From contig OY762721.1 in the NCBI GenBank assembly GCA_963666345.1, positions 1,216,001 to 1,280,000 of the forward strand: a DNA stretch of 64,000 bases, written 5' to 3'. Numbering within the stretch: the stretch's first letter is position 1; the number at the start of each line of letters is the position of its first letter. Source of the DNA: Desulfatiglandales bacterium. GTDB lineage: Bacteria; Desulfobacterota; DSM-4660; Desulfatiglandales; Desulfatiglandaceae. Below, one piece after another: positions 1 through 64,000 of this stretch. Position numbers and translations under genes: made by a program. Under the pieces are notes generated by a model. That model saw only the letters and a list, made by a program, of their open reading frames with translations, was not told the origin of the DNA and searched no databases.

Positions 1-1181
1 TTGGCCACGTCGTGGGGGGTCCTGATCCCTCCGCTCGCAATGACGGTGATCCTGTCCCTCACACCTTCTTCCTTCAAAAATCGATGTACCTTGGGAACGG
101 CATACTCGATCGGCATGGCGATATTTTTCTTTGCGATTTCAGGCGCGGCACCTGTTCCGCCGTAGCTCCCGTCAAGGTGCACGATATGGGCGCCCGCGTA
201 ATAACTGCCCACCGCGACCATATCCACGTCGGTAGGTGTTGAGACCTTGACCGATACAAGGGCCCGCGGATTTATCGACTTTATCCAGTCTACATGCTTT
301 TTGTGGTCTTCCACGGAATAGACGCTGTGAAACGGAAAAGGTGAAAACAGGGGATACCCCACAACCGCCTCACGCATCCTGGCGACACCGGGAGTCACCT
401 TGTCTCCCAGCAGATGACCCCCAAGGCCCGGTTTTGCTCCCTGAGCGTATTTAAACTCCACTATCTTCACCCTCTGGATGGTCTCTTCTCTCACCCCGAA
501 CAGACCTGTCGCCACCTGGGTAATGACATGGTCGTCATAAGGCTTTAGCTCATCGGGAAAACCTCCCTCACCGGTGCAACAGAAGGTACCGAGTGCCGCA
601 GCCGCCTTTATCCTGCTCAGCATGGTATTGATGCTTACAGAGCCGTAGGACATGCCGCCGCCGTAAAAAGGGACCCTTATATCCACCTTGTGGGCGTTGT
701 CCCGCCTCCTGTTAAGAGAAACTGAAAGATCCGGGTCCTCCCCTGGTTCTTCCTTTGAAGAATTCCTGAATAAAAGTCTAAGCTTGTCGAATCCTCCGCC
801 CGAGCCCCCTGTACGGTATTCTAGGCCCTTTTGAGGGACCTCTCCATTTTCCGCCATGTGCCAGGTGCTTACGAGCAGATCGGGAGTCCACCTGAGGTCT
901 CCCATCACATCGAAATCAGGGTTTCTCCTTATTGAAAGGGCATCTACCGGGCAGGCCTGATAACAAGGCTCAGCACAGTCATCACCGATGCACAGGTGAT
1001 GATTCTCCACCAGCACACGCCCCCTTCTCACTGCATGCACGCCATAAGGGCATATCTCTACGCATTTGCCGCAGCCGATGCATTCATTGCTGCGGTGCAG
1101 GCGGTATTTGCCTATCGGATTTCTGAAACGGGATCCCGTTTTAACCGGCTGTGGAAGTTCTTTTTCCTTTTTGTTATTCAA
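1..1181 (-). CDS. 4Fe-4S + FMN-binding glutamate synthase family protein (3' end runs off window)
   Basis: Absent from ORF track; hand translation from TTG at 1181: MNNKKEKELPQ...CIGCGKCVEICP (ferredoxin motif)...GGMSYGS...TGEGG...QVATGLFGV...KYAQGAKPGLGGHL...ASGGIRT, the hallmark GltB FMN-domain motifs. Overlaps the stop of the upstream gene. Confidence 0.9.
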   Translation of the reverse strand, partial: MNNKKEKELPQPVKTGSRFRNPIGKYRLHRSNECIGCGKCVEICPYGVHAVRRGRVLVENHHLCIGDDCAEPCYQACPVDALSIRRNPDFDVMGDLRWTPDLLVSTWHMAENGEVPQKGLEYRTGGSGGGFDKLRLLFRNSSKEEPGEDPDLSVSLNRRRDNAHKVDIRVPFYGGGMSYGSVSINTMLSRIKAAAALGTFCCTGEGGFPDELKPYDDHVITQVATGLFGVREETIQRVKIVEFKYAQGAKPGLGGHLLGDKVTPGVARMREAVVGYPLFSPFPFHSVYSVEDHKKHVDWIKSINPRALVSVKVSTPTDVDMVAVGSYYAGAHIVHLDGSYGGTGAAPEIAKKNIAMPIEYAVPKVHRFLKEEGVRDRITVIASGGIRTPHDVA

Positions 1182-2568
1182 TCTCACATCCCTCCTCGAC
1201 ATGGCACATCTCTTCAAAGGTACTCCTGTCAAGCTCTTCAAAAAACATGGCCCTTCCCGTTTCACCCCTGAGCCTTCTGGCGTCCCTTATGCCCATGGCG
1301 CCCATTACCTCCAGGAGTTGACTGTGCCAGGCACCCATGAGATTTATTACCCTGCCGGCCACCCAGGAAGAATTCGCGGAGGCTATTTCCACTGGGCAGG
1401 GAACCCCCTTTTCGCAGCGCCTGCACATCCTGCATTCAAGCGCAATCAAAAGGGCAAGATCCACATAAACCGCGTCAGCTCCGCAGATTATGCCCTTTGC
1501 CACATGCTCGGCCATAGCGATACCCCCGCTGACAACCAGGCTCGCCCTGTCCCGCACTCCATCCTCAACCAGACGCATATGGACCGAACGCACCGCTTCC
1601 ATAAGATATCTCGATTCATCGTCAACATAGCGGCCCTGGCTGCTTCCTTCCAGATGTATGATCGAAACCCCGCCCCTTGCAAGAGAAAGAGCTGCATCTT
1701 CCACGCCGCTTTTTATCGGTATCCTTACCGATACGAGCAGGCCCCGGCTTAAGGCATCAGTAATGTCGATACTTCTCTTCCATCCTTCACTCCAGGGGAT
1801 CTCTATGACGCGCACGCCTTCAGGTATCGCATCTTTTTCAAATTCGGAATCATATACGGGAATAAGTGTTTCTGCCGATTCCGCGGTATTCCCTTCTATC
1901 AACTCGCCGGGTAAGGCCATCAGCGTCCCGAGTCTCATCGCGGCATCTGACCAGCCCTTCAGGGTCTTGGGGCTTAAATCCCCAAAGGGAGGGACCCTGA
2001 AAAGTATCGGCATCGGCAGGTTCAGTGCTTCAGGGGCCTTTCCTGCCAGGCTTCCGTCTTCCTTGAATGTTATAAAATCCTGGCGGCTTCCCAGATCAAC
2101 CGCAGTGCTTATATATTCCCTGCCGTGGATACCGTCCCTTGTCGGACGGACGATCTCAGACATATCAGTCCACATGGAATCAAATCCCGGTCCTGAAAAG
2201 GCCCCTGCGTACCCGGCGCCTGAGACAGGGATCTTCCCTGTTTCAGCCTGAGACCAGAGTTTGGATATTATGTCCGGCATCCAGTATGAATCCCCCATCG
2301 CCTCATATTCCGGGTTCACTGATTTGTGGATCAACTCCCCGGGGCAGGACTGAACGCATCTCAGGCAGTTCATGCACTGATTATCTATCGATTCGATCAT
2401 CTGATCGGTCCGTAGTCCCCGCCTTTCATATACCCCGTAAACGCACCTGGTCTTGACGCAGACAGGGCACTTGAGACAGCCCTCTTCCCATGCAATTATC
2501 CCGGATCTTGACACAGGCTCATAGCGGTCAGATACGGGACCGGTATGTATCGCGTATTTGGCAGGCAT
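1174..2568 (-). CDS. 4Fe-4S + degenerate glutamate synthase FMN-domain-like protein
   Basis: CLKCPVC and CMNCLRCVQSCP clusters, TRDGIHGREY, SGGIAMAEHVAK...GAD, CRMCRRC...CP; lacks GEGG and QGAKPG motifs. Confidence 0.85.
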   Translation of the reverse strand: MPAKYAIHTGPVSDRYEPVSRSGIIAWEEGCLKCPVCVKTRCVYGVYERRGLRTDQMIESIDNQCMNCLRCVQSCPGELIHKSVNPEYEAMGDSYWMPDIISKLWSQAETGKIPVSGAGYAGAFSGPGFDSMWTDMSEIVRPTRDGIHGREYISTAVDLGSRQDFITFKEDGSLAGKAPEALNLPMPILFRVPPFGDLSPKTLKGWSDAAMRLGTLMALPGELIEGNTAESAETLIPVYDSEFEKDAIPEGVRVIEIPWSEGWKRSIDITDALSRGLLVSVRIPIKSGVEDAALSLARGGVSIIHLEGSSQGRYVDDESRYLMEAVRSVHMRLVEDGVRDRASLVVSGGIAMAEHVAKGIICGADAVYVDLALLIALECRMCRRCEKGVPCPVEIASANSSWVAGRVINLMGAWHSQLLEVMGAMGIRDARRLRGETGRAMFFEELDRSTFEEMCHVEEGCEIE

Positions 2569-2577
2569 CCTTATCCC

Positions 2578-3510
2578 CTAATCCTTTCCACAAGCAGGCC
2601 TCGGCAGAAGACCGGCCCTTTCCACGATCTGTCCCACGATATCTTCCCATTCGATTGCCATTATATGGACGCCCCGCACCCCCTCAAGCTCCTTCAGTCT
2701 TTCTATGGTCTCCACACAGATCTTGAGGCCCTCTTCCTTCTGCCTGTCTTTGGGCACACCGTCCATCCGTCTTATTATCTTATCCGGGATATCCATGCCG
2801 GCCACCCTGTTTTTCATATATCTTGCCATGCCGGCCGACTTAAGTGGAGTAACCCCGCCCAGGATGGCGACCTTTTCGGTCAGACCCCTGTCTTTTGCCA
2901 TTTCAAACCATCTTTCAAAGCGCTCAAGGTTATATATGCACTGGGTCTGGATAAAATCAGCTCCTGCGGCAATCTTTTTTGCAAGCCTTACGATCCTGAA
3001 CTCCGGCGGATCCGCAAAGGGATTGGCGGCGGCCCCTATGAAGGCCTTAACCGGCTCGCTTAAAGACTCGCCCCCCAGGATGACGCCCTTATCCCTCATA
3101 TCCCTGATCACCTGAATAAACTGGGTGGAATCGATATCAAACACACCCAGGGCCTGCCCCTGGTTTCCGAAGCTCTGGTGGTCTCCTGAAAGACAGAGTA
3201 TGTTATTGATCCCCAGGGCGGAGGCACCCAGGACATCCGACTGAAGCGCGATACGGTTCCTGTCCCGCATTACCATCTGAAGCACCGGATCAAGCCCTGC
3301 CTCTTTAAGTAACACGCATGCGGCAAGACTCGACATCCTTACTATGGCGGTCTGGTTGTCCGTGACGTTTACCGCGTCAATCGATCCCCTTAGCATGTCT
3401 GCCTTTTTGAGGACAACCCCCGGATCACTACCTTTGGGAGGCCCGCATTCGGCCGTAACCGCGAAAGCCCCCTTTTCCAGAACTCTTTTAAGCATCCCTG
3501 TATTATTCAC
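2578..3510 (-). CDS. metF: Methylenetetrahydrofolate reductase MetF (MetVF type)
   Basis: AECGPPK, NVTDNQ, RDRNRIALQS, LSGD, KKIAAGADFIQTQ, GVHIMA. Confidence 0.93.
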   Translation of the reverse strand: MNNTGMLKRVLEKGAFAVTAECGPPKGSDPGVVLKKADMLRGSIDAVNVTDNQTAIVRMSSLAACVLLKEAGLDPVLQMVMRDRNRIALQSDVLGASALGINNILCLSGDHQSFGNQGQALGVFDIDSTQFIQVIRDMRDKGVILGGESLSEPVKAFIGAAANPFADPPEFRIVRLAKKIAAGADFIQTQCIYNLERFERWFEMAKDRGLTEKVAILGGVTPLKSAGMARYMKNRVAGMDIPDKIIRRMDGVPKDRQKEEGLKICVETIERLKELEGVRGVHIMAIEWEDIVGQIVERAGLLPRPACGKD

Positions 3511-4175
3511 TTTTGTTGATCCTCCCTCACGATCTTTCTCGGGCCGCCCCCCTGTTTCTTAGACCAGTCCTTTGGAGGATAGATCTTCTCCAGTCTTTCA
3601 AGGGCATCAAATTTCGCCAGTCTGTCTATTATGAGCTGCCACGCACATGGTATATCAGGGTTTACCTCGCATTTCCCGTCGACCGAACCACCGCACGGCC
3701 CGTTGAGCAGGTGTTTTGAGCACCGGGCAAGAGGGCATATTCCGCCGAAATCAAAAAGCATGCAGTCTCCGCATCCGAGGCAGTTTTCGACCCAGAGGCC
3801 CCGTTCCTTTGTCTCGCCGATGAACTCCGTATTAAGGGCCGGGATAACCGGCATATCATCGTACATCTCAGCCACGGCCTGAACCCCGGCCCCGCAGGCA
3901 AGGGAGAGAATCGCGTCATATTCCTCAATAACCCTGTCCAGCTGAAGCACGAACTCATTCACGCACTGCCTTTCCAGGGTCATCTCCTTGATCATGCGTT
4001 CCTCGCCGTTCATCTTGTCTGCCATTCGAAGGACCGAGGCCAGCATGGCGGTCTCCTTTTCACCCCCTGCCGCACATTCCGCCACGCAGGAAGCACACCC
4101 CAAGGCCAGTACCCTCTTATAAGGGGCCATCATGGCCCTGATCTCTTCAATAGGCTTCTGTTCTGCAGTTATCAT
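3507..4175 (-). CDS. metV: MTHFR-associated Fe-S subunit MetV
   Basis: CLGCGDC...GGICP..RCSK.LLNGPCGG..GKCEV...CAW; overlaps metF start. Confidence 0.9.
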   Translation of the reverse strand: MITAEQKPIEEIRAMMAPYKRVLALGCASCVAECAAGGEKETAMLASVLRMADKMNGEERMIKEMTLERQCVNEFVLQLDRVIEEYDAILSLACGAGVQAVAEMYDDMPVIPALNTEFIGETKERGLWVENCLGCGDCMLFDFGGICPLARCSKHLLNGPCGGSVDGKCEVNPDIPCAWQLIIDRLAKFDALERLEKIYPPKDWSKKQGGGPRKIVREDQQK

Positions 4176-4211
4176 CTCTTCTGTCTCCTCTCGAAATATA
4201 ACCTTTTGGAA

Positions 4212-4646
4212 TTACCCGCGATCTTCCCCTCTCCGGTTAAAGACGGGAGATACGCCAAGCCTTGAAGCGGTCTCCATAAGCTCATGCAAATGCTCTGAAA
4301 GGGTTTTTGTCTTTTCTTTATTTCCAATGATTATCCCGATCCTCTCCGATTCAAGACCTATACCTGCGATGACGGCCTTTGTCCTTTCCACTCTCTTTAC
4401 GGCGCGTCTGTTCCCCTCGAAATAGCGGCACGCCCCTTCCGGACAGGTGATAACATAAGCCGCGTCCGCGAACTCTTCCAATGCCCTCAAAAGATGAACA
4501 GGCTCAAGCCTGCCGCTGCAGGCAAGAGGAAAAAGCCGGACATGAGTCCCATATTCTTTCTCAAGGGCCTGTCTTTCCTCTTCGCTGCTGCCTGGGACAT
4601 TTCTGCAATAAAAGAGGGCCACCCTGGCCTTCGGTGATTCCTTCAT
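4212..4646 (-). CDS. mvhD: MvhD/FlpD-like [2Fe-2S] electron transfer subunit
   Basis: FYC...CSGRLEP...CPEGACRYFEGN...GLESERI. Confidence 0.85.
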   Translation of the reverse strand: MKESPKARVALFYCRNVPGSSEEERQALEKEYGTHVRLFPLACSGRLEPVHLLRALEEFADAAYVITCPEGACRYFEGNRRAVKRVERTKAVIAGIGLESERIGIIIGNKEKTKTLSEHLHELMETASRLGVSPVFNRRGEDRG

Positions 4647-4769
4647 CTTGATGATAATCCTTTCGCCCTGGGAGTTGACCTTTCATGGAAGACAGGGAGA
4701 CCCTGCAATCCGGGCACACCGGTCAGGTTGAAACTTCCGGAGGTATTTCATTCAGGGGAATGATACGGA

Positions 4770-6002
4770 TCAGAACACGTATATTTGATGGCTGTCAGGA
4801 TTCTTTCCAAAGCAGGTGATATCATCCACCTTATTCAGTACGGGACCCTTGGTCAGGGCATAAAGTGTACGCTCCACCCCGATGCCTCCTCCAAAGGTCT
4901 CAGGGAAAGTAGGCATGCCCTGTTTGTCCTTTTTGGCGGTCATAAGCAGAAACGGCCCGTACCCGCCCAGTTCATCGATATTTCTGATATTGCCTTCATA
5001 TATTACGGGCCTGGAGGGAATAATATTGTTATCCAGCAAACGCTCAACAATCGCCTCATGGATCCATTCCCTCACCGCGCCTGAAAGAATCTCAATCGCG
5101 GGGGTCTGCTCCCCGGTATCCCGCATTATACTCTTGGCGCATATGTCATAGTTATAGATCATGTCAGAGGTAAGCTCAGACAGAGACACCTTTCCTTCAG
5201 GCCTCAGATAGGGGTAAACCAGGTCGTAGTTTTCCCTCAGCAGTCCGGTGATCCAGAAAAACTGATCCGCCAAATCCTCCCCGAGCCTTGTCTCATATCG
5301 TCTTCCATACTTCCTTTTTGCTTCATCAGCCCTGAATCTGGGAAACGGCCGGCTGGGGACCTCAAGGGCCACCCCAAGTGTTTTCAGATCCTCCTCGTTT
5401 TTCTCTACAAGCCGGGTAACGCTGTGGATGATGAGCCGCTCGAACAGATCCATCGCCCTTTCCATATCCTCGGCCAGGATCTTTTTGACCCTCTCCGGTT
5501 CCTTCAGATACATCTCGAGATCGATTCCCCTGTTTCTCCTCACCTCAAGGTCCATCTGGCTGAAATCTATAAGGTACCTGCCGCGCTGAGCCCGATCAGG
5601 GCTTTCCATTTCAAGCCTGATATTGGGGGAATCCACGAATATTCCCTTGATCCTCGGATTGTGACAGGCAAGAAATTTGGAATATATCATGCTGTGGGTC
5701 ATAACGTAGAGCTGCCCCTTGTAATGGATGCTCGGGACATATTCCACGTCATGGGCTAGAGGGTCCGTTATCTCACTTATCTGAACCCTCTCCATATTGA
5801 AGAGCCCTTCATCCGCAAGGAACTGGTGCATGGCATTTACAAAAGTGGTCCTTAGCGATAAGGCCGCGTAAAGGACATCACCCGTCCACTTGTTGTAGTA
5901 ATACTTGTCCAGATATTCCTCCAGGCTTGAACCTGCCTCTGTAAGGGCGGCCTGAAAACCGAACAGGCTCTGACCTATGGCGGTCATGGTCTCATCTTTC
6001 AT
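4770..6002 (-). CDS. Archaeal-type asparagine synthetase (AsnRS/AspRS catalytic-core paralog, no anticodon domain)
   Basis: ITDPL, THSMI, SPNIRLE, FSQMDLE, NYD, SGAVREW, GGGIGVER match the Pyrococcus AS-AR family from memory. Start placed at ATG 6002 (AGGAG upstream) instead of 6074. Confidence 0.8.
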   Translation of the reverse strand: MKDETMTAIGQSLFGFQAALTEAGSSLEEYLDKYYYNKWTGDVLYAALSLRTTFVNAMHQFLADEGLFNMERVQISEITDPLAHDVEYVPSIHYKGQLYVMTHSMIYSKFLACHNPRIKGIFVDSPNIRLEMESPDRAQRGRYLIDFSQMDLEVRRNRGIDLEMYLKEPERVKKILAEDMERAMDLFERLIIHSVTRLVEKNEEDLKTLGVALEVPSRPFPRFRADEAKRKYGRRYETRLGEDLADQFFWITGLLRENYDLVYPYLRPEGKVSLSELTSDMIYNYDICAKSIMRDTGEQTPAIEILSGAVREWIHEAIVERLLDNNIIPSRPVIYEGNIRNIDELGGYGPFLLMTAKKDKQGMPTFPETFGGGIGVERTLYALTKGPVLNKVDDITCFGKNPDSHQIYVF

Positions 6003-6110
6003 AATTGCCGAAATCTCCTCTGATAAGTTCACGCAACCGGCGCCAGCCGATGGCCCGGAAGCAATCATTCCCATCCGTCCGGAAATCAGATATTTCCGAA
6101 CGGATGTCTG

Positions 6111-7439
6111 TTAAAGTTTTCCCAGATATCTATCAAGTTCAAACTGACTCACATGAGTCCTGTAATCATCCCATTCTATCTTCTTGTTTTCTATGAACTT
6201 ATTGAACACATGCTCTCCAAGCACCTTTTTTACCAGCTCGCTCTTTTCCGTCTCAATGATGGATGCGTAAAGATTTCCCGGAAGATCCGAGATCCCGTGG
6301 GCCTTTCTTTCGGCAGGGTTCATCTCGAAGATATCCTCTTCAATAGGCTCCGGAAGTTCATATCCCTTTTCTATTCCTTCAAGACCCGCCCCCAGCATCA
6401 ACGCAAAGGCCAGGTATGGGTTACACGCCGGATCAGGCGACCTGAATTCCATCCTTGTGGCCGTCTCTTTGCCCGGCTTGTACATGGGCACCCTTATCAT
6501 CGCGGACCTGTTTCTCCTTGCCCACGACACGTATACAGGTGCCTCGTAACCCGGCACAAGCCTTTTGTATGAGTTTACCCACTGGTTGGTGATGGAAGTA
6601 ATTTCCGGGGCATGCCTTAACAGGCCTGCGATATAGCATTTTGCCATCTCAGACAGATTATATTTGTCATCCGGGTCATAAAAGGCATTCCTGCCTCCCT
6701 TGAAAAGCGATTGATGCACATGCATCCCGCTCCCGTTTTCTCCGAATACAGGTTTTGGCATGAAAGTGGCGTACATACCCTGGTGCATTGCCGCCTCCTT
6801 GACCACCATCCTGTAAGTCATTGTGGTATCCGCCATTCTGAGCGCCTCGTCATATCTGAGGTCGATCTCATGCTGACTGGGTGCCACCTCATGATGGCTG
6901 TATTCAACCTGAATTCCCATAGATTGCAGGGAAAAGATGATCTCTCGCCTTAAGTCACTGCCCAGATCAAGAGGCCGGGCGTCAAAATACCCCCCCTTGT
7001 CGGTCATTTCAGTGGAATGATCATCTTTAAAACAGAAAAATTCAAGTTCAGGCCCTGTATAAAATGTATAGCCGTCTGCGGAGACCTTCTTGAGAAGCCT
7101 TTTCAGTACATATCTCGGGTCCCCCTCGTAGTGAGTCCCGTCAGGGTTCAATATATCGCAGAACATTCTTGCCACGGGTCTTTCATCACTCCTCCAGGGC
7201 AGAAGCTGGAAGGTTTCAGGATCCGGCTTCGCTATCATGTCACTTTCCTCAATCCTGGCGAAACCCTCGATGGAGGAACCGTCAAAACCCATCCCCTCGG
7301 TAAGCCCCTCTTCCAGTTCAGAGGGAGTAACAGCGAAGCTTTTAAGAAAACCGAGCACGTCGGTAAACCAGAACTGGATGAAACTGACATCCCGTTCCTT
7401 TACTTCTTTCATTACATCTTCCCTACTTTTGCAGTTCAT
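6111..7439 (-). CDS. glnA: Glutamine synthetase type I
   Basis: FDGSSIEGFARIEESDM, HHEVAPSQHEI, TFMPKP, NGSGMHVHQS, SYKRLVPGYEAP, EFRSPDPACNPY. Confidence 0.96.
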   Translation of the reverse strand: MNCKSREDVMKEVKERDVSFIQFWFTDVLGFLKSFAVTPSELEEGLTEGMGFDGSSIEGFARIEESDMIAKPDPETFQLLPWRSDERPVARMFCDILNPDGTHYEGDPRYVLKRLLKKVSADGYTFYTGPELEFFCFKDDHSTEMTDKGGYFDARPLDLGSDLRREIIFSLQSMGIQVEYSHHEVAPSQHEIDLRYDEALRMADTTMTYRMVVKEAAMHQGMYATFMPKPVFGENGSGMHVHQSLFKGGRNAFYDPDDKYNLSEMAKCYIAGLLRHAPEITSITNQWVNSYKRLVPGYEAPVYVSWARRNRSAMIRVPMYKPGKETATRMEFRSPDPACNPYLAFALMLGAGLEGIEKGYELPEPIEEDIFEMNPAERKAHGISDLPGNLYASIIETEKSELVKKVLGEHVFNKFIENKKIEWDDYRTHVSQFELDRYLGKL

Positions 7440-7504
7440 GATTTCATCTCCTTAAACCTGTTATGGTATAATGCCTCTATCGGCCATATCTGTCTCACTA
7501 ACAA

Positions 7505-7520
7505 AGCAATCATTATGCCA
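7505..7520 (-). promoter_or_regulatory. sigma54 (-24/-12) promoter of glnA cluster
   Basis: Minus strand TGGCAT-AATGA-TTGCT, 65 nt upstream of the glnA start. Confidence 0.85.
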
Positions 7521-7824
7521 AACCCGAAAAGGCCGGTTCAATAAAGCTCCCCGCATCAATCTGCGGGCCGCCCGGGCAAACACGGATAGAGGCCTCTATT
7601 ACATGCAGGCAATACGCTATCTTCCCGCACCAACCGCCTGCTTGAACATGCCTTTTTTCATACAAGCATATATCATATGGGGCACCCGCACAAGGATATA
7701 CACGGGAGGGCCGGGTAGCTATATAAAGAGATATAAATCAAGGCGAGTGCGGTTTGCAAGGCAAGGGTTTTGTTTTGTCTTCATGTAATCGTAAGTGCAT
7801 GCCTGCCTCCAATTCTAATTTCAT

Positions 7825-7865
7825 ACAATTTTGTAATAAAAATTGCCTCATTAACACAATTTTGT
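7825..7865. promoter_or_regulatory. Paired near-palindromic sites, candidate activator binding sites
   Basis: ACAATTTTGT at 7825-7834 and 7856-7865, 31 bp apart, about 300 bp upstream of the sigma54 promoter. Confidence 0.45.
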
Positions 7866-7944
7866 ACTTTACGCCCTTCCTATTTGTACCGCCCCCCAAC
7901 CAGCCCGGCAATTACCGTTTCCCGATACCTCTATCTTTTTTTCG

Positions 7945-8143
7945 CACAAGCGCAGGTGCCGGCGCTCTTTTTTCCGGCCTTATCTCACAAAAAATACCAC
8001 AGGAAAATGCAGTGGCCGCAGACAGGGCTTTCTTTCACAGTGCCTTGTCAGCTAATGTAACGCCCGCAAAAGCCCTTGGATACGGCCACTTTTCCGTCAA
8101 GTATAGAGAAGGCCGGAGAAATGAGTGCCGGTGCCGGAGCGTA
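7945..8143 (+). ncRNA. Structured ~200-nt rod-like element, copy 1 (candidate ncRNA or palindromic repeat)
   Basis: Nested stems GGTGCCGGCGCTC/GAGTGCCGGTGCC, TCCGGCCTT/AAGGCCGGA, GTGGCCG/CGGCCAC, AGGGCTTT/AAAGCCCT; homologous to 58227-58424. Confidence 0.65.
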
Positions 8144-8482
8144 CCTGCTATAAATGGGCAAGAAAGACGTGAAACAGCTCCCCATTCGGACTTTCGACCC
8201 ACTGAATCCCTGTACATCTGAGTCCTCATGCCCGGTCAATATGCAAAGAGGTTGTAAAAAGGGCCTGTTTCTTGCAGAATAGAGGTGTTTTTAAAAAAAA
8301 GGACCTTGATAAAAAAGACATGAATCATAAAATCCCCAATTTAGTGCGGATTTTTATATCATGGGAATTACCTCCCGATTAGGGAATAAACACATTAATC
8401 CTTGACCCTTTGGGTACCTGGATTATCTTTCCCGAATCAGCCGTACAAGGACTTATTGTGAAAAGTATCCGGTGAATCGATA

Positions 8483-10654
8483 ATGGATTGGAAAAACAGG
8501 GTATATTGCGGCTCCGTCGCTAAAGAGCATGTCGGCAGGCCGGTGCTTCTTATGGGTTGGATTGACGCCGTCCGTGACCATGGAAATCTGCTCTTTATCC
8601 ATCTCAGGGATATCAAAGGAATAGCGCAGGTGGTATTTGACCCCGGGAAAGGCCTTGAGATGTACGACAGGGCTGTAACGCTGAAGATAGAAGATGTCGT
8701 ACGGATAAGAGGCATGGTCTCGGAGCGCGCCGAGGAAACGGTCAACGCAAATCTTGATACAGGGCGCTTCGAGGTCTTTGCCGACGATCTTGAGATTCTT
8801 TCCCGTTCTTCCTCACTTCCGTTTCAACTGTCTGAAAAGGCGATACTCTTTGGCGATGAAACAGAGGCGAACCCGGAAAAAGTGGATGAGGAACTGAGGC
8901 TTAAATACAGGTACCTTGATCTGAGGAGGCCGTCGGTTCAGGCCATCTTCAAAAAGAGGTATGAGATAATAAAGAGCATACGCGATTTCTTCCATGAACT
9001 TGGTTTCCTTGAACTTGAAACACCTGTTCTGACCAAAAGCACACCTGAAGGCGCCAGGGATTATCTCGTGCCCAGCCGCTTGCACAGCGGTAAATTCTAT
9101 GCCCTTCCTCAGTCTCCCCAGCTCTTTAAACAACTGTTCATGGTAGGCGGAATGGACCGTTATTTTCAAATCGTCCGCTGTTTCAGGGACGAGGATCTCA
9201 GACCGAACCGCCAGCCGGAATTTACCCAGATGGACATGGAGGCCTCCTTCGTAGACGAAGAGTTCATCTACGAGACGGTGGAAAAACTCATATGCCGCAT
9301 ATTCAGCATCGGAGGGATTGAACTGGAAGCCCCCTTTCCAAGGATGAAATACAGGGATGCTATTGAAAGATACGGAACGGACAGGCCTGATATCAGATAC
9401 GAAATGGCCTTTGAAGAGGTGTCGGACATTTTGGCAGAGACTCGATATGCCATCTTCAGGAAGATTCTTGCCGCAGGCGGTTGCGTAAAAGGTTTCTGTA
9501 TAAAGGGCAAAGCGGATGTCATGAGCAAAAATCTTCTCCAGAACGAGTATGCCATGAGGATTGTTCCCGCCCTGGGAGGCGATGGAATGACCTGGATGAA
9601 GGTAACCGCCGGGGGTCTGGAATCAAATATCGTTCAGTTCTTCAGTCCGAATGAACAGGAAGATATAGTAAAAAGGTTTGCCGCTGAAAAAGGTGACGTG
9701 ATCATGATGATCGCGGACAGCTCAAGGGAACTTGTAAACAGCGTGCTATGCGACTTGAGGATAAATGTCGCGCACAGACTCGGCCTCATTCCCGACAATC
9801 TGTTTTGCCCCCTGTGGGTTACTGAATTTCCCCTTTTCGAACTTAAAGACGACGAGCTAAGTTCCCAGCATCATCCTTTTACCATGCCTGAAAGGGCGGA
9901 TTTTGACCCTGATGACAAAGAAGAAATGCTGGGCCTCAATTCCAGGGCCTATGATCTTGTAATGAACGGGGAAGAACTGGGTGGCGGAAGCATCCGTATT
10001 CACAGGATGGACATTCAGGAAAAGATCTTCAAGGCGCTCGGACTTTCAAAAAGCGAGATCGAAAATAAGTTCGGCTTTTTTCTCAAGGCACTCCGGTTCG
10101 GCGCACCACCGCACGCAGGACTTGCACTCGGCATGGACAGGGTGATCGCGATGATCCTGAACACCTCCTCTATCAGGGAGGTGATCGCCTTTCCCAAAAA
10201 CCGCAGCGCCTTCTGTCCTCTAACAGAGGCGCCTTCGAGCGTGAGCCGGGCCCAGTTGAAAGAACTGGACCTCGGCACTGCAAAGGGAATAAAACCTCTT
10301 ATAAAAAGATCAATGGAATCCGAAGTTCAGCAAATCACCGAAAGGCCGCATGAGGAATCGGAAGGGATCTCCATGAATGATGTAAGCCATGTTGCAAGAC
10401 TTGCAAGACTCAGGCTCACAGAAGAAGAGAAAAGGACCTATAAGAAAGACCTTGATGACATACTGGGATATGTTGAGACACTCAAGGAGCTCGACACATC
10501 CAAGGTGAGCCCTATGAGCCATGTCTTCAAATCCCGCAATGTCTGGCGGGATGACAGGGCCGGACGACACCCTGATGACAGCGAAGGCATCTTGAATAAT
10601 GCCCCTCAAAGGGAAGAAAACGGATTTAAGGTTCCGAAAATCCTGGAAGGCTGA
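8483..10654 (+). CDS. aspS: Aspartyl-tRNA synthetase fused to C-terminal GatC
   Basis: RDHG, STPEGARDYLVP, LPQSPQLFKQL, FRDEDLR, GAPPHAGLALGMDR; then a linker and GatC-like VSHVARLARL...ILGYVETLKELDT...NVWRDD...NAP...FKVPKI. Confidence 0.95.
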   Translation: MDWKNRVYCGSVAKEHVGRPVLLMGWIDAVRDHGNLLFIHLRDIKGIAQVVFDPGKGLEMYDRAVTLKIEDVVRIRGMVSERAEETVNANLDTGRFEVFADDLEILSRSSSLPFQLSEKAILFGDETEANPEKVDEELRLKYRYLDLRRPSVQAIFKKRYEIIKSIRDFFHELGFLELETPVLTKSTPEGARDYLVPSRLHSGKFYALPQSPQLFKQLFMVGGMDRYFQIVRCFRDEDLRPNRQPEFTQMDMEASFVDEEFIYETVEKLICRIFSIGGIELEAPFPRMKYRDAIERYGTDRPDIRYEMAFEEVSDILAETRYAIFRKILAAGGCVKGFCIKGKADVMSKNLLQNEYAMRIVPALGGDGMTWMKVTAGGLESNIVQFFSPNEQEDIVKRFAAEKGDVIMMIADSSRELVNSVLCDLRINVAHRLGLIPDNLFCPLWVTEFPLFELKDDELSSQHHPFTMPERADFDPDDKEEMLGLNSRAYDLVMNGEELGGGSIRIHRMDIQEKIFKALGLSKSEIENKFGFFLKALRFGAPPHAGLALGMDRVIAMILNTSSIREVIAFPKNRSAFCPLTEAPSSVSRAQLKELDLGTAKGIKPLIKRSMESEVQQITERPHEESEGISMNDVSHVARLARLRLTEEEKRTYKKDLDDILGYVETLKELDTSKVSPMSHVFKSRNVWRDDRAGRHPDDSEGILNNAPQREENGFKVPKILEG

Positions 10655-10657
10655 AAA

Positions 10658-12115
10658 ATGGAACTGTGCGATATGACGGCATCCGAACTTCTTCGAATGC
10701 TCAAAAAAGGGAGTGTCAACTCCGTTGAAATCCTGCGCTCCGTCCTTAAAAGGACTCAAGAAAGGGAGACGTCTCTAAATTGTTTTATAACAAGGACAGG
10801 GAAAACCGCGCTCGATCAGGCTGAAGAGGCGGACAGCCGGATAAGGCAGGCAGGGGATATTCCCCTTTTAAACGGCATACCGGTTGCCGTAAAAGACAAC
10901 CTGTGTACCAGAGGCATAAGGACGACCTGCGGTTCAAAGATCCTTTACAATTATATCCCGCCCTACAACGCCACATGCGTTGAAAAAATATTCGACCAGG
11001 GCGCGATCATGGTGGGCAAGACCAATCTTGACGAGTTCGGAATGGGCTCTTCAACCGAAAACAGCGCCTTCGGGCCGACCAGGAATCCCTTGAATCCCGA
11101 ATTTGTTGCAGGCGGCTCAAGCGGCGGGTCCGCTGCGGCGGTTGCATCAGGTGAAACGATTCTTGCCCTTGGTACCGACACGGGAGGGTCTATCCGCCTG
11201 CCTGCCGCCTTCTGTGGAATTGTCGGAATAAAGCCTACCTATGGAAGGGTATCCAGATACGGTCTTGTATCCTACGCATCCTCTCTTGATCAGGTGGGGG
11301 CCCTGGGCAGAAGTGTCGAAGACTGCGGCCTTGTCTTGAATGCGGTCTGCGGAAAGGATCCGAGGGACTCCACATCCGTTGAACTTGAAAGACCTGGTTT
11401 TCTCGATTCAATAGAAAAGGGCGTCAGGGGAGTCAGGATCGGCCTTCCAAAGGAATATTTCGTGGAGGGCATGAACAGCGGGGTCAGGGATAACATACTG
11501 AGGGCGGTTGAAGGACTCGAAAGGGAAGGTGCCCGGATAATCGACATATCCCTTCCTCACACCAAGTACGCCATAAGTTCCTATTACCTTATAGCAACGG
11601 CGGAGGCAAGCAGCAATCTGGCCAGGTACGACGGGGTCAAGTATGGTTTCAGGGCCGGGGGCGAGACGTCGGATCTATTGGAGATGTATGAGGCAACCAG
11701 GAGCGAAGGTTTTGGAAGCGAGGTAAAGAGACGTATCATACTGGGCAGTTATGTGCTTTCAGCCGGCTATTACGACGCCTATTACATAAAGGCCCAAGAG
11801 ACAAGAAGGCTGATAAACAACGACTTTGAGAGGGCCTTTGAAAAGGTGGACTGTCTCATAACCCCTGTATCCCCCTTTCTTCCCTTCAGGCTTGGCGAAA
11901 AGATCGAAGAGCCGCTACAGATGTACCTGGTGGATATCTACACCGTGTCGGTAAATCTCTGCGGGCTGCCCGGCATGAGCATAAACTGCGGGAAATCGGA
12001 AGGACTTCCGGTTGGATTTCAGATAATCGGAAGGCCCTTTGATGAAAACATGGTGCTCAGAGTGGGCAGGGCTCACGAAATTATATCAAAAGCAAACGCA
12101 TCCGCCGAAGTATAA
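10658..12115 (+). CDS. gatA: Asp/Glu-tRNA amidotransferase subunit A
   Basis: Amidase signature KDN, GGSSGGSAAAVA, GTDTGGSIR; SSNLARYDG; EVKRRI. Confidence 0.96.
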   Translation: MELCDMTASELLRMLKKGSVNSVEILRSVLKRTQERETSLNCFITRTGKTALDQAEEADSRIRQAGDIPLLNGIPVAVKDNLCTRGIRTTCGSKILYNYIPPYNATCVEKIFDQGAIMVGKTNLDEFGMGSSTENSAFGPTRNPLNPEFVAGGSSGGSAAAVASGETILALGTDTGGSIRLPAAFCGIVGIKPTYGRVSRYGLVSYASSLDQVGALGRSVEDCGLVLNAVCGKDPRDSTSVELERPGFLDSIEKGVRGVRIGLPKEYFVEGMNSGVRDNILRAVEGLEREGARIIDISLPHTKYAISSYYLIATAEASSNLARYDGVKYGFRAGGETSDLLEMYEATRSEGFGSEVKRRIILGSYVLSAGYYDAYYIKAQETRRLINNDFERAFEKVDCLITPVSPFLPFRLGEKIEEPLQMYLVDIYTVSVNLCGLPGMSINCGKSEGLPVGFQIIGRPFDENMVLRVGRAHEIISKANASAEV

Positions 12116-12201
12116 ATAATTCCGGCAAAAAGGAGCAAACAGCCGGGCCAAGAGAACCGGGTTTTCCATAATGAAATAACAGTGGCTCAGGGATGGTACG
12201 G

Positions 12202-13662
12202 ATGGAATATGAAGTAATAATATGTTTTGAAACACATGTCGAACTAAAGACTGAAACCAAGCTCTTCTGTGACTGCAGGGTCGATTACGGCTCGCCTCCG
12301 AACACGCATATATGCCCTGTATGCACAGGTCAGCCGGGCTCGCTTCCCGTTCTCAACAAAAAGGCCGTGGAATATGCCGTAAAGGCGGGCCTTGCACTTG
12401 ACTGCGACATAAACCGGCTGTCCAAATTTGCAAGGAAAAATTACTTCTATCCCGACCTGCCGAAGGGATACCAGATCTCGCAGTTTGAGCTTCCATTCTG
12501 CGAAAACGGACATATGGAAATCACAGGGGATGACGGCAGTCCTTACGATGTCGGGATAAGGAGGATACACCTTGAAGAAGATGCCGGCAAGATGGTGCAT
12601 TCATCAGGTTCGCTCGAATCCTCCAGCTACAGCATCGTGGATTACAACCGCTCAAGCATCCCTCTTCTGGAAATTGTGGCGGATCACACTAAAAACCCCT
12701 TGAGGTCCGTGAACGAGGCCATGAATTACCTTGAAAAGCTCCGTCAGACCCTGAGATATATCGACATAAGCGACTGCCTCATGGAAAAGGGGCAACTTCG
12801 GTGCGACGTCAATGTCTCCATACGCAGGAAGGGGTCTGAAAGCTTCGGTGACAGAGTGGAGATAAAAAACATGTCTTCATTCAGATTCATCGCCCATGCC
12901 CTGGAATATGAAATAGACAGACAGACGGACATCATGGAATCGGGAGGAGAAATTCATCAGGAAACCAGGCTCTTTGACGAGGCCAAAAAGATAACCGTCC
13001 CGATGCGTTCCAAGGAAGACGCCCCTGACTACAGGTATTTTCCTGATCCTGACCTGCTGGAAGTAGAGATTGACCAGGAATTCCTTCAGCGAATCGAGGA
13101 TTCCATGCCTGAACTTCCGGATCAGAAGATAAGACGGGTCCGGGAGACCTACGGTATTCCCCAAAAAGACGCCTTGATTATCGCCAGGACAAGGGAAATC
13201 TCAGACTACTTTGAAAACTGCGCACTCAGTTGCGATGATTCCGCAAAACTTGCCACCTGGATCATAAAAGACCTATTCAGGCTTCTCAATGAAAGCTCTC
13301 TTGACATCAAGAGTTGTCCGGTGCCGCCTCAAAATTTTTCCCGTCTCATAAATATCCTGGCTCAAGGAGTCATTACCGAAAGCGCCGGAAGAACGGTCCT
13401 GGATGAGATGTTCAGGAACGGAGGAAGACCGGACGAGATAGTTGAAAGGATGGGTCTCAAGGCGATCCAGGACATGGAAAGTCTTGGGAAAATGGTCTCA
13501 GAGGTAATCGACGCCCACCCTGAGGTGGCAGGCAGGATAAGACAGGGCAGGCAGGAGCCGATTAATTTCCTGGTCGGTCAGATCATGAAAAAGACCCGAG
13601 GCAAGGCGGATGCCAGGAAACTGAGAAAACTGCTGAGGGAAGCGCTCCTTTTAGATGAGTAA
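12202..13662 (+). CDS. gatB: Asp/Glu-tRNA amidotransferase subunit B
   Basis: TKLFC, RKNYFYPDLPKGYQISQ, HLEEDAGK, RCDVNVS, DYRYFPDPDL. Confidence 0.96.
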   Translation: MEYEVIICFETHVELKTETKLFCDCRVDYGSPPNTHICPVCTGQPGSLPVLNKKAVEYAVKAGLALDCDINRLSKFARKNYFYPDLPKGYQISQFELPFCENGHMEITGDDGSPYDVGIRRIHLEEDAGKMVHSSGSLESSSYSIVDYNRSSIPLLEIVADHTKNPLRSVNEAMNYLEKLRQTLRYIDISDCLMEKGQLRCDVNVSIRRKGSESFGDRVEIKNMSSFRFIAHALEYEIDRQTDIMESGGEIHQETRLFDEAKKITVPMRSKEDAPDYRYFPDPDLLEVEIDQEFLQRIEDSMPELPDQKIRRVRETYGIPQKDALIIARTREISDYFENCALSCDDSAKLATWIIKDLFRLLNESSLDIKSCPVPPQNFSRLINILAQGVITESAGRTVLDEMFRNGGRPDEIVERMGLKAIQDMESLGKMVSEVIDAHPEVAGRIRQGRQEPINFLVGQIMKKTRGKADARKLRKLLREALLLDE

Positions 13663-13729
13663 AATCAAGGAAGCCTGTCACTATAAAAGATGGCGGAGCA
13701 AAGCGACTCAGCCATTTCAGAAACTTCAA

Positions 13730-13778
13730 ACTTTAGTCACTTTAGTCACTCTAGTCACTTTAGTCACTTTAGTCACTT
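13730..13778. repeat. 9-bp tandem repeat (ACTTTAGTC) x5
   Basis: Five units, one with a T>C change, between gatB and the next gene. Confidence 0.9.
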
Positions 13779-13884
13779 ATCATAGGCATTTATGCCGATC
13801 CATTAACACAGCATCATCTTTGCCGGCCCGGATAAAAAAACCAGGTTTACTGTAATTAAATAAACCCTCCCAGGTTTGATCGAC

Positions 13885-15519
13885 ATGCGCATCATATACG
13901 CAACCGATATCCATCATGCATTGAGACAGCTGGAAGAGCTTTTTAAAAGGACCGATCCGGATCTCTATATCATCGCAGGAGATCTGGCATACCGTGCCTT
14001 TTACAGGTACAAAACCGCATGGCGCCTTATTGAGCTTGAGCAGATACTGAAAAGATACGGCAAGGATGGGCAGAGCCTCCTTGAGACGGCCTGCGAAATA
14101 TGCGTTACAAAAAATGAGGGTTCGCATTACGAAAGGGCCCTGGAATACCTTGACCTGGCACGTAAGGCAGAGGATTTTCTAAAAAAGACCTACCTGAAGA
14201 TCGAACGCATAATAGAGCACACCTCAAAGGCCCCCGTTTATGTGCTTCCGGGAAACTATGACATGGATCTTAACGAGACCCCCCTATCCGGACGCAACCT
14301 CCACCTTGATTTTATAGATTTCAAGGGCCTTCGCATAGCCGGTTACGGCGGCGCGAAGGTTCACACGCCCGGAATCCCGGAACACCTTCAGGTTCCCTTT
14401 ATAGAGAATAAAGGCCCGGAGGGGGTCATTTCCGAGGCATTTGATTTTTTTACCGGTTGCCGCCCCCAGATACTGGTCACCCATGAACCACCCTATGGGC
14501 ACCTTGATTTCCTGAAAGGGTACGGTAATGCCGGAAGCGAGGGAATCAGAAGATATATCGATGAAAAAAAGACGGTCGCCGTGCTTTCGGGACACTACCA
14601 CGAACAGTGGGGCGCCGTGAACGCGGGCGGAACCGTGATATTCAATCCTTCCAATTTCGGAAGGACATTGGAATTGACAAGGACACGGCGTGGAGGCAAT
14701 TTCCTCCAGCTGGAACTGAAAGGCGGGCATATCGAAGAGGCGCAGCTCCGCCGTCTGGAAAAGGAGGACATCTATCCTGTAGTACATTATGAGCCTTCAG
14801 GCAGCGGATTCAGATCCATAATACTGGATGAAAAGAGATACGCGGCTATGGGAGGCAAAATCCGGAAAACCATCCATATAAGGCCTATAAGGCAGCTCAG
14901 GAAGGTAAAATCCTTTTTCCTTCAATATGAAACCGAGCAAACGATCCAGTTGATAGACAAGCTTGAATCTATAATTGAGGAGCTGAGAGGAGAAGGCATG
15001 GAGATCGCCTTTGACCTGCTCGGATCCCTCAATTTCGGCATGGCCGGAAAAGGCTCCGACATAGACCTGGTCCTCTATCTGAGGGGAAGGGATTGTGTCC
15101 TGGATAGAGAGGATACATGTGCACTTCCCAGACCGGTAGAGGCGGTATTCAAAGGGCTCAATAAACGCGACATTGAAATCGATGTCTGCGACAGTCTTGA
15201 TCTCGACAGAATCGGCAGGGCAATTATTGAAGAAAACAAAGAAGACGGTCAGCTCCAAAGGTTTATTTTCTACAGGACCGTGTGCAGGCCGGTAAACCTC
15301 AAAACCATCAAGGCCGTTGAAAACCTGCTCCTTGGAAAAGAAAATTTTCGGCGGAAGGTTGAAGTCTCTCTCAAGGAACATATCGAGATCCTGGTCTCCT
15401 CGGTCAGGCATGTCAGATCCTTTGATAAGTACGGCACCAGACTTCGCGAAATGGGGGTAAAAGTATCTCCGGATGTTGAAGAGGCCATAAAGAACTATCT
15501 AAGGGGTCGGAAAGAATGA
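13885..15519 (+). CDS. Calcineurin-like metallophosphoesterase fused to Pol-beta-type nucleotidyltransferase
   Basis: N-terminal DIH, GDL, GNYD, THEPP, GHYHE; C-terminal LLGSLNFGMAGKGSDIDL plus a third Asp in IDVCD. Confidence 0.8.
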   Translation: MRIIYATDIHHALRQLEELFKRTDPDLYIIAGDLAYRAFYRYKTAWRLIELEQILKRYGKDGQSLLETACEICVTKNEGSHYERALEYLDLARKAEDFLKKTYLKIERIIEHTSKAPVYVLPGNYDMDLNETPLSGRNLHLDFIDFKGLRIAGYGGAKVHTPGIPEHLQVPFIENKGPEGVISEAFDFFTGCRPQILVTHEPPYGHLDFLKGYGNAGSEGIRRYIDEKKTVAVLSGHYHEQWGAVNAGGTVIFNPSNFGRTLELTRTRRGGNFLQLELKGGHIEEAQLRRLEKEDIYPVVHYEPSGSGFRSIILDEKRYAAMGGKIRKTIHIRPIRQLRKVKSFFLQYETEQTIQLIDKLESIIEELRGEGMEIAFDLLGSLNFGMAGKGSDIDLVLYLRGRDCVLDREDTCALPRPVEAVFKGLNKRDIEIDVCDSLDLDRIGRAIIEENKEDGQLQRFIFYRTVCRPVNLKTIKAVENLLLGKENFRRKVEVSLKEHIEILVSSVRHVRSFDKYGTRLREMGVKVSPDVEEAIKNYLRGRKE

Positions 15520-15776
15520 GGACCTGCCCCTGTACCTCGATCACCTGCAGAATCCACCATCTCATAGACATACAAACAGCAGCTTGAAACTCCATAGCCC
15601 CACGGCACCGGCAGGATGCCGGATGAAAGCTCAGCCGGAATACAGCGCGCGCGGAACAACAACCAAACGCCGCCCGTTACACCTTGATGGTGTTTCAGTC
15701 GGCTTTCTATAATATTGACAAGCCCTGTTTCACCCCCCTATACTTATTTTTTCACCCAGGCAACAGGAGACCGCGG

Positions 15777-17675
15777 ATGAATTACAGAAAGAACAGAGGG
15801 ATATCCTACTGGCCGGACAGATATGTGGCCAAACGCCGAAGCGCCACTGAGGCGATCGGCCTGATAAAGAGAGGCCAGAGGGTCTTTATCTCCTCTTTTT
15901 GCGGTGAACCGCAGGCCCTGGTAAAGGAACTCTCCTCGCAGTCGAACTGCTTTACGGATCTTGAGATCATCAGGGTTTTCAGTCTCGAAACGACCCCCCT
16001 GTCAATTATCGCCGACCGGACGTCCTGCCAAAGTTTCAACCTGAGGTCCTTCTATCTCGGTTCCGCCAAACCCAAAGCCATTTCACAGATGAAGCGCTTT
16101 ATAACGCCCATAAACCTTTCAGCCGTTCCTCGGCTTTTTAAGAGCAGGAGGGTGCCTATTCATGTCGCCCTCATCCAGGCATCCGAGCCGGATGATTTCG
16201 GATGGATGAGCCTGGGGGTCAGTGTGGATGTAACCTATTCGGCAGTCCACTCGGCGGACCTTGTTATCGTCCAGGTAAACAGAAAGATGCCTCGAGTTTT
16301 AGGCAGAAGCTTCATCCATGTAAACGAAGTGGATATCATCGTGGAACATGACGAAGAACTTATATCGATAGGCAGGGCTCCGGAATTCGAATCGGCCCAC
16401 AAGATTGCAGGACAGGTCGCAAAATTAATCGAAGACGGATCCACAATGCAGATAAGCCTGGGTTCCACGCCGCAGGCGCTGCTGCTTGCCCTTTCGGAAA
16501 AAAACGACCTGGGGATACACACACAATTCCTCACGGATACGATTATGAGCCTCTATTCCAAAGGAGTAATAACAAACAGGGTCAAAGGTATCAACGAGGG
16601 AAAGCTGGTAGCCAGCGGGGCCATAGGATCAAAAGATCTCTACGAATTTCTGGACGATAACCCGGCGATCGAATTTCATCCTTCCGATTATGTGAACGAC
16701 CCATCCGTTATCTCCAGACACAATAAGATGGTGGCCCTTAATGTTGTCATGGCAATGGATCTCACCGGCCAGGCGGCTGCCGACGCGCTTCCCTATAATC
16801 ACTACTCGGGCGTCAGTGGAATCATGGATTTTGTAAGGGGTTCAAGCCAGTCCCCGGGAGGCAAAAGCATCCTTATGCTCCCGTCCGCCACAATGGACGG
16901 TAAAAGCAGCAGAATCGTACCTAACCTAAGCGACATACCGGTGGTAATTCCCCGTGGTGATGTCCAGTATGTGGCGACCGAGTATGGAGTGGTGAACCTT
17001 TTCGGCAAAAGCCTCCAGGAACGGGCAATCGCTATGATTAGGATAGCCCACCCCGACTTCAGAGACGAACTCTTTAACAGGGCCAAAGAGTCAGGCCTTC
17101 TGGGTCCGGAACGCTCACTGTCGGATACACTCAAAAGCGTCTATCCCCAGAACATAGAAGAAACACGCATTATAGATTCGATAAAAGTGCTTTTCAGGCC
17201 ATCTTTTCCGACCGATGAGAGAAACATTCAGGAGCACTTCTATAACCTGGACCGCAGGGACATTGTAAAAAGGTTCTTCCATGAAAAAACCGCTTTTTTG
17301 AGAGATGATATCGCAGACGTATTCGAAATAGACTACGTTCACGATATGTCGATACTCGCTGTTATCGGCGAACCCGGATTTGAAAAGGTAATAGGCATCG
17401 GAGGTTATTTTCTCGATAGAAGCACAAACATGGTGGAGGCCTATTATTCCGTGGACAAGACATGGAGGCGCAAAGGCATATCTACCGTTATCCAGGACAA
17501 ACTTGTTCGGACATCCCGGGATAAAGGCATCAAGGGGGTCATTGTTTATACCACTCCCGACAACCAGGAGATGATAAGACTTTTCAACAAACTGCCCTAC
17601 AAAGTGGAGACATGCTTTGACCGGGAAAGAGGTTTTATGCTCAAGACCTTCTTCGACAAATCCCTGGAGGCTTAG
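15777..17675 (+). CDS. Acetyl-CoA hydrolase/transferase-like domain fused to GNAT acetyltransferase (paralog 1)
   Basis: SLGVSVD, IEDGSTMQI, VATEYGVVNLFGKSLQERA..IAHPDFR; C-terminal GNAT VDKTWRRKGIS. AGGAG upstream of ATG 15777. Confidence 0.9.
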   Translation: MNYRKNRGISYWPDRYVAKRRSATEAIGLIKRGQRVFISSFCGEPQALVKELSSQSNCFTDLEIIRVFSLETTPLSIIADRTSCQSFNLRSFYLGSAKPKAISQMKRFITPINLSAVPRLFKSRRVPIHVALIQASEPDDFGWMSLGVSVDVTYSAVHSADLVIVQVNRKMPRVLGRSFIHVNEVDIIVEHDEELISIGRAPEFESAHKIAGQVAKLIEDGSTMQISLGSTPQALLLALSEKNDLGIHTQFLTDTIMSLYSKGVITNRVKGINEGKLVASGAIGSKDLYEFLDDNPAIEFHPSDYVNDPSVISRHNKMVALNVVMAMDLTGQAAADALPYNHYSGVSGIMDFVRGSSQSPGGKSILMLPSATMDGKSSRIVPNLSDIPVVIPRGDVQYVATEYGVVNLFGKSLQERAIAMIRIAHPDFRDELFNRAKESGLLGPERSLSDTLKSVYPQNIEETRIIDSIKVLFRPSFPTDERNIQEHFYNLDRRDIVKRFFHEKTAFLRDDIADVFEIDYVHDMSILAVIGEPGFEKVIGIGGYFLDRSTNMVEAYYSVDKTWRRKGISTVIQDKLVRTSRDKGIKGVIVYTTPDNQEMIRLFNKLPYKVETCFDRERGFMLKTFFDKSLEA

Positions 17676-17750
17676 TAGAGCATTCCACCGTCTTAGCTGA
17701 TTTATTGAATTTTGTGAGACCTTACTATGAAATTAAAGGAGGATTATAAC

Positions 17751-19718
17751 ATGCCGGAAACTCCTGCTTTCTATGACGCGCACCTTGATGAGTATAGAAG
17801 GATCGCCTACGTAAAAGGGCAAGATGAATATGAAAGGCTGTACAAAGAATCCATCGAAGATCCTGAAACTTTCTGGGCCGCAGAGGCGAAAAAGTATCTC
17901 AGTTGGGAGAAGAATTGGGACATGGTTCTTGAATACGATCCTGATGAAGCCAGAATCGAATGGTTCAAAGGAGGAGCTTTGAATGCCTCCTATAACTGCC
18001 TTGATCGTCACCTGGATAAATTAAGGGACAAAATCGCATATTACTGGGAAGGAGACGACCCTGCCGACAGAAAGATCATCACCTATGGCGACTTATACAA
18101 GCAGGTCAACAAGATGGCCGCCCTCCTTAAATCAAGGGGCATAGGTAAAGGGGACAGGGTGGTCATGTACATGCCCATGATAACGGAGCTGCCGGTGGCC
18201 ATGCTTGCCTGCTCCAGGATCGGAGCGATCCACAGCGTCGTATTTGCCGGGTTCAGCGCCGAGGCCCTTACCAACCGCATCAGGAACTGCGGGGCAAAGA
18301 TGCTCATCACAGTGGACGGGGGCTTTAGGGCAGGGAAAACGATTCCTCTGAAAGTAACCGTGGACGAGGCCCTCCGCAACTGCCCTGATATTGAAACGGT
18401 TATCCTTGTGGACAGGGCGGGACTTAAGCCCGAGCTTAAAAAAGACCTTGAGATCTGGTGGCACGAAGCTATTGAAGATCCACAACTGCCCGATTATGTG
18501 GAACCTGAGCCGATGGATGCGGAGGACCCGCTTTTCATACTATACACCAGCGGAAGCACCGGGACCCCAAAGGGAGTGGTTCACACCCATGGCGGATATC
18601 TTCTTTACGCCGCCATGACGACACGGATCGTATTTGATCTCAAGGATGACGAGGTCTTCTGGTGCACCGCTGATATAGGATGGGTTACCGGGCACAGCTA
18701 CGCGGTCTACGGACCCCTTACGAACGGACTCACAGGAGTAATTTTTGAGGGAGTTCCGACATACCCGGGCTTTGACCGTTACTGGGACATAGTGTCCAGG
18801 TACAAGGTCGCCAAATTCTACACCGCCCCCACGGTTATACGCTCACTGGCAAAGGAAGGAAGCGAACATGTCAAAAAGCATGACATCTCATCACTCAAAC
18901 TGCTGGGCTCGGTGGGAGAACCTATTAATCCGGAGGCCTGGAGATGGTACTATCACCATGTGGGCAGGGACCGGTGCCCGATTATGGATACATGGTGGCA
19001 GACTGAAACCGGGGGCCACATGTTGACCCCCCTTCCCGGGGTATCGCCCATAAAACCGGGCTCCTGCTCCATGCCTTTTTTCGGCGTGGACCCGGTTATT
19101 CTGGATGATACGGGTCAGGAAACCAGGTTCCCGGACCAGGAAGGGGTTCTGTGCATAAGAAAACCGTGGCCCGGCATAGCACGCACGCTCTACGGTGATC
19201 ATGAGCGGTTCATTGATACCTATTTCAGCCAGGTACCGGGCATGTATTTTTCAGGTGACGGTGCGAAAAAAGATGAGGACGGCTACTTCTGGATAATCGG
19301 AAGAATAGATGACGTGATAAACGTATCGGGTCACCGCCTCGGAACCGCCGAGGTTGAATCCGCCCTGGTACTGCACAACCTTGTGGCCGAGGCGGCCGTG
19401 GTGGGGTTTCCGCATCAGGTAAAAGGCCAGGGAATTTACGCCTTTGTAACGCTCAATTCGGGCGTAACCGAATCGGACGAATTGAAAAAGGAGCTGGTCG
19501 CCCTGGTGCGCAGGGAAATCGGTCCGATTGCAACGATTGATATAATTCAGTGGGCCGACTCTCTTCCCAAGACGAGAAGCGGAAAGATAATGAGACGAAT
19601 CCTTCAAAAGATCGCCGCAGGGAAGGTGGATGAGCTGGGAGACGTATCTACGATTGCCGACCCCTCTGTGGTGGAAACCTTGATGCGGGAGCACCTCGCT
19701 TTAATAGGACAAACCTGA
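17751..19718 (+). CDS. acs: Acetyl-CoA synthetase (AMP-forming)
   Basis: YTSGSTGTPKG, WCTADIGWVTGH, DTWWQTETG, PKTRSGKIMRR; AAGGAGG RBS. Confidence 0.95.
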   Translation: MPETPAFYDAHLDEYRRIAYVKGQDEYERLYKESIEDPETFWAAEAKKYLSWEKNWDMVLEYDPDEARIEWFKGGALNASYNCLDRHLDKLRDKIAYYWEGDDPADRKIITYGDLYKQVNKMAALLKSRGIGKGDRVVMYMPMITELPVAMLACSRIGAIHSVVFAGFSAEALTNRIRNCGAKMLITVDGGFRAGKTIPLKVTVDEALRNCPDIETVILVDRAGLKPELKKDLEIWWHEAIEDPQLPDYVEPEPMDAEDPLFILYTSGSTGTPKGVVHTHGGYLLYAAMTTRIVFDLKDDEVFWCTADIGWVTGHSYAVYGPLTNGLTGVIFEGVPTYPGFDRYWDIVSRYKVAKFYTAPTVIRSLAKEGSEHVKKHDISSLKLLGSVGEPINPEAWRWYYHHVGRDRCPIMDTWWQTETGGHMLTPLPGVSPIKPGSCSMPFFGVDPVILDDTGQETRFPDQEGVLCIRKPWPGIARTLYGDHERFIDTYFSQVPGMYFSGDGAKKDEDGYFWIIGRIDDVINVSGHRLGTAEVESALVLHNLVAEAAVVGFPHQVKGQGIYAFVTLNSGVTESDELKKELVALVRREIGPIATIDIIQWADSLPKTRSGKIMRRILQKIAAGKVDELGDVSTIADPSVVETLMREHLALIGQT

Positions 19719-19737
19719 GACGCGAGTCAAACCAACG

Positions 19738-19760
19738 CCCCGTATTCATAACGGGGTTTT
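19738..19760 (+). terminator. Putative intrinsic terminator after acs
   Basis: CCCCGT-N7-ACGGGG followed by TTTT. Confidence 0.45.
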
Positions 19761-19790
19761 AATCCACGAATTCTTTCAGCCTGACGGACC

Positions 19791-20267
19791 ATGATCTATA
19801 CCGATAAAAAGGGGTTACCTTTTGAGGTGAAGGGTTTCAGTCCTGAGGATCTTAACCGGCTCATGGAAATGTACAGCTGTTTTTCTCCCAAAGGCTCTTT
19901 TCAGGGGATGCCGCCCTGCGATGGGGACGCCTGTTGCCGGTGGGTTGAGGCCCTGATAGAGAGAGGAGAGAACCTTATAGCCGTTCAGGATGAAAAGGTG
20001 ACAGGCCACGCCGTGCTTCTGCCAGACGGCAGACTGGAAGACGCGGAATTCCTGATATTTGTGAGCAGGGCCAAAAGGGGCAGAGGCATGGGCAGCCGGC
20101 TCACCGGCGGGGCGCTTAAGCTGGCAAGGAAACTTGAGATAAAAAAGATCTGGCTCACCGTGGATGCCTACAACTTCAGGGCGACAGGGCTTTACAGGAA
20201 GTATGATTTCAAGTTTTCAGAACAATGCGGATCCATGACTGAAAGACTCATGACACTCATACTTTAA
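19791..20267 (+). CDS. GNAT family N-acetyltransferase
   Basis: AEFLIFV..KRGRGMGS, N..A..LY.K..F. Confidence 0.88.
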   Translation: MIYTDKKGLPFEVKGFSPEDLNRLMEMYSCFSPKGSFQGMPPCDGDACCRWVEALIERGENLIAVQDEKVTGHAVLLPDGRLEDAEFLIFVSRAKRGRGMGSRLTGGALKLARKLEIKKIWLTVDAYNFRATGLYRKYDFKFSEQCGSMTERLMTLIL

Positions 20268-20315
20268 GACAGGGGACCTTCTCCCGCCGGCTAAACGGGA
20301 AATGAATCAAAGACG

Positions 20316-21353
20316 ATGAAGACGGAAAACAGAATAGGAGTCATAAGGGATGCCAGGTATCTGGAACATATGCCGGGGCATATGCATCCCGAACACCCTA
20401 ACCGCATTAAGTCCATTTACAGGATGCTCGATACCGACTTCAGCGACAGGGTCGTTAACATAACCGCTGATGCCGCGACCCTCGAGGATCTTGAGATGGT
20501 TCATACTCCCTCTTACATAAAAAAGGTAATGAAGACCGCGGAGCAAAATTTCACCAGTCTGGCACCCGATACCCCTGCAAGCAGGGGGACCTATCTGGCC
20601 GCATGGCTTGCAGTAGGGGGCTGTCTCAAGGGTCTTGACAAACTGCTTAAAGGAGAATTTCCCTACTGCTTCGCCCTTGTGCGACCGCCCGGGCACCATG
20701 CCCTGCCTGACCGGGCCGGAGGCTTCTGCATCTTCAACAATATCGGCGTTACGGCCCTTCATGCGTTGAAACGCCTGAAAAGAATTCTTATAATCGACTG
20801 GGACATCCATCATGGAAACGGCATTAATCAGCTGTTTTACAAGGATAACCGGGTGCTCTATTTCTCCACCCATGACATGCTTCTATATCCATACACCGGG
20901 GACTGGGATAAAACCGGAACCGGGGATGGAGCGGGATACAGCATCAACATACCCATACCCAGGGATCTTACGGACGCCGATTTCCTGTACCTGTACAGCA
21001 GTATCCTGGGGCCTGTCTATTCCCGCTTCAGGCCTCAACTCGTCCTTGTTGCAGCAGGATTTGATTCAATCAGAAACGACCCTATCGGCAGGTCCCGACT
21101 CACACCCGGGGTCTTCAGAGATCTAACCGGGGTTTTAATGGGCATGGGTGAAGGCGTGGGCTCCCCCCCTGTCCTTTTTGTGCTCGAAGGCGGCTATGAT
21201 CCAAGGATACTTTCAAGCGCGGTAAAGGAGGTCCTTCTTGCCCTTGACGGGGGGGCGGACAACGGAAGCGATATTCATGAAACAGGCAGGGCAAGGCAAC
21301 TGATCGAAAGGACGGAGGCCATCCACTCCCCCCATGGGGTGTGGATATCTTGA
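20316..21353 (+). CDS. Zn-dependent deacetylase (HDAC/AcuC family)
   Basis: HPEHPNR, RPPGHHA, GFCIFNN, DWDIHHGNG, AGFD, LEGGY. Confidence 0.93.
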   Translation: MKTENRIGVIRDARYLEHMPGHMHPEHPNRIKSIYRMLDTDFSDRVVNITADAATLEDLEMVHTPSYIKKVMKTAEQNFTSLAPDTPASRGTYLAAWLAVGGCLKGLDKLLKGEFPYCFALVRPPGHHALPDRAGGFCIFNNIGVTALHALKRLKRILIIDWDIHHGNGINQLFYKDNRVLYFSTHDMLLYPYTGDWDKTGTGDGAGYSINIPIPRDLTDADFLYLYSSILGPVYSRFRPQLVLVAAGFDSIRNDPIGRSRLTPGVFRDLTGVLMGMGEGVGSPPVLFVLEGGYDPRILSSAVKEVLLALDGGADNGSDIHETGRARQLIERTEAIHSPHGVWIS

Positions 21354-21393
21354 GACCGAACCGATTTTATTATGCATGTTTTGCGGATGGGCT

Positions 21394-23115
21394 ATGATAA
21401 AGGCAAGGATAAAGGCTGAAAATTCAAAGGCCAATATAGGTTCATACAAAGAGACATACCGGTCATTTTCATGGGATGATATCTACAAGGAATTCACCTG
21501 GCATGAGACCGGACTTGTCAATATCGCCTACGAGGCAGTGGACCGCTGGGCCGAAGATCCTGAAAAGGCGGACAAGGAGGCACTTGTCTTTGAAAAGGGA
21601 TCCGAGAGGGTGGCATTCACCTATTCGGAGCTTAAGGAACAATCGGCCGTATGGGCAGGTCTGCTTTGCGATAAGGGGTTCAAGCAAGGTGACAGGCTGC
21701 TCATCTTTCTGGTGCCCTGCCCTGAAATCTATCTGGCGATTCTCGCCTGCGCCAGGCTGGGTGTAATATTTTGTCCCCTTTATTCAAGCATGGGCTTTGA
21801 CGAACTGGAGGACCGGATATCCAATGCCGACCCGCTCGGCATACTTACTCAACCGGATCTGGCTGAAAACCTCCCGACAGAGGTCATGGGTAACGTCAGA
21901 CATACCTTATACACGCAGGGACCTCTTCCGGGGCTGTTTAACGGGGAGGACCTGGTCTCAGACGGCCTGCGGCAGGTAAGAGGCGGAGGTGATATCAAAT
22001 GGCTTTCTCTTGACTCCCCGCTCTATCTCATCCACACCTCGGGATCCACAGGACCGCCCAAGGGAGTCCTTCACTGTCACGGTGATATGTCAAGTCATCT
22101 TATCTCCGCACGCTATGCCCTTGACGTCACTCAGGATACCGTGCTATGGACCGACGGCAACCCTGCCTGGATAACAGGGACCGTCTACAGCACCTTCGCC
22201 CCCTGGCTCTGCTGCGCGACCTCGGTGGTTCAGGGAGCACCTTTTACGGCATCCAACTGGTACAGGACACTTGAAACCAGCAGGGTAACCGTATGGTACA
22301 CGACCCCGATGACGGTCGGAAAATTGATGGAAGCGGGTGAAGACCTCCCAACCAGGTATGACTGCTCCAATCTGAAACATATAGCCACCGTAGGCGAGGC
22401 CCTGGTGCCGGAGCTTTTCTACTGGTTGAAAAAGAATCTCAAACACTCGCCCCACGACACCTGGTGGATGAGTGAATCCGGAAGCATCTGCATCTCCAAC
22501 TTTCCCTCAATGGACATCAAACCAGGATCCATGGGCAGGCCCCTGCCGGGGATAGAAGCGGACATAGTAGATGAGGAAGGCAACAGGCTTCCCCTCCTGA
22601 CCATGGGCCAGCTGGCACTAAAGACCCCCTGGCCTTCGCTTATGAAGACGATATGGCGGGAGGACCTGAGGTACCAGGCCTATTTCACAAAAACAGGCTG
22701 GTTTCTGACCGGAGACATGGCACTCAAGGATGAACAGGGCTATTTCTACCACCAGGGAAGGATGGACGACCTGATAAAGGTTGGAGACAAGCTTCTAGGT
22801 CCCTATGAGATCGAGCACATCCTCTGCCAGCACCCTTCGGTTCTGGAGGCGGCCGTTATATCCAAAAGCGCCGAACAATCGTCTCCCCACCTGAAGGCGT
22901 TTATAACCCTTCAAAGAGGAAACGTGCCTTCGAGCAGAATGAGCCAGGAAATAAAGGCCTTTGTAAAGGCAAATCTATCACCTGACACACCCCTTAAAGA
23001 GGTCGAGTTTTGTGAAAGGCTTCCCAAGACCAACGCGGGAAAACTTCTGCGAAGGGTACTCAGGGCCAGAGAGCTCGGCCTGCCCGGTGGCGATCCCACT
23101 CTTATGAAAGGCTGA
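21394..23115 (+). CDS. Second acetate/short-chain acyl-CoA ligase (AMP-forming)
   Basis: HTSGSTGPPKG, DTWWMSESG, TGD, GRMDD, PKTNAGKLLRR. Confidence 0.88.
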   Translation: MIKARIKAENSKANIGSYKETYRSFSWDDIYKEFTWHETGLVNIAYEAVDRWAEDPEKADKEALVFEKGSERVAFTYSELKEQSAVWAGLLCDKGFKQGDRLLIFLVPCPEIYLAILACARLGVIFCPLYSSMGFDELEDRISNADPLGILTQPDLAENLPTEVMGNVRHTLYTQGPLPGLFNGEDLVSDGLRQVRGGGDIKWLSLDSPLYLIHTSGSTGPPKGVLHCHGDMSSHLISARYALDVTQDTVLWTDGNPAWITGTVYSTFAPWLCCATSVVQGAPFTASNWYRTLETSRVTVWYTTPMTVGKLMEAGEDLPTRYDCSNLKHIATVGEALVPELFYWLKKNLKHSPHDTWWMSESGSICISNFPSMDIKPGSMGRPLPGIEADIVDEEGNRLPLLTMGQLALKTPWPSLMKTIWREDLRYQAYFTKTGWFLTGDMALKDEQGYFYHQGRMDDLIKVGDKLLGPYEIEHILCQHPSVLEAAVISKSAEQSSPHLKAFITLQRGNVPSSRMSQEIKAFVKANLSPDTPLKEVEFCERLPKTNAGKLLRRVLRARELGLPGGDPTLMKG

Positions 23116-23230
23116 AAGGATCCTCCGTTTTTCAGACCCTTCAATCCCTCCTGCCCCAGCAAGTCTTTGCCTTTTTTTTATTAATCAGGTAGTCCCCATC
23201 CGGAAATGGATCATTCCCGGATGTTGCTTT

Positions 23231-23310
23231 CAGCAGTCAGCTGTCAGTAAGTAGCCAGCAAGTTGATATTCCAAATGTTTTACTGACAGCTGAGAGCTGA
23301 TTGCTGATAG
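23231..23310. repeat. Heptamer-based inverted repeat hairpin
   Basis: TCAGCTGTCAGTAA (23237-23250) and TTACTGACAGCTGA (23280-23293) are a perfect inverted repeat, embedded in CAGC/GCTGA-type 7-mer iterations. Confidence 0.75.
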
Positions 23311-23428
23311 CGTGAGTCCATAAATCTTGATTTATGGATGAACACCAGGTAAAATTTTTCAGTCGTGGAAATACCTTCTGAAAGGCATTTTATTCAAAAA
23401 AACCGGTATCCGGAAAAGGAGGAGTAAA

Positions 23429-23713
23429 ATGGCCAAAATCCTGATAAGAAGGAAAATCCCTCCGGACGCAGAGGGCGCTGTTATGGATCTCCTGAACGGA
23501 ATGAGATCCCTTGCGGTCGTGCAGCCGGGATACGTGCACGGTGAGACCCTTAAAAGGGTCGACCAGGCCGGAGAGATCCTGGTGATAAGCACCTGGCGCT
23601 CCATAAACGACTGGGATGATTGGATCAACAACCCCCAAAGGCTTGAAATACAGGAAAAGGTGGATTTTCTTCTCGGAGAAAAAACCGAATACGAAATCTA
23701 TGATTATCGCTGA
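23429..23713 (+). CDS. Antibiotic biosynthesis monooxygenase (ABM) family protein
   Basis: QPGYVHGETL...VISTWRS..DW..W; AGGAGGAG RBS. Confidence 0.8.
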   Translation: MAKILIRRKIPPDAEGAVMDLLNGMRSLAVVQPGYVHGETLKRVDQAGEILVISTWRSINDWDDWINNPQRLEIQEKVDFLLGEKTEYEIYDYR

Positions 23714-23849
23714 ATCCGATTTGGAGCGTTATTGCAAAAGCCGTTTTCATGCCGGGTCATCCGACTGAAGAGGTTCGACGCAGATCTGTTCCAGGGACTC
23801 GTTTGCTTGACGAAAGCAGGTATCTTTTCATAAGGCGGAGGAATCTGAT

Positions 23850-25727
23850 TTGGGCTTGAAGCACAAGCTGGTAACCCCTGACAAAATCATGACTAAAATC
23901 AAACCGGGGATGAGTATCTTTCTCAGCACAGGCGTAGCTGAACCCCGCACCCTGCTCAAAAGTCTCAAGGCATCCGAGTCACGAAACCTGCAGGATCTTG
24001 AATTGATTCAGCTTGTAAGCCTTGGAAGCGCACTTTCCTTTGAGGAACGCTATTCCAATAAATTCCGGTTAAAGACATTCTTTTCCGGCTGGATCGCCAG
24101 TGAAGCCATACTTGCCGGAAAGGTGGATTTCATTCCTGCCAGGTTTTCAAAGATCCCTCAGCTCATAGAGTCAGGGTCAATAAGGATCGACGTCGCCTTC
24201 ATTCAGATCACCCCTCCGAATGAAAACGGTTATTCAAGCCTGGGACTTGCCGTGGATGTGGCAAGAAAGGCAATGGAAAAGGCATCTATCGTGGTAGGGG
24301 AGATAAATAAGGATGTCCCCATGACTTTGGGGGACACCTTTGTCCACATGGATGAGTTTCACTATCTGGTCGAGGGCGAGGAACCGCCTCTATATTTTCC
24401 CCGATTTCATGTGGATGAGACATTTGACAGGATTGGTGCCAATGTCGCATCCCTGATCGAGGACGGAAGCTGCATCGCCTTTTCCGTGGGGATGCTCTTT
24501 GAGGCCCTTGCCCGGCACCTTGCAAGAAAAAAGGACCTCGGCATTCACACCCCGCTTTTCACAGACCCATTGATGGACCTGATGAAAAGCGGCGTCGTAA
24601 CGAACAGGAAAAAGGGGTCATTCAGGGGCAAAAGCGTGGCAGCCTACGCAGTAGGCACAAAAGAACTCATGAGATGGCTCCACAACAACCCTCTGGTGGA
24701 ATTTCAGGGCATTGACATCGTAGCCGATCCAAAGCGGATAGGCTTAAACGACCGTTTCATCATGGTCCTTCCGGCAAGAAAACTGGACCTCACAGGGGGC
24801 ATCGCCCTGCACAGCGGAAAGGGCAATGTGGTTGCCGGGCCTAGTGAGGCCCAGGAATTCTTCACAGGTGTAAACTTTTCCAAAAAGGGGCATGTAATAT
24901 TTGCGCTTCCCAGCCGAAACCTGAACGGCGAATCCAACATACTCCTTTCTGTCGAGGACTACCCAAATCAGCTCTACATACCCGAATCCCTTGACCTCGT
25001 GGTAACCGAATACGGAACCGCCTCTCTGACCGGGCGGACAATGAGAGAAAGGGCGCTTGCCCTCATAGATATCGCCCACCCCGATGACAGAGAAAAACTT
25101 GTGCGCCTTGCCAAGGAAAATAATATCGTCTTCCGCCATCAGAGCTACCTTGCCGATTCAGGCCGCATGTACCCTGCTGAGCTTTCCTGCACAAAGACAT
25201 TCAAAGACGGCCTCACAATAAGGTTCAGGGCCATAAAACCTTCCGATGTCGAGGAAATGCGAAGACTCTTTTACAGGTTTTCAGACAAGGCGGTATATTA
25301 CAGATATTTTTCACCCATCAAGACGATGCCCCATGCCAAGATGCAGGAGTATGTAAACATCGATTACAATCAAAGCATGTCCATGGTGGGCCTTGCAGGT
25401 GAGATGGATGAGGAACGAATAATTGCGGAGGCAAGATACGTTCGCTTCACAGACAGGCCGAAGGCCGATGTGGCATTCGTAGTAGATGAGCAGTATCAGG
25501 GAAAAGGCATAGCCTCCTTTATGTTCGATATGCTTATGGGGATTTCACGGGAACGTGGAATCAAAGGTTTTGAAGCGGATGTACTGGCGAACAACACGGC
25601 AATGATAAAGGTATTCGAAAAATCTCCTTACCCCGTAAAATCTGTTTTGGACAGTGGGATATATGAGATATCAATCCCTTTTTCAGACGAGGTATCTGAT
25701 AGCACCGGACTCCTGGTAAGGGAGTGA
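23850..25727 (+). CDS. Acetyl-CoA hydrolase/transferase-like domain fused to GNAT acetyltransferase (paralog 2)
   Basis: SLGLAVD, IEDGSC, VVTEYG...RERALALIDIAHPDDR; Pat-like GNAT YYRYFS...ADVAFVVDEQYQGKGIA. Confidence 0.9.
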   Translation: MGLKHKLVTPDKIMTKIKPGMSIFLSTGVAEPRTLLKSLKASESRNLQDLELIQLVSLGSALSFEERYSNKFRLKTFFSGWIASEAILAGKVDFIPARFSKIPQLIESGSIRIDVAFIQITPPNENGYSSLGLAVDVARKAMEKASIVVGEINKDVPMTLGDTFVHMDEFHYLVEGEEPPLYFPRFHVDETFDRIGANVASLIEDGSCIAFSVGMLFEALARHLARKKDLGIHTPLFTDPLMDLMKSGVVTNRKKGSFRGKSVAAYAVGTKELMRWLHNNPLVEFQGIDIVADPKRIGLNDRFIMVLPARKLDLTGGIALHSGKGNVVAGPSEAQEFFTGVNFSKKGHVIFALPSRNLNGESNILLSVEDYPNQLYIPESLDLVVTEYGTASLTGRTMRERALALIDIAHPDDREKLVRLAKENNIVFRHQSYLADSGRMYPAELSCTKTFKDGLTIRFRAIKPSDVEEMRRLFYRFSDKAVYYRYFSPIKTMPHAKMQEYVNIDYNQSMSMVGLAGEMDEERIIAEARYVRFTDRPKADVAFVVDEQYQGKGIASFMFDMLMGISRERGIKGFEADVLANNTAMIKVFEKSPYPVKSVLDSGIYEISIPFSDEVSDSTGLLVRE

Positions 25728-25731
25728 AGCT

Positions 25732-26538
25732 ATGTGTCTGATCCTGATAGCGGTCGAAACCAGACCGGAGCTGCCCCTTTTCGTGGCTGCGAATCGAGAC
25801 GAATATTATAAAAGGCCCGCTGAAAAGGCGGGCTTCTGGAAAGACTCCCCTCAAATCCTTGGCGGGAAAGATATGAAAGCTGGGGGCAGTTGGCTCGGGA
25901 TTACGAGAGATGGAAGGATAGCGGCAGTAACAAATTTCCGCGACCCCTCATCAAAAATCACGAATTCCCCGTCCAGGGGGATGCTGGTAAGGGACTTTCT
26001 TCTTGGTAAAGATGAACCGGAAGATTATCTCTCCGGACTGGAAGAGAGGGCGGATGAATTCAACGGTTATAATATCGTTGTAGGCGTAAGACAGAGGCTT
26101 TTCTGGTATTCAAACAGGGGAGGGCCGAAAAGGTTTCTCGGTCCGGGCATCTACGGCATAAGCAACCACCTGATCGACACACCATGGCCCAAGGTGGAAA
26201 AGCTGAAACAGGCCTTTTCCCGGCTGCTTTCAAAAGGGGCTCCGATCGAAAAGGAAGTGGTCTTTGATCTCCTCCACGACCGTTCGACAGCTGAAGACAG
26301 CCTCCTTCCCGACACAGGCGTGGAACTTGAATGGGAGAGGGCTCTCTCAGCCGTCTTTATTGAAAGCCCTGACTATGGAACCCGCTCCTCCACTTTTCTG
26401 ACGCTTGATGCGGCAGACAACCTGGAATTTACGGAACGCAGCTATAACCCCAGGGGTAGAAACGGCCCTGATTCCCATTTTGAACTGGCCCTTAGTCAGC
26501 CTGGCGAAACGCCGGAGGAACCCAGACAATTTTCCTGA
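25732..26538 (+). CDS. NRDE/TANGO2 family protein
   Basis: MCL...ANRDEYY..., GGSWLG, SRG, YGTRSST. Confidence 0.93.
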   Translation: MCLILIAVETRPELPLFVAANRDEYYKRPAEKAGFWKDSPQILGGKDMKAGGSWLGITRDGRIAAVTNFRDPSSKITNSPSRGMLVRDFLLGKDEPEDYLSGLEERADEFNGYNIVVGVRQRLFWYSNRGGPKRFLGPGIYGISNHLIDTPWPKVEKLKQAFSRLLSKGAPIEKEVVFDLLHDRSTAEDSLLPDTGVELEWERALSAVFIESPDYGTRSSTFLTLDAADNLEFTERSYNPRGRNGPDSHFELALSQPGETPEEPRQFS

Positions 26539-26945
26539 TATTCCCTGAGTCCCTTCTTGAGCCAGTCAGGTATCGCCTTTTTGCTGAAACTGTCAAGATC
26601 TATGCACACGGTCACATTGTGACCCTCAACTACGAGGGTTTCAGTATCTCTCAAGGCAAATATTCTGTAGCCCCAGGTAATCGAAGTATTTCCTATCTTA
26701 GGGACCCGCACCTCCACTCCCAGTCTGTCTCCATACCGAAGCGGCCTGTGGAAATCGGTTTCAAGATGTACCGTCGGGAAACCGGTCCGATGTTCAGTGA
26801 TAACCTTTGAATAGTCTATGCCAAGCTGATCTGCGAAAAATTCCTCGAGCGCGACATGGAAATAATGAAGCATGCGTGGGTAATAGGTTATACCAGCATT
26901 GTCGATGTCGCTGAAACACACCTTCAGATTCGCACGAAATACCAT
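26496..26945 (-). CDS. Hot-dog acyl-CoA thioesterase (4HBT/YbgC-like)
   Basis: FSDIDNAGITYYP...FHRPLRYGD. Confidence 0.88.
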   Translation of the reverse strand: MVFRANLKVCFSDIDNAGITYYPRMLHYFHVALEEFFADQLGIDYSKVITEHRTGFPTVHLETDFHRPLRYGDRLGVEVRVPKIGNTSITWGYRIFALRDTETLVVEGHNVTVCIDLDSFSKKAIPDWLKKGLREYQENCLGSSGVSPG

Positions 26946-27305
26946 CCTTTTCTCCTTGATTTATGGTAAACCGGAAGTCACTTCACACTTATCTTGCCTG
27001 AATCATATCAGATCCCGATTATATTTGACCTCCCTTTAAATGAGCATATTAAATGCATTTTCAACAAAATTCACCAAAAGAGATAGAAAAGAGCAGGAAT
27101 AAATGCATATTTTTCTATCACCTAATCTGATTATATGCTATATATTTAGTATGTCATGCAAATGTTTAACTCCTGTTCACGCAAAAAAAGCTGCAAGAGA
27201 TGAGGGCTTATATCTGGGCGGGAGTCTTTAATGCAGACATGAGATTTTTTCAAGGTCAAGGTCTCGGGAAAATCGTGTTGAAAATACCAAGGGAGGGTTT
27301 AAAGT

Positions 27306-27605
27306 ATGTCTCTTTCAAAAATGAGGACCGTGGCTCTAATAACTGCCTGCATCTTCGTTCTTACCAGCTTTGCCGTACCTGTGCTGGCAGGCACTGCGGA
27401 TGACAACGAGATTACAGGTACAACCATTGTGGGAGATGTGCTCTTTGCCAGGCCTTTGGGACTGTTGGCAACTGTCCTCGGCACTACTGTATTTATTCTC
27501 TCAATTCCCTTCAACCCGAACCAGGACAAACAGAAACTCGCAGTCGGGAAGCTGATTGAAGAACCTGCGGCATATACATTCAAGAGACCGCTGGGACAAT
27601 TTTGA
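27306..27605 (+). CDS. Small exported/membrane protein
   Basis: Signal peptide; DVLFARPLGL...PAAYTFKRPLG; GGAGG RBS. Confidence 0.75.
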   Translation: MSLSKMRTVALITACIFVLTSFAVPVLAGTADDNEITGTTIVGDVLFARPLGLLATVLGTTVFILSIPFNPNQDKQKLAVGKLIEEPAAYTFKRPLGQF

Positions 27606-27692
27606 CGGCTTCGTAAAAAACCCGACCGTCCCGGCTTGGGCGGCAGGATTTCGTGATGTGCAGTCTGAATTTCGACTTTTTATGAATGCATC
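27604..27692. repeat. Short element with degenerate terminal inverted repeats (MITE/REP-like)
   Basis: Left end GACGGCTTCGTAAAAAACCCGA versus reverse complement of right end GATGCATTCATAAAAAGTCGA. Confidence 0.5.
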
Positions 27693-28190
27693 GATTTTGC
27701 CCCCCCCTTAAGGCCGGTCAACCATATCGCTAACAGGGCCCCTTTCAGTGCCACTGGTCCGTTTTTCCGGCATATTCTCCTTGACCCTTAGGCATTTCTT
27801 TTCTATATTCCTGTTTTTTTGTTAACAGATAGTTTTTACAGGTATTTTTATGTTTGAAGTCCTTCATGGACCGTTCAAATTGGCCTCAGCATGAACTATC
27901 CTGCCGGAGATCTGCGGGGTCCCAACAGAAAAATCCATACCCCAAGGGGCGGGAAATTTAATTATTTGCCGCCTCCGGCGGATAAAATCCGGTTAATCCC
28001 TATTAATTGACCGCACGGAAATCTTTTCCGGAAAGAAATCCTGCCATATTAGGAATTACACCCGGGAGATGAAAAACGATGCCCTTTCAAGGCACAGAGA
28101 CATTTTTGAATGCAGCCTTAATCTCAAGGAAACGAGAATAGCAGGGGTGGAGATGCTGAAGCAAAAGACAAAGAAAAGCTGGGATACACT

Positions 28191-28820
28191 ATGATAGGTC
28201 TTATCTTCGCAACCGGCATGGAAGCCGGCCCTTTACTTGCTGAGGCTGAGGCTGTTTGCTTTGAAAATCGCCCCATCGCCCTCTATAAGTTTTTACCGGA
28301 AGCAAGCAATACTGAATGCCTGGTTGCAATCAGCGGAATGGGCGGAGTATCCGCAGCACTTTCGGCCCAGAGTCTCATATGCATTCACAAGGTTGAGAGG
28401 ATAATCCACGCAGGCATATGCGGGGCGCTTGTTCAGAACGAGTCTATAAAAATAGGCGAAGTCTTCAGGGTAACAGAGGCAAGGGAGGCATTGCGCAAAA
28501 AGAAAGTCTTTTCTCTTGACCGGGAATGGTGGAACGCACTCAAAGGTGCCAGCATGGTTACAAGCGAAAGGCCTGTTTTTGAAAAGGACACAAGGAAGAG
28601 ACTCTCCGCTTTAGGCGATCTTGTGGACATGGAATCGGCAGTCATTGCCCGGGTGGCGAAGATGTACGATGTCCCATGTTCGATAGTAAAAGGGGTTACC
28701 GATTTCGCAGACAGGGACGGCAAAGAGATGGTAAAGAAGACCATCGGCCCTGTGTCGGAAAAGGTTTCAAAGATAGTTTTGCAGGAACTGGGAAAAAAGC
28801 TAGGGAAAAAGCCTGAGTAG
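28191..28820 (+). CDS. MTA/SAH nucleosidase-like (PNP/UDP family) protein
   Basis: IGLIFATGMEA, SGMG, GICGAL, VDMESA, KGVTD. Confidence 0.8.
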   Translation: MIGLIFATGMEAGPLLAEAEAVCFENRPIALYKFLPEASNTECLVAISGMGGVSAALSAQSLICIHKVERIIHAGICGALVQNESIKIGEVFRVTEAREALRKKKVFSLDREWWNALKGASMVTSERPVFEKDTRKRLSALGDLVDMESAVIARVAKMYDVPCSIVKGVTDFADRDGKEMVKKTIGPVSEKVSKIVLQELGKKLGKKPE

Positions 28821-28838
28821 AAACTGCCACGGAAGACC

Positions 28839-29648
28839 ATGGACGAAAACCTTTACATAAAAAGGCTCCACAGGTCGAATCCACTGAGGGAACCCGCCGT
28901 CAAAAAGGCCCTGCAAAGGCTCGAACTTCCCGAGTCAAGCAGGGGACTTGATGCGGGTTGCGGCATCGGCCTTCAAGCTGTCACGCTTGCCCGTGATGTC
29001 GTCCCTGAAGGGCATATCACAGGCCTCGACATCTGCAAGGGATTTCTTGATGAGGCAAAAAGGATCATCGAGAAAAGGCACCTTACAGAAAGGATCACCT
29101 TAATACAGGCAGACATCAATTCCCTTCCTTTTGGATCCGATTCCTTTGACTGGCTCTGGAGTTCAGACAGTGCCTTCTACCCGTCGGGGGATTCCCTTTC
29201 ACTGATTAACGAATTTTCCCGGGTGGTAAAACCGGGAGGAATCATCGCCATACTTGCCTGGACTTCGCAGCAACTTCTGCCGGGTTACCCGCTTCTGGAG
29301 GCAAGACTTAACAGCACCTTTTCAGGAATCGCTCCCTTCCACATCGATATGAAACCTGAGAATCATTACCTGAGAACCTCCAGCTGGTTTACACGGGCGG
29401 GAATTGAAGGAATCGAGGTCGCAACCATTGCAGGAGATGCCCATGCGCCTTTAAGTGGCGAAATGCGTGACGCGCTCCTTGATCTGATCGAGATGAGATG
29501 GAAAGACGTCGAAACAGGGCTTGGCGGTTCCGATCTAAAAAAGTTCAAGAAACTCACCGATCCCGGCTCCACCGATTTCATCCTTGATCTTCCCGACTAC
29601 TACGCCTTTTTCACCTGTTCACTTTTTTACGGAAGGGCACCTGAATGA
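28839..29648 (+). CDS. Class I SAM-dependent methyltransferase
   Basis: LDAGCGIG, LPFGSDSFD, RVVKPGG. Confidence 0.9.
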   Translation: MDENLYIKRLHRSNPLREPAVKKALQRLELPESSRGLDAGCGIGLQAVTLARDVVPEGHITGLDICKGFLDEAKRIIEKRHLTERITLIQADINSLPFGSDSFDWLWSSDSAFYPSGDSLSLINEFSRVVKPGGIIAILAWTSQQLLPGYPLLEARLNSTFSGIAPFHIDMKPENHYLRTSSWFTRAGIEGIEVATIAGDAHAPLSGEMRDALLDLIEMRWKDVETGLGGSDLKKFKKLTDPGSTDFILDLPDYYAFFTCSLFYGRAPE

Positions 29649-29713
29649 TGGAGACGAAAATAAATTTTCTTATATTTTCCAATACAGGCAGACTTAAATA
29701 TTACAGTTTGTTC

Positions 29714-30487
29714 TCACATCAGAAGCCCGTATTCCCTCAGGGCTCTTAACACATTCACAAACCCGGAAAGGCCTATGGAAATAAAAACAATCTTGAGAAA
29801 GACACCATGGGATACCCTTCGTGTCACAAAATGACCAATAACCGCAAAAATAAACACTATTGGAATTCCAATTCCGGTAAGCTTCAAGATGTTCATTGTT
29901 ATTCCCTCACCCCAAATTAAGATACTTATGAGTCGACAAATTGACGCGCTGAAAAAAAGCACCTGTAAGGTGAGCTTTGCACCTACCGCATCTCTATGCC
30001 TGGAATATACAAAGAGGGCGATAAGAGGCCCGGCGGCGGCAAATGCCCCGGCAATGAAACCGCTTATCAATCCGATAAGGATTCCCAGGCTATTATTTAA
30101 AGCTTTTTTAATTTGTGGTCTAAAGATGTGATTAATTGCGAATAAAATTAAAACGATTCCCAGTGCGAATCTGAATACGGGTTGTTTTCCGAAATGAAGG
30201 ATAAAGCCATAGCCTATTGGAACCCCCAAAGCCTCACCGACTAAAATAAGCCCCGCTGTTCTCCACTCTATTTTACTTTCCTTCCTGCCGGCCCATATTA
30301 TTGTGCTGTTGAGAAACATCAAAAGAAGAGTCAGGACAAGTGTGAAACGCTCTAAATCACAGGATGTAAAAGCTATGCCGGCCATGACGATTATACCGAA
30401 GCCAAGGCCGGTAAAGCCTTCGACAAAAGCGGCAAAAGCCACTACAGAAAGATAAAGCAATAAAACGTAGGTCCCGTCCAGCATCAT
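29714..30487 (-). CDS. TSUP (TauE/SafE) family exporter
   Basis: GFTGLGFG, G..SG..AG....GP, multiple hydrophobic segments. Confidence 0.85.
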   Translation of the reverse strand: MMLDGTYVLLLYLSVVAFAAFVEGFTGLGFGIIVMAGIAFTSCDLERFTLVLTLLLMFLNSTIIWAGRKESKIEWRTAGLILVGEALGVPIGYGFILHFGKQPVFRFALGIVLILFAINHIFRPQIKKALNNSLGILIGLISGFIAGAFAAAGPLIALFVYSRHRDAVGAKLTLQVLFFSASICRLISILIWGEGITMNILKLTGIGIPIVFIFAVIGHFVTRRVSHGVFLKIVFISIGLSGFVNVLRALREYGLLM

Positions 30488-30581
30488 GGTATTATCACCA
30501 TTTTAACCGCTTGCGATGTAATTTCAGCTGTCCCGCGAATAGAGAATCAACGTGGCTCTTGTAATATCCATGCTGCCAAAC

Positions 30582-32543
30582 TTAAAAGTCTGTTGCCATA
30601 TCACCCGCATATAAATCCATCTTTATATTTTTATTTCTCCGCCTAAGCCATACAATCAATGCAAAAGTAAAAACAACCCCGAAGATATCAGTGTATGCGC
30701 CTGGAATTATGAGAAGCATGGCAACTAAAAAAACGGCGATTCTCATAACCACCCCGATTTTTTGTCTATAAAAACCGACTGTACCTATAGCCATCAATAA
30801 TGCAGATATACATGTAACGAACACCGTCCCGATGATACTGTACCATTTTCCCATAGCTAATATTGAAGGGCGGAAAATGAAAAAAAACGGAAGGATGTAC
30901 TTCATAATAGCCAGTCTTATAGATACACCGGCAACTTTCAGCCAGTTTGCCTCGGCAATCGAGGAAGCAGCATAGACGGCAGTACATACCGGTGGAGTAA
31001 GACCTGAAAGTATCGCACAATAAAAGATAAACATATGCGCACATATCGGAGGGACATCCATCATCTGAAGTGCGGGACCCACTACAGATGCCGCAAGAAC
31101 ATATGCGGCGGTAGTCGGGATTCCCATTCCAAGGATCAAGCTGACCACTGCGGCCAAAACCAATGCAAGAAAAAGGTCACCTGAACTGGCCCCGATAATC
31201 ATTTCACTGAGCTTTATACCCGCGCCGCTCAATGAAATCATGGCGATCGTTATCTGCGCGCATATCAGAAGGCTAACAACCGTCACCATTCCCTTTCCTG
31301 CCTGCCTGACTCCCTCCAGGATAATCAAAAGTCTTCCCAGGATATCTTTCCTGTTTAATGGGTTTATAAATACATAAAGCCCGAGATTTGTTATGATTCC
31401 CCAAAAAGCCGCCTTTGTTGGTGTATGCCCCATAAAAAGGCTTATAAGCAATACTAAAATCGTCAAACCGATAGGCCCGCTTGTGCCCCAACTCAATACG
31501 CTTCGCAAGGTCGGAATTTCCTCTGGAGGCACCCTGTCCATTTTTGCCTTTCTGGCCTCAAGATCAATACTGACCCAGACGCAGGTATAAAAAAGCAGGG
31601 CGGGTAATGTTGCCGCTAAAGCTATTTTCAGATAGGGTTCGCTAATTAATTCACTCATTATGAATGCACCTGCACCCATTATCGGCGGGGTTATCTGGCC
31701 ACCGGAAGACGCTGTAGCCTCAACGCCTCCTGCAAAATGATTGGGATAACCCAATCTTTTCATCATCGGAATTGTGAAATTACCAGTCGTTGCGACATTT
31801 GCAATTGCACTGCCGGATAGCATCCCGAACAGGCCGCTTGCAACTGTGGCCACCTTTGCCGCTCCACCATACGACCTTCCTCCGGCAACTAAAGCTATCT
31901 TCATGAAACTGCTTGCACCGCCGGTTATCAACAGTATGGAACCGAAGATTATAAACGCGGCCACAAGTGTGGCGGAAATGCCTGTCAGCACACCCCAAAT
32001 TCCTTCCGAGCCGATATACAGGTACTCAACGATATACTCAAAGCTGAAACCGCAATGTCCCCAATAGCCGGGGATATGTTTTCCAACAAGCGCATAACAC
32101 ATGCTGACTAATGCTATAATGGGCAAGATCATTCCGGTCGCACGCCTGGCAGCTTCAAGAACCAAGATGACCAGCAGCAGTCCCATTATTACTTCAGAGG
32201 GCATTGCCTGTAGACCCACGCTTTCCATTAATCTGTCATAACTGAATATTACATATGCGCAAAGAAAGGCTGAAGCGCCTGCCAGGATAATATTTAGGAT
32301 ACTAGGTCTGTCCTTAAGCCTCTTTTTCTTAGAAAATGGAAATAACAAAAAACAAAGGACCAAACTGAATCCGGCATGTATCGCTCTTTGAATCATATTT
32401 GGATATTGACCGAAACCGGCGGTATAGAGTTGAAAAAATACGAATAGGATACAAATGACACCTACGGCCGTGTTCCAAAAAGGTCTATAACCAGCATATT
32501 CTTCCGAATTTTCTTCAACTCCACTATTTTTCAAGTTAGCCAT
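30582..32543 (-). CDS. TRAP transporter fused 4TM/12TM permease
   Basis: SGSAIANVATTG..TIPMMK, EATASSGGQITPPIMGAGAF, LGMGIPTTAAY, LTPPV. Confidence 0.93.
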   Translation of the reverse strand: MANLKNSGVEENSEEYAGYRPFWNTAVGVICILFVFFQLYTAGFGQYPNMIQRAIHAGFSLVLCFLLFPFSKKKRLKDRPSILNIILAGASAFLCAYVIFSYDRLMESVGLQAMPSEVIMGLLLVILVLEAARRATGMILPIIALVSMCYALVGKHIPGYWGHCGFSFEYIVEYLYIGSEGIWGVLTGISATLVAAFIIFGSILLITGGASSFMKIALVAGGRSYGGAAKVATVASGLFGMLSGSAIANVATTGNFTIPMMKRLGYPNHFAGGVEATASSGGQITPPIMGAGAFIMSELISEPYLKIALAATLPALLFYTCVWVSIDLEARKAKMDRVPPEEIPTLRSVLSWGTSGPIGLTILVLLISLFMGHTPTKAAFWGIITNLGLYVFINPLNRKDILGRLLIILEGVRQAGKGMVTVVSLLICAQITIAMISLSGAGIKLSEMIIGASSGDLFLALVLAAVVSLILGMGIPTTAAYVLAASVVGPALQMMDVPPICAHMFIFYCAILSGLTPPVCTAVYAASSIAEANWLKVAGVSIRLAIMKYILPFFFIFRPSILAMGKWYSIIGTVFVTCISALLMAIGTVGFYRQKIGVVMRIAVFLVAMLLIIPGAYTDIFGVVFTFALIVWLRRRNKNIKMDLYAGDMATDF

Positions 32544-32691
32544 CTAAACACCCCGCCGTCTATTAAAGCTAAGTTTTAATTCAAAGTTATAGAATCTCAA
32601 TCTTCATAAACAAAAAATCGGTTATAAAGGGGAAGGTCCCTGAATTGGTTAGTAAAAGTGCCTAAAAAACCCATTTAGGACTCTTAACGAA

Positions 32692-32731
32692 AAAAAGGCG
32701 GCCCGAATTTTTTATCTAGGGCCGCCTTTTT
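32692..32731 (-). terminator. Intrinsic terminator-like hairpin between TAXI and permease genes
   Basis: AAAAGGCGGCCC...GGGCCGCCTTTT with A/T tails on both sides. Confidence 0.7.
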
Positions 32732-32733
32732 AT

Positions 32734-33759
32734 TTACTTTCCTTCCGGGGGTATAAGGTTATCAGGAATTTTTATTCCAATTTCTCTGAAATATCTTATG
32801 GTCCCCATATGCAGCGGGAATTTTGTAAATTTCATCGTCATTTTTGGAATATCAAAGCCTTTCATTGCGGGGTAAGCCGCTTCTTGAAACTTTTTTTCCT
32901 CACACAATGTTTTAACTATTGTGTATACTTGATCTTCTGTAATACTGTCGTTGTAGCCGATATATCCTATGCATTGAACCGGGGTTGTATATTCCGGCAC
33001 ATCTTCAGCGGCAACTCCCTCAGGAACCGTAGTAAAATTAAGATAAGGCAGATATTTGTTTACTTGAACGATCTGGTCCTTATTCCAGTCCAATATCCTT
33101 ACTTTTGTAAATGCCCTCAGTTCTTTGGTTGAAGCATCTAGAAAGAGTCCGCCCCCGGCCTTTACATAACCGCATATACGGTTGTCCTTTACCGCCGCAA
33201 CTGCATCAGCAAGACCTCCGCGGTAATATTCCGGCTTTATTCCAAGGCTATCCATAGTTGATTGAACAAGGACTTCACAGGCCGTTCCCCTATATCCGGG
33301 ACAGAACTTTTTGCCTTCCAGTTCTTTCAGCTTTGTAATACCGCTGTCAGCTCTAACGATATAATTCTGGGCATTAAAACTGTAAAGCCAAAGGGCCCTT
33401 GTCTTCTTCCTCGCTCGATCCTTAAATTTTCCCATTCCGTTGTAGGCTTCATAGAATACCGCAAAGGTACCAAGGCCGATTTGCAACTGCCCTCTATTGA
33501 TTCTCTCGAGATTATCGACAGCCCCGCCTGTGGCAACTGTAGTGACATTGAATTCGTCACCATTTACTGTATTGATTGTCTTTCCAGCCGATACAGCATA
33601 AACATAGTGGCTCGAGGAAGTACTGCACGCACCGCTCAATATTCTTACAGGCTCAGCTTGAATAGCAGTTACAGTCATAAAAAACATAAAAGCACTCATC
33701 AGGAATACCAGTTTGATTCTTGGGTGTTTTACATGCATGCTCGTTCTCCTTTCTTTCAT
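32734..33759 (-). CDS. TAXI family TRAP solute-binding protein
   Basis: Signal peptide, ATGGAVDNL, PLHMGTIRYFREIG. Confidence 0.9.
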   Translation of the reverse strand: MKERRTSMHVKHPRIKLVFLMSAFMFFMTVTAIQAEPVRILSGACSTSSSHYVYAVSAGKTINTVNGDEFNVTTVATGGAVDNLERINRGQLQIGLGTFAVFYEAYNGMGKFKDRARKKTRALWLYSFNAQNYIVRADSGITKLKELEGKKFCPGYRGTACEVLVQSTMDSLGIKPEYYRGGLADAVAAVKDNRICGYVKAGGGLFLDASTKELRAFTKVRILDWNKDQIVQVNKYLPYLNFTTVPEGVAAEDVPEYTTPVQCIGYIGYNDSITEDQVYTIVKTLCEEKKFQEAAYPAMKGFDIPKMTMKFTKFPLHMGTIRYFREIGIKIPDNLIPPEGK

Positions 33760-33871
33760 CTAATTCAAAGCTTAAATTTTTATTGCTCCTTCGAAACCAC
33801 TAAGAATTGCCATTTTAAAATATAGAGTCGCGGAATATTCCTCCTATGATATTTGTTAATGAGTCATTTAA

Positions 33872-35188
33872 TCAGATCTTGATATCATTTCTTTCCATTG
33901 CCTCCCGTTCTATCTCCTTTCTGAAATTTGGATGGCATATTTCTAACAATGCCTTTGCCCGTTGACTCATATTTTTTCCTCTTAGTTCTGCGATTCCATA
34001 TTCGGTTACAACATAATCAGCAAGCGTTCTGGGAGTGGTCACACCCGCACCCTTTTTGAGGTTTGCCACTATCCTTGAGAACTTTCCTCTTCCAGCAGTG
34101 GAAGGCATAGCTATTACGAATTTACCACCCTTAGCCAAGGAAGCCCCAAGTGCAAAATCCAGCTGTCCACCCACACCGGTAAAAAGAGTGGAACCGATAC
34201 TTTCCGCACAAATCTGCCCTGTAACATCAACTTCAATGGCTGAGTTTATTGCTATAAATTTGCAATTTTCAGCTATTACTTGCGGGTTATTGGTGTAGCT
34301 AACCTCATGAAACTCGGCTATAGGGTTATCATTAAGAAAATCAAACAATATTTTACTGCCCATAACAAAAGTGGCTATCACCTTGCAGGGGTGAAGAGAC
34401 TTTTTTCTGCCGGTAATTACACCTCTTTTTAAAAGATCCACTATCCCATCACCAAACATCTCCGTATGAATACCGATATCCTTATGATCTTTGAGGCATG
34501 AAAGTATTGCGTTAGGGATTCCACCTATTCCCAGTTGAAGAGTTGACCCATCTTCAATTAGACTCGCGACATTTTTCCCAATCTTGAATTCTACTTCTCC
34601 AAGAATGGGAGAAATGGATTCGTAAAGCGGGTAATCGGATTCAATTATATAATCAAGATCCGATATATGAATTCGAGATCCGGATGTTGATGGGACTTTT
34701 GAATTTATTTCTCCAATGGTAATTTTTGCCATCTTGGCTGCAGTTGGCAGATAAGAAGTACAAATGCCATAACTGCAATACCCATACGAGTCAGGTGGTG
34801 AAAGCTGTAGTAATGCGATATCCGGCTTTACATAACCGTCTTTCATCAAGCGAGGCATCTCCCAATAGCGATTTGGGATGTAATCTGCTCTTCCGTCACA
34901 CATGGCTTTCCGGCTATTAGGACCAAGCATGCATGCGTTATGGAAAAAGCTTTTGGAATAGCACGGCTCTAAATATTCTGCTTCACCCTCGACTCTTACA
35001 TGGGTGATCACCACATTTCTTAGTTCTTCATGTCGCTTTACCAAGGCCTTTATAAATTCCCTTGGCGAGCCGTTTGAATGCCCTGTTATAATCAAGTTAT
35101 TCGATTTTACTAACTGCGCTGCTTCACCTGGGCTGACATAATTACATTTACAATTGAAATTGTGGCTATTTTGCTTGACTAACTTCAT
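33872..35188 (-). CDS. Family I CoA-transferase (4-hydroxybutyrate CoA-transferase/acetyl-CoA hydrolase-like)
   Basis: LQLGIGGIP, GIHTEM (catalytic Glu intact), GVGGQLDF, VVTEYG. Confidence 0.92.
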   Translation of the reverse strand: MKLVKQNSHNFNCKCNYVSPGEAAQLVKSNNLIITGHSNGSPREFIKALVKRHEELRNVVITHVRVEGEAEYLEPCYSKSFFHNACMLGPNSRKAMCDGRADYIPNRYWEMPRLMKDGYVKPDIALLQLSPPDSYGYCSYGICTSYLPTAAKMAKITIGEINSKVPSTSGSRIHISDLDYIIESDYPLYESISPILGEVEFKIGKNVASLIEDGSTLQLGIGGIPNAILSCLKDHKDIGIHTEMFGDGIVDLLKRGVITGRKKSLHPCKVIATFVMGSKILFDFLNDNPIAEFHEVSYTNNPQVIAENCKFIAINSAIEVDVTGQICAESIGSTLFTGVGGQLDFALGASLAKGGKFVIAMPSTAGRGKFSRIVANLKKGAGVTTPRTLADYVVTEYGIAELRGKNMSQRAKALLEICHPNFRKEIEREAMERNDIKI

Positions 35189-35273
35189 ATAATTCCTCCT
35201 ATTTTTTTCAACTTCAAAGAGGACGACAATAATATATTCATAATATTTACCGTTTATTATGTTTACTTAACAA

Positions 35274-35301
35274 GCGACCCCGCAGCAGGCTGCGGGGTCG
35301 C
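35274..35301. repeat. Perfect GC-rich hairpin (REP-like or RNA-stabilising)
   Basis: GCGACCCCGCAGC-AG-GCTGCGGGGTCGC, 13-bp perfect arms, inside an AT-rich spacer. Confidence 0.7.
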
Positions 35302-35362
35302 CAGACGCAGCAGCAAATACAGCTCTGGGAAATTGTACCCTATGGGCCAAATATAACTATTA

Positions 35363-36904
35363 TCAGTATGAAGTTGGCCAGCAATGCATAAGGTGTTGTC
35401 CTATTCCATTGGTTTTATAGTTAAAATGATAAGTCAACATATTGATCAACCAATCGCGCGTATGTGCCGGTTCGATAACATCATTAAGGTTGAAAATTCT
35501 AGCTGCATTCCAGGGTTCTTTGTCTAAGTCCATTATCTTCATTTTTTCTGCAAATTTTTCGGGATCATCTTCTTTTTTCATATTATAGACTACGTTTACT
35601 CCCGTTTCAGGCGCCATAAAACTGATTTCGGCACTCGGCCATGCAACGATAGTATCCGAATTTCTTCCGCCACCCATATTCAGGAAGGCCTGACCATAGG
35701 TCTTTCGTACGACAACTGTGAGCTTTGGCACCGTTACGAGGGTAAGGGCATTCATAAAATTGATTATCTTTCCTGTAAGCTTCTTTCTCTCCCCTTCCAC
35801 GCCAACAAGAAATCCCGGAGTATCAACAAACATTAGTATGGGAATGTTATAGGAATCGCATAATACCAGGAAGTTTGTTATCTTCTCGCAGGCATCAGCA
35901 TCAAGGGCACCAGCTCGATGCATAGGGTTGTTCGCAATTATCCCGACAGACTTGCCTCCGATTCGTGCGAGTGTTGTAATTGCCGATCTTGCGAAATTAG
36001 CCTTAAGTTCAAAAAGTTCACTTCCATCGACTATTACCTTCAATATTTTTTTCATATCGTATACACGACTCGGACTTTCAGGAAGATATTTGAGGATGTC
36101 AGGCATTTCTTTTCCCGAACCGGCGGGAACTGGTGCGGTTGGTGGAAGCTGAGACGAATTTGTAGGCAGATAGGACAGAAAGTTTTTTAAAATATCTATA
36201 CATTCCTCATCGGTTTCACCCAGCATGTCCGCCAGGCCCGTAATTTCCGAATGAAGACGCCATCCACCCAGTTCTTCCCAGGGAGTCTCCTCTCCTGTTG
36301 CCAGACATGTAACTTTTGGGCTGGATACCGCCAAGATGGCCCCTTTTTTCATGACTCTAAAATCGGACATCATCGTATACCACGTGGGACTTCCAAAACA
36401 TGGCCCCAGCATCGCGGCAACCCAAGGCGCCTCTCTAAGTCTCTGGTATTGCGTAGGGTCATTACCCAACATGGTTACCATGCCTTTCGAACCCATATTA
36501 TCTGGCATTCTTGCCCCACCGGCTTCTCCCAAAAAGACCAGAGGGATACCTTTTCCGCAAACCATCCTTTTTAGATAACCAACTTTTTTTCCATTGACAC
36601 CGGCACTCGAGGCCCCCAAAACTGTAAGATCACAACTGAGAGATCCGACAGGCCGGCCATCTATTTTGCCAAATCCGATAACCTTCCCATCGCAGGGCGA
36701 CCTGCCTTCCATCGCCTTTTCAGCCGACTCGGTGAAAAGTCCGACTTCCTGAAAAGTATTCTCATCAAGCAGGTAGTCCATGCGCTCTCTTGCATTTAGC
36801 CACCCATTTTCCTTATACTTCTGAAGTTTCTTTTCTCCACCCATTGAAAGTGAATATTCTTTTCTTTCTTCAAATTTTTTCATAGCCGCTTCAAAATTAG
36901 CCAT
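35363..36904 (-). CDS. Acyl-CoA carboxyltransferase (PccB/MmdA-like)
   Basis: NARER..L.D, GGARMP, EELGG..H, VDTPGFLVG, RKTYG.A, AWPSAEISFM. Confidence 0.92.
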   Translation of the reverse strand: MANFEAAMKKFEERKEYSLSMGGEKKLQKYKENGWLNARERMDYLLDENTFQEVGLFTESAEKAMEGRSPCDGKVIGFGKIDGRPVGSLSCDLTVLGASSAGVNGKKVGYLKRMVCGKGIPLVFLGEAGGARMPDNMGSKGMVTMLGNDPTQYQRLREAPWVAAMLGPCFGSPTWYTMMSDFRVMKKGAILAVSSPKVTCLATGEETPWEELGGWRLHSEITGLADMLGETDEECIDILKNFLSYLPTNSSQLPPTAPVPAGSGKEMPDILKYLPESPSRVYDMKKILKVIVDGSELFELKANFARSAITTLARIGGKSVGIIANNPMHRAGALDADACEKITNFLVLCDSYNIPILMFVDTPGFLVGVEGERKKLTGKIINFMNALTLVTVPKLTVVVRKTYGQAFLNMGGGRNSDTIVAWPSAEISFMAPETGVNVVYNMKKEDDPEKFAEKMKIMDLDKEPWNAARIFNLNDVIEPAHTRDWLINMLTYHFNYKTNGIGQHLMHCWPTSY

Positions 36905-36934
36905 GGTTATCTCCTTATCTTTTAATCGAGCTGT

Positions 36935-37150
36935 CTAAATTGATACTATTACAGCACCTGTTTCCACTGCATCACCGACACCGCATTTCACTTCACTAAT
37001 CGTGCCACCTTCGAATGCGACTACAGGAATCTCCATCTTCATAGCTTCCATAATTACAACCTCATCTCCTTCGCTGATGCTGTCTCCGGGAGAAACCTTA
37101 ACCTCTATTACCTTTCCTGCCATTGGAGCTGTTATGTCACCCATTTTCAT
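36935..37150 (-). CDS. Biotin carboxyl carrier protein
   Basis: APMAG...EAMKME biotinylation motif. Confidence 0.92.
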   Translation of the reverse strand: MKMGDITAPMAGKVIEVKVSPGDSISEGDEVVIMEAMKMEIPVVAFEGGTISEVKCGVGDAVETGAVIVSI

Positions 37151-37275
37151 TACCTCCTATCTAATATAAATTATTAATAATTTCAGATGTTCCACCTACC
37201 TACTGTCTTGCAAGACTATTATGTAAAATATATTGTATAACATTTATGTCAAGCTTTATTTTATTATGATTTTGT

Positions 37276-37291
37276 TGCAAATGATGTGCCA
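37276..37291 (-). promoter_or_regulatory. sigma54 promoter of the carboxyltransferase/TRAP operon
   Basis: Minus strand TGGCAC-ATCAT-TTGCA. Confidence 0.75.
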
Positions 37292-37719
37292 ACCATTTCG
37301 CCATCCACGCTAACCCGAAAAATCCGATGATATTGAGCCGGTTACGATATCTCCCCTGTTTTATCTCTATTTCCTGCGGAAAAGACTGGTGTCACAAAAT
37401 TTTACGCATTGTAAAGAAAATATTGGCATTCATGCACCTCTACCTCGCATGATCAGCAATACCTTTACCCATTAAAGGAAGACAGCTCTGCCTGACAATA
37501 TCGATAAAAAGCGATTCAAAATCAGAGCATCGGCCGATTGCCGCACGGTTTTTGAAGGAACCATACGGGCATCTTTGATTTCCGGATGGTTCCTGATTAG
37601 TGGGATTGATTAATTAGGGATAATGGTCAGACGTGCTATCTAGCGCACAATCATAAATACTGGGGAGGATTGGATTGATTTTAGGTATACATGAGACTTA
37701 GGAAGCGCTATCCATTAGG

Positions 37720-38400
37720 CTAAAGCACCCATTTGCTATATTTTTTGTAATAATTTAATGCACTTCTTAGATTGTCTCTACGTGCCAGCTCCGCCTTCTC
37801 AGGTTCTTTATCCATAATCGCTTTCAGGACTTTTCTGTGCTCTTCCATCGCAAGCCGCATCCTGCCAGGCAATACAATAAGTCTTCGTTGAACAATTATC
37901 ATTTTGGTAAAAATTAGGTCATTCAATCTGGAAAGCTCATTGTTCCTTGCAGCTGCAAACATCTTGGTTTGAAATTCCGAGACTAGATTGAAATAGGTAT
38001 CCAGGTCATTTTCTTCAACCGCTCGCTCTATTGTTTCTCCAAACTTTCCAGAAAGTTCCTCCCATTCGGATGGATCTGATTTTTCAGCGGCCAATCTGGC
38101 GGCCAAACCCTCAAGGGATTCCCTGACCTGCATTATTTCGATAAGCGAATTGAAATCGATTCTTCTTACAACGGCACCCTTATTAGGTTCTTTTTCCACT
38201 AGGCCCCTGCTCTCCAGATCTATAAGTATTTCCCTGGCGAGCGGCCTGCTGATTTTGAATTCCAGTGTCAGGTCCTGCTCATTCAGTTTTGATCCCGGCA
38301 GATAGATACCCTCAACTATTCGATTCCTCAGCACCTCCGAAACATCGGCTCGATTGTTTTTAACTACATCTTTTTCTTTTTTCTTCATTATGCACCTCAA
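37720..38400 (-). CDS. GntR family regulator (FCD domain)
   Basis: PGSKLNEQDL...ISRPLARE...GLV...NKGA; RESLEG; AARN; EH. Confidence 0.92.
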   Translation of the reverse strand: MRCIMKKKEKDVVKNNRADVSEVLRNRIVEGIYLPGSKLNEQDLTLEFKISRPLAREILIDLESRGLVEKEPNKGAVVRRIDFNSLIEIMQVRESLEGLAARLAAEKSDPSEWEELSGKFGETIERAVEENDLDTYFNLVSEFQTKMFAAARNNELSRLNDLIFTKMIIVQRRLIVLPGRMRLAMEEHRKVLKAIMDKEPEKAELARRDNLRSALNYYKKYSKWVL

Positions 38401-38863
38401 AGTATATTTTTAATGTGTTACAAATAATACTTGTTTGTTTGTATGTCAACATTGTCTTATAAATGTACAAATCGAAATCAAATTGTTGTCTCAACAAGCT
38501 TGAATCAATTCACAATGCTCTTTTAATCATTTTATCCTCCAGGCCAAAAACAGATCGCTTGGAAAAACCTACAAGATGATCCTGATTCGCTTCTCCTGAA
38601 GCACGAACGATGGAGATTGCAGAATGCCGTTTTTAAAAACCACGCTCATCAAGTACCAAAATTCACCTCCCCGGCTTCCACGAAAAACCTTGCCAATGCC
38701 CCTAATCTTGTTACTACATGGTCCTAAACCGGATTCATTTATATTGACTTTCTGCCCTCTTTTGGGAACTCTTAAGAACCGCCTTATCTATAAAGCATCA
38801 AGCCTTATCGAATCGCAATGGCGGAAAATCACTTTTGGAAAACCACTCTTAAAGGAACGGAAA

Positions 38864-39241
38864 ATGGCAGGTGATAAGAAAAGATCTTCAGGACCCGATC
38901 TGGTCATAACCAGGGCAAGGCGCGAACAGGAGGAGAGGGATAAGACCTACAGGGAAAGGGCACTTAAGATTTTCCCATGGGTGTGCGCCAGATGCGGCCG
39001 CGAATTCAGCGGCAGGAGGCTTCGCGAACTGACGGTTCACCACAAGGATCATGATCACGACAACAATCCCCTTGACGGCAGCAACTGGGAACTCTTGTGT
39101 ATATACTGTCATGATAATGAGCACTCACGCCTGCTGGAGGCCGAATGGACAAGGGATGCTGCACCTGAAAAAGGGAAAAAGAAACCATCCACATACAAGG
39201 CCTTCGCTGATCTTGGAGCCCTGCTGAAAAAGAAGGGGTGA
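38864..39241 (+). CDS. yajD: YajD family HNH nuclease
   Basis: YRERALKIFPWVCARCGREF...LTVHHKDHDHDNNP.DGSNWELLCIYCHDNEH; the 80 N-terminal codons of the tracked ORF are probably not translated. Confidence 0.92.
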   Translation: MAGDKKRSSGPDLVITRARREQEERDKTYRERALKIFPWVCARCGREFSGRRLRELTVHHKDHDHDNNPLDGSNWELLCIYCHDNEHSRLLEAEWTRDAAPEKGKKKPSTYKAFADLGALLKKKG

Positions 39242-39476
39242 GTCTATTGCCAGGCTACTGCTGATGTGGTTATAAGATTTGGACAGGGCATATCCGTACC
39301 CGCAGGGAGTGGTTCAACAGGCTCCCTGATGCAGGCAATATCGGAATCAAAGAGTGCCCTCAATATGGAAAACCTTCAGAATGGAAGAATTTGATTCGAT
39401 GTAACGGGTCAATGCCTATATCGGGCAATGGACCCGTTTCATGATCAGAGCCTTTAATGAACGGAGGATTTCAAAA

Positions 39477-40811
39477 ATGTTCGAAAAGGACACCCTCAAA
39501 ATTCTTGAAAAGGCCCTTTATAAGCTGGAAGAAGGATTCAAAGAACTGCCCCAGGCGGATCAAAGTTTTGATCTGAATGGAATCGAAAAAGTCACGATGC
39601 AGGTAGCGGAAATCATGCATGATAATTACCCCTACTTTCATCCCTTTTACGCGGGTCAAATGCTGAAGCCCCCGCACCCGGTGGCGCGCATCGCGTATAT
39701 GCTTTCTCTCTGGATCAACCCCAATAACCACGCCCTTGACGGAGGACGGGCCAGTTCAAGGCTCGAAAAAGAGGCGGTAAAAGAGATTGCCCGACTGTTC
39801 GGATGGGATACCTTTCTGGGCCACCTGACAGGTGGAGGCACAATGGCCAATATGGAGGCACTCTGGATTTCAGGCAAAGTGGAACCGGGAAAGAAGGTGG
39901 TAGCCTCCGAGCAGGCACACTATACCCATAAACGCATCTCCGAGGTGCTGGGGCTGCCCTTTGAATCGATCTCCTGCAATGAGACGGGAAGGATGGATCT
40001 AGAATCCCTTAAAGGGATCCTCGACAGTAACGACGTAGGCACGGTAGTTGCGACCATAGGAACAACAGGCACAGGATCGGTCGATCCCCTGGCCGAGATA
40101 ATCGAACTCAAAAAAGAGTATGGTTTCAGGCTTCACGCCGATGCGGCTTATGGAGGCTATTTCATACTTGTGGACAATCTGGACCCTATTACAAAAAGTG
40201 CATACGACTGCCTTGGCGGGGCCGACTCCATTGTAATTGACCCACACAAACATGGACTGCAGCCTTACGGGTGCGGCTGTATCCTGTACAGGGACCCTGA
40301 GGTGGGCAGGTTTTACAAACATGATTCCCCATACACATATTTCACATCCTCGGACCTGCACCTGGGTGAAATCAGTCTTGAATGCTCAAGGGCAGGGGCT
40401 TCGGCCGTAGCACTGTGGGCAACCCAGAAGCTGCTGCCTCTTGTGAGAAACGGCCAGTTCGCAAGTGGTCTTTCCAAATCCCGCCAGGCAGCTACCAGGC
40501 TGTTTGAGAAGATAAAATCGGACAGTCGTTTCAGGACCATCTTTCCTCCTGAACTCGACATAGTGGTATGGGCACCTGACGGAAAAAGTGCCGGCCGGAT
40601 TTCCGATCGCTCAGAGGATATGTTTCGAGCCCTGGGAAAGGACAACCTTCATCTGGCAACCTTCAGATATCCCTCTTCGATGCTTCGAAAAAAATGGAAA
40701 GACGTGGATCTTGACCGGCACGACGTAACATGCCTCAGGTCATGCCTGATGAAACCTGAGCATGACGACTGGATCGAAAGCATATGGGAGAAGATTGAAC
40801 AGGCAGTCTGA
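39477..40811 (+). CDS. Group II PLP-dependent decarboxylase
   Basis: GGTMAN, HY, GTTGTGSVD, HADAAYGG, DPHKH (PLP Lys); GGAGG RBS. Confidence 0.9.
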   Translation: MFEKDTLKILEKALYKLEEGFKELPQADQSFDLNGIEKVTMQVAEIMHDNYPYFHPFYAGQMLKPPHPVARIAYMLSLWINPNNHALDGGRASSRLEKEAVKEIARLFGWDTFLGHLTGGGTMANMEALWISGKVEPGKKVVASEQAHYTHKRISEVLGLPFESISCNETGRMDLESLKGILDSNDVGTVVATIGTTGTGSVDPLAEIIELKKEYGFRLHADAAYGGYFILVDNLDPITKSAYDCLGGADSIVIDPHKHGLQPYGCGCILYRDPEVGRFYKHDSPYTYFTSSDLHLGEISLECSRAGASAVALWATQKLLPLVRNGQFASGLSKSRQAATRLFEKIKSDSRFRTIFPPELDIVVWAPDGKSAGRISDRSEDMFRALGKDNLHLATFRYPSSMLRKKWKDVDLDRHDVTCLRSCLMKPEHDDWIESIWEKIEQAV

Positions 40812-40876
40812 TTTGGTGATCGATTCTTTCGCGGACAGACTTTAACTATAACCCCTTCATACAGGTGTAAGAAAAG

Positions 40877-41497
40877 ATGGACCTTCCCTTTACCTTGATA
40901 AGCGTCTCTTTGATATGGATGATAGCAGTAATTACCCCCGGCCCCAATTTTTTTATCACCCTTCAAACGGCTATCAGCAGAACCAGGCGCTCCGCCCTTA
41001 TCGTGGCAGTTGGAATCTGTACCGGCACCGTAATATGGGGGATTGCCGGATTCTTCGGCATATCCGTCCTCTTTTCCGCCTCCCCCCTTGCCTACCTCTG
41101 TCTCAAACTTATCGGGGGGGGCTATCTGATTTATCTGGGTGTCAGGCTTTTTATCTCAAAGGCAGATGAGGACTCGACGGGACAAGATCTGCATCCAAAG
41201 GATATGAAGCCCTTTCAGGCCTTCAGGAGAGGAATCGTCACCAACCTTTCAAATCCAAAGGCAGCGGCATTTGTCGCCGGTCTTTTCGCCGCCACAATGC
41301 CTCCTGATGCACCTGCATGGTTGGGCCTTCTAACAACTGCCATAATGGTAACCATCTCCTTTGCATGGTATGCAGCGGTTGCCTCTCTTTTTTCGTTAGA
41401 CAGATTCAAGGCCGTTTATAATAGATCCGTTACCCGGATCAACAGGATCTCAGGGGCCATCTTTACGGGCTTCGGGCTGAAGCTGGCGGCGGATTAG
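40877..41497 (+). CDS. LysE/RhtB family exporter
   Basis: TPGPN, G..YLIYLG, TNLSNPK. Confidence 0.9.
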   Translation: MDLPFTLISVSLIWMIAVITPGPNFFITLQTAISRTRRSALIVAVGICTGTVIWGIAGFFGISVLFSASPLAYLCLKLIGGGYLIYLGVRLFISKADEDSTGQDLHPKDMKPFQAFRRGIVTNLSNPKAAAFVAGLFAATMPPDAPAWLGLLTTAIMVTISFAWYAAVASLFSLDRFKAVYNRSVTRINRISGAIFTGFGLKLAAD

Positions 41498-41538
41498 TTT
41501 ACATTCGGAGGGACGGATTCACCCGGGCATTGATCCGG

Positions 41539-42876
41539 TCAGCAGATCCTGTTACGTCCAGTTCTCTTTGCCCTGTACATTGCCTCATCGGCCTCCTTAA
41601 GCAGCTGATCAACGGTCTTTGAGTGAGGTGGCGCCGCAGAAATTCCGCCACTGATTGTAAAGGGGATCTGCCCCGTCTGCGTAAGGAAAGGGGTATCTTC
41701 TATCCTTTTTCTCAGCCTTTCGGCCATTTTCTCTCCGCCCTTTGAATCTGTATCAGGCAGAAGTATGGCGAATTCCTCGCCACCGATACGGCCGAAAACA
41801 TCCGGGATACGCAGGGTATCCAACCCGATTTCAGCTAGATGTCTAAGCACCTGATCGCCTGTATCATGTCCGTATGTATCGTTTACCGTTTTGAAGTAAT
41901 CGATATCGATCATGAGAAGGCAAAGGGGACGGCCATACCTCTCGGCTCTGTGTATCTCCTTTTCCGCAAGATCCCTGAAATGCCTTCTGTTGAACAGCCC
42001 CGTGAGGGGATCGGTAGTTGCAAGTTTTCTAAGCCTGTCCTCGGTCTCTTTTATGTTCGATACATCCCTGTAAATGATGTAGAAACCGATATGATTCCCC
42101 TCTACGATTACAGGTGAGGATTGCATCGATACCTGGAAAGTGTTTCCGTCTTTTCTCCTTCTCACTGTCTCGAGCCTGATCGTCTCACCGGAGGTGACCC
42201 TCTTTCGTATGGATATTGCCTCTTCCAGACGGTCGCGGGGGGCAACAAGCCTGCTGATATCTTCACCGATTAATTCCTCAAGAGAATAACCGAATAGATT
42301 GGAGAACTCAGGGTTGGCCCCCGTGATCCGGCCTTCGTAATCAAAGACGGCCAAGGCCTCCGGAAGCTGGGTAAAAAGGCTCTCAAAATAGGCTTTCTGA
42401 AAACGCAACTCCTTTTCAAGCCCCTTTTGCTCTGTAATATCGGAAAAAGTTACCACCGCCTTTTTCTGCGGGTCCTCCTGCTCAAAACTCTTTAACTTCA
42501 TATGCCCGAAAAAAACGGTTCCATCTCTTCTTTTGCAGTTGACATCAATCTCCACCGGGGAACCTTTGTCATATGTTTCATAGGCCAGCCTTCCCACCCG
42601 ATGGAATTCTTCTTTTGAAGAATAGAGTATTTCCGATATCCTGCCGACCAGCTCTTCTTCTTTTTCGTAGCCGAACATCTCTACACCCACCCGGTTTGCC
42701 CACCGTATCGTTCTGTTCTCCAGAAGAAAGATACCAAAAAGGGCGGCATCCAGTATCCTGTCAAGGAGTTCCTTCTGCTTGATGAATTCGGCATCCATTT
42801 CCTGTCGTCTGGATGCCTTCTTTTCAAGGATACTTGTGCGCTCTTCCAATTCCCTGCGTGACGATCCTGAATCCAT
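41539..42876 (-). CDS. PAS-PAS-GGDEF diguanylate cyclase
   Basis: Two PAS/PAC segments, TDPLTGLFNRR, DIDYFK.VND.YGH, RIPD I-site, GGEEF. Confidence 0.93.
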   Translation of the reverse strand: MDSGSSRRELEERTSILEKKASRRQEMDAEFIKQKELLDRILDAALFGIFLLENRTIRWANRVGVEMFGYEKEEELVGRISEILYSSKEEFHRVGRLAYETYDKGSPVEIDVNCKRRDGTVFFGHMKLKSFEQEDPQKKAVVTFSDITEQKGLEKELRFQKAYFESLFTQLPEALAVFDYEGRITGANPEFSNLFGYSLEELIGEDISRLVAPRDRLEEAISIRKRVTSGETIRLETVRRRKDGNTFQVSMQSSPVIVEGNHIGFYIIYRDVSNIKETEDRLRKLATTDPLTGLFNRRHFRDLAEKEIHRAERYGRPLCLLMIDIDYFKTVNDTYGHDTGDQVLRHLAEIGLDTLRIPDVFGRIGGEEFAILLPDTDSKGGEKMAERLRKRIEDTPFLTQTGQIPFTISGGISAAPPHSKTVDQLLKEADEAMYRAKRTGRNRIC

Positions 42877-43092
42877 TCCAGCCCCTCCTGATCAAGACAG
42901 ACATCTCAGCCCTTTTGGGTGCTCATCCTAATAATGTCTCTTTAGAACTCACTGCGCGATAAATTGGAAAGACAACCAAACGGATAGCTTCTTTAATCAT
43001 ATTTTGACTCAAAGCTCTGATGTTGACAACAAAAAACTCTTCCATTTATCCTGTATTAGGATATACATTTAGAACTTTGAAAGGGGTGAAAA

Positions 43093-43524
43093 ATGGGAAA
43101 AGGCACATTTCGGAAGGTCGGCGAATCGGAAAACAGGATGTTCGGCCCCACCTGTCTTATCATATGCGGATATGACTCTTCAGAGCAGGAAGAGATCCTT
43201 TCCCTCATAAAGGAATGCCTGTCAGAATTACCCGTAATATTTGCGGCAAAAGCCGATAGCGGGACAAAACTGGGTGAGATGGCAGCATCAAAGGCGGGAA
43301 AAGGAAGAGGCATTTCATCTGATCTCAAAAGGGCGATAATAATGTCGGGGCTCACGGAAAAGGAACTGCACCTTCTCCTTAAAAGTTACAGGGACAAGGG
43401 GTTCCCGACACAGCTCTGGGCAACCCTGACACCCGTATCTGAAAAATGGACCCTCGAGCGCCTGCTGCAGGAACTCTCTGCAGAGGCCGAAGCATTCAGG
43501 ATAAGGCAGAAACAGGGACAGTGA
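43093..43524 (+). CDS. DUF3783-like conserved protein
   Basis: IMSGL...WATLTPVSEKWTL..LL.EL..E pattern. Confidence 0.6.
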   Translation: MGKGTFRKVGESENRMFGPTCLIICGYDSSEQEEILSLIKECLSELPVIFAAKADSGTKLGEMAASKAGKGRGISSDLKRAIIMSGLTEKELHLLLKSYRDKGFPTQLWATLTPVSEKWTLERLLQELSAEAEAFRIRQKQGQ

Positions 43525-43563
43525 CAAAACAAAGCAGGAAGATACCTTTAAATCCGGCGCAAA

Positions 43564-44202
43564 ATGAAGAAGAAGATGATTATCGCAGCAGGCATAGGCC
43601 TTTTTCTGCTTTTTGCAATCGGTTTCATCTATTGCTGGTTCAATTATCAATTCTGGTCCCACCTGGACACGTCAACCTTTGACAGTCTAACAGAGTATAA
43701 TTCGGAAAGGGTAAAAGCCTACAGGGGAAGACAGATATTAATACACAGGGATTTTCATCCCCTTATGGTCAAAATTACAAGATACGCAGCTCAATGTGAC
43801 CTGACACTTCTTATCACACAAAGCTACCGCATACCAGGTAGGAGGACAAAAAACTGCATAGTGCCTCCCGCTGTAAAATCAAACCATCTTGCAGGCCATG
43901 CCGTTGATTTCAATATAAGGTTCAATGGAAGGCTTTTCGAGTCAAATGACATAAGGAAGGAAACTCTGCGCCTTGCCCCGGCAAATGTAAAGGCCTTCAT
44001 AGGGATGTTGGTATCGGATGATTCTCTTAGGTGGGGAGGTGAATTCAAAGAGGAAGACCCGGTGCATGTCGATGATGGCCTCAACACGGAATACCCGGAA
44101 AAATGGAACGCATGCTACAGAGCTTGTCTTAAGGACCTGTCAGGTGCAAAAAAGAAACATACAGTGTGGATAAAACGTATTATCCCCTTTGCTGCCTTTT
44201 AG
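43564..44202 (+). CDS. Membrane-anchored M15 family metallopeptidase
   Basis: N-terminal TM, SYR, SNHLAGHAVD, WGG.F..DPVH. Confidence 0.85.
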   Translation: MKKKMIIAAGIGLFLLFAIGFIYCWFNYQFWSHLDTSTFDSLTEYNSERVKAYRGRQILIHRDFHPLMVKITRYAAQCDLTLLITQSYRIPGRRTKNCIVPPAVKSNHLAGHAVDFNIRFNGRLFESNDIRKETLRLAPANVKAFIGMLVSDDSLRWGGEFKEEDPVHVDDGLNTEYPEKWNACYRACLKDLSGAKKKHTVWIKRIIPFAAF

Positions 44203-44402
44203 CCCTGCAAAAACCGCATGAACCTCAAGGCCTTATAAAGAGGCTGCCATTCGACCCTGAAAATAATTTTCGACAGATATGTCGCAGGCATCTTTCGGAA
44301 CGACATTTTTTTCCTTTTGATTGTCCCGGCAGGCAGTTAAAAGAATCGGCATTCATTAGTATTTACAAATTTTACAAACACTTAGAACAACCAATTCTTA
44401 TC

Positions 44403-44418
44403 TGGCACAGACCTTGCT
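44403..44418 (+). promoter_or_regulatory. sigma54 promoter
   Basis: TGGCAC-AGACC-TTGCT. Confidence 0.8.
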
Positions 44419-44638
44419 TTTAAATACTACGAGTTGTTACTCCTGAAGCGGTTCTCCTCCTTGCGCTTCAGCAAAAACCCCTTCAACAGGAACCCGGGGA
44501 TGTAAGACGATTAAAATTTGTGCGGATTCCTGTCAAAATAGCAGATCCCCTGCGCCCCATAATGATTTATCAGGGGCGCCGGGGACCGATTAAAGGGCAG
44601 GGAATCGGATCTCATTAATGAAATCAGAGGAGGTTGTC

Positions 44639-45304
44639 ATGATCAAGACACCTAAATTCTTAAATACGGGCGTTTTACTTCTGACTGCGGTCGTAATACT
44701 CGGATTTTCCACCGACAGTCTCGCGAAACCCAGCAAAGACCGCAAGACCAGGGTGGTAATCAAACATCCCAGTCCCAATTACGGGAGAGTCGTTAAAAGA
44801 CTGCCTGCAAGGCACAGAAGAATTTCCGTGGGTAAGTCCGACTACTATTATAACAGCGGCAGGTTTTACAGAAGCCGTTCGAATGGATACGTGATAGTGC
44901 GACCGCCTATAGGGGCTATTGTGGCATCAATTCCCGTAGGAAATATAACCTTTACCATAGGAACCGTCCCATATTACTATTACAGCGGCATACATTACAG
45001 GAGGGTCCCAACAGGTTATCTGGTGGTTGAACCTCCCACCCAGACGGTAATCGTGGAAGAGACACCGAATGATTATTGGGAAGGCTTTTCATCCGGGGAA
45101 CAGGTAAAGGTAACGGCGCATCTTTTAAATGTGCGATCAGGTCCCGGAATGCGCCGTTCTTTGGTAGGCCAGGTACGAAGGGGCACGAGGCTTGTGGTTA
45201 GAGGGCACTCACCCGGCTGGCTTTACGTGAGTCTTCCCGACGGAAGGCATGGATGGGTAATGGCCGATTATATAACCGCTCTGCCTCAGCCCTCAAGCGG
45301 ATAG
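44639..45304 (+). CDS. Exported Tyr/Pro-rich protein with C-terminal bacterial SH3 domain
   Basis: Signal peptide, YYY..G.FY...Y.IV.PP repeats, LNVRSGPG...GWV; GAGGAGG before ATG 44639. Confidence 0.8.
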   Translation: MIKTPKFLNTGVLLLTAVVILGFSTDSLAKPSKDRKTRVVIKHPSPNYGRVVKRLPARHRRISVGKSDYYYNSGRFYRSRSNGYVIVRPPIGAIVASIPVGNITFTIGTVPYYYYSGIHYRRVPTGYLVVEPPTQTVIVEETPNDYWEGFSSGEQVKVTAHLLNVRSGPGMRRSLVGQVRRGTRLVVRGHSPGWLYVSLPDGRHGWVMADYITALPQPSSG

Positions 45305-45499
45305 ATGAAGTAAACCTCCGTGAGGGCCTTTCGGTTCACTTGTCATTTATTGACAACCCCTTCTTTTACAGGACCAAAAGGCCCTCGTCCCTCCTGCATT
45401 TCTGTGCCGATACATTCTCTCCTAAAAAATGCGCTACTCTATTTTAGACCTTATTTTACGGATCGGGAAAGATATTTGAGGATAAAACTTTCAGCCTTC

Positions 45500-47770
45500 T
45501 CATCCCCTTTCCGTATCCAGCAGACCGATACCTTTTTGACTGTCTCCATCCTGGTAAACATGCAGGAAACGGCCACCTGCATCCTCAGGAAAGTGAATTA
45601 CCATAACCACCCCCAGTAAGGAAGAAACCTCCGGGGCAAGGATTTTCATACGATTCGGCATGCCCAGGAGAAGATCCTCCCTGAAAACGGCCTCCTTCAG
45701 GTCGGGATAAATCGCAATCGGCACGATTTTGGCCTCAACAAGGTCGTTAAAGAAATGGGTCCCGAAAGAGGCCTCAGGAGTGCTGCCGTCCTCCTCGAAT
45801 GAGACCTCCCCCAGGAACAGGGTACGGTTGATATCTTCATACCCCACGCGAACACCTAAATTTATATCGTTGCTGCCCCATCTGCCGGGGCCGAAAAGGC
45901 CGTATCGCTTGTCTTCAAGCACACGGTTGAGCCGGCTCACGGCCCGGCCGACACTCAGCTTTTCCTCAAAGGTAGACAAACGGCTGTATGCCCTGGGGTC
46001 CACGTATACCAGGTATTCCACATTATGGATGGCGCTGTTTGAAACGACCCGTGTATTGGTAAAAACAACGTCCTCCGGGTCAATGTTTTCAGGGATCGTC
46101 ACGCGCCTGACATCTTCGGACATAGCAAGCGAGCGACACTGGAGCAGATAGAGTTTGTCCCGTTCCCATGCGAACTCCACATCAACAGGGTGCCCGCAGG
46201 CATGCTCCAGTTTCCGGAGGATATTTCTCATCAAAGAGACAAAGGGTGAATTTTTCAGGAAATTATCAAAGGTCACGCAGCCCCTTTCAACATCCACCTC
46301 CTGCCCCTTGAACATGGGCGGAGTGAGATATCCGTCTTTATTGACCGAGAGGGCATCAAATCGGTCTTCATCGTTCATCTCCTTCATTATCTGATGGAAT
46401 GGAACAGCCTCCACGGCCCCTGATTCAAGATTAAGCGCGTCCACAAGCTTCTGGGAATATTTAATGATCTGACGGGCTTCTATTTCAGGCCGAAGACCGG
46501 GATGACTGAGGGGTATCATACGGGGGTAATCAGAGCCGACCCGGTCCACCGCCCTGGTCCCCAGGCCGTAGACAAGACGCACAAGGCCATCTTCCATCCG
46601 TATTTTGGGAGTCCATCGGTAGGGATTCCTTGAATAGGCCACGCCTCCTGCAAAGGGAAGGAAATATTTGCCGAAGCACCGTCCAACCACCTTCTGAACC
46701 AGCACGCTCATCTTTTCGTCAAAATCCAGGAGGTTATGGTCCCTGCGATAGAGTATGGGCGCAGGTCCGTAGGTGCTCATATGGACCTGTTTGAGACCCC
46801 ATATGAACTCTTTAAGCCGGGTTTCCAGGTCACCCTGATTTCTTAAAAAGACCGAATCATATTTTCCGGAAAAGGCGGAACCGAATGTGTCCTCAAGCAG
46901 GCTGGAGGATCTTAAAATCAAAGGCTCCTGCCCCAGGCCGTCTAGAAAACCCCTGAAGGTGTCTACCATGTCGGGGGGGAAAGAGGCCTCCTTGAACAGC
47001 TCCGAGATATTTCTGTATTCCTCTTCAACGGCCTCCCTGTTCTTGTATTTCTGGCTGTGAAAATGGTACAGGCCGTTGTAGTCGATGAAATCGGAAAAAA
47101 TCCCTGAATTAAAATAGTAGGACTCGGGCATGACCACATATTTTTTGAGAAGGGGGTCCTGTGACTTGAGCCTCGGCAGGATGATCTTGTAGGCGAGCAG
47201 CATGCCGGCCGCCTTGCCGCCGATCTTTCCCGGCCTGCGCCTGTTCCAGAAGCTGTGATCGAGCATCTCGTCCACGTCACGCATGGTAATGTGGTGTTTG
47301 CCTGTCCCGATAAAGGAAAGATGACTCGATATAAAATGGCTGATCAGGGCCACACGGACCCCCTCCGCCTCTATCGGATCGATGAACAGATCCCCCTCCG
47401 GAACGACGCAAAGGGCCTTCAGGGCCTGCTGGATCTTCCTGCCTGTAACGCCTTCGGTATTAACGACCCTGTTGAGTTCTTGAAACAGCGCCTCTTTCCG
47501 TGCAAGATTTATGTGATTTTCGATCTCCTGATCGGAGAAATGTCCCGCGAAATAGAGATCGATGAGCGCCCCCCGGTATTCGTTCAGCCCCTCTTCGCTC
47601 ACCTTCACTCCCGCCTTCTCCATCAGCTCTCGTGCCTCATTTGAAACCGCCTCCTGCTCAACAATGCCCCGTTTGCTTAAAGCGGAAAGGAAGATGTCAC
47701 GCATCTTATCCACAAGTTGCGGATACTTCATCATTTTTTGATACATCCTATAGGCTGGAACAAGATCCAT
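45500..47770 (-). CDS. PEP/pyruvate-binding (PPDK_N ATP-grasp) domain protein
   Basis: IGGKAAG, RSSSLLED..SAFSGKY.S, GLGTRAV, PVDVEFAW, LQCR, GPGRWGS, SFGTHFF. Confidence 0.85.
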   Translation of the reverse strand: MDLVPAYRMYQKMMKYPQLVDKMRDIFLSALSKRGIVEQEAVSNEARELMEKAGVKVSEEGLNEYRGALIDLYFAGHFSDQEIENHINLARKEALFQELNRVVNTEGVTGRKIQQALKALCVVPEGDLFIDPIEAEGVRVALISHFISSHLSFIGTGKHHITMRDVDEMLDHSFWNRRRPGKIGGKAAGMLLAYKIILPRLKSQDPLLKKYVVMPESYYFNSGIFSDFIDYNGLYHFHSQKYKNREAVEEEYRNISELFKEASFPPDMVDTFRGFLDGLGQEPLILRSSSLLEDTFGSAFSGKYDSVFLRNQGDLETRLKEFIWGLKQVHMSTYGPAPILYRRDHNLLDFDEKMSVLVQKVVGRCFGKYFLPFAGGVAYSRNPYRWTPKIRMEDGLVRLVYGLGTRAVDRVGSDYPRMIPLSHPGLRPEIEARQIIKYSQKLVDALNLESGAVEAVPFHQIMKEMNDEDRFDALSVNKDGYLTPPMFKGQEVDVERGCVTFDNFLKNSPFVSLMRNILRKLEHACGHPVDVEFAWERDKLYLLQCRSLAMSEDVRRVTIPENIDPEDVVFTNTRVVSNSAIHNVEYLVYVDPRAYSRLSTFEEKLSVGRAVSRLNRVLEDKRYGLFGPGRWGSNDINLGVRVGYEDINRTLFLGEVSFEEDGSTPEASFGTHFFNDLVEAKIVPIAIYPDLKEAVFREDLLLGMPNRMKILAPEVSSLLGVVMVIHFPEDAGGRFLHVYQDGDSQKGIGLLDTERG

Positions 47771-48224
47771 ATCTACCTTCCTTTTCTTTCAGTCGCGATT
47801 TTGGCGCCGGGCCGTGGCATGACCTGGCCCTCCTGTATTGACTCTATGATCCGTGAGCAAAGCGGACAGGCTTTTTTCCCACCGGTTTCGGTCAAAAGCA
47901 TCAGATTGGATTGCAGGCTCCGTAAGAGTATTAAAGAAAGGATTGCTCGGATGGATCGGTCTTTTTCATGGAAACCAGGTAGCGCGGCGCCTCGCCGCGA
48001 CAGAAATAATAAGGAGACCGGGGTCTTCCGCATAAAACATTCTAGCCGCAAAAAGCGGCTAAGGCAATCCCCAAAACCTTTTGATAAACAAGGAATTAGA
48101 GGATGCCGGCCGATTCAAAGTCTCGACTTGATTATGACCATCCTCTTTGGTGGGATAAAGATCTCCGGCCCGAATGTTTTATAAAAATGAACTCTCTGAA
48201 GTAAACTATACGGTATCAAGTCGG

Positions 48225-48271
48225 AATTCCATTGAAAGCCCTGAAACAGGGATTTCAATGGAATTTTTTTT
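48225..48271 (+). terminator. Long hairpin followed by T-run (terminator-like)
   Basis: AATTCCATTGAAA-G-CCCTG-AAA-CAGGG-A-TTTCAATGGAATT then TTTTTT. Confidence 0.55.
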
Positions 48272-48463
48272 GCCATCCCTGCTGTCGGCAGCAAAAATTT
48301 TAAGGATACGCCGGTACGGAATCTAATTGAAGAAATGGACCTGATCGCTGTTTTTCTATATAATTTTGTTTTAGTCATGAATATACTTTACCGTTAAAAG
48401 AGCTGAAGACATTTGCAGAGTCCTGCTTAGTGAAACATCAAGCCGATTTAAGGGGCCGTAATT

Positions 48464-50545
48464 ATGGGCAAAATCATAAAATGGGCAATCATCGCCTTTT
48501 CCGTAGTCTTAGTGGTGGCGTTAATCGCCGGTTATATAATATTGGCAGGTTACGATTTCAATTCACTCAAGCCCCGGATAAGCAAGGCAGTCAAAGACTC
48601 CACCGGCCGTAAGCTCGTAATAGGAGGCGACATCGACCTGGCAATCGGCATAAGCCCTTCACTGGTTATTGAAGACATACGGTTTCAAAATGCCGCCTGG
48701 GGCTCCAGACCCGAAATGGTGACAGTGAAGCGACTGGAAGTAAAAGTGAGTCTTATTCCCTTGCTCGGTGGTAACATCGCAATCGAACGTTTAATCCTTC
48801 TTGAACCTGACATGTTGATTGAAACCGATAAATCGGATGTCACCAACCTGAGCTTTGAAACCGGAAAACCGGATAAAAAAAAGGCACGGGAAAAATTAAC
48901 GGCGGCAGAGGACGGAATGACGATTCCCGCCCTGGGTTTCAAGGAACTTCTCATCCAAAACGGCATTCTCACACATTTTGATTTCCGTACCGGTGACTCC
49001 CATCAGGTTGTCCTCAGACGGCTGAGCCTGGATAAAGTAGGCTCGGACTCACTCCTTGCTCTTGATATGATTGGAACTTTTAACGGCAGGGACTTCACGG
49101 CAAGCGGTGATCTCGGACCCCTGAAGGCTCTCGCAGACGAGAAAAGACCCTGGTCCGTGGATCTCAAAGCTGAAGCCCTGGGTATCGATTTGGGTCTTAA
49201 AGGAACGATTAAGGACGTATTGTCCCAAAAGGGACTTGATATCGCCTTTTCAATCCAGGCGAACGATTTTGCCGAGCTGAACCGGGTTACAGGCCTGGAT
49301 ATACAACTTATTCCGCCATTTAAGGTCTCGGGCCGGGTATCCGACCCAGGACCCGAAGCGTACCATATCTCTGAGTTCAAGACTCTTCTGGGCGCCACGG
49401 GCTTGGCCGGGGATTTAAAGATCGACCTTTCCAAAAAACGCGCCAAGGTCAAAGGCTCCCTTTTTTCAGAAAAAATGGATCTGCGTCCGCTCATGGCCCG
49501 AATGAAGGACGCGCCGCTCCAGTCCAAAGAGGCAGTGAAACCTTCGGAAAAGGTGTTCTCCGCCACACCTCTGCCTTTGGAAGGATTATCCGCGCTAGAT
49601 GCGGAACTTTTGTTTAAGGCAGGTCGAATTCTGACACCGCAGTTGGCGGTAAGGGACCTGAACCTCAAAATGATCCTCAAAAATGGGAAATTGGCCATTA
49701 AACCGCTTACAGCCTTGATGGGCGGGGGCAATCTTGAAGCAATGGTCGATCTGGTGCCTGATGGCAAGGCAGCGACGATACACGCTACTTTGAAGATAAC
49801 CTCTCTTGACATAGAAAAGATGTTAGAAGAACTAAAGGCAGGCGACATGGCATCGGGCAAACTGGATATGGATGTGGATCTAAAAGGCAAAGGTGATTCC
49901 CTAGCCCGGCTCATGGGTTCACTCAACGGGAAATCAATACTTATGATGCATGAGGGCCTTATCCGCAACAGTTATCTCGACCTGCTGGGCGGGGACCTGA
50001 CGGGCAGGCTGATTCAGTTGCTCAACCCGGCGGCCAAGAATAAGGATTATACGGTGGTAAACTGTCTGGTAAACCGATTCGATATCCGCAACGGAGTGGC
50101 GGACGCGACGGTCCTTGTCTTTGATACCGAGCAGATGAGTGTGGTGGGTGAGGGAAAAATAGATTTGGGCAGGGAAACCATCGATCTCGGCATAAAGCCT
50201 CAACCCAAAAAGGGGCTGGGGAAATTCGGTTTCAGCCTGGGCGAACTGGCAAAACCTTTAAGGTTGGGTGGAACACTTGCAAAACCCTCTCTGAAACTGG
50301 ATACTGCTCAGGCCTTAACTGCCATAGGTAAGGCGGTAGGCGGAATCGCACTTTTCGGCGGTGTCGGTATCGCCGCAAGCCTTGTGGGAAAAAAGGGAGA
50401 AAAAAATCTTTGCGAAATCGCCATGGAGGCGGCCAGAACCGGAATAAAACCGGGGGCGGCCGTCGAAAAGAATCAACCCGGGCAGGTGGTTGAAGAAACC
50501 TTAAAGGGTATAGGCGGCACCTTGAAAGGGCTTTTTGAAAAATAG
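48464..50545 (+). CDS. AsmA family protein
   Basis: N-terminal anchor, KPRISKAV..STGR.L.I.GDI; beta-rich body; C-terminal G.G.IDL..E.IDL...PL...GTL..P. Confidence 0.85.
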   Translation: MGKIIKWAIIAFSVVLVVALIAGYIILAGYDFNSLKPRISKAVKDSTGRKLVIGGDIDLAIGISPSLVIEDIRFQNAAWGSRPEMVTVKRLEVKVSLIPLLGGNIAIERLILLEPDMLIETDKSDVTNLSFETGKPDKKKAREKLTAAEDGMTIPALGFKELLIQNGILTHFDFRTGDSHQVVLRRLSLDKVGSDSLLALDMIGTFNGRDFTASGDLGPLKALADEKRPWSVDLKAEALGIDLGLKGTIKDVLSQKGLDIAFSIQANDFAELNRVTGLDIQLIPPFKVSGRVSDPGPEAYHISEFKTLLGATGLAGDLKIDLSKKRAKVKGSLFSEKMDLRPLMARMKDAPLQSKEAVKPSEKVFSATPLPLEGLSALDAELLFKAGRILTPQLAVRDLNLKMILKNGKLAIKPLTALMGGGNLEAMVDLVPDGKAATIHATLKITSLDIEKMLEELKAGDMASGKLDMDVDLKGKGDSLARLMGSLNGKSILMMHEGLIRNSYLDLLGGDLTGRLIQLLNPAAKNKDYTVVNCLVNRFDIRNGVADATVLVFDTEQMSVVGEGKIDLGRETIDLGIKPQPKKGLGKFGFSLGELAKPLRLGGTLAKPSLKLDTAQALTAIGKAVGGIALFGGVGIAASLVGKKGEKNLCEIAMEAARTGIKPGAAVEKNQPGQVVEETLKGIGGTLKGLFEK

Positions 50546-50612
50546 CAGGCATGGAGTCACTGCTTCAGCCGCTTCAGCCGGTTTTTTTACGCGCTATCAT
50601 CAATGAAAGAGG

Positions 50613-50807
50613 TCATCCGCATATCTCTTTGACCCGCCCCACATCCCCGCTTGTCAGTCTCACCTTTATGCCGTGAGGATGTGAAGGAGAATTTGTCAGG
50701 ATATCCCTGACAAACCCTTCGGTCAATTTACCGCTTTTCTGGTCTTTTTTCAGTACTATCCTGACTTTAAGGCCCTGCTTTATATTCAACCTTTTCTTTC
50801 CATCCAT
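50613..50807 (-). CDS. YwbE family protein
   Basis: IVLKKDQ.SG.LTEG.V.DILTNS..HPHGIKVRL..G.VGRV. Confidence 0.9.
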   Translation of the reverse strand: MDGKKRLNIKQGLKVRIVLKKDQKSGKLTEGFVRDILTNSPSHPHGIKVRLTSGDVGRVKEICG

Positions 50808-50911
50808 ATTATACTCCGGACTGCTATCAAATAAGACGACGGGATCAGTTTTTATCCCCTGTTTTTACCTTACCGCCTCAGCTTATTCAATATCATTATA
50901 TTTAATAGCAT

Positions 50912-51535
50912 CTAGAGTAAAGGCATGATGGTGAAGATTGCCGTACTCCAGACCGAGTGAGATATGATTGCCGCTGCAAGATTATCGGTGCGCCAGTAAA
51001 AGGCGCCCCAGAAAGCCCCCGCAACCGCGGCCGCCCCGATTAGGATGAAATTCATGGAGCAGATATGGACACCCGCATATAACGAGGTTGCAAGCAGGTA
51101 TCCTTTCCAGCCGCCGAGACGTTCCTGCAATCCCTTTTGAAGAAAACCCCGCCAGAAGATCTCTTCACTCGGGCCGGTAATAAGAAAGAGAAGGATTGAG
51201 ATGACCCAGGCTTGAGTGCCGGTCCCTTTGCCGTAGATGGCTCCGATCTGATCTCCTGCAAAACCGAAAAGTTGAAGACAGACCACACGGCCTATCATAA
51301 ATATGAAATAAAGGGCTATGGCGGCAGAAATGCCAATTACAAAGGACCGGGCGTCAAACCGGAGAGCGGATAAAATCCCTTTTCTCAACATCAAGGAAAG
51401 AGAGGCCAGTATTGCCGCAGACAGGGATATCTTTATCCAGAAGTTGCCCGCAGGGACGGCAAAGGCCAATACCCACAGCCCAAAGGCAAGTGCGATTAAA
51501 AGCGCAAATGATCTCCAGCCGGGCCTCTTTTTCAA
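50912..51535 (-). CDS. CPBP (CAAX/Abi) intramembrane protease
   Basis: EEIFWRG, YAGVH, SH..W. Confidence 0.88.
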   Translation of the reverse strand: MKKRPGWRSFALLIALAFGLWVLAFAVPAGNFWIKISLSAAILASLSLMLRKGILSALRFDARSFVIGISAAIALYFIFMIGRVVCLQLFGFAGDQIGAIYGKGTGTQAWVISILLFLITGPSEEIFWRGFLQKGLQERLGGWKGYLLATSLYAGVHICSMNFILIGAAAVAGAFWGAFYWRTDNLAAAIISHSVWSTAIFTIMPLL

Positions 51536-52434
51536 ATTATACTCTCAAGTAGAAGTGAGATGACCAGTAATGTGCCGAAGGCGGTATTCAGTTGTGCTGT
51601 GCGGGCATCCGCATCCTTGGGTACCTCGCGGATCATCGCCTTGACAAGTTTGAATGCAATAGGCAGCGAGAAAAGTACAATGAGGGACCATTTCCCGAGG
51701 GGTCCGATAAAACACATCATTATAATGGAAATAAGTGCCGCCAGTACCATGGATACATAGACGATGGGTCCGTTATTACGTCCGAAGATCATGGCCAGAT
51801 TTCTTACATCAGCCTTTGCATCGGTTCCCACATCGCGCAGGTTATTGGCGAAAAGGACCAGCGCCACAAGCACACCGAACGGAATGGATACCCATAACGC
51901 GGCCCAGCTGAAGTGCCCTAGCTGAACAAAGTAGGCGCCCTCCACTGCCAGCGGTCCCCACATGAGGAATACTGAAAACTCCCCCCAGGCCCTGTATTTA
52001 TAAGACAAAGGAGGGGCGGTATAAAAAACGCCGGCGACAACTCCAACTACACCTATCCAGAGGATCTCCCAGCCGCGAAGGTATACGAGAGACAAACCCA
52101 GCGCAATGCCCAGGGAAAATAAAACAATCGAAACCCATAGCACCGGCATGGGATAAATTTTACCTTCAACCAAAGGGTGTGGCCGGTACTGTGTTGTGGC
52201 TGCCTCTTCAATATCCACGCCGCTTCTGTAATCAAAGAAGTCGTTCATCAGATTGACGCCGCCGTGTAACGCAATCATGGCAACAGCGCTTAAAAGGTAC
52301 AAACTCCATGAAAAAGCACCATGAGTGGCTGCAAGGGCCGCCCCCACGCTGACTGATATTACGGACATGCTGAATGACCAGGGCCGCATGGCTAAAAACC
52401 AGTTTTTATGGAAACTCATAGTGTAATACCTCAA
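51532..52434 (-). CDS. menA: 1,4-dihydroxy-2-naphthoate prenyltransferase (UbiA family)
   Basis: RPWS, NDFFDYRSGVD, YTAPP..YKY...GE, NNLRD..TD. Confidence 0.85.
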   Translation of the reverse strand: MRYYTMSFHKNWFLAMRPWSFSMSVISVSVGAALAATHGAFSWSLYLLSAVAMIALHGGVNLMNDFFDYRSGVDIEEAATTQYRPHPLVEGKIYPMPVLWVSIVLFSLGIALGLSLVYLRGWEILWIGVVGVVAGVFYTAPPLSYKYRAWGEFSVFLMWGPLAVEGAYFVQLGHFSWAALWVSIPFGVLVALVLFANNLRDVGTDAKADVRNLAMIFGRNNGPIVYVSMVLAALISIIMMCFIGPLGKWSLIVLFSLPIAFKLVKAMIREVPKDADARTAQLNTAFGTLLVISLLLESII

Positions 52435-52570
52435 AATAATAGGTGATTTGTGAAGGGAAGATATTATATATCGATTTCATGTGTCAATCATCAATGCAAT
52501 GGGCATGGTCAATGCTACTCCTGGCTCTTCCCTGCTTGGACGCCTCATCAGGCAAATAATCCCCGGCCGG

Positions 52571-53662
52571 TTACCCCTGAAAGGGCTTATGGTTCATTAC
52601 TGCCCGTTCGGCTGTTCTCAGGGCTCCTTCGAGATAACCGCCGTGCCGGCTTGCAGTTTCAGTGCCGGCGAAATGGATGGTGCCTTCCCAGATAGAGGTT
52701 TTTCCTGCCGGGGGGTGATAGAGTGGGTGTTCGTACATGGGCGGCTGATCGAACCTGGTGGCGGTAAATCTCTCACGGGCCCAATCCTTGTAGAATAATG
52801 CCGCAGGCTGTGCCGCAGGTCTGCCGTAGATGATTTCAAGCTGGGATATAATCGCCTCGCGCACGTTCTGTTCATGGTTTCGCTGCACCGCCGGAATACC
52901 CACAAAACCGGTCAGTCCGTAGGGAGTCCCGCTGCTGTTTGAACCGTCATGGATCTCCCCGAGCGGTCCTCTCTGGCTGAAGGCCTCACCCGAGAAACCC
53001 TTCCGCCTCCAGAAAGGCTCTTTATAAAGGGCGCAGAACTTGGCCTGTCCCGCCATCCACGTCCCGATTTTAAGCATCTCCTGCGTCAGATCATGAGACA
53101 GCTCAGGGTCAAAGAGGATGGTTGCTGCAACAAGGCGCGGCGGCAGGGCAAGTATCACCTTTCCTGCACAAAACCTGGCCCATGGCTCTTTTTCCAGCTC
53201 TCCCACGCTCACCAGAGCGCCTGTCGGCTTTTTCTCGATCCTGCAGACCGGATGATTGAGCCTTATCCCGTTTTCAGGAATATCCTCACTCAGTTTCGCT
53301 ATAAGTGCACTCATGCCGCCTTTAAGGCGCCAGGAAAGAGGCTCCATTGCGTAACCGCTCACGGTCCGGGCGGTCCCGTCGGGGCCTTGAAACCGGCCCA
53401 GCCCCTCTTCAAACTGGCGATATCCCTTAAGGCCCAGGGTCTCAATAAGTCGCGCCATTTTCGGGTGAATATCAGGCCAGTACCAGGAGGGGCCGAGATC
53501 GGAGAAAAAACCTTGATGCTCCGGGCTTAATATCCTGCCCCCAATACGATCTCGGGCCTCAAGAACGACAAAGGATTTATTTCTCCTCGTAAGCAGCCAG
53601 GCGGCATAGATACCGCTCAGACCGCCTCCGATAATAATGGTATCAACTGTTTCCGTTGTCAT
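52571..53662 (-). CDS. Flavin monoamine oxidase family protein
   Basis: IIGGGLSG, EARDRIGGR, DLGPSW, FAGTE...GGYLEGAL. Confidence 0.88.
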   Translation of the reverse strand: MTTETVDTIIIGGGLSGIYAAWLLTRRNKSFVVLEARDRIGGRILSPEHQGFFSDLGPSWYWPDIHPKMARLIETLGLKGYRQFEEGLGRFQGPDGTARTVSGYAMEPLSWRLKGGMSALIAKLSEDIPENGIRLNHPVCRIEKKPTGALVSVGELEKEPWARFCAGKVILALPPRLVAATILFDPELSHDLTQEMLKIGTWMAGQAKFCALYKEPFWRRKGFSGEAFSQRGPLGEIHDGSNSSGTPYGLTGFVGIPAVQRNHEQNVREAIISQLEIIYGRPAAQPAALFYKDWARERFTATRFDQPPMYEHPLYHPPAGKTSIWEGTIHFAGTETASRHGGYLEGALRTAERAVMNHKPFQG

Positions 53663-53740
53663 TAAGACAACCTAACAATAAACAAAAAATAGTCAATATC
53701 CGAATTAACCATCCCTTCAGATAGTTTTTCTTTCGGGACA

Positions 53741-53782
53741 CCCCATTGTCGACCTAATATTTTATCAAGGTTGACAATGGGG
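53741..53782. promoter_or_regulatory. BirA operator
   Basis: TTGTCGACC-N14-GGTTGACAA (extended by CCCCA/TGGGG), fitting the TTGTAAACC-N14/15-GGTTTACAA consensus, directly upstream of birA-bioY. Confidence 0.9.
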
Positions 53783-53841
53783 TGCTTTGATGCTATTAAC
53801 CACGTCTCCAACAGGATACGGATCAATAAGGGGATAAAGAC

Positions 53842-54813
53842 ATGACAACAAAGGACCTGTTGCTGGGGTATCTGAAGCAGGAAAACGGGAACTGGGTATC
53901 GGGCGAGGCACTGAGCACCAGGATAGACGTTACCAGGTCGGCCGTCTGGAAGCAGGTATGCGCCTTAAGGGATGAAGGGTACAAGATAGAGTCGTCTCCA
54001 AGGAAGGGATACATTCTGAAATCGGTTCCGGATCTTCTTCTTCCGGGCGAGATACAGCAGAATCTTAAAACGGAGTTTTTCGGAAAAGTGGGCATATATC
54101 ATTTCGCTGAGACGGATTCCACCAACATTCAGGCAAAGGCCCTTGCGGCAGAGGGCGCTCCCGAGGGTACCCTGGTAGTTGCCGAAAGCCAGAGCAGGGG
54201 AAAAGGCAGAAAGGGACGCAAGTGGTTTTCCCGGTCCCTTGGAGGGATATATTCCACAATAATTCTCAGGCCGAAAATAGCACCTAACGAGGCACTCAAG
54301 ATACCCCTGCTGACCGCCCTGGTGGCGGTAAAGACACTGCTGGCAATCACGCCTATAAAACCCACCATAAAATGGCCAAACGACATACTCGTTAACGGCA
54401 GGAAACTGGGCGGAATCCTTACCGAGATAAGCACGGAAGTGGATGAGGTCGATTTTGTAATAGTAGGATTCGGCATCAACATCAACACCGCCGAATTTCC
54501 GGATGACATAAAGCCGATCGCCACATCCGTTCTGCTCGAAACGGGCCGTACCCTCTCAAGGACGCTCTTTGTAAAAGAATATCTCAAAAACTATGAAGAA
54601 ATCTACGGCATCTTTATCAAAGGCGGGTTTGATCCGCTCATGAATGAATGGAGAACGCTCACCAATATCGTAGGCCATATGATCGCAGTCGATATGATAG
54701 GAAAGAGGGTCACAGGCCAGGTGGAGAAGATCGACAAAGAGGGGGCACTCATACTCTGGGATGAACAGGGAAACCAACACAGAATCTATTCCGGAGACGT
54801 CACATATCTATGA
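53842..54813 (+). CDS. birA: Bifunctional biotin ligase/repressor
   Basis: N-terminal wHTH SGE..S...VTRSAVWK, DSTN, GKGRKGRKW, KWPND, KLGGIL. Confidence 0.95.
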   Translation: MTTKDLLLGYLKQENGNWVSGEALSTRIDVTRSAVWKQVCALRDEGYKIESSPRKGYILKSVPDLLLPGEIQQNLKTEFFGKVGIYHFAETDSTNIQAKALAAEGAPEGTLVVAESQSRGKGRKGRKWFSRSLGGIYSTIILRPKIAPNEALKIPLLTALVAVKTLLAITPIKPTIKWPNDILVNGRKLGGILTEISTEVDEVDFVIVGFGININTAEFPDDIKPIATSVLLETGRTLSRTLFVKEYLKNYEEIYGIFIKGGFDPLMNEWRTLTNIVGHMIAVDMIGKRVTGQVEKIDKEGALILWDEQGNQHRIYSGDVTYL

Positions 54814-55352
54814 AAAATAACAGCATGACTGTTCAGGGAATGGTTTATGCCTCCCTGTTCGGGGCGGCAACCGCCGCAGGGGCTTATATAATCATTCCAA
54901 CGCCGCCCGTTCCCATTACACTTCAGACCCTTTTTCTCATGCTTGCGGGTACCCTGCTCGGCGGCCGGCTGGGAGCGATGAGCCAGATCGTATACATCCT
55001 TATAGGGTTAATGGGTCTGCCGGTTTTCGCCGGGGGAAAGGCGGGGCTTGGAGTCCTGTTCGGACCCACAGGAGGCTACCTCATAGGGTTCGTGGCAGCC
55101 GCTTTTGTAATAGGCTGGATGATGCAGATGAAAAAGAACGCCGGTGCGGCATGGGCCGCCTTTTCCATGGTAGTGGGAACAGCGTTAATCTATCTTCTGG
55201 GTGTTGCCCAGCTCTCTATTGTCGCGAAACTTTCCCTTATAAAGGCGGTTTCCCTTGGCGTGGTTCCCTTTCTGATCGGGGATGCCGTAAAGGTGACTGC
55301 GGCTGTAATCATATACACAAAACTGAAAGGCCATATCAGGCCCGAGAGATAG
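54810..55352 (+). CDS. bioY: Biotin ECF S component
   Basis: PVPITLQT, GLPVFAGG, GPTGGYLIGF, PFLIGD..K. Confidence 0.95.
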   Translation: MKNNSMTVQGMVYASLFGAATAAGAYIIIPTPPVPITLQTLFLMLAGTLLGGRLGAMSQIVYILIGLMGLPVFAGGKAGLGVLFGPTGGYLIGFVAAAFVIGWMMQMKKNAGAAWAAFSMVVGTALIYLLGVAQLSIVAKLSLIKAVSLGVVPFLIGDAVKVTAAVIIYTKLKGHIRPER

Positions 55353-55356
55353 AAAA

Positions 55357-56196
55357 ATGATAAAAGTAAGGGATCTTTCATACAGATATGAATCAGGGAA
55401 CGAACCTGCCCTCAATGGGATAGACCTTGAGATTGAAAATGGTGAATACTTAGCCGTCATAGGCCCCATAGGGTGCGGTAAAACCACCCTTATAAGACAC
55501 TTAAACGGCCTTCTTATACCCTCAGGGGGAGAGGTATCCGTGGACGGGATGGATACAAGGGACCGGGAGAACCTTAAAAGGATCAGGCAGAAGGTGGGGA
55601 TGGTGTTTCAGAACCCCGACAATCAGATAGTCGGCATGAGCGTCGAGGAAGACGTGGCCTTCGGTCCCGGCAACCTGGCGCTTTCCCGGCACGAGATCAG
55701 GGAAAGGGTGAACGCGGCCCTGACCCTGGTGGGACTTGAAGGCTACAAAGACAGGGCGCCATATTCCCTTTCAAGCGGGGAAAAACAGCTTGTCGCTATA
55801 GCCGGAGTGCTTGCCATGGACCCTGATTACATAATACTTGATGAGCCTACCGCGCACCTGGATCCGCTAACCGCTAAAAAGGTGCTCCGGGTAATGGCCG
55901 GACTCCACGGAAAGGGTATCTCCATATGCCAAGTCTCACACAGCATGGATGAGATCGTCGCGGCGGACAGGGTGCTGATAATGAGCAGGGGTGAAATCAC
56001 CCTGCAGGGCACCCCTTCGGAGGTCTTCAGGGATCCCCCTGCCCTTAAAGGCCTGGGTCTTGAACTTCCCCCTGCGGCGGAGATCATGTGGCGGCTCAAG
56101 GGCAGGGGAATCGAGGTAAGAGCCGACATAGTTACGTTAGAGGAGGCCTGCGCGGAGCTGGCCGGGCTCATAGACGGTTCACAAATCAGGCGGTGA
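55357..56196 (+). CDS. ECF transporter ATPase
   Basis: GPIGCGKT, FQNPDNQ, LSSGEKQ, LDEPT. Confidence 0.93.
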   Translation: MIKVRDLSYRYESGNEPALNGIDLEIENGEYLAVIGPIGCGKTTLIRHLNGLLIPSGGEVSVDGMDTRDRENLKRIRQKVGMVFQNPDNQIVGMSVEEDVAFGPGNLALSRHEIRERVNAALTLVGLEGYKDRAPYSLSSGEKQLVAIAGVLAMDPDYIILDEPTAHLDPLTAKKVLRVMAGLHGKGISICQVSHSMDEIVAADRVLIMSRGEITLQGTPSEVFRDPPALKGLGLELPPAAEIMWRLKGRGIEVRADIVTLEEACAELAGLIDGSQIRR

Positions 56197-56221
56197 AGTC
56201 GGAGCGGTAAAGGGACAGGAC

Positions 56222-57001
56222 ATGTATATACCGGGACATTATATAGCGGGCGATTCCTTCATTCACAGGCTCGATCCCAGGGTAAAGCTTCTTTCCGTAA
56301 TAGCGCTGAGCCTTTTGATCCTTTCGGCAAACCCTGCTGCAGAGGCCGTCATAAGTCTCTTTCTGTTTTCCCTGATTGTAATCTCCCGGATATCGCCGGC
56401 CGTACTTTTAAGGAGCCTGCGACCGGTTTTTGTTTTCATCGCGATTCTTTTTCTGCTGCACCTGCTCTTTACAGAGGGTACGCCTGTTCCGCCTTTTCCC
56501 GACTGGCCCGTAACAGTCACATTCGAAGGACTTGGAAGAGGGCTTACGGTCTCCTGGCAGTTTGTGCTTCTGGTGCTAAGCGCATCGATACTCACCGCCG
56601 CCACATGCCCCACGGAACTTGTAGCCGCCATGGAAAGGCTTTTGAGGCCCTTCAGTTCTTTTGGAGTGCCTTCACACGATATCGCCATGATGGTGTCCAT
56701 GGCCTTCCGTTTTCTACCTACCTTTGTTCAGGAGTCTGCAAGGATAAAAGAGGCCCAGATGGCAAGAGGGGCCGGATTCACAAAGCTCACCATCAAATCC
56801 AGGCTGAGGGCGGCCGTATCCTTTTCCACGACACTGGTTATAAATTCCTTCAGAAGGGCTGACGAACTGGCGACTGCCATGGAGGCAAGGGCTTACAGCC
56901 GCGGGCACCGCACCTGTTTAAGGGAACTCAGACTCACCCGGATCGACTATCTGGCAACCGTTATGGTTTCAACCTTTATTGGCGCGTGTGTCATCATGTA
57001 G
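56222..57001 (+). CDS. ecfT: ECF transporter T component
   Basis: LDPRVK, RFLP, AQMARG, AMEAR. Confidence 0.92.
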   Translation: MYIPGHYIAGDSFIHRLDPRVKLLSVIALSLLILSANPAAEAVISLFLFSLIVISRISPAVLLRSLRPVFVFIAILFLLHLLFTEGTPVPPFPDWPVTVTFEGLGRGLTVSWQFVLLVLSASILTAATCPTELVAAMERLLRPFSSFGVPSHDIAMMVSMAFRFLPTFVQESARIKEAQMARGAGFTKLTIKSRLRAAVSFSTTLVINSFRRADELATAMEARAYSRGHRTCLRELRLTRIDYLATVMVSTFIGACVIM

Positions 57002-57003
57002 GC

Positions 57004-58086
57004 CTATGCGCCCGGTTTTTTGAGGTCAAAATAGTCTTCCACACCGGACAGGGAGATATTGATCTCCTTTTTCAGGTACCTTTTTTTTGCCCTTCCTATC
57101 CTTTCAAGGGAATGGTGCAGCCTCTCAAAGGTTATATTACCCTTCAGGATATGCCATCTTATTGCCTTTATGGATTCATGAACCCCTTTCTGCTTGTTGC
57201 ATATGAGCAGTATGTCCGTACCCGCCTCAAAGGCCCTGAGAGCGCCTTCAGCCACCTGCATGCCGCCTGTGATGGCACCCATGTCCAGATCATCGGTAAT
57301 AACAAGCCCGGTAAATCCAAGTTTTTCCCTTAACAGATCCGTTATGATCTTCTTTGACAGGGTCGCTGGATTTTCCGGATCAAGGCATGGATATACCGCG
57401 TGGGAGGTCATAATGGAGGATACTCCCCCGTCGATTGCACCTTTAAACGGCGGGAGATCCGCCTTTTCAAGCTCTTTCCCGGTAAGATCCATAACGGGCA
57501 GTTTATGGTGAGGATCAAGGGGGGCGGCACCCAGACCCGGGAAATGCTTTGCCACCGCCATGACACCCCTTTCCTGGAGCACCTTTATTACGGTCAGGCC
57601 CAGAGTTCCCACAGCTTCCGGATCGTTTCCGAACATGCGGCCTGAAAGGTGTTTTTCAGGCTCACCCCTTCTCACATCAAGGACAGGGGCCATATCCATA
57701 TTGAGGCCCACAAGCCTCATCTCCTTTGCGGTCACCTCCGCGAACCGGATCGCCTTTTCAAAAGGGTCGGGGTCTTCACCTATGGCGCTGTTTCCCGGGA
57801 AAACGGTAAAAGGCTCCTTCAGTCTGGCAACCCTTCCCCCTTCCTGATCCACCGCTATAAAAAGGGGAATACCGTTGTATTTCATTGCCCTTTCCTGCAG
57901 ATCCGCGCATAACCTTGCAAGCTGAAAAGGATCCTTTATGTTCCTTGAAAAGAGGATAATACCACCGAGTGAGAAGTCGCGTATCAATGCGTCCGTCTTC
58001 GAGTCAACGACAGGGCCCGGCATGCCGGCCATGAAAAGCCTGCCGATCTTCGCGTCAAGCTCTGATAGATCAAGTGTAGGGTTCAT
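57004..58086 (-). CDS. nagZ: GH3 beta-N-acetylhexosaminidase
   Basis: GGIILFSRN, DQEGGRV, APVLD, KHFPG.G...D.H, TDDLDM. Confidence 0.92.
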   Translation of the reverse strand: MNPTLDLSELDAKIGRLFMAGMPGPVVDSKTDALIRDFSLGGIILFSRNIKDPFQLARLCADLQERAMKYNGIPLFIAVDQEGGRVARLKEPFTVFPGNSAIGEDPDPFEKAIRFAEVTAKEMRLVGLNMDMAPVLDVRRGEPEKHLSGRMFGNDPEAVGTLGLTVIKVLQERGVMAVAKHFPGLGAAPLDPHHKLPVMDLTGKELEKADLPPFKGAIDGGVSSIMTSHAVYPCLDPENPATLSKKIITDLLREKLGFTGLVITDDLDMGAITGGMQVAEGALRAFEAGTDILLICNKQKGVHESIKAIRWHILKGNITFERLHHSLERIGRAKKRYLKKEINISLSGVEDYFDLKKPGA

Positions 58087-58226
58087 TATTATGCCTTATA
58101 TCTTTCTACGGATTTCAAACGATCAGGGGTTCCCTTGACAAACCTTCGAAGAATCCGTCACCGGAGCGAATTACTTCCAAATGGGCCGGCATTTTTTCCA
58201 CCCATTCCCACCTCAATTTTTTAACA

Positions 58227-58424
58227 CACAAGCGCAGACGCCGGGATTCTTTTTTCGGTCTTATCTCATAAAAAAATACCACGGACATCCGCAGTAGCCG
58301 CAGAACGGGCTTTCTTCCCGGCTGCCTTATCAGCTAAGGAACCACTTGCAAAAGTCCGCGGATGCGGTTACTTCTCCGAAAACAATAGAGAAGGCCTAAA
58401 AAAGAGTGCCGGTGCCGGAGCGTA
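58227..58424 (+). ncRNA. Structured ~200-nt rod-like element, copy 2
   Basis: Homolog of 7945-8143; stems TTTTTTCGGTCTT/AAGGCCTAAAAAA, AGTAGCCGCA/TGCGGTTACT, CGGGCTTT/AAAGTCCG; identical 3' end GAGTGCCGGTGCCGGAGCGTA. Confidence 0.65.
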
Positions 58425-58539
58425 TAGTTTCAAGATATTATCCCATTGACATATGCCCCGTTCAATTATAATCAGAAAATATCTATTGTAATTAAAAATA
58501 TTTTATTTCTCATCCTTTCTTGCTCCAACTGGAAAAGAC

Positions 58540-59451
58540 ATGAAGGCAATGATTCTTGCAGCAGGCCTCGGGACAAGGCTGAGGCCCCTGACCTTATTTA
58601 AACCCAAGCCGCTCATTCCGATTGCAAACATACCCATTATCGAAAGGGTAATCAATCACCTGAAAAAGCACGGTGTAGATGAAATAATCGTAAACACCCA
58701 CCATCATCACGATCAGTTATCCTCCTTTCTTGATAAGGGTCAACCCTTTGGAATCCCGGTAACCATCAGTTTCGAAAATGAGATCCTCGGAACAGGCGGC
58801 GGCCTCAAAAAGACCATGGGATTCTGGGACAGTGAACCCTTTTTCCTTGTAAACTCCGACATACTCACCGACATAGATCTCAGCGCGGCGCTAAAAACGC
58901 ACAGGGAAAGGGGCGCCATCGCCACCCTCATTCTTCATGATTATCAGCAATTCAATAAGATAAGCATTGATAAAGACGGATTTATAATGGAAATACCCCG
59001 TGAACCTCCCTCCAACCGCTCGGAAAGACTCGCGTTCACAGGCATACATGTAATCGAACGGGGACTTTTGGACCATATCACCGGGAATGGGTTCTCCGAT
59101 ATAATCGACTGCTACAGGCATCTCTTAAGAGAAAAAATCCCGGTGGCCGCATGCCTGGCATCAGGGCATAACTGGCGGGACGTGGGCAATATTGAAAGCT
59201 ACATAAAGGCAAACAGAGAGGCCCTTGGCCGGGGGCCTTTTCTTTTCGGTAAGGGATCAAAGATAGATCCGTCCGCCCGATTAAGTGACTGGGCCGTCAT
59301 TGGAGAGGGCGCCGTCATAGAGGCGGGCGTCAGGATCAAACGATCGGTCATATGGAAAAATGCCACGATTGAGCGTGGAAGATATGTCATCGACAGCATA
59401 ATAACAGGCAATGAGGTGGTGGTTAGCGATCTTGAAAACGCACTGTTCTGA
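58540..59451 (+). CDS. Sugar-1-phosphate nucleotidyltransferase (MurU-like)
   Basis: KAMILAAGLGTRLRPLT..PKPL, GTGGG, NSD; adjacent to an AmgK-like kinase and nagZ. Confidence 0.85.
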   Translation: MKAMILAAGLGTRLRPLTLFKPKPLIPIANIPIIERVINHLKKHGVDEIIVNTHHHHDQLSSFLDKGQPFGIPVTISFENEILGTGGGLKKTMGFWDSEPFFLVNSDILTDIDLSAALKTHRERGAIATLILHDYQQFNKISIDKDGFIMEIPREPPSNRSERLAFTGIHVIERGLLDHITGNGFSDIIDCYRHLLREKIPVAACLASGHNWRDVGNIESYIKANREALGRGPFLFGKGSKIDPSARLSDWAVIGEGAVIEAGVRIKRSVIWKNATIERGRYVIDSIITGNEVVVSDLENALF

Positions 59452-59461
59452 TTTCAATCAT

Positions 59462-60475
59462 ATGGATAGGGAATTTAGAAAATTCATACTCGATTTTCTC
59501 CGTGAAAGGGGTCTTTCAGTCGAAGGGAATGAGATTTCGCTTCTCAAAGGGGACGGATCAAAAAGGAATTTCTGGAGGATAAACACCCCTCGTACAGGCC
59601 TCACCGGCTTCATCGCCATGGCCAACCCCCCAAAGGAAAACTTTCTTGAAAAAGAAAATAACGCCTATCTGCATATCGGGACCCATCTGAAAAAATCGGG
59701 TGTCCCTGTGCCTGAGATCTTAAAACATGACCTTGATCAGGGCTGGTTTATCATGGAGGACATGGGCCGTTTCAGCCTTCAGGAAGCCCTGCTGGCATCG
59801 GAAGACCCACAATCCCTTTATGAAAGGGTGCTGGAAGAGCTTTTAAGGCTCCAGATCCAAGGGGCAGAAGGCTTTGACGTCAAATGGTGCTGCCAGACCG
59901 AGGTCTACGACCGGGAGGTAATGATAACTCTGGAATCATACTATTTCAGGGATGCCTTTCTTCATCTTTACATGGGGGTGAAAGAAAAACGGTCTGAGCT
60001 GGAAGGCCCTTTCAGGTATCTGGCCGAGTCGGCATCAGGTGCGGATACCCGCTTTTTCATGCACCGCGACTTCCAGTCAAGGAATATCATGGTCTCATCA
60101 GGTAAAATCGGCATCATAGACTGGCAGGGGGGAAGGCTCGGCCCGCTCGGATATGACATCGCATCCCTTCTCATTGATCCTTATACGGAGCTATCGACCG
60201 GTCAGAAAAAGTTTCTCTATAAACGATATCTCACCATGCTCTGCTGCTACAGCGAAAAATGGGCCGAGGAACTTGACAGGTACTACCCCTATCTGGCCGT
60301 ACAGAGGAACCTCCAGATCCTGGGTGCATTTTCCTACCTGACAAAGGTGGCGAAAAAGACGCATTTCGAAAAATATATCCCTGCCGCACTCAGAAACCTC
60401 AAAGGACTCCTGGACGAATTGGACCACCCTGCCCTGTCGCCCCTAAAAGAACTGGTGGGCAGGCTGGCAGGCTGA
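59462..60475 (+). CDS. APH-family phosphotransferase (AmgK-like)
   Basis: GDGSKR.F.R, MEDMG, HRDFQSRN, IDWQ, YD.ASLL, QRNLQILGAF. Confidence 0.85.
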   Translation: MDREFRKFILDFLRERGLSVEGNEISLLKGDGSKRNFWRINTPRTGLTGFIAMANPPKENFLEKENNAYLHIGTHLKKSGVPVPEILKHDLDQGWFIMEDMGRFSLQEALLASEDPQSLYERVLEELLRLQIQGAEGFDVKWCCQTEVYDREVMITLESYYFRDAFLHLYMGVKEKRSELEGPFRYLAESASGADTRFFMHRDFQSRNIMVSSGKIGIIDWQGGRLGPLGYDIASLLIDPYTELSTGQKKFLYKRYLTMLCCYSEKWAEELDRYYPYLAVQRNLQILGAFSYLTKVAKKTHFEKYIPAALRNLKGLLDELDHPALSPLKELVGRLAG

Positions 60476-60583
60476 AAAATGGATCGGCATCCATTTGCAC
60501 GAAAAATAGAATTGGACAGAAAAGATTCAATTTCCTTATTATAGTACAATATCCGTCAAAAAAATTATCCCGGGAGGCGTATT

Positions 60584-61003
60584 ATGGAAGGATGTGTTTT
60601 CTGCAAGATCATAAGAGGTGAGATACCCTGTTTCAAGGTCTATGAGGATGATAATGTGCTGGCATTTGAGGATATAAACCCGATAACCATCGGGCACACC
60701 CTTTTGATACCCAAAAGGCATTCTCAGAACCTGTGGGAGATATCGGACGGGGACCTGGCAGCCGTTCACAAGGCCTCCAAAAAGATAATATCGGCGATTA
60801 AAAAGACCCTCGACCCTGTCGGTGTTGCCTGCCTTCAGCTGAACGGAAGGGGAGTAAACCAGGTGATAATGCACTATCACCTCCACCTAATACCCAGGCA
60901 GGCTGGAGATCCTGAATTACCGGTTTCAAGCTGGGAATTAAAGCAGGGGGACATGGAAAAGATAAAAGAGACGGCGGAAAGAATCGCTGCGGCGGCACTC
61001 TGA
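60584..61003 (+). CDS. HIT family hydrolase
   Basis: CVFCKI, DINP..GHTL, HYHLH. Confidence 0.92.
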   Translation: MEGCVFCKIIRGEIPCFKVYEDDNVLAFEDINPITIGHTLLIPKRHSQNLWEISDGDLAAVHKASKKIISAIKKTLDPVGVACLQLNGRGVNQVIMHYHLHLIPRQAGDPELPVSSWELKQGDMEKIKETAERIAAAAL

Positions 61004-61049
61004 GCCATAAAGGCCGTCATCATGTTACAGGCAAAAGGGAAAAGACGGC

Positions 61050-61574
61050 CTATTCAACAAGTTCCACATTCCAGTATAGATAGTCCCGCCACGATTGAGG
61101 CACATCCCTCACACCTATGGTAATCCTGAGGGCCGGAAGCCATTCAGGCCTGCGCGGCTTGCGTACCAGTTTCATGCGTGCCTCCGCAGGCGTGCGCCCC
61201 CCCTTCTTTCTGTTACAGCGGACACAGCAGGTAACGATATTGTTCCATATCGTCTTTCCGCCTCTTGACTTTGGTATGACGTGGTCATAGGTAAGCTCAT
61301 CAGGGGGAAAACGCCTTCCGCAATACTGGCAGCTGTATTTGTCTCTCGTATAAATATTCTGTCTGGAAAATTTGACGGGCGTCAGCGGCCTTCTAACCAT
61401 CCTCAACAGGCGTACCACGGCTGGAAGCTTAACGGCAAAACTGACCGAATGGATTTCCCTGCCGTATTCTTCAAGGACCTCTACCTTTCCGAGCAGGAAC
61501 AGGGTTATCGCCTTTCTCCAGTTTATTATCTTGAGCGGCTCATATGTGATGTTGAGTAAAAGGACCTGTTCCAT
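61050..61574 (-). CDS. HNH endonuclease family protein
   Basis: VLLLN..YEP, RD.Y.CQYCG, DHVIPKSRGG...W.N.V.CC..CN..K. Confidence 0.9.
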   Translation of the reverse strand: MEQVLLLNITYEPLKIINWRKAITLFLLGKVEVLEEYGREIHSVSFAVKLPAVVRLLRMVRRPLTPVKFSRQNIYTRDKYSCQYCGRRFPPDELTYDHVIPKSRGGKTIWNNIVTCCVRCNRKKGGRTPAEARMKLVRKPRRPEWLPALRITIGVRDVPQSWRDYLYWNVELVE

Positions 61575-61937
61575 CTATAAGAACCCCGGCTTATCGGTTA
61601 GAATTCCATATTTTTTGGTCCGCACACTTTCGTATCAACAAAACAATTTTCATGATATTTAGCCAAAAATAATCAAAAAATCAAGCATAAAATGAAGCAT
61701 TTTTCAGTATGCGCATTCCTATCTCTTCAGGATCGCTACTGATTTCGGAAGAAGAGATCGGACGCAGTCTTCAAAGAGAAAATAAAAGGCATAGAAACAT
61801 GGAAAAGCAAAACACCCTGTTCAATATGCTGATCAATAATTGACATTTACCCCGGGTTGAAGTGTATAAAAGACCGGCAGGCCCGGTTTAAGGCCCTCAA
61901 AACCACAGACTCAAACCAGATCCGAAACGGTACGGAA

Positions 61938-62789
61938 ATGACATTTCTATACATAGCAACAGGATTGATTCTTCTTTACAGCATCTTAACCCTGATTATG
62001 ACCTATATGGTTCAGAAATTTCCCAGACGGCCCGTGAGAGACGTTCCTGACTGGGGGAACCTGAAAGACCTGGTTATACCGAGTATCGACGGCGGCTTTC
62101 TCGAAGTCTGGGTAGTGGAACCACCGTCGCCTTCTAGAGGGAAAGTCGTCCTGGCCCATGGATGGAGCCGAAACAGGGACAGGATGGTTTCAAGGGCCAG
62201 GGTATTCGCCCGGATGGGCTTTACAGCCGTTCTATACAGCGCCAGAGATCACGGCGGTTCAAGCCCCTGCAGTCTGATGAATGCGTTCAGGTTCACCGAA
62301 GATATGGAATCGATTCTCAAATGGTTGAATGAACCGGTGATACTCTATGGCCATTCCTTGGGTGCAGTGGCAGCCCTTACCGCTGCCGCAAAAAATCGAG
62401 GTCTTGTAAAAGCCTTATTTCTGGAGGGATGCTATGCAAAGACAAAAGAGGCCTTACTTAGTATCTATCGCCGTTACAATCTTGTTTTCGGCATCCTTTT
62501 CGGCCATGCCATAGTCTTCTGGTTCGATCTGTTCACCAAATTCAGGCTGGAACAAAGCAGCCCACTATTCCTTGCCTCCAGGGTAACCATACCGGTCCTG
62601 CTGATCCATGGGGAAGCCGATAAGACGTTTCCTCTTCATCACGCCTGGAGATTGAGAGATGGATTCCCCGGAGGAACTGCAGAACTCTTTGTCGCTCCAG
62701 GTGCCGATCACAGCAGCTCCTCTCTGGCAAAAGGCTTTCCCGAAGCGATCAGGGAATTTACTGACCGCCACTTTCACCATAAACAATGA
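61938..62789 (+). CDS. Membrane-anchored alpha/beta hydrolase
   Basis: N-terminal TM, HG, GHSLG nucleophile elbow, IHGEAD, GADH. Confidence 0.88.
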   Translation: MTFLYIATGLILLYSILTLIMTYMVQKFPRRPVRDVPDWGNLKDLVIPSIDGGFLEVWVVEPPSPSRGKVVLAHGWSRNRDRMVSRARVFARMGFTAVLYSARDHGGSSPCSLMNAFRFTEDMESILKWLNEPVILYGHSLGAVAALTAAAKNRGLVKALFLEGCYAKTKEALLSIYRRYNLVFGILFGHAIVFWFDLFTKFRLEQSSPLFLASRVTIPVLLIHGEADKTFPLHHAWRLRDGFPGGTAELFVAPGADHSSSSLAKGFPEAIREFTDRHFHHKQ

Positions 62790-63011
62790 TGCCTCAATGA
62801 TCTGCATCTATGGATTTACAGCCACTAATAGTTGGAACCCGGCCGGACATAGCGAGGTAATTTCCCAAAAACCCTATCTGTAAAGGACTTTACAGCTTGC
62901 AAAAAAAACTGACAACCCTCCTGTTTGCAGGTACCCTCCGGGACGTCCCTGTTTGACGTCAAAGCCTCTCTTATTGCCGAATTAAGGCCCTACCGTTTCT
63001 ACTTTTTCATT

Positions 63012-63027
63012 TGGCATGTTAATTGCT
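63012..63027 (+). promoter_or_regulatory. sigma54 promoter
   Basis: TGGCAT-GTTAA-TTGCT. Confidence 0.7.
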
Positions 63028-63415
63028 TTTCAAGAAGGACAGTTACGTCAGGATTACTGTTTTAAGGTCTTTCTCCTGTTGGATTAAGTTCGACCTTCAT
63101 CATTAAATGCAACTAAGGCCATCAATTTCGAGCGATGTCCTCAACTCCTTCGAAGTGGATGAGCATCTGTATTTGGAAGTGAAGACTTTGACAAGTCGAA
63201 GTATTGAAGATTGCACTCTCAATATAAGGACCAAAGCGGGCATTAGGCTTCACACCCTGTTGGATAATGACGGCTATTAATAAGTCTCTGCATTTATCTT
63301 ATACGATTTTAAAACTTGACAGTAAGTCAATATGACTTAAATTGATGATTGGTTAGCTGGACAATATTTTTTTAATAAGTAATAATAATTTACTAAAAGT
63401 CAGCGGAGAGTGGAA

Positions 63416-64000
63416 GTGGAAAATCTTGATTTGATAATAAATCCGAAGTCAATTGCGGTTGTGGGAGCGAGCGGGCGTGCAGGAAGTCTAGGGAGGGCTA
63501 TTTTCAAGAATCTTCTTCAGGGAGACTACCGGGGGATACTATACCCGGTGAACCCTAAATCGACTTCGATTATGGGAGTTAAATCCTACGGGAGTCTGAC
63601 GGAGATACCGGATGAAGTAGACATGGCGGTTCTTATAATCCCCGCCGGGATGGTTCCGGATACCATTGAGCAGGCCGCGCTTAAAGGAGTGAAGGGTTGT
63701 ATAATCATTACTGCTGGATTCAAGGAGATAGGCGGTGAAGGTCTTGAACTTGACGGGAAATTGCAGGAAGTAATGAAGCGGACCGGGGTGAGGGTTGTAG
63801 GTCCGAATTGTCTGGGGATTATCAATACAAATAAAGATGTAAGCATGAATGCGAGTTTTGGAAGAGAGATTCCCCCTGCCGGGAACATTGCCTTTGTAGC
63901 TCAGTCGGGTGGACTATGCGCATCTGTTCTTGATTTTGCAGCGGGCAAGAATATAGGTTTTTCAAAATTTGTAAGCATCGGCAACAAAAGCGACTATAAC
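63416..64000 (+). CDS. ADP-forming acetate/acyl-CoA ligase family protein (3' end runs off window)
   Basis: Absent from ORF track; hand translation from GTG 63416: NPKSIAVVGAS...YPVNP...ITAGFKE.G...VGPNCLG...QSG...FSKFVSIGNK. Confidence 0.88.
   Translation, partial: MENLDLIINPKSIAVVGASGRAGSLGRAIFKNLLQGDYRGILYPVNPKSTSIMGVKSYGSLTEIPDEVDMAVLIIPAGMVPDTIEQAALKGVKGCIIITAGFKEIGGEGLELDGKLQEVMKRTGVRVVGPNCLGIINTNKDVSMNASFGREIPPAGNIAFVAQSGGLCASVLDFAAGKNIGFSKFVSIGNKSDYN

Follow-up and report, generated by a model that had tools for sequence, protein, structure and literature searches.

Two copies of a 200-nt palindromic element lie in the window

The window, which is the whole stretch of 64,000 nucleotides analysed here, carries two copies of a palindromic element of about 200 nt, both on the + strand. 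Copy A (7945-8143) lies between a glutamine synthetase gene (- strand) and an AspRS gene (+ strand), and copy B (58227-58424) lies between a GH3 nagZ-like gene (- strand) and a nucleotidyl transferase gene (+ strand). An earlier reading made from the letters alone (hereafter, the sequence-only reading) had reported both copies, their strand, and these flanking genes, and all of this agrees with what we find: the two copies align end to end, with 78% identity over positions 1-199 (BLAST). The rod-like fold that it had drawn for each copy is likewise recovered. Specifically, the predicted fold of copy A is a rod of -90.5 kcal/mol (z -7.8) and that of copy B is a rod of -72.9 kcal/mol (z -4.6), with 0/200 shuffled sequences being as stable in either case. 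The open reading frames (ORFs) across copy A are mechanical ones, and the copies differ from one another by indels of 1-2 nt.

The features of the two loci are given below, where R1 is a covariance model built from the copies of this genome and R2 is a model built from five genera.

7945..8143, + strand: copy A, 200-nt palindromic core with outer stem, central asymmetric loop, inner stem, and apical loops; matched over its full length (1-199) by models R1 and R2
58227..58424, + strand: copy B, the second copy of the core in the window, matched over its full length by R1 and R2
7986..8001, + strand: copy A, central internal loop, 5' strand, A-rich and then TACCAC; within this genome's copies, no other unpaired stretch is as well conserved (MFE structure, consensus structure, and conservation line)
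8096..8108, + strand: copy A, central loop, 3' strand, ending in TAGAG, which is conserved in 8 genera (MFE and consensus structure)
7900..7944, + strand: copy A, conserved 5' flank, a putative left-arm remnant, ending in a T-run and CG where most other copies have TTACG (flank alignment and consensus)
58182..58226, + strand: copy B, the same 5' flank in weaker form, its last 25 nt aligned by 4 other copies (flank alignment)
8144..8175, + strand: copy A, 3' flanking module that also borders the copy at position 1,129,361 of the genome, one of several alternative mosaic modules (flank comparison)

On the antisense strand, both copies contain a small hairpin followed by a T-run (8008-8020 and 58277-58296, - strand), which was flagged as terminator-like; the T-run is the complement of the A-rich loop and is not kept in other genera. 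More generally, the terminator-like sites within the element are mostly on its antisense strand, and they are not shared between genera. Separately, the AspRS gene 3' of copy A (8483-10654, + strand) encodes a C-terminal GatC domain (residues 645-717) and is thus an AspRS-GatC fusion.

The element is a multicopy intergenic repeat

The sequence-only reading had described the element as a duplicated pair, which does not hold for the genome, a single contig of 4.16 Mb. BLAST returns 41 matches, of which 35 are at least 164 nt long (32 full length and 3 of 164-167 nt) and the remainder are fragments; only two of them lie in the window. A cross-genus nhmmer profile detected no further full-length copies in this genome. 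Dozens of copies were also among the signs, along with insertion polymorphism and the lack of a discrete transcript, by which the sequence-only reading would have taken the element for a MITE/REP-like repeat. Four loci are tandem arrays with a spacing of 282-317 nt. Among 30 copies, the mean pairwise identity is 80%, and only 4/435 pairs are at least 95% identical.

Our gene call, a crude, ORF-based one, places all 35 copies in the gaps separating long ORFs; 8/35 coincide with short ORFs that run through the repeat and that we take to be spurious. By the same call, the neighbours are divergent genes for 13 copies, two genes on the opposite strand for 13, two genes on the same strand for 7, and convergent genes for 2.

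A metagenome scan gave 29 loci of the element, every one of them from the same organism (98.8-100% identity). Exact-pattern matches at two Flavobacterium loci were taken as chance, with no further similarity to this genome. When contigs of runs X1 and X3 were compared with a stretch of 20 kb, those of X3 also proved to represent the same organism, at low coverage and broken at the repeats. No close relative was found in these searches. Some metagenome contigs differ from the genome sequence (G000) in their repeats. Contigs L035 and L045 have two units where G000 1,682,469-1,683,254 has a three-unit tandem array, through either copy-number variation or assembly collapse. When contigs L037 and L041 are compared with G000 1,208,848 and 1,223,945, the repeat on one contig joins DNA 5' of copy A to DNA 3' of the copy 15 kb away, and the other contig has a hybrid repeat at copy A's site. 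Either copies have recombined in the population, or the assembly is chimeric at these places.

Flanking modules form a mosaic that includes deletion relics

The limits of the core are sharp. In 24/32 copies, the 25 nt upstream are shared with at least 5 other copies, and the upstream consensus is about 45 nt long and ends in TTACG. Many copies have, to their left and to their right, a module in which GTTAYNN heptads precede GGAAAAACC, and other short modules occur around the copies, giving mosaic surroundings. The heptad module, with a variable 2-5 units before GGAAAAACC, is present at about 20 places in this genome, some of them without the core, and mostly shares the replication-linked orientation of the core described below; examples lie at G000 1,682,395-1,683,300, 1,760,902-1,761,260, and 2,082,842. 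Further intergenic modules near the repeats, a GA-rich unit (GGCGAGAAAGGCGTGAAATGCGGGAAAGG-like) and tandem units of 8-9 nt (CTTGAATCC-like), make up mosaic repeat regions (for example, G000 3,376,781, 3,396,991, 3,426,083, and 1,696,570).

After the heptad module, internally deleted relics are found at several places, in which the first 15-60 nt of the core are joined to its last 6-25 nt. One relic junction falls at a short repeat that is present in both arms. These relics are probably the result of deletions across the hairpin. When the 5' and 3' flanks of each copy in this genome were paired, the copy's own flanks outperformed the mismatched control in only 15/32 cases. Since all copies have the left arm and lack the right arm, the unit that was amplified here would already have lacked one end.

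The sense-strand fold appears to be under selection

A 60-pair structure placed on 30 copies from this genome has 91.5% of its cells paired, as opposed to 43-50% when the partner is slid. Changes on both sides of a pair occur in 28 cells, compared with 12.4 in shuffles (0/500 reach 28), and are carried by only 10 pairs, a number that 50/500 shuffles also reach. The pair-preserving differences that the sequence-only reading had named are real in this alignment, namely, U-G to C-G at columns 13:201, G-C to A-U at columns 73:150, and G-C to G-U at columns 74:149.

A larger alignment points in the same direction. Across genera, 51/60 pairs are changed on both sides in an alignment of 42 sequences, which was fitted to the model and leans towards pairing. 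The covariation score of this alignment is 0.46, compared with 0.175 in shuffles (0/500 reach the observed score) and at most 0.10 with slid partners. In addition, 8 genera share unpaired motifs at the central loop, with TCTCA in its 5' strand and TAGA in its 3' strand; the A-run of the loop in this genome is not kept in all genera.

The two strands differ in these respects. The sense strand gives the better fold in 25/32 copies, and the 30-copy alignment contains 144 G:U and 34 A:C combinations. The usual mutational strand bias predicts the reverse of this G:U excess on the sense strand, and we therefore read the asymmetry as selection on the sense-strand fold. Taking the covariation and the G:U excess together, a single-strand fold of the sense strand looks to be under selection, in support of what the sequence-only reading had proposed for the + strand. 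The selected form may be a transcript or a single-stranded form of the DNA.

The fold corresponds to no Rfam family, 6S RNA included, as the sequence-only reading had anticipated. Searches with the Rfam covariance models in the window (gathering score), at the locus (E up to 10), and at seven loci from relatives (E up to 1) returned only chance matches to microRNAs or frameshift sites. The 6S model (RF00013) in particular matched nothing in the window (gathering score), on 7800-8300 or in the whole genome (E up to 10), or on the copies from relatives (E up to 1). The same model has no match anywhere in 101 genomes of the family; its silence is therefore uninformative about the 6S RNA of this lineage.

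Copies are oriented with respect to replication

The replication origin of this genome lies at about 2.15 Mb and the terminus at about 0.12 Mb, as judged from the minimum of the cumulative GC skew (2.14 Mb), the position of dnaA (2.16 Mb), and a gene-strand bias that agrees with both. Two full-length DnaA-domain genes, in frames of 444 and 448 aa, lie 9 kb apart at the GC-skew minimum (G000 2,154,127-2,154,606, + strand, and 2,163,464-2,163,943, - strand).

The sense strand of the element is on the C-rich strand in 32/35 copies (P = 4e-7). It therefore carries the nascent lagging-strand sequence, i.e., it is the leading-strand template. When arrays are collapsed, 27/30 loci share this orientation (hand count), and the three exceptions are all no more than 180 kb from the origin. 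This bias exceeds the tie of the copies to their neighbouring genes: 26/35 copies have an upstream gene that is encoded on the other strand. Among relatives in which the transposon ends described below are intact, the bias is absent (11/20 in genome G172 and 11/18 in genome G090, by local GC skew), and a pooled count over other relatives gives 24/32, compared with 25/27 in the control from this genome. Therefore, the strong polarity belongs to the subfamily of this genome and possibly to some others.

Two causes can be envisaged. The polarity may stem from survival, if an asymmetric quasi-palindrome persists at the replication fork better in one orientation than in the other, or the element may have had a replication-coupled, orientation-specific way of spreading. 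As regards survival, such a quasi-palindrome disappears more readily if the better of its hairpins is on the lagging-strand template. Family-specific orientation biases are documented for insertion sequences (PMC3971601).

In relatives, the core is the inside of a MITE

A BLAST search of the element in 40 relatives gave no matches, a result later superseded by the covariance models. Model R1 has full-length matches in 9/101 genomes of the family and model R2 in 18/105 (8/45 genera). Across the order, R2 matches 46/151 genomes in 27/76 genera and three families (8/54 in f1, 19/34 in f3, and 18/53 in f6, with 0/9 in f2, f4, and f5). Relatives that have the core mostly have it in many copies; one complete genome has 42 matches, corresponding by our own count to 37 distinct places. 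The genes next to the core differ between genera, and there is no conserved synteny.

In genus g24, the outer arms are inverted repeats that start with GTAAC, and the flanks contain target-site duplications: of the 18 copies, 15 can be evaluated (both ends well aligned), and 5/15 agree at 8/8 positions and 4/15 at 7/8, while 0/210 mismatched controls reach 7. Flank duplications of 6 bp are found in genus g53, where 4/10 evaluable copies (of 20) agree at 6/6 positions, compared with 1/90 controls. The same inverted repeat also occurs in another family (genome G172), and genus g6 has GTAAY ends with one clear 8-bp duplication. In relatives, the core is thus the inside of a classic MITE, which has GTAAY terminal inverted repeats (TIRs) and is bordered by target-site duplications; these are 8 bp long, except in one genus, where they measure 6 bp.

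Two candidate features in relatives were rejected. A degenerate inverted-repeat pattern in four relatives was dropped, having fewer matches than its control, and a hairpin with a T-run 3' of the core in genus g10, considered as a terminator, proved to be the right inverted repeat of the element. Some copies in g10 share about 150 nt of extra upstream sequence with further hairpins, forming larger composite units (L082, L085, and L094 in G009; L100 in G086).

The ends resemble those of the IS66 family, whose inverted repeats begin with GTAAGCG and which generates 8-bp repeats, as stated in one report (PMC11946415). For ISDge4, an IS66-family member whose inverted repeat sequence is given in a second report, 11/14 positions match the g24 inverted repeat by hand count (PMC12898284). 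An IS66 transposase (PF03050) is encoded in 50/105 genomes of the family, with no visible association between its presence and that of the repeat in these 105 genomes, and no full-length parent IS66-type element with matching ends was found.

The copies of this genome lack transposon ends

None of the 32 copies in this genome has GTAA...TTAC ends with a duplication, and an offset analysis for target duplications detected no consistent direct repeat beyond the flanking module. The inverted repeats of the relatives lie beside no copy in this genome, the IS66 transposase domain PF03050 has no match in it, and a search of it for a parent element sharing the copies' ends returned only decayed copies. 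Of the features that define a MITE, the copies here are short, non-coding, multicopy, and intergenic; TIRs, target-site duplications, and a cognate transposase are missing, and the first two of these are present in relatives.

Transposases of another type are present. Y1_Tnp has 17 matches in this genome, including nine IS200-like genes and three longer ones. The nine IS200-like Y1 transposase genes all lie between 3.09 and 4.16 Mb. Separately, fifteen weak DnaA/AAA matches of equal score, in frames of 247 aa, are IstB-like and probably represent an IS21-family element.

Origin of the element and alternative explanations

Altogether, the element stands for a new family of palindromic repeats, MITE-derived and belonging to one bacterial order, and is represented here by copies that are TIR-less, presumably immobile, and oriented with respect to replication. 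The account that we consider best, and to which we give moderate confidence, is that of an order-wide family of non-autonomous palindromic repeats with a 200-nt hairpin core of MITE origin, of which this genome holds an old, TIR-less, and presumably immobile subfamily. The third alternative of the sequence-only reading had been a mobile element, palindromic and non-autonomous, and it fits both the copy number and the transposon ends of the relatives. The possibly 6S-like RNA gene of its headline is unsupported, given about 35 copies here and many in relatives, no conserved synteny, and TIRs and target-site duplications in relatives. What is retained of its overall interpretation is an element that is structured, strand-specific, covarying, and outside Rfam; the part concerning a duplicated, possibly 6S-like RNA gene is not.

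The GTAAY ends and target-site duplications of the relatives imply insertion by a DDE transposase acting in trans. Such a transposase, most likely of the IS66 family, would paste the element into new sites in these genomes. In the present genome, a unit consisting of the left arm and the core, without the right inverted repeat, may have been amplified long ago, partly as tandem arrays. Today, about 32 intact and about 10 decayed copies persist without an IS66-family transposase and presumably without mobility. Their hairpins would be eroded by deletions that join the arms at short common repeats, presumably through replication slippage, leaving the short relics. Against this account stand the missing ends, duplications, and transposase in this genome, its lack of signs of recent or current mobility, with few near-identical pairs, the lack of a visible tie between IS66 transposases and the repeat in the family, and an orientation bias that disappears where the ends are intact; a DDE mechanism accounts neither for selection on a single-strand fold nor for the conserved unpaired loops.

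In the main rival reading, the element would be a multicopy family of small-RNA genes, with its own promoter in the 45-nt left flank, transcribed in the sense direction into a rod that acts in trans as a protein-binding decoy or regulator, and with the transposon ends of the relatives as a mere vehicle. We regard this as unlikely. It draws support from the fold selected on the sense strand and from the unpaired TCTCA and TAGA motifs, as well as from the 5' flank conserved in most copies. The upstream gene points away in 26/35 copies, so that read-through cannot supply a sense transcript there; a co-oriented gene follows in 20/35; the tandem units resemble promoter-plus-RNA repeats; and the core has persisted in this genome after its transposon ends were lost. 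However, promoter prediction gives no sigma-70-like site 5' of either copy in the window, no sigma-54 spacing is apparent upstream by eye, and no terminator follows the rod. The head-on orientation of 32/35 copies to replication would be unusual for expressed genes, and the element shows no conserved synteny and a patchy distribution among genera. In a version that joins both ideas, which we consider distinctly doubtful, the core would be a working trans-acting structured RNA with a conserved central loop, spread across this order of sulfate reducers by an IS66-type miniature transposon and domesticated here, with its ends lost, more than 30 copies, its own upstream module, tandem arrays, and a head-on orientation to replication.

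We also considered whether the TIR-less unit moves, or moved, in this genome as folded single-stranded DNA by means of a Y1 (HUH) transposase of the IS200 or RAYT type, a route that leaves no target duplication and ties orientation to the fork; we judge it improbable. The copies without inverted-repeat ends or duplications, their strong replication-linked orientation, and the 17 Y1_Tnp matches would all be in keeping with such a route. Moreover, TTAC or TAAC plus one base precedes most cores, which resembles the fixed target of IS608. In one study, the orientation bias of IS200 is explained through single-stranded DNA, and IS200/IS605 elements are described as acting on the lagging-strand template (PMC3971601), whereas the best-folding strand of the present element is on the leading-strand template (32/35 copies). 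No Y1 gene adjoins any copy by position, and the mechanism is disfavoured because of this and the wrong template. In addition, the genome has no TnpB, the element resembles no other repeat end (BLAST), and it forms one long rod rather than two subterminal hairpins.

That the element is a divergent 6S RNA, an RNA polymerase decoy expanded to many paralogues, has next to no probability: its length of about 200 nt, its rod with a large central asymmetric loop (a shape also common in palindromic repeats), and the lack of an RF00013 match to another 6S in the genome or in 101 family genomes are outweighed by the lack of any RF00013 score on the locus (E up to 10) and on relatives' copies (E up to 1), by 35 copies here and dozens elsewhere where one or two genes per genome are expected, by its presence in only 18/105 family genomes where broad conservation in the lineage is expected, by carriage between transposon ends in relatives, by a loop sequence that differs between genera, and by the missing genomic context. 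The usual context of 6S is the 5-formyltetrahydrofolate cyclo-ligase gene, which was not found in this genome. A possible likeness of a loop motif to enterobacterial 6S was set aside, the motif not being conserved in the family. The element is almost certainly not 6S RNA.

The MITE-derived repeat family fills dozens of intergenic regions in many genomes of the order and is absent from Rfam, and giving it a name should prevent its being mistaken for a new RNA gene or riboswitch. Three features go beyond an ordinary MITE: compensatory changes preserve the core in three families while the outer arms vary; one subfamily no longer has transposon ends and presumably no longer moves; and nearly all copies of that subfamily point the same way relative to replication. 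Should the fold work at the RNA level, the family would exemplify the spread of a structured RNA by a transposon; should it work at the DNA level, the family would offer a natural test case for the orientation-dependent stability of quasi-palindromes at replication forks.

Comparison with known systems

In the portions available to us of the literature on intergenic repeats of sulfate reducers, on multicopy 6S RNA, and on MITEs and IS66 in Desulfobacter, Desulfosarcina, and Desulfococcus, we found no description of this repeat family. With 6S RNA (RF00013), it shares its length and its shape, a rod with a central bubble, but it differs in having no match to the model, many copies, a mobile context, and a variable loop sequence. 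REP/BIME and REPIN-RAYT systems are similar to what is seen in this genome in their mosaic intergenic clusters of palindromic units and short modules, their hairpins, and the presence of Y1 genes. The unit here, however, is 200 nt rather than 20-40 nt long, no Y1 gene is flanked by copies, and the relatives have duplications of the DDE type.

Closer are the MITEs derived from the IS66 family (with ends of the ISBst12-group type): the element of the relatives is likewise short, non-coding, multicopy, and intergenic, with GTAA ends and 8-bp duplications. It departs from them in that the copies of this genome have no such ends, duplications, or IS66 transposase, that genus g53 has duplications of 6 bp instead of 8 bp, and that there is no parent insertion sequence with matching ends.

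The bcr1 repeats of the Bacillus cereus group, the ERIC/IRU sequences, and the Correia elements of Neisseria are interspersed, intergenic, imperfect palindromes of 100-200 nt with compensatory changes and a tolerance of G:U on one strand. We know of no replication-linked orientation among them like the one seen in 32/35 copies here. Like these repeats, the 200-nt family consists of interspersed intergenic palindromes with an RNA-type fold that is kept by compensatory changes; unlike them, it spans three families of one order, with a conserved core and outer arms that differ.

What the first reader, a model, noticed from the sequence alone, without database searches (positions are those of the whole stretch)
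13885..15519. Metallophosphoesterase-nucleotidyltransferase fusion: possible writer/eraser enzyme
Seen: all five calcineurin-like metal motifs in the N-terminal part and an intact hGS-x9-DxD...D Pol-beta triad in the C-terminal part. Established: bifunctional writer/erasers such as GlnD (NTase+HD) and GlnE reversibly nucleotidylate proteins, and Pol-beta NTases also make nucleotide signals that phosphoesterases degrade. Inference: a synthesis/hydrolysis pair with a domain combination I do not recognise as characterised, placed between nitrogen assimilation/tRNA amidation genes and the Acs acylation cluster. Its target is unknown.
Basis: partly seen in the sequence, partly recalled or inferred. 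Interest (0 to 1): 0.7.

Follow-up and report, generated by a model that had tools for sequence, protein, structure and literature searches.

The report
Coupled nucleotide add-and-remove enzyme
This gene encodes a real, unstudied two-part enzyme, found in several groups of anaerobic bacteria and spirochaetes, that most likely attaches a nucleotide to something and takes it off again, but its target is unknown and is probably not encoded by the neighbouring genes.

Summary
Confirmed. 13885-15519 encodes a 544-aa protein: a metallophosphoesterase (MPE, all seven metal ligands) plus a Pol-beta nucleotidyltransferase (GS-x10-DxD...D436); both sites are invariant in 115 of 115 close homologs and both folds are supported by models. 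The halves form one unit: of 60 loci found with the NTase alone, 23 are fused, 29 have the cognate MPE directly upstream, 4 lack it, 4 are cut. The MPE has Tyr at the usual GNH histidine in 187 of 187 two-active-site proteins; in one lineage that lost the NTase it changed to His twice and paired with a GADEF-type GGDEF gene (13 of 13 loci). MPE-dead/NTase-live forms also exist. Best reading: reversible nucleotidylation switch, protein target 45%, small nucleotide signal 27%. No paper found in 10 searches; this scan noted what appears to be the same family before on other genomes (e1-6603635, e1-7178843, e1-6656921). No activity is shown.

The parts
13885..15519 (+). 544-aa MPE-NTase fusion gene, single copy in the genome
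   Evidence: 392 homologs at E<=0.001 among 8000 candidates
13885..14850 (+). Calcineurin-like metallophosphoesterase domain (about residues 1-322), Icc/COG2129-like, ligands D8 H10 D33 N124 H200 H237 H239, Tyr125 at the GNH histidine position
   Evidence: PF00149; fold matches aq_1956 2yvt Z 21.9, rmsd 2.9, 227 aligned; TT1561 1uf3 Z 20.9; MPPED2 18.6; GpdQ 18.4; Rv0805 17.4; conservation
14002..14223 (+). Helical insert (residues 40-113, three helices) after motif II of the MPE; candidate cap or substrate-binding element (inference)
   Evidence: secondary structure of model H42-56, H65-74, H80-113; F39, Y88, A95, Y103 conserved in at least 90% of 110 family MPEs
14857..15516 (+). Pol-beta-type nucleotidyltransferase domain (residues 325-544): G380 S381, D392 D394, D436, plus conserved R459 F460 Y463 R464 R468 N471 and S512 K515 Y516 R519 in a helical extension
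   Evidence: model pLDDT 93.4; DrrA 6yx5 Z 8.0 (rmsd 4.9, 137 aligned), MntA 7bxo 7.3, AadA 6.7, GlnE 6.3
15715..15744 (+). Sigma-70-like promoter match (11 of 12) between this gene and the CoA-transferase/acs cluster; would let the acs cluster be transcribed on its own (consensus match only)
   Evidence: 4 sites found in the region against 2.5 +/- 1.7 in shuffles, so the count itself is not significant

Best explanation
A self-contained reversible nucleotidylation switch that works like GlnD but with a calcineurin-like eraser. Step 1 (fold and residues shown, activity inferred): the NTase binds an NTP with two metals at D392/D394/D436 and transfers NMP to a hydroxyl acceptor, most likely a Tyr/Ser/Thr of a protein encoded elsewhere. 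Step 2 (ligands shown, activity inferred): the dimetal MPE hydrolyses that phosphodiester, releasing NMP. Tyr125 in place of the phosphate-binding His tunes it to a non-cyclic diester, namely the product of its own NTase (inferred from covariation and from published mutagenesis of other MPEs). Step 3 (inferred): fusion or translational coupling keeps the two opposed activities at 1:1 and under joint control. The target, the nucleotide and the signal are not identified.
For: Coupling: 23 fused + 29 adjacent of 60 loci from an NTase-only query, 23 of the 29 within -7 to +1 nt. Closest NTase folds are protein AMPylases DrrA, MntA and both GlnE domains. AMPylation is a phosphodiester to Ser/Thr/Tyr (PMC12409994, passages). 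In CthPnkp the equivalent His264 is needed for Mn-dependent monoesterase activity and is a determinant of cyclic phosphodiesterase activity but is dispensable for plain diesterase activity (PMC2190708, passages). Tyr is present in 187 of 187 distinct full-length proteins with both sites intact (two regex mis-hits corrected), while His appears only where the NTase is dead or lost, in two separate branches (one His clade rejected, p-AU 4e-7). Slow evolution, dN/dS 0.05-0.26 in 18 unsaturated of 23 pairs, native GC 0.49 vs 0.48, near-core status in three families (33 of 43, 15 of 18, 6 of 7 genomes) fit a cellular regulator.
Against: No activity or target is shown and no candidate target gene travels with the module. 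The fold ranking does not separate protein AMPylases from small-molecule adenylyltransferases (AadA 6.7, ANT(9) 6.4, within about 1 Z of MntA and GlnE). No ACT or other sensor domain as in GlnD was detected. Half-dead forms in both directions (8 MPE-dead/NTase-live rows; 4 NTase-dead fusions) and re-pairing with a GGDEF-type gene fit a nucleotide messenger at least as well. Stand-alone, more distant MPEs also carry Tyr or Trp here (39 of 52 intact ones) and their gene context could not be read, so Tyr is not unique to NTase partnership. The split form is one clade, so the 29 coupled pairs are not independent events.
Confidence: 0.45

Rival explanations
1. A synthetase/hydrolase pair for a small nucleotide signal (a di- or oligonucleotide or alarmone-like product), analogous in logic to RelA/SpoT proteins: the NTase joins NMP to another nucleotide or metabolite, the MPE destroys the product.
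For: Synthetase-only and hydrolase-only derivatives both exist as clades, as in RelA/SpoT homologs (recalled). In family f68 the NTase-less or NTase-dead paralog is followed directly by a GAF-GGDEF gene with a GADEF motif in 13 of 13 loci and has His in 12 of 13, against 8-14 GGDEF domains per genome. The 4 NTase-alone loci lie beside EAL, cyclase or PilZ genes. No target gene is needed nearby.
Against: CD-NTase CdnC (Z 4.6), HalB (4.8) and SpoT (3.9) rank below the AMPylases; no SMODS Pfam match in 15 members; one weak PADLOC cyclase match (E 0.03) in 1 of 9 proteins. The GGDEF pairing is one ancestral event and concerns a derived paralog; the orphan-NTase neighbours are one clade with three different upstream genes. 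No conserved receptor gene.
Confidence: 0.27
2. An RNA end-healing enzyme: the MPE removes a 3'-phosphate or 2',3'-cyclic phosphate and the NTase adds NMP to the freed 3'-OH (RlaP- or CCA-like).
For: Pol-beta NTases such as RlaP add NMP to damaged RNA (PMC12776372, abstract); calcineurin-like domains heal RNA ends in Pnkp (PMC2190708). Many conserved Arg/Lys in the NTase; weak sequence likeness to Cid1/MTPAP palm (E 0.14 and Pfam E 8e-5).
Against: The His that determines cyclic-phosphate and Mn-monoesterase activity is Tyr in all two-site members. No PF10127 (RlaP) match in 15 members. Among the neighbour clusters that were annotated none is an RNA ligase, RtcB or Hen1 shared across lineages. 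PAP, CCA and TUTase folds score Z 4.9 or less.
Confidence: 0.1
3. A type VII-like toxin-antitoxin or defence module: the NTase inactivates the partner MPE by nucleotidylating it (Tyr125 or Tyr103), as MntA does to HepT, or the MPE undoes a toxic NTase.
For: MntA is the second-best fold match (Z 7.3); two-gene coupled architecture; Tyr125 is tied to a live NTase; patchy presence in the host family (17 of 105).
Against: No match in phages, plasmids or viral contigs; stable lineage-level synteny beside housekeeping genes; slow evolution; NTase stays intact in 8 rows where the MPE and its Tyr are lost, and the MPE stays intact in 13 f68 loci without a live fused NTase, 9 of those genomes showing no intact or near-intact second copy. 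PADLOC match covers only the generic MPE motif stretch 194-265.
Confidence: 0.08
4. Two steps of one metabolic route on a small metabolite (activate with NMP, then hydrolyse a different bond), or a local regulator of the neighbouring Acs/GatCAB/GlnA/PII proteins.
For: Small-molecule adenylyltransferases tie in the fold ranking. acs with deacetylase lies within 8 kb in this window, L034 and L093; amtB-glnK-glnD is divergent in L037 and L093; AMP-binding enzymes are within 8 kb in 9 of 87 loci; a glnK-glnD pair sits about 17 kb upstream here.
Against: These neighbours are confined to the host family clade; none recurs in the other Desulfobacterota families or spirochaetes. GlnD is present in 16 of the 17 module-positive genomes and in 90 of 105 overall, so the module does not replace it. 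A promoter-like site separates the gene from the acs cluster.
Confidence: 0.1

Closest known systems
GlnD (PII uridylyltransferase/uridylyl-removing enzyme; TIGR01693)
   Same: Pol-beta NTase and a metal-dependent phosphodiesterase in one chain, opposed activities (GlnD mechanism recalled).
   Different: Hydrolase is calcineurin-like, not HD; order is hydrolase then NTase; 544 aa vs about 850; no ACT domains; true GlnD co-exists (two copies here).
DrrA/SidM AMPylation domain, GlnE, MntA (protein adenylyltransferases)
   Same: Best fold matches of the C-domain, Z 8.0, 6.3, 7.3, same GS..DxD..D triad.
   Different: 10-14% identity; the last 50 residues (SFxKYxxR helices) are not covered by these matches; their erasers are SidD (PPM-like), a second NTase domain, or none; no HEPN partner.
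aq_1956 (2yvt) and TT1561 (1uf3), Icc/COG2129-like metallophosphoesterases; MPPED2, Rv0805, GpdQ
   Same: Fold, Z 21.9 to 17.4, and metal ligands.
   Different: 16-22% identity; Tyr at the GNH position; family-specific NPSNFG motif; partnered with an NTase.
RelA/SpoT homologs (recalled)
   Same: N-terminal hydrolase plus Pol-beta-fold synthetase; synthetase-only and hydrolase-only derivatives.
   Different: HD rather than calcineurin-like hydrolase; SpoT matches only at Z 3.9; RSH transfer pyrophosphate, not NMP.
RlaP and Pnkp RNA repair enzymes
   Same: Pol-beta NTase and calcineurin-like phosphoesterase both occur in RNA repair.
   Different: No PF10127 match, no ligase partner, His-to-Tyr in the MPE.

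Membership tests
Calcineurin-like metallophosphoesterase superfamily | Five motifs with seven metal ligands | tested here: met
   D8 H10 D33 N124 H200 H237 H239 invariant in 115 of 115; PF00149 above cut-off
Calcineurin-like metallophosphoesterase superfamily | Four-layer MPE fold | tested here: met
   Z 21.9, rmsd 2.9, 227 aligned to 2yvt
Cyclic-nucleotide phosphodiesterases of the Rv0805/CpdA type | His after GN in motif III | tested here: not met
   Tyr125 in 187 of 187 two-site proteins; role of His from PMC2190708
Pol-beta nucleotidyltransferase superfamily | hG[GS]x9-13DxD motif and third acid on the next strand | tested here: met
   G380 S381 x10 D392 D394 and D436; strands E393-399 and E432-439 in the model
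Pol-beta nucleotidyltransferase superfamily | NTase fold | tested here: met
   First 14 of 50 rows are Pol-beta NTases, Z 8.0-4.9; moderate scores, no Foldseek E<=0.001
Pol-beta nucleotidyltransferase superfamily | NMP transfer from NTP | not testable with these tools
   needs assay
GlnD | HD hydrolase and C-terminal ACT domains; TIGR01693 match | tested here: not met
   No HD or ACT in Pfam, no TIGR01693 in NCBIfam for this protein; the model finds two other genes
GlnD | PII as substrate | not testable with these tools
   glnK adjacent in 2 of 87 loci only
GlnE | Two NTase domains, PF03710 | tested here: not met
   One NTase domain; PF03710 has no match over cut-off in the genome and none at this gene
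MNT-HEPN type VII toxin-antitoxin | Adjacent HEPN toxin gene | tested here: not met
   The coupled partner is an MPE in 52 of 56 evaluable loci; no other conserved neighbour
CD-NTase/CBASS | CD-NTase fold and SMODS profile | tested here: inconclusive
   CdnC Z 4.6; no SMODS Pfam match in 15 members; PADLOC cyclase E 0.03 in 1 of 9
CD-NTase/CBASS | Effector (Cap) gene in the operon | tested here: not met
   No conserved third gene
RlaP | PF10127 profile and RNA ligase neighbour | tested here: not met
   No PF10127 among matches at E<=1 for 15 members; no shared ligase neighbour among annotated clusters
RelA/SpoT homologs | HD hydrolase plus RelA_SpoT synthetase profile | tested here: not met
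   Neither profile matches; SpoT Z 3.9

The most novel reading that the evidence does not exclude
The module makes and breaks a nucleotide second messenger not yet described, as a RelA/SpoT-like switch built from a calcineurin-like hydrolase and a new Pol-beta synthetase, with synthetase-only and hydrolase-only offshoots, one of which was rewired into c-di-GMP signalling by a convergent Tyr-to-His change.
Probability: 0.25. Interest if true: 0.85.

Novelty: new variant of a known kind. Interest (0 to 1): 0.57.

Why it matters
Few erasers of protein nucleotidylation are known, and the one review searched here (PMC12409994, passages) does not contain the words calcineurin or metallophosph-. A 544-residue, confidently modelled protein with two separately mutable active sites makes the question directly testable: kill the hydrolase and see what gets labelled. 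Either outcome, a new protein modification switch or a new nucleotide signal in syntrophic and sulfate-reducing bacteria and spirochaetes, would be new biology. The natural half-dead variants and the Tyr/His switch supply built-in controls. It stays below top interest because the logic is that of GlnD or RelA/SpoT, nothing is shown biochemically, and the scan has met this family before.

Tried and rejected
Sequence search of PDB with the whole protein: only 2 chance ribosomal hits; NTase profile best E 0.14; split-MPE profile matched only MPPED2. Foldseek of the C-domain against PDB and viral models: nothing at E<=0.001. Complex prediction of a split MPE-NTase pair: no answer, score 0.00, neither for nor against binding. 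No RNA holder listed for the locus, so expression and operon structure were not tested. No match in plasmids, phages or viral contigs. The single genome-collection scan used one protein and gave 1 locus, so whole spirochaete genomes could not be examined; whether MPE-dead fusions share a genome with a live paralog, and where the MPE lies in the 4 NTase-alone loci, is open (could not reach those records). GlnD replacement rejected. GlnE replacement at the canonical site unlikely: the only GS is alpha type and shows Phe where, from recall, beta-type GS has the adenylylated Tyr; an attempt to fetch E. coli glnA for a direct alignment found no DNA match, so this point is not tested. Lipoprotein, Rnk/GreA-like and other lineage neighbours (c22, c28, c105, c5, c11, c14) do not match each other and, apart from one weak c5 hit, are absent from this genome. 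A Cys/His metal site in the NTase was considered: C412 47/60 and C467 48/60 but C404 20/60 and C435 25/60, so not family-wide. The large NTase tree is the quick version and holds 7 truncated fusions labelled split and 1 labelled MPE-dead. Literature: 10 searches found no description; two comparative-genomics papers recalled as relevant (nucleotide-centric conflict systems, 2015; RNA damage and repair, 2016) were not held and might mention the pairing; no supplements were read.

Full report
OBSERVATION. The ORF at 13885-15519 (+) gives a 544-aa protein, single copy in the 4.16-Mb genome, GC 0.49 against 0.48 for the genome. It lies between gatB (ends 13662) and a CoA-transferase-GNAT/acs/GNAT/deacetylase/acs-like cluster, with aspS-gatC, gatA, glnA and an archaeal-type asparagine synthetase-like gene upstream. 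A homolog search gave 392 proteins among 8000 candidates; the 120 listed are 40-60% identical apart from self, and sources call them Icc-related phosphoesterase, some with 'predicted nucleotidyltransferase'. In an alignment of the query with 114 of them (self and 5 partial hits left out), all seven MPE metal ligands and G380, S381, D392, D394, D436 are invariant.

FOLD. AlphaFold2 models the whole chain at pLDDT 91.8, pTM 0.89. Residues 1 to about 300 match aq_1956 (Z 21.9), TT1561 (20.9), MPPED2 (18.6), GpdQ (18.4), Rv0805 (17.4), with a three-helix insert at 40-113. Residues 325-544 alone (pLDDT 93.4) return Pol-beta NTases in the first 14 of 50 rows: DrrA Z 8.0, MntA 6.4, GlnE 6.3 (both domains), aminoglycoside adenylyltransferases 6.2; a second look gave MntA 7.3, AadA 6.7, poly(A) polymerase 4.9, HalB 4.8, CdnC 4.6. 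These scores are moderate and Foldseek gave no E<=0.001, so the superfamily is supported by motif plus consistent ranking, and no named family is matched. The last 50 residues, with S512, K515, Y516, R519 conserved in 58-59 of 60, are not covered by those NTase matches.

DISTRIBUTION. Present in 17 of 105 genomes of the host family; in an even draw of 401 genomes of the phylum, 20 have a two-domain match, 1 an MPE-only match and 18 only weak generic MPE matches. It is near-core in three other families: 33 of 43, 15 of 18 and 6 of 7 genomes. Source names point to Thermodesulfobacteriota, Syntrophales, Deltaproteobacteria, Spirochaetota and Leptospiraceae. Not found in the phage, plasmid or viral collections searched. 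dN/dS is 0.048-0.261 for the MPE and 0.050-0.183 for the NTase in 18 unsaturated of 23 pairs.

THE TWO HALVES ARE ONE UNIT. A profile search showed stand-alone NTases of about 225 aa and stand-alone MPEs. A metagenome scan with an NTase-only alignment returned 60 loci: 23 fused, 29 with the cognate MPE directly upstream (23 of these within -7 to +1 nt), 4 with no MPE upstream, 4 cut by the contig end. The split forms are one clade and some loci are near-duplicates, so this is one fission followed by long retention, not 29 events. A complex prediction for a split pair gave no answer.

NO THIRD GENE. Clustering of neighbours shows only lineage-level synteny. Among 87 de-duplicated loci (48 with at least 2 kb on both sides; flanks up to 8 kb): glnA 1, gatA 2, gatB 3, deacetylase 4, CoA-transferase-GNAT 4, glnK/amtB/glnD 2, any AMP-binding enzyme 9, with this window and its near-copy L097 counted in each where present. 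The acs-deacetylase, gat and glnK neighbours belong to the host-family clade. The genome has no GlnE over cut-off, two GlnD and one alpha-type GS; GlnD is in 16 of 17 module-positive family genomes. An 11/12 sigma-70 match sits between this gene and the acs cluster (consensus only).

HALF-DEAD FORMS AND THE TYR/HIS SWITCH. Eight fused rows have lost MPE ligands but keep the NTase triad (named Spirochaetota where named), and four keep the MPE but have lost the triad (named Syntrophales where named); each set is essentially one clade. Residue 125 is Tyr in 187 of 187 distinct full-length proteins with both sites intact (two apparent exceptions were pattern mis-hits) and in 20 of 20 coupled split MPEs. 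In family f68 a second paralog lacks the NTase (11 loci) or has it dead (2 loci); 12 of these 13 read GNHD, and all 13 are followed directly by a GAF-GGDEF gene with GADEF at the active site; two papers call GADEF degenerate (PMC4823724 and PMC12805831, passages). Four genomes carry both paralogs, one of them with an in-frame stop in the fusion. On a 22-row careful tree His needs two changes and a single His clade is rejected (p-AU 4e-7; the group was defined after I had seen the quick tree, and the change needs only one base). In CthPnkp the equivalent His264 is required for Mn-dependent monoesterase activity and is a determinant of cyclic phosphodiesterase activity, while plain diesterase activity does not need it (PMC2190708, passages). 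Inference: with a live NTase the MPE is held as a non-cyclic diesterase fitted to the NTase product; once freed it drifts toward a cyclic-nucleotide phosphodiesterase. Against over-reading: more distant stand-alone MPEs (one named Woesearchaeota) also have Tyr or Trp (39 of 52 intact), with unknown context.

MECHANISM. Shown: two intact, selected active sites, their folds, their coupling, the absence of a conserved neighbour. Inferred: NMP transfer to a hydroxyl and hydrolysis of the resulting phosphodiester by the partner domain (about 80% for a make-and-break pair of some sort). Acceptor: protein 0.45 (closest folds are protein AMPylases; GlnD-like architecture), small nucleotide 0.27 (RelA/SpoT-like half-dead forms, recalled analogy; GGDEF, EAL, cyclase, PilZ neighbours of orphan halves, each a single lineage), RNA end 0.10, self-modification or toxin-antitoxin 0.08, metabolic or local target 0.10.

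KNOWN VERSUS NEW. It works like GlnD or a RelA/SpoT protein but is a member of neither, nor of GlnE, MNT-HEPN, CBASS or RlaP (membership table). Ten literature searches gave no description of the pair. Read as passages: PMC2190708, PMC12409994, 10.64898/2026.10.19.760177, PMC4823724, PMC12805831, PMC7824862, PMC9503650; as abstract and outline: PMC12776372; the rest as listings only; no supplements. Two recalled comparative-genomics papers were not held. The scan's own notes describe what appears to be the same family on three other genomes and reach a similar reading (a look-up by sequence found nothing, so identity of family rests on their descriptions); they were seen after my reading was formed and are not independent support. 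Added here: the locus counts, the half-dead clades, the convergent Tyr-to-His change and the GADEF re-pairing.

VERDICT. Real, conserved, uncharacterised two-enzyme module; new variant of a known kind; interest 0.57.

Noticed in passing
L120, L121, L164-L174 (family f68): NTase-less or NTase-dead MPE paralog, mostly GNHD, directly followed by a GAF-GGDEF gene with GADEF motif (RxxD-like site in the genus g140 copies) in 13 of 13 loci; glycosyltransferase and GH57 genes follow in L148. A candidate c-di-GMP-linked phosphodiesterase operon.
   Followed up: partly
P0133, P0134, P0138, P0140, P0146, P0149, P0150, P0287: Fusions with a decayed MPE active site and an intact NTase triad (Spirochaetota where named); the pseudo-MPE may act as a sensor. 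Paralogs in the same genomes could not be checked.
   Followed up: partly
L048, L049, L050, L052: NTase without upstream MPE; upstream gene is EAL, adenylate/guanylate cyclase or DUF3108, with a convergent PilZ gene in L048, L050, L052.
   Followed up: partly
window 8483-10654: AspRS fused to GatC (NF009460 937 bits, below its cut-off of 1379), ahead of gatA and gatB.
   Followed up: no
window 4770-6074 (-): 434-aa class II aaRS-like protein resembling archaeal-type asparagine synthetase A (NF005054, below cut-off), beside glnA, in a genome that also has the GatCAB route.
   Followed up: no
window 13730-13778: Tandem repeat of a 9-bp unit, 5.4 copies, 95% matches, in the gatB to MPE-NTase spacer.
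   Followed up: no
window 15684-25727: Acylation cluster: two CoA-transferase-GNAT fusions, acs, a second acs-like ligase, a small GNAT and a deacetylase; partly kept in L034, L035, L093.
   Followed up: partly
G000:C1:1140207-1142690 and 1209953-1212469: Two GlnD genes; the second follows a glnK gene just upstream of the window. Two copies are common in the family.
   Followed up: no
L039 (G018), L163 (G512), L175 (G518), L146 (G283): Broken or altered copies of the module: a frameshift, an in-frame TAG, a fragment, and an in-frame insertion of about 37 residues in the NTase.
   Followed up: no
A4, A6 columns C77 and C89; window residues C404, C412, C435, C467: Cys/His-rich loop after the DxD strand in split NTases and conserved Cys in close fusions; possible metal site, not family-wide.
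   Followed up: partly
P0161-P0270: A wider set of stand-alone MPEs with the same helical insert and GNY/GNW motif (one named Woesearchaeota); gene context not obtainable.
   Followed up: no
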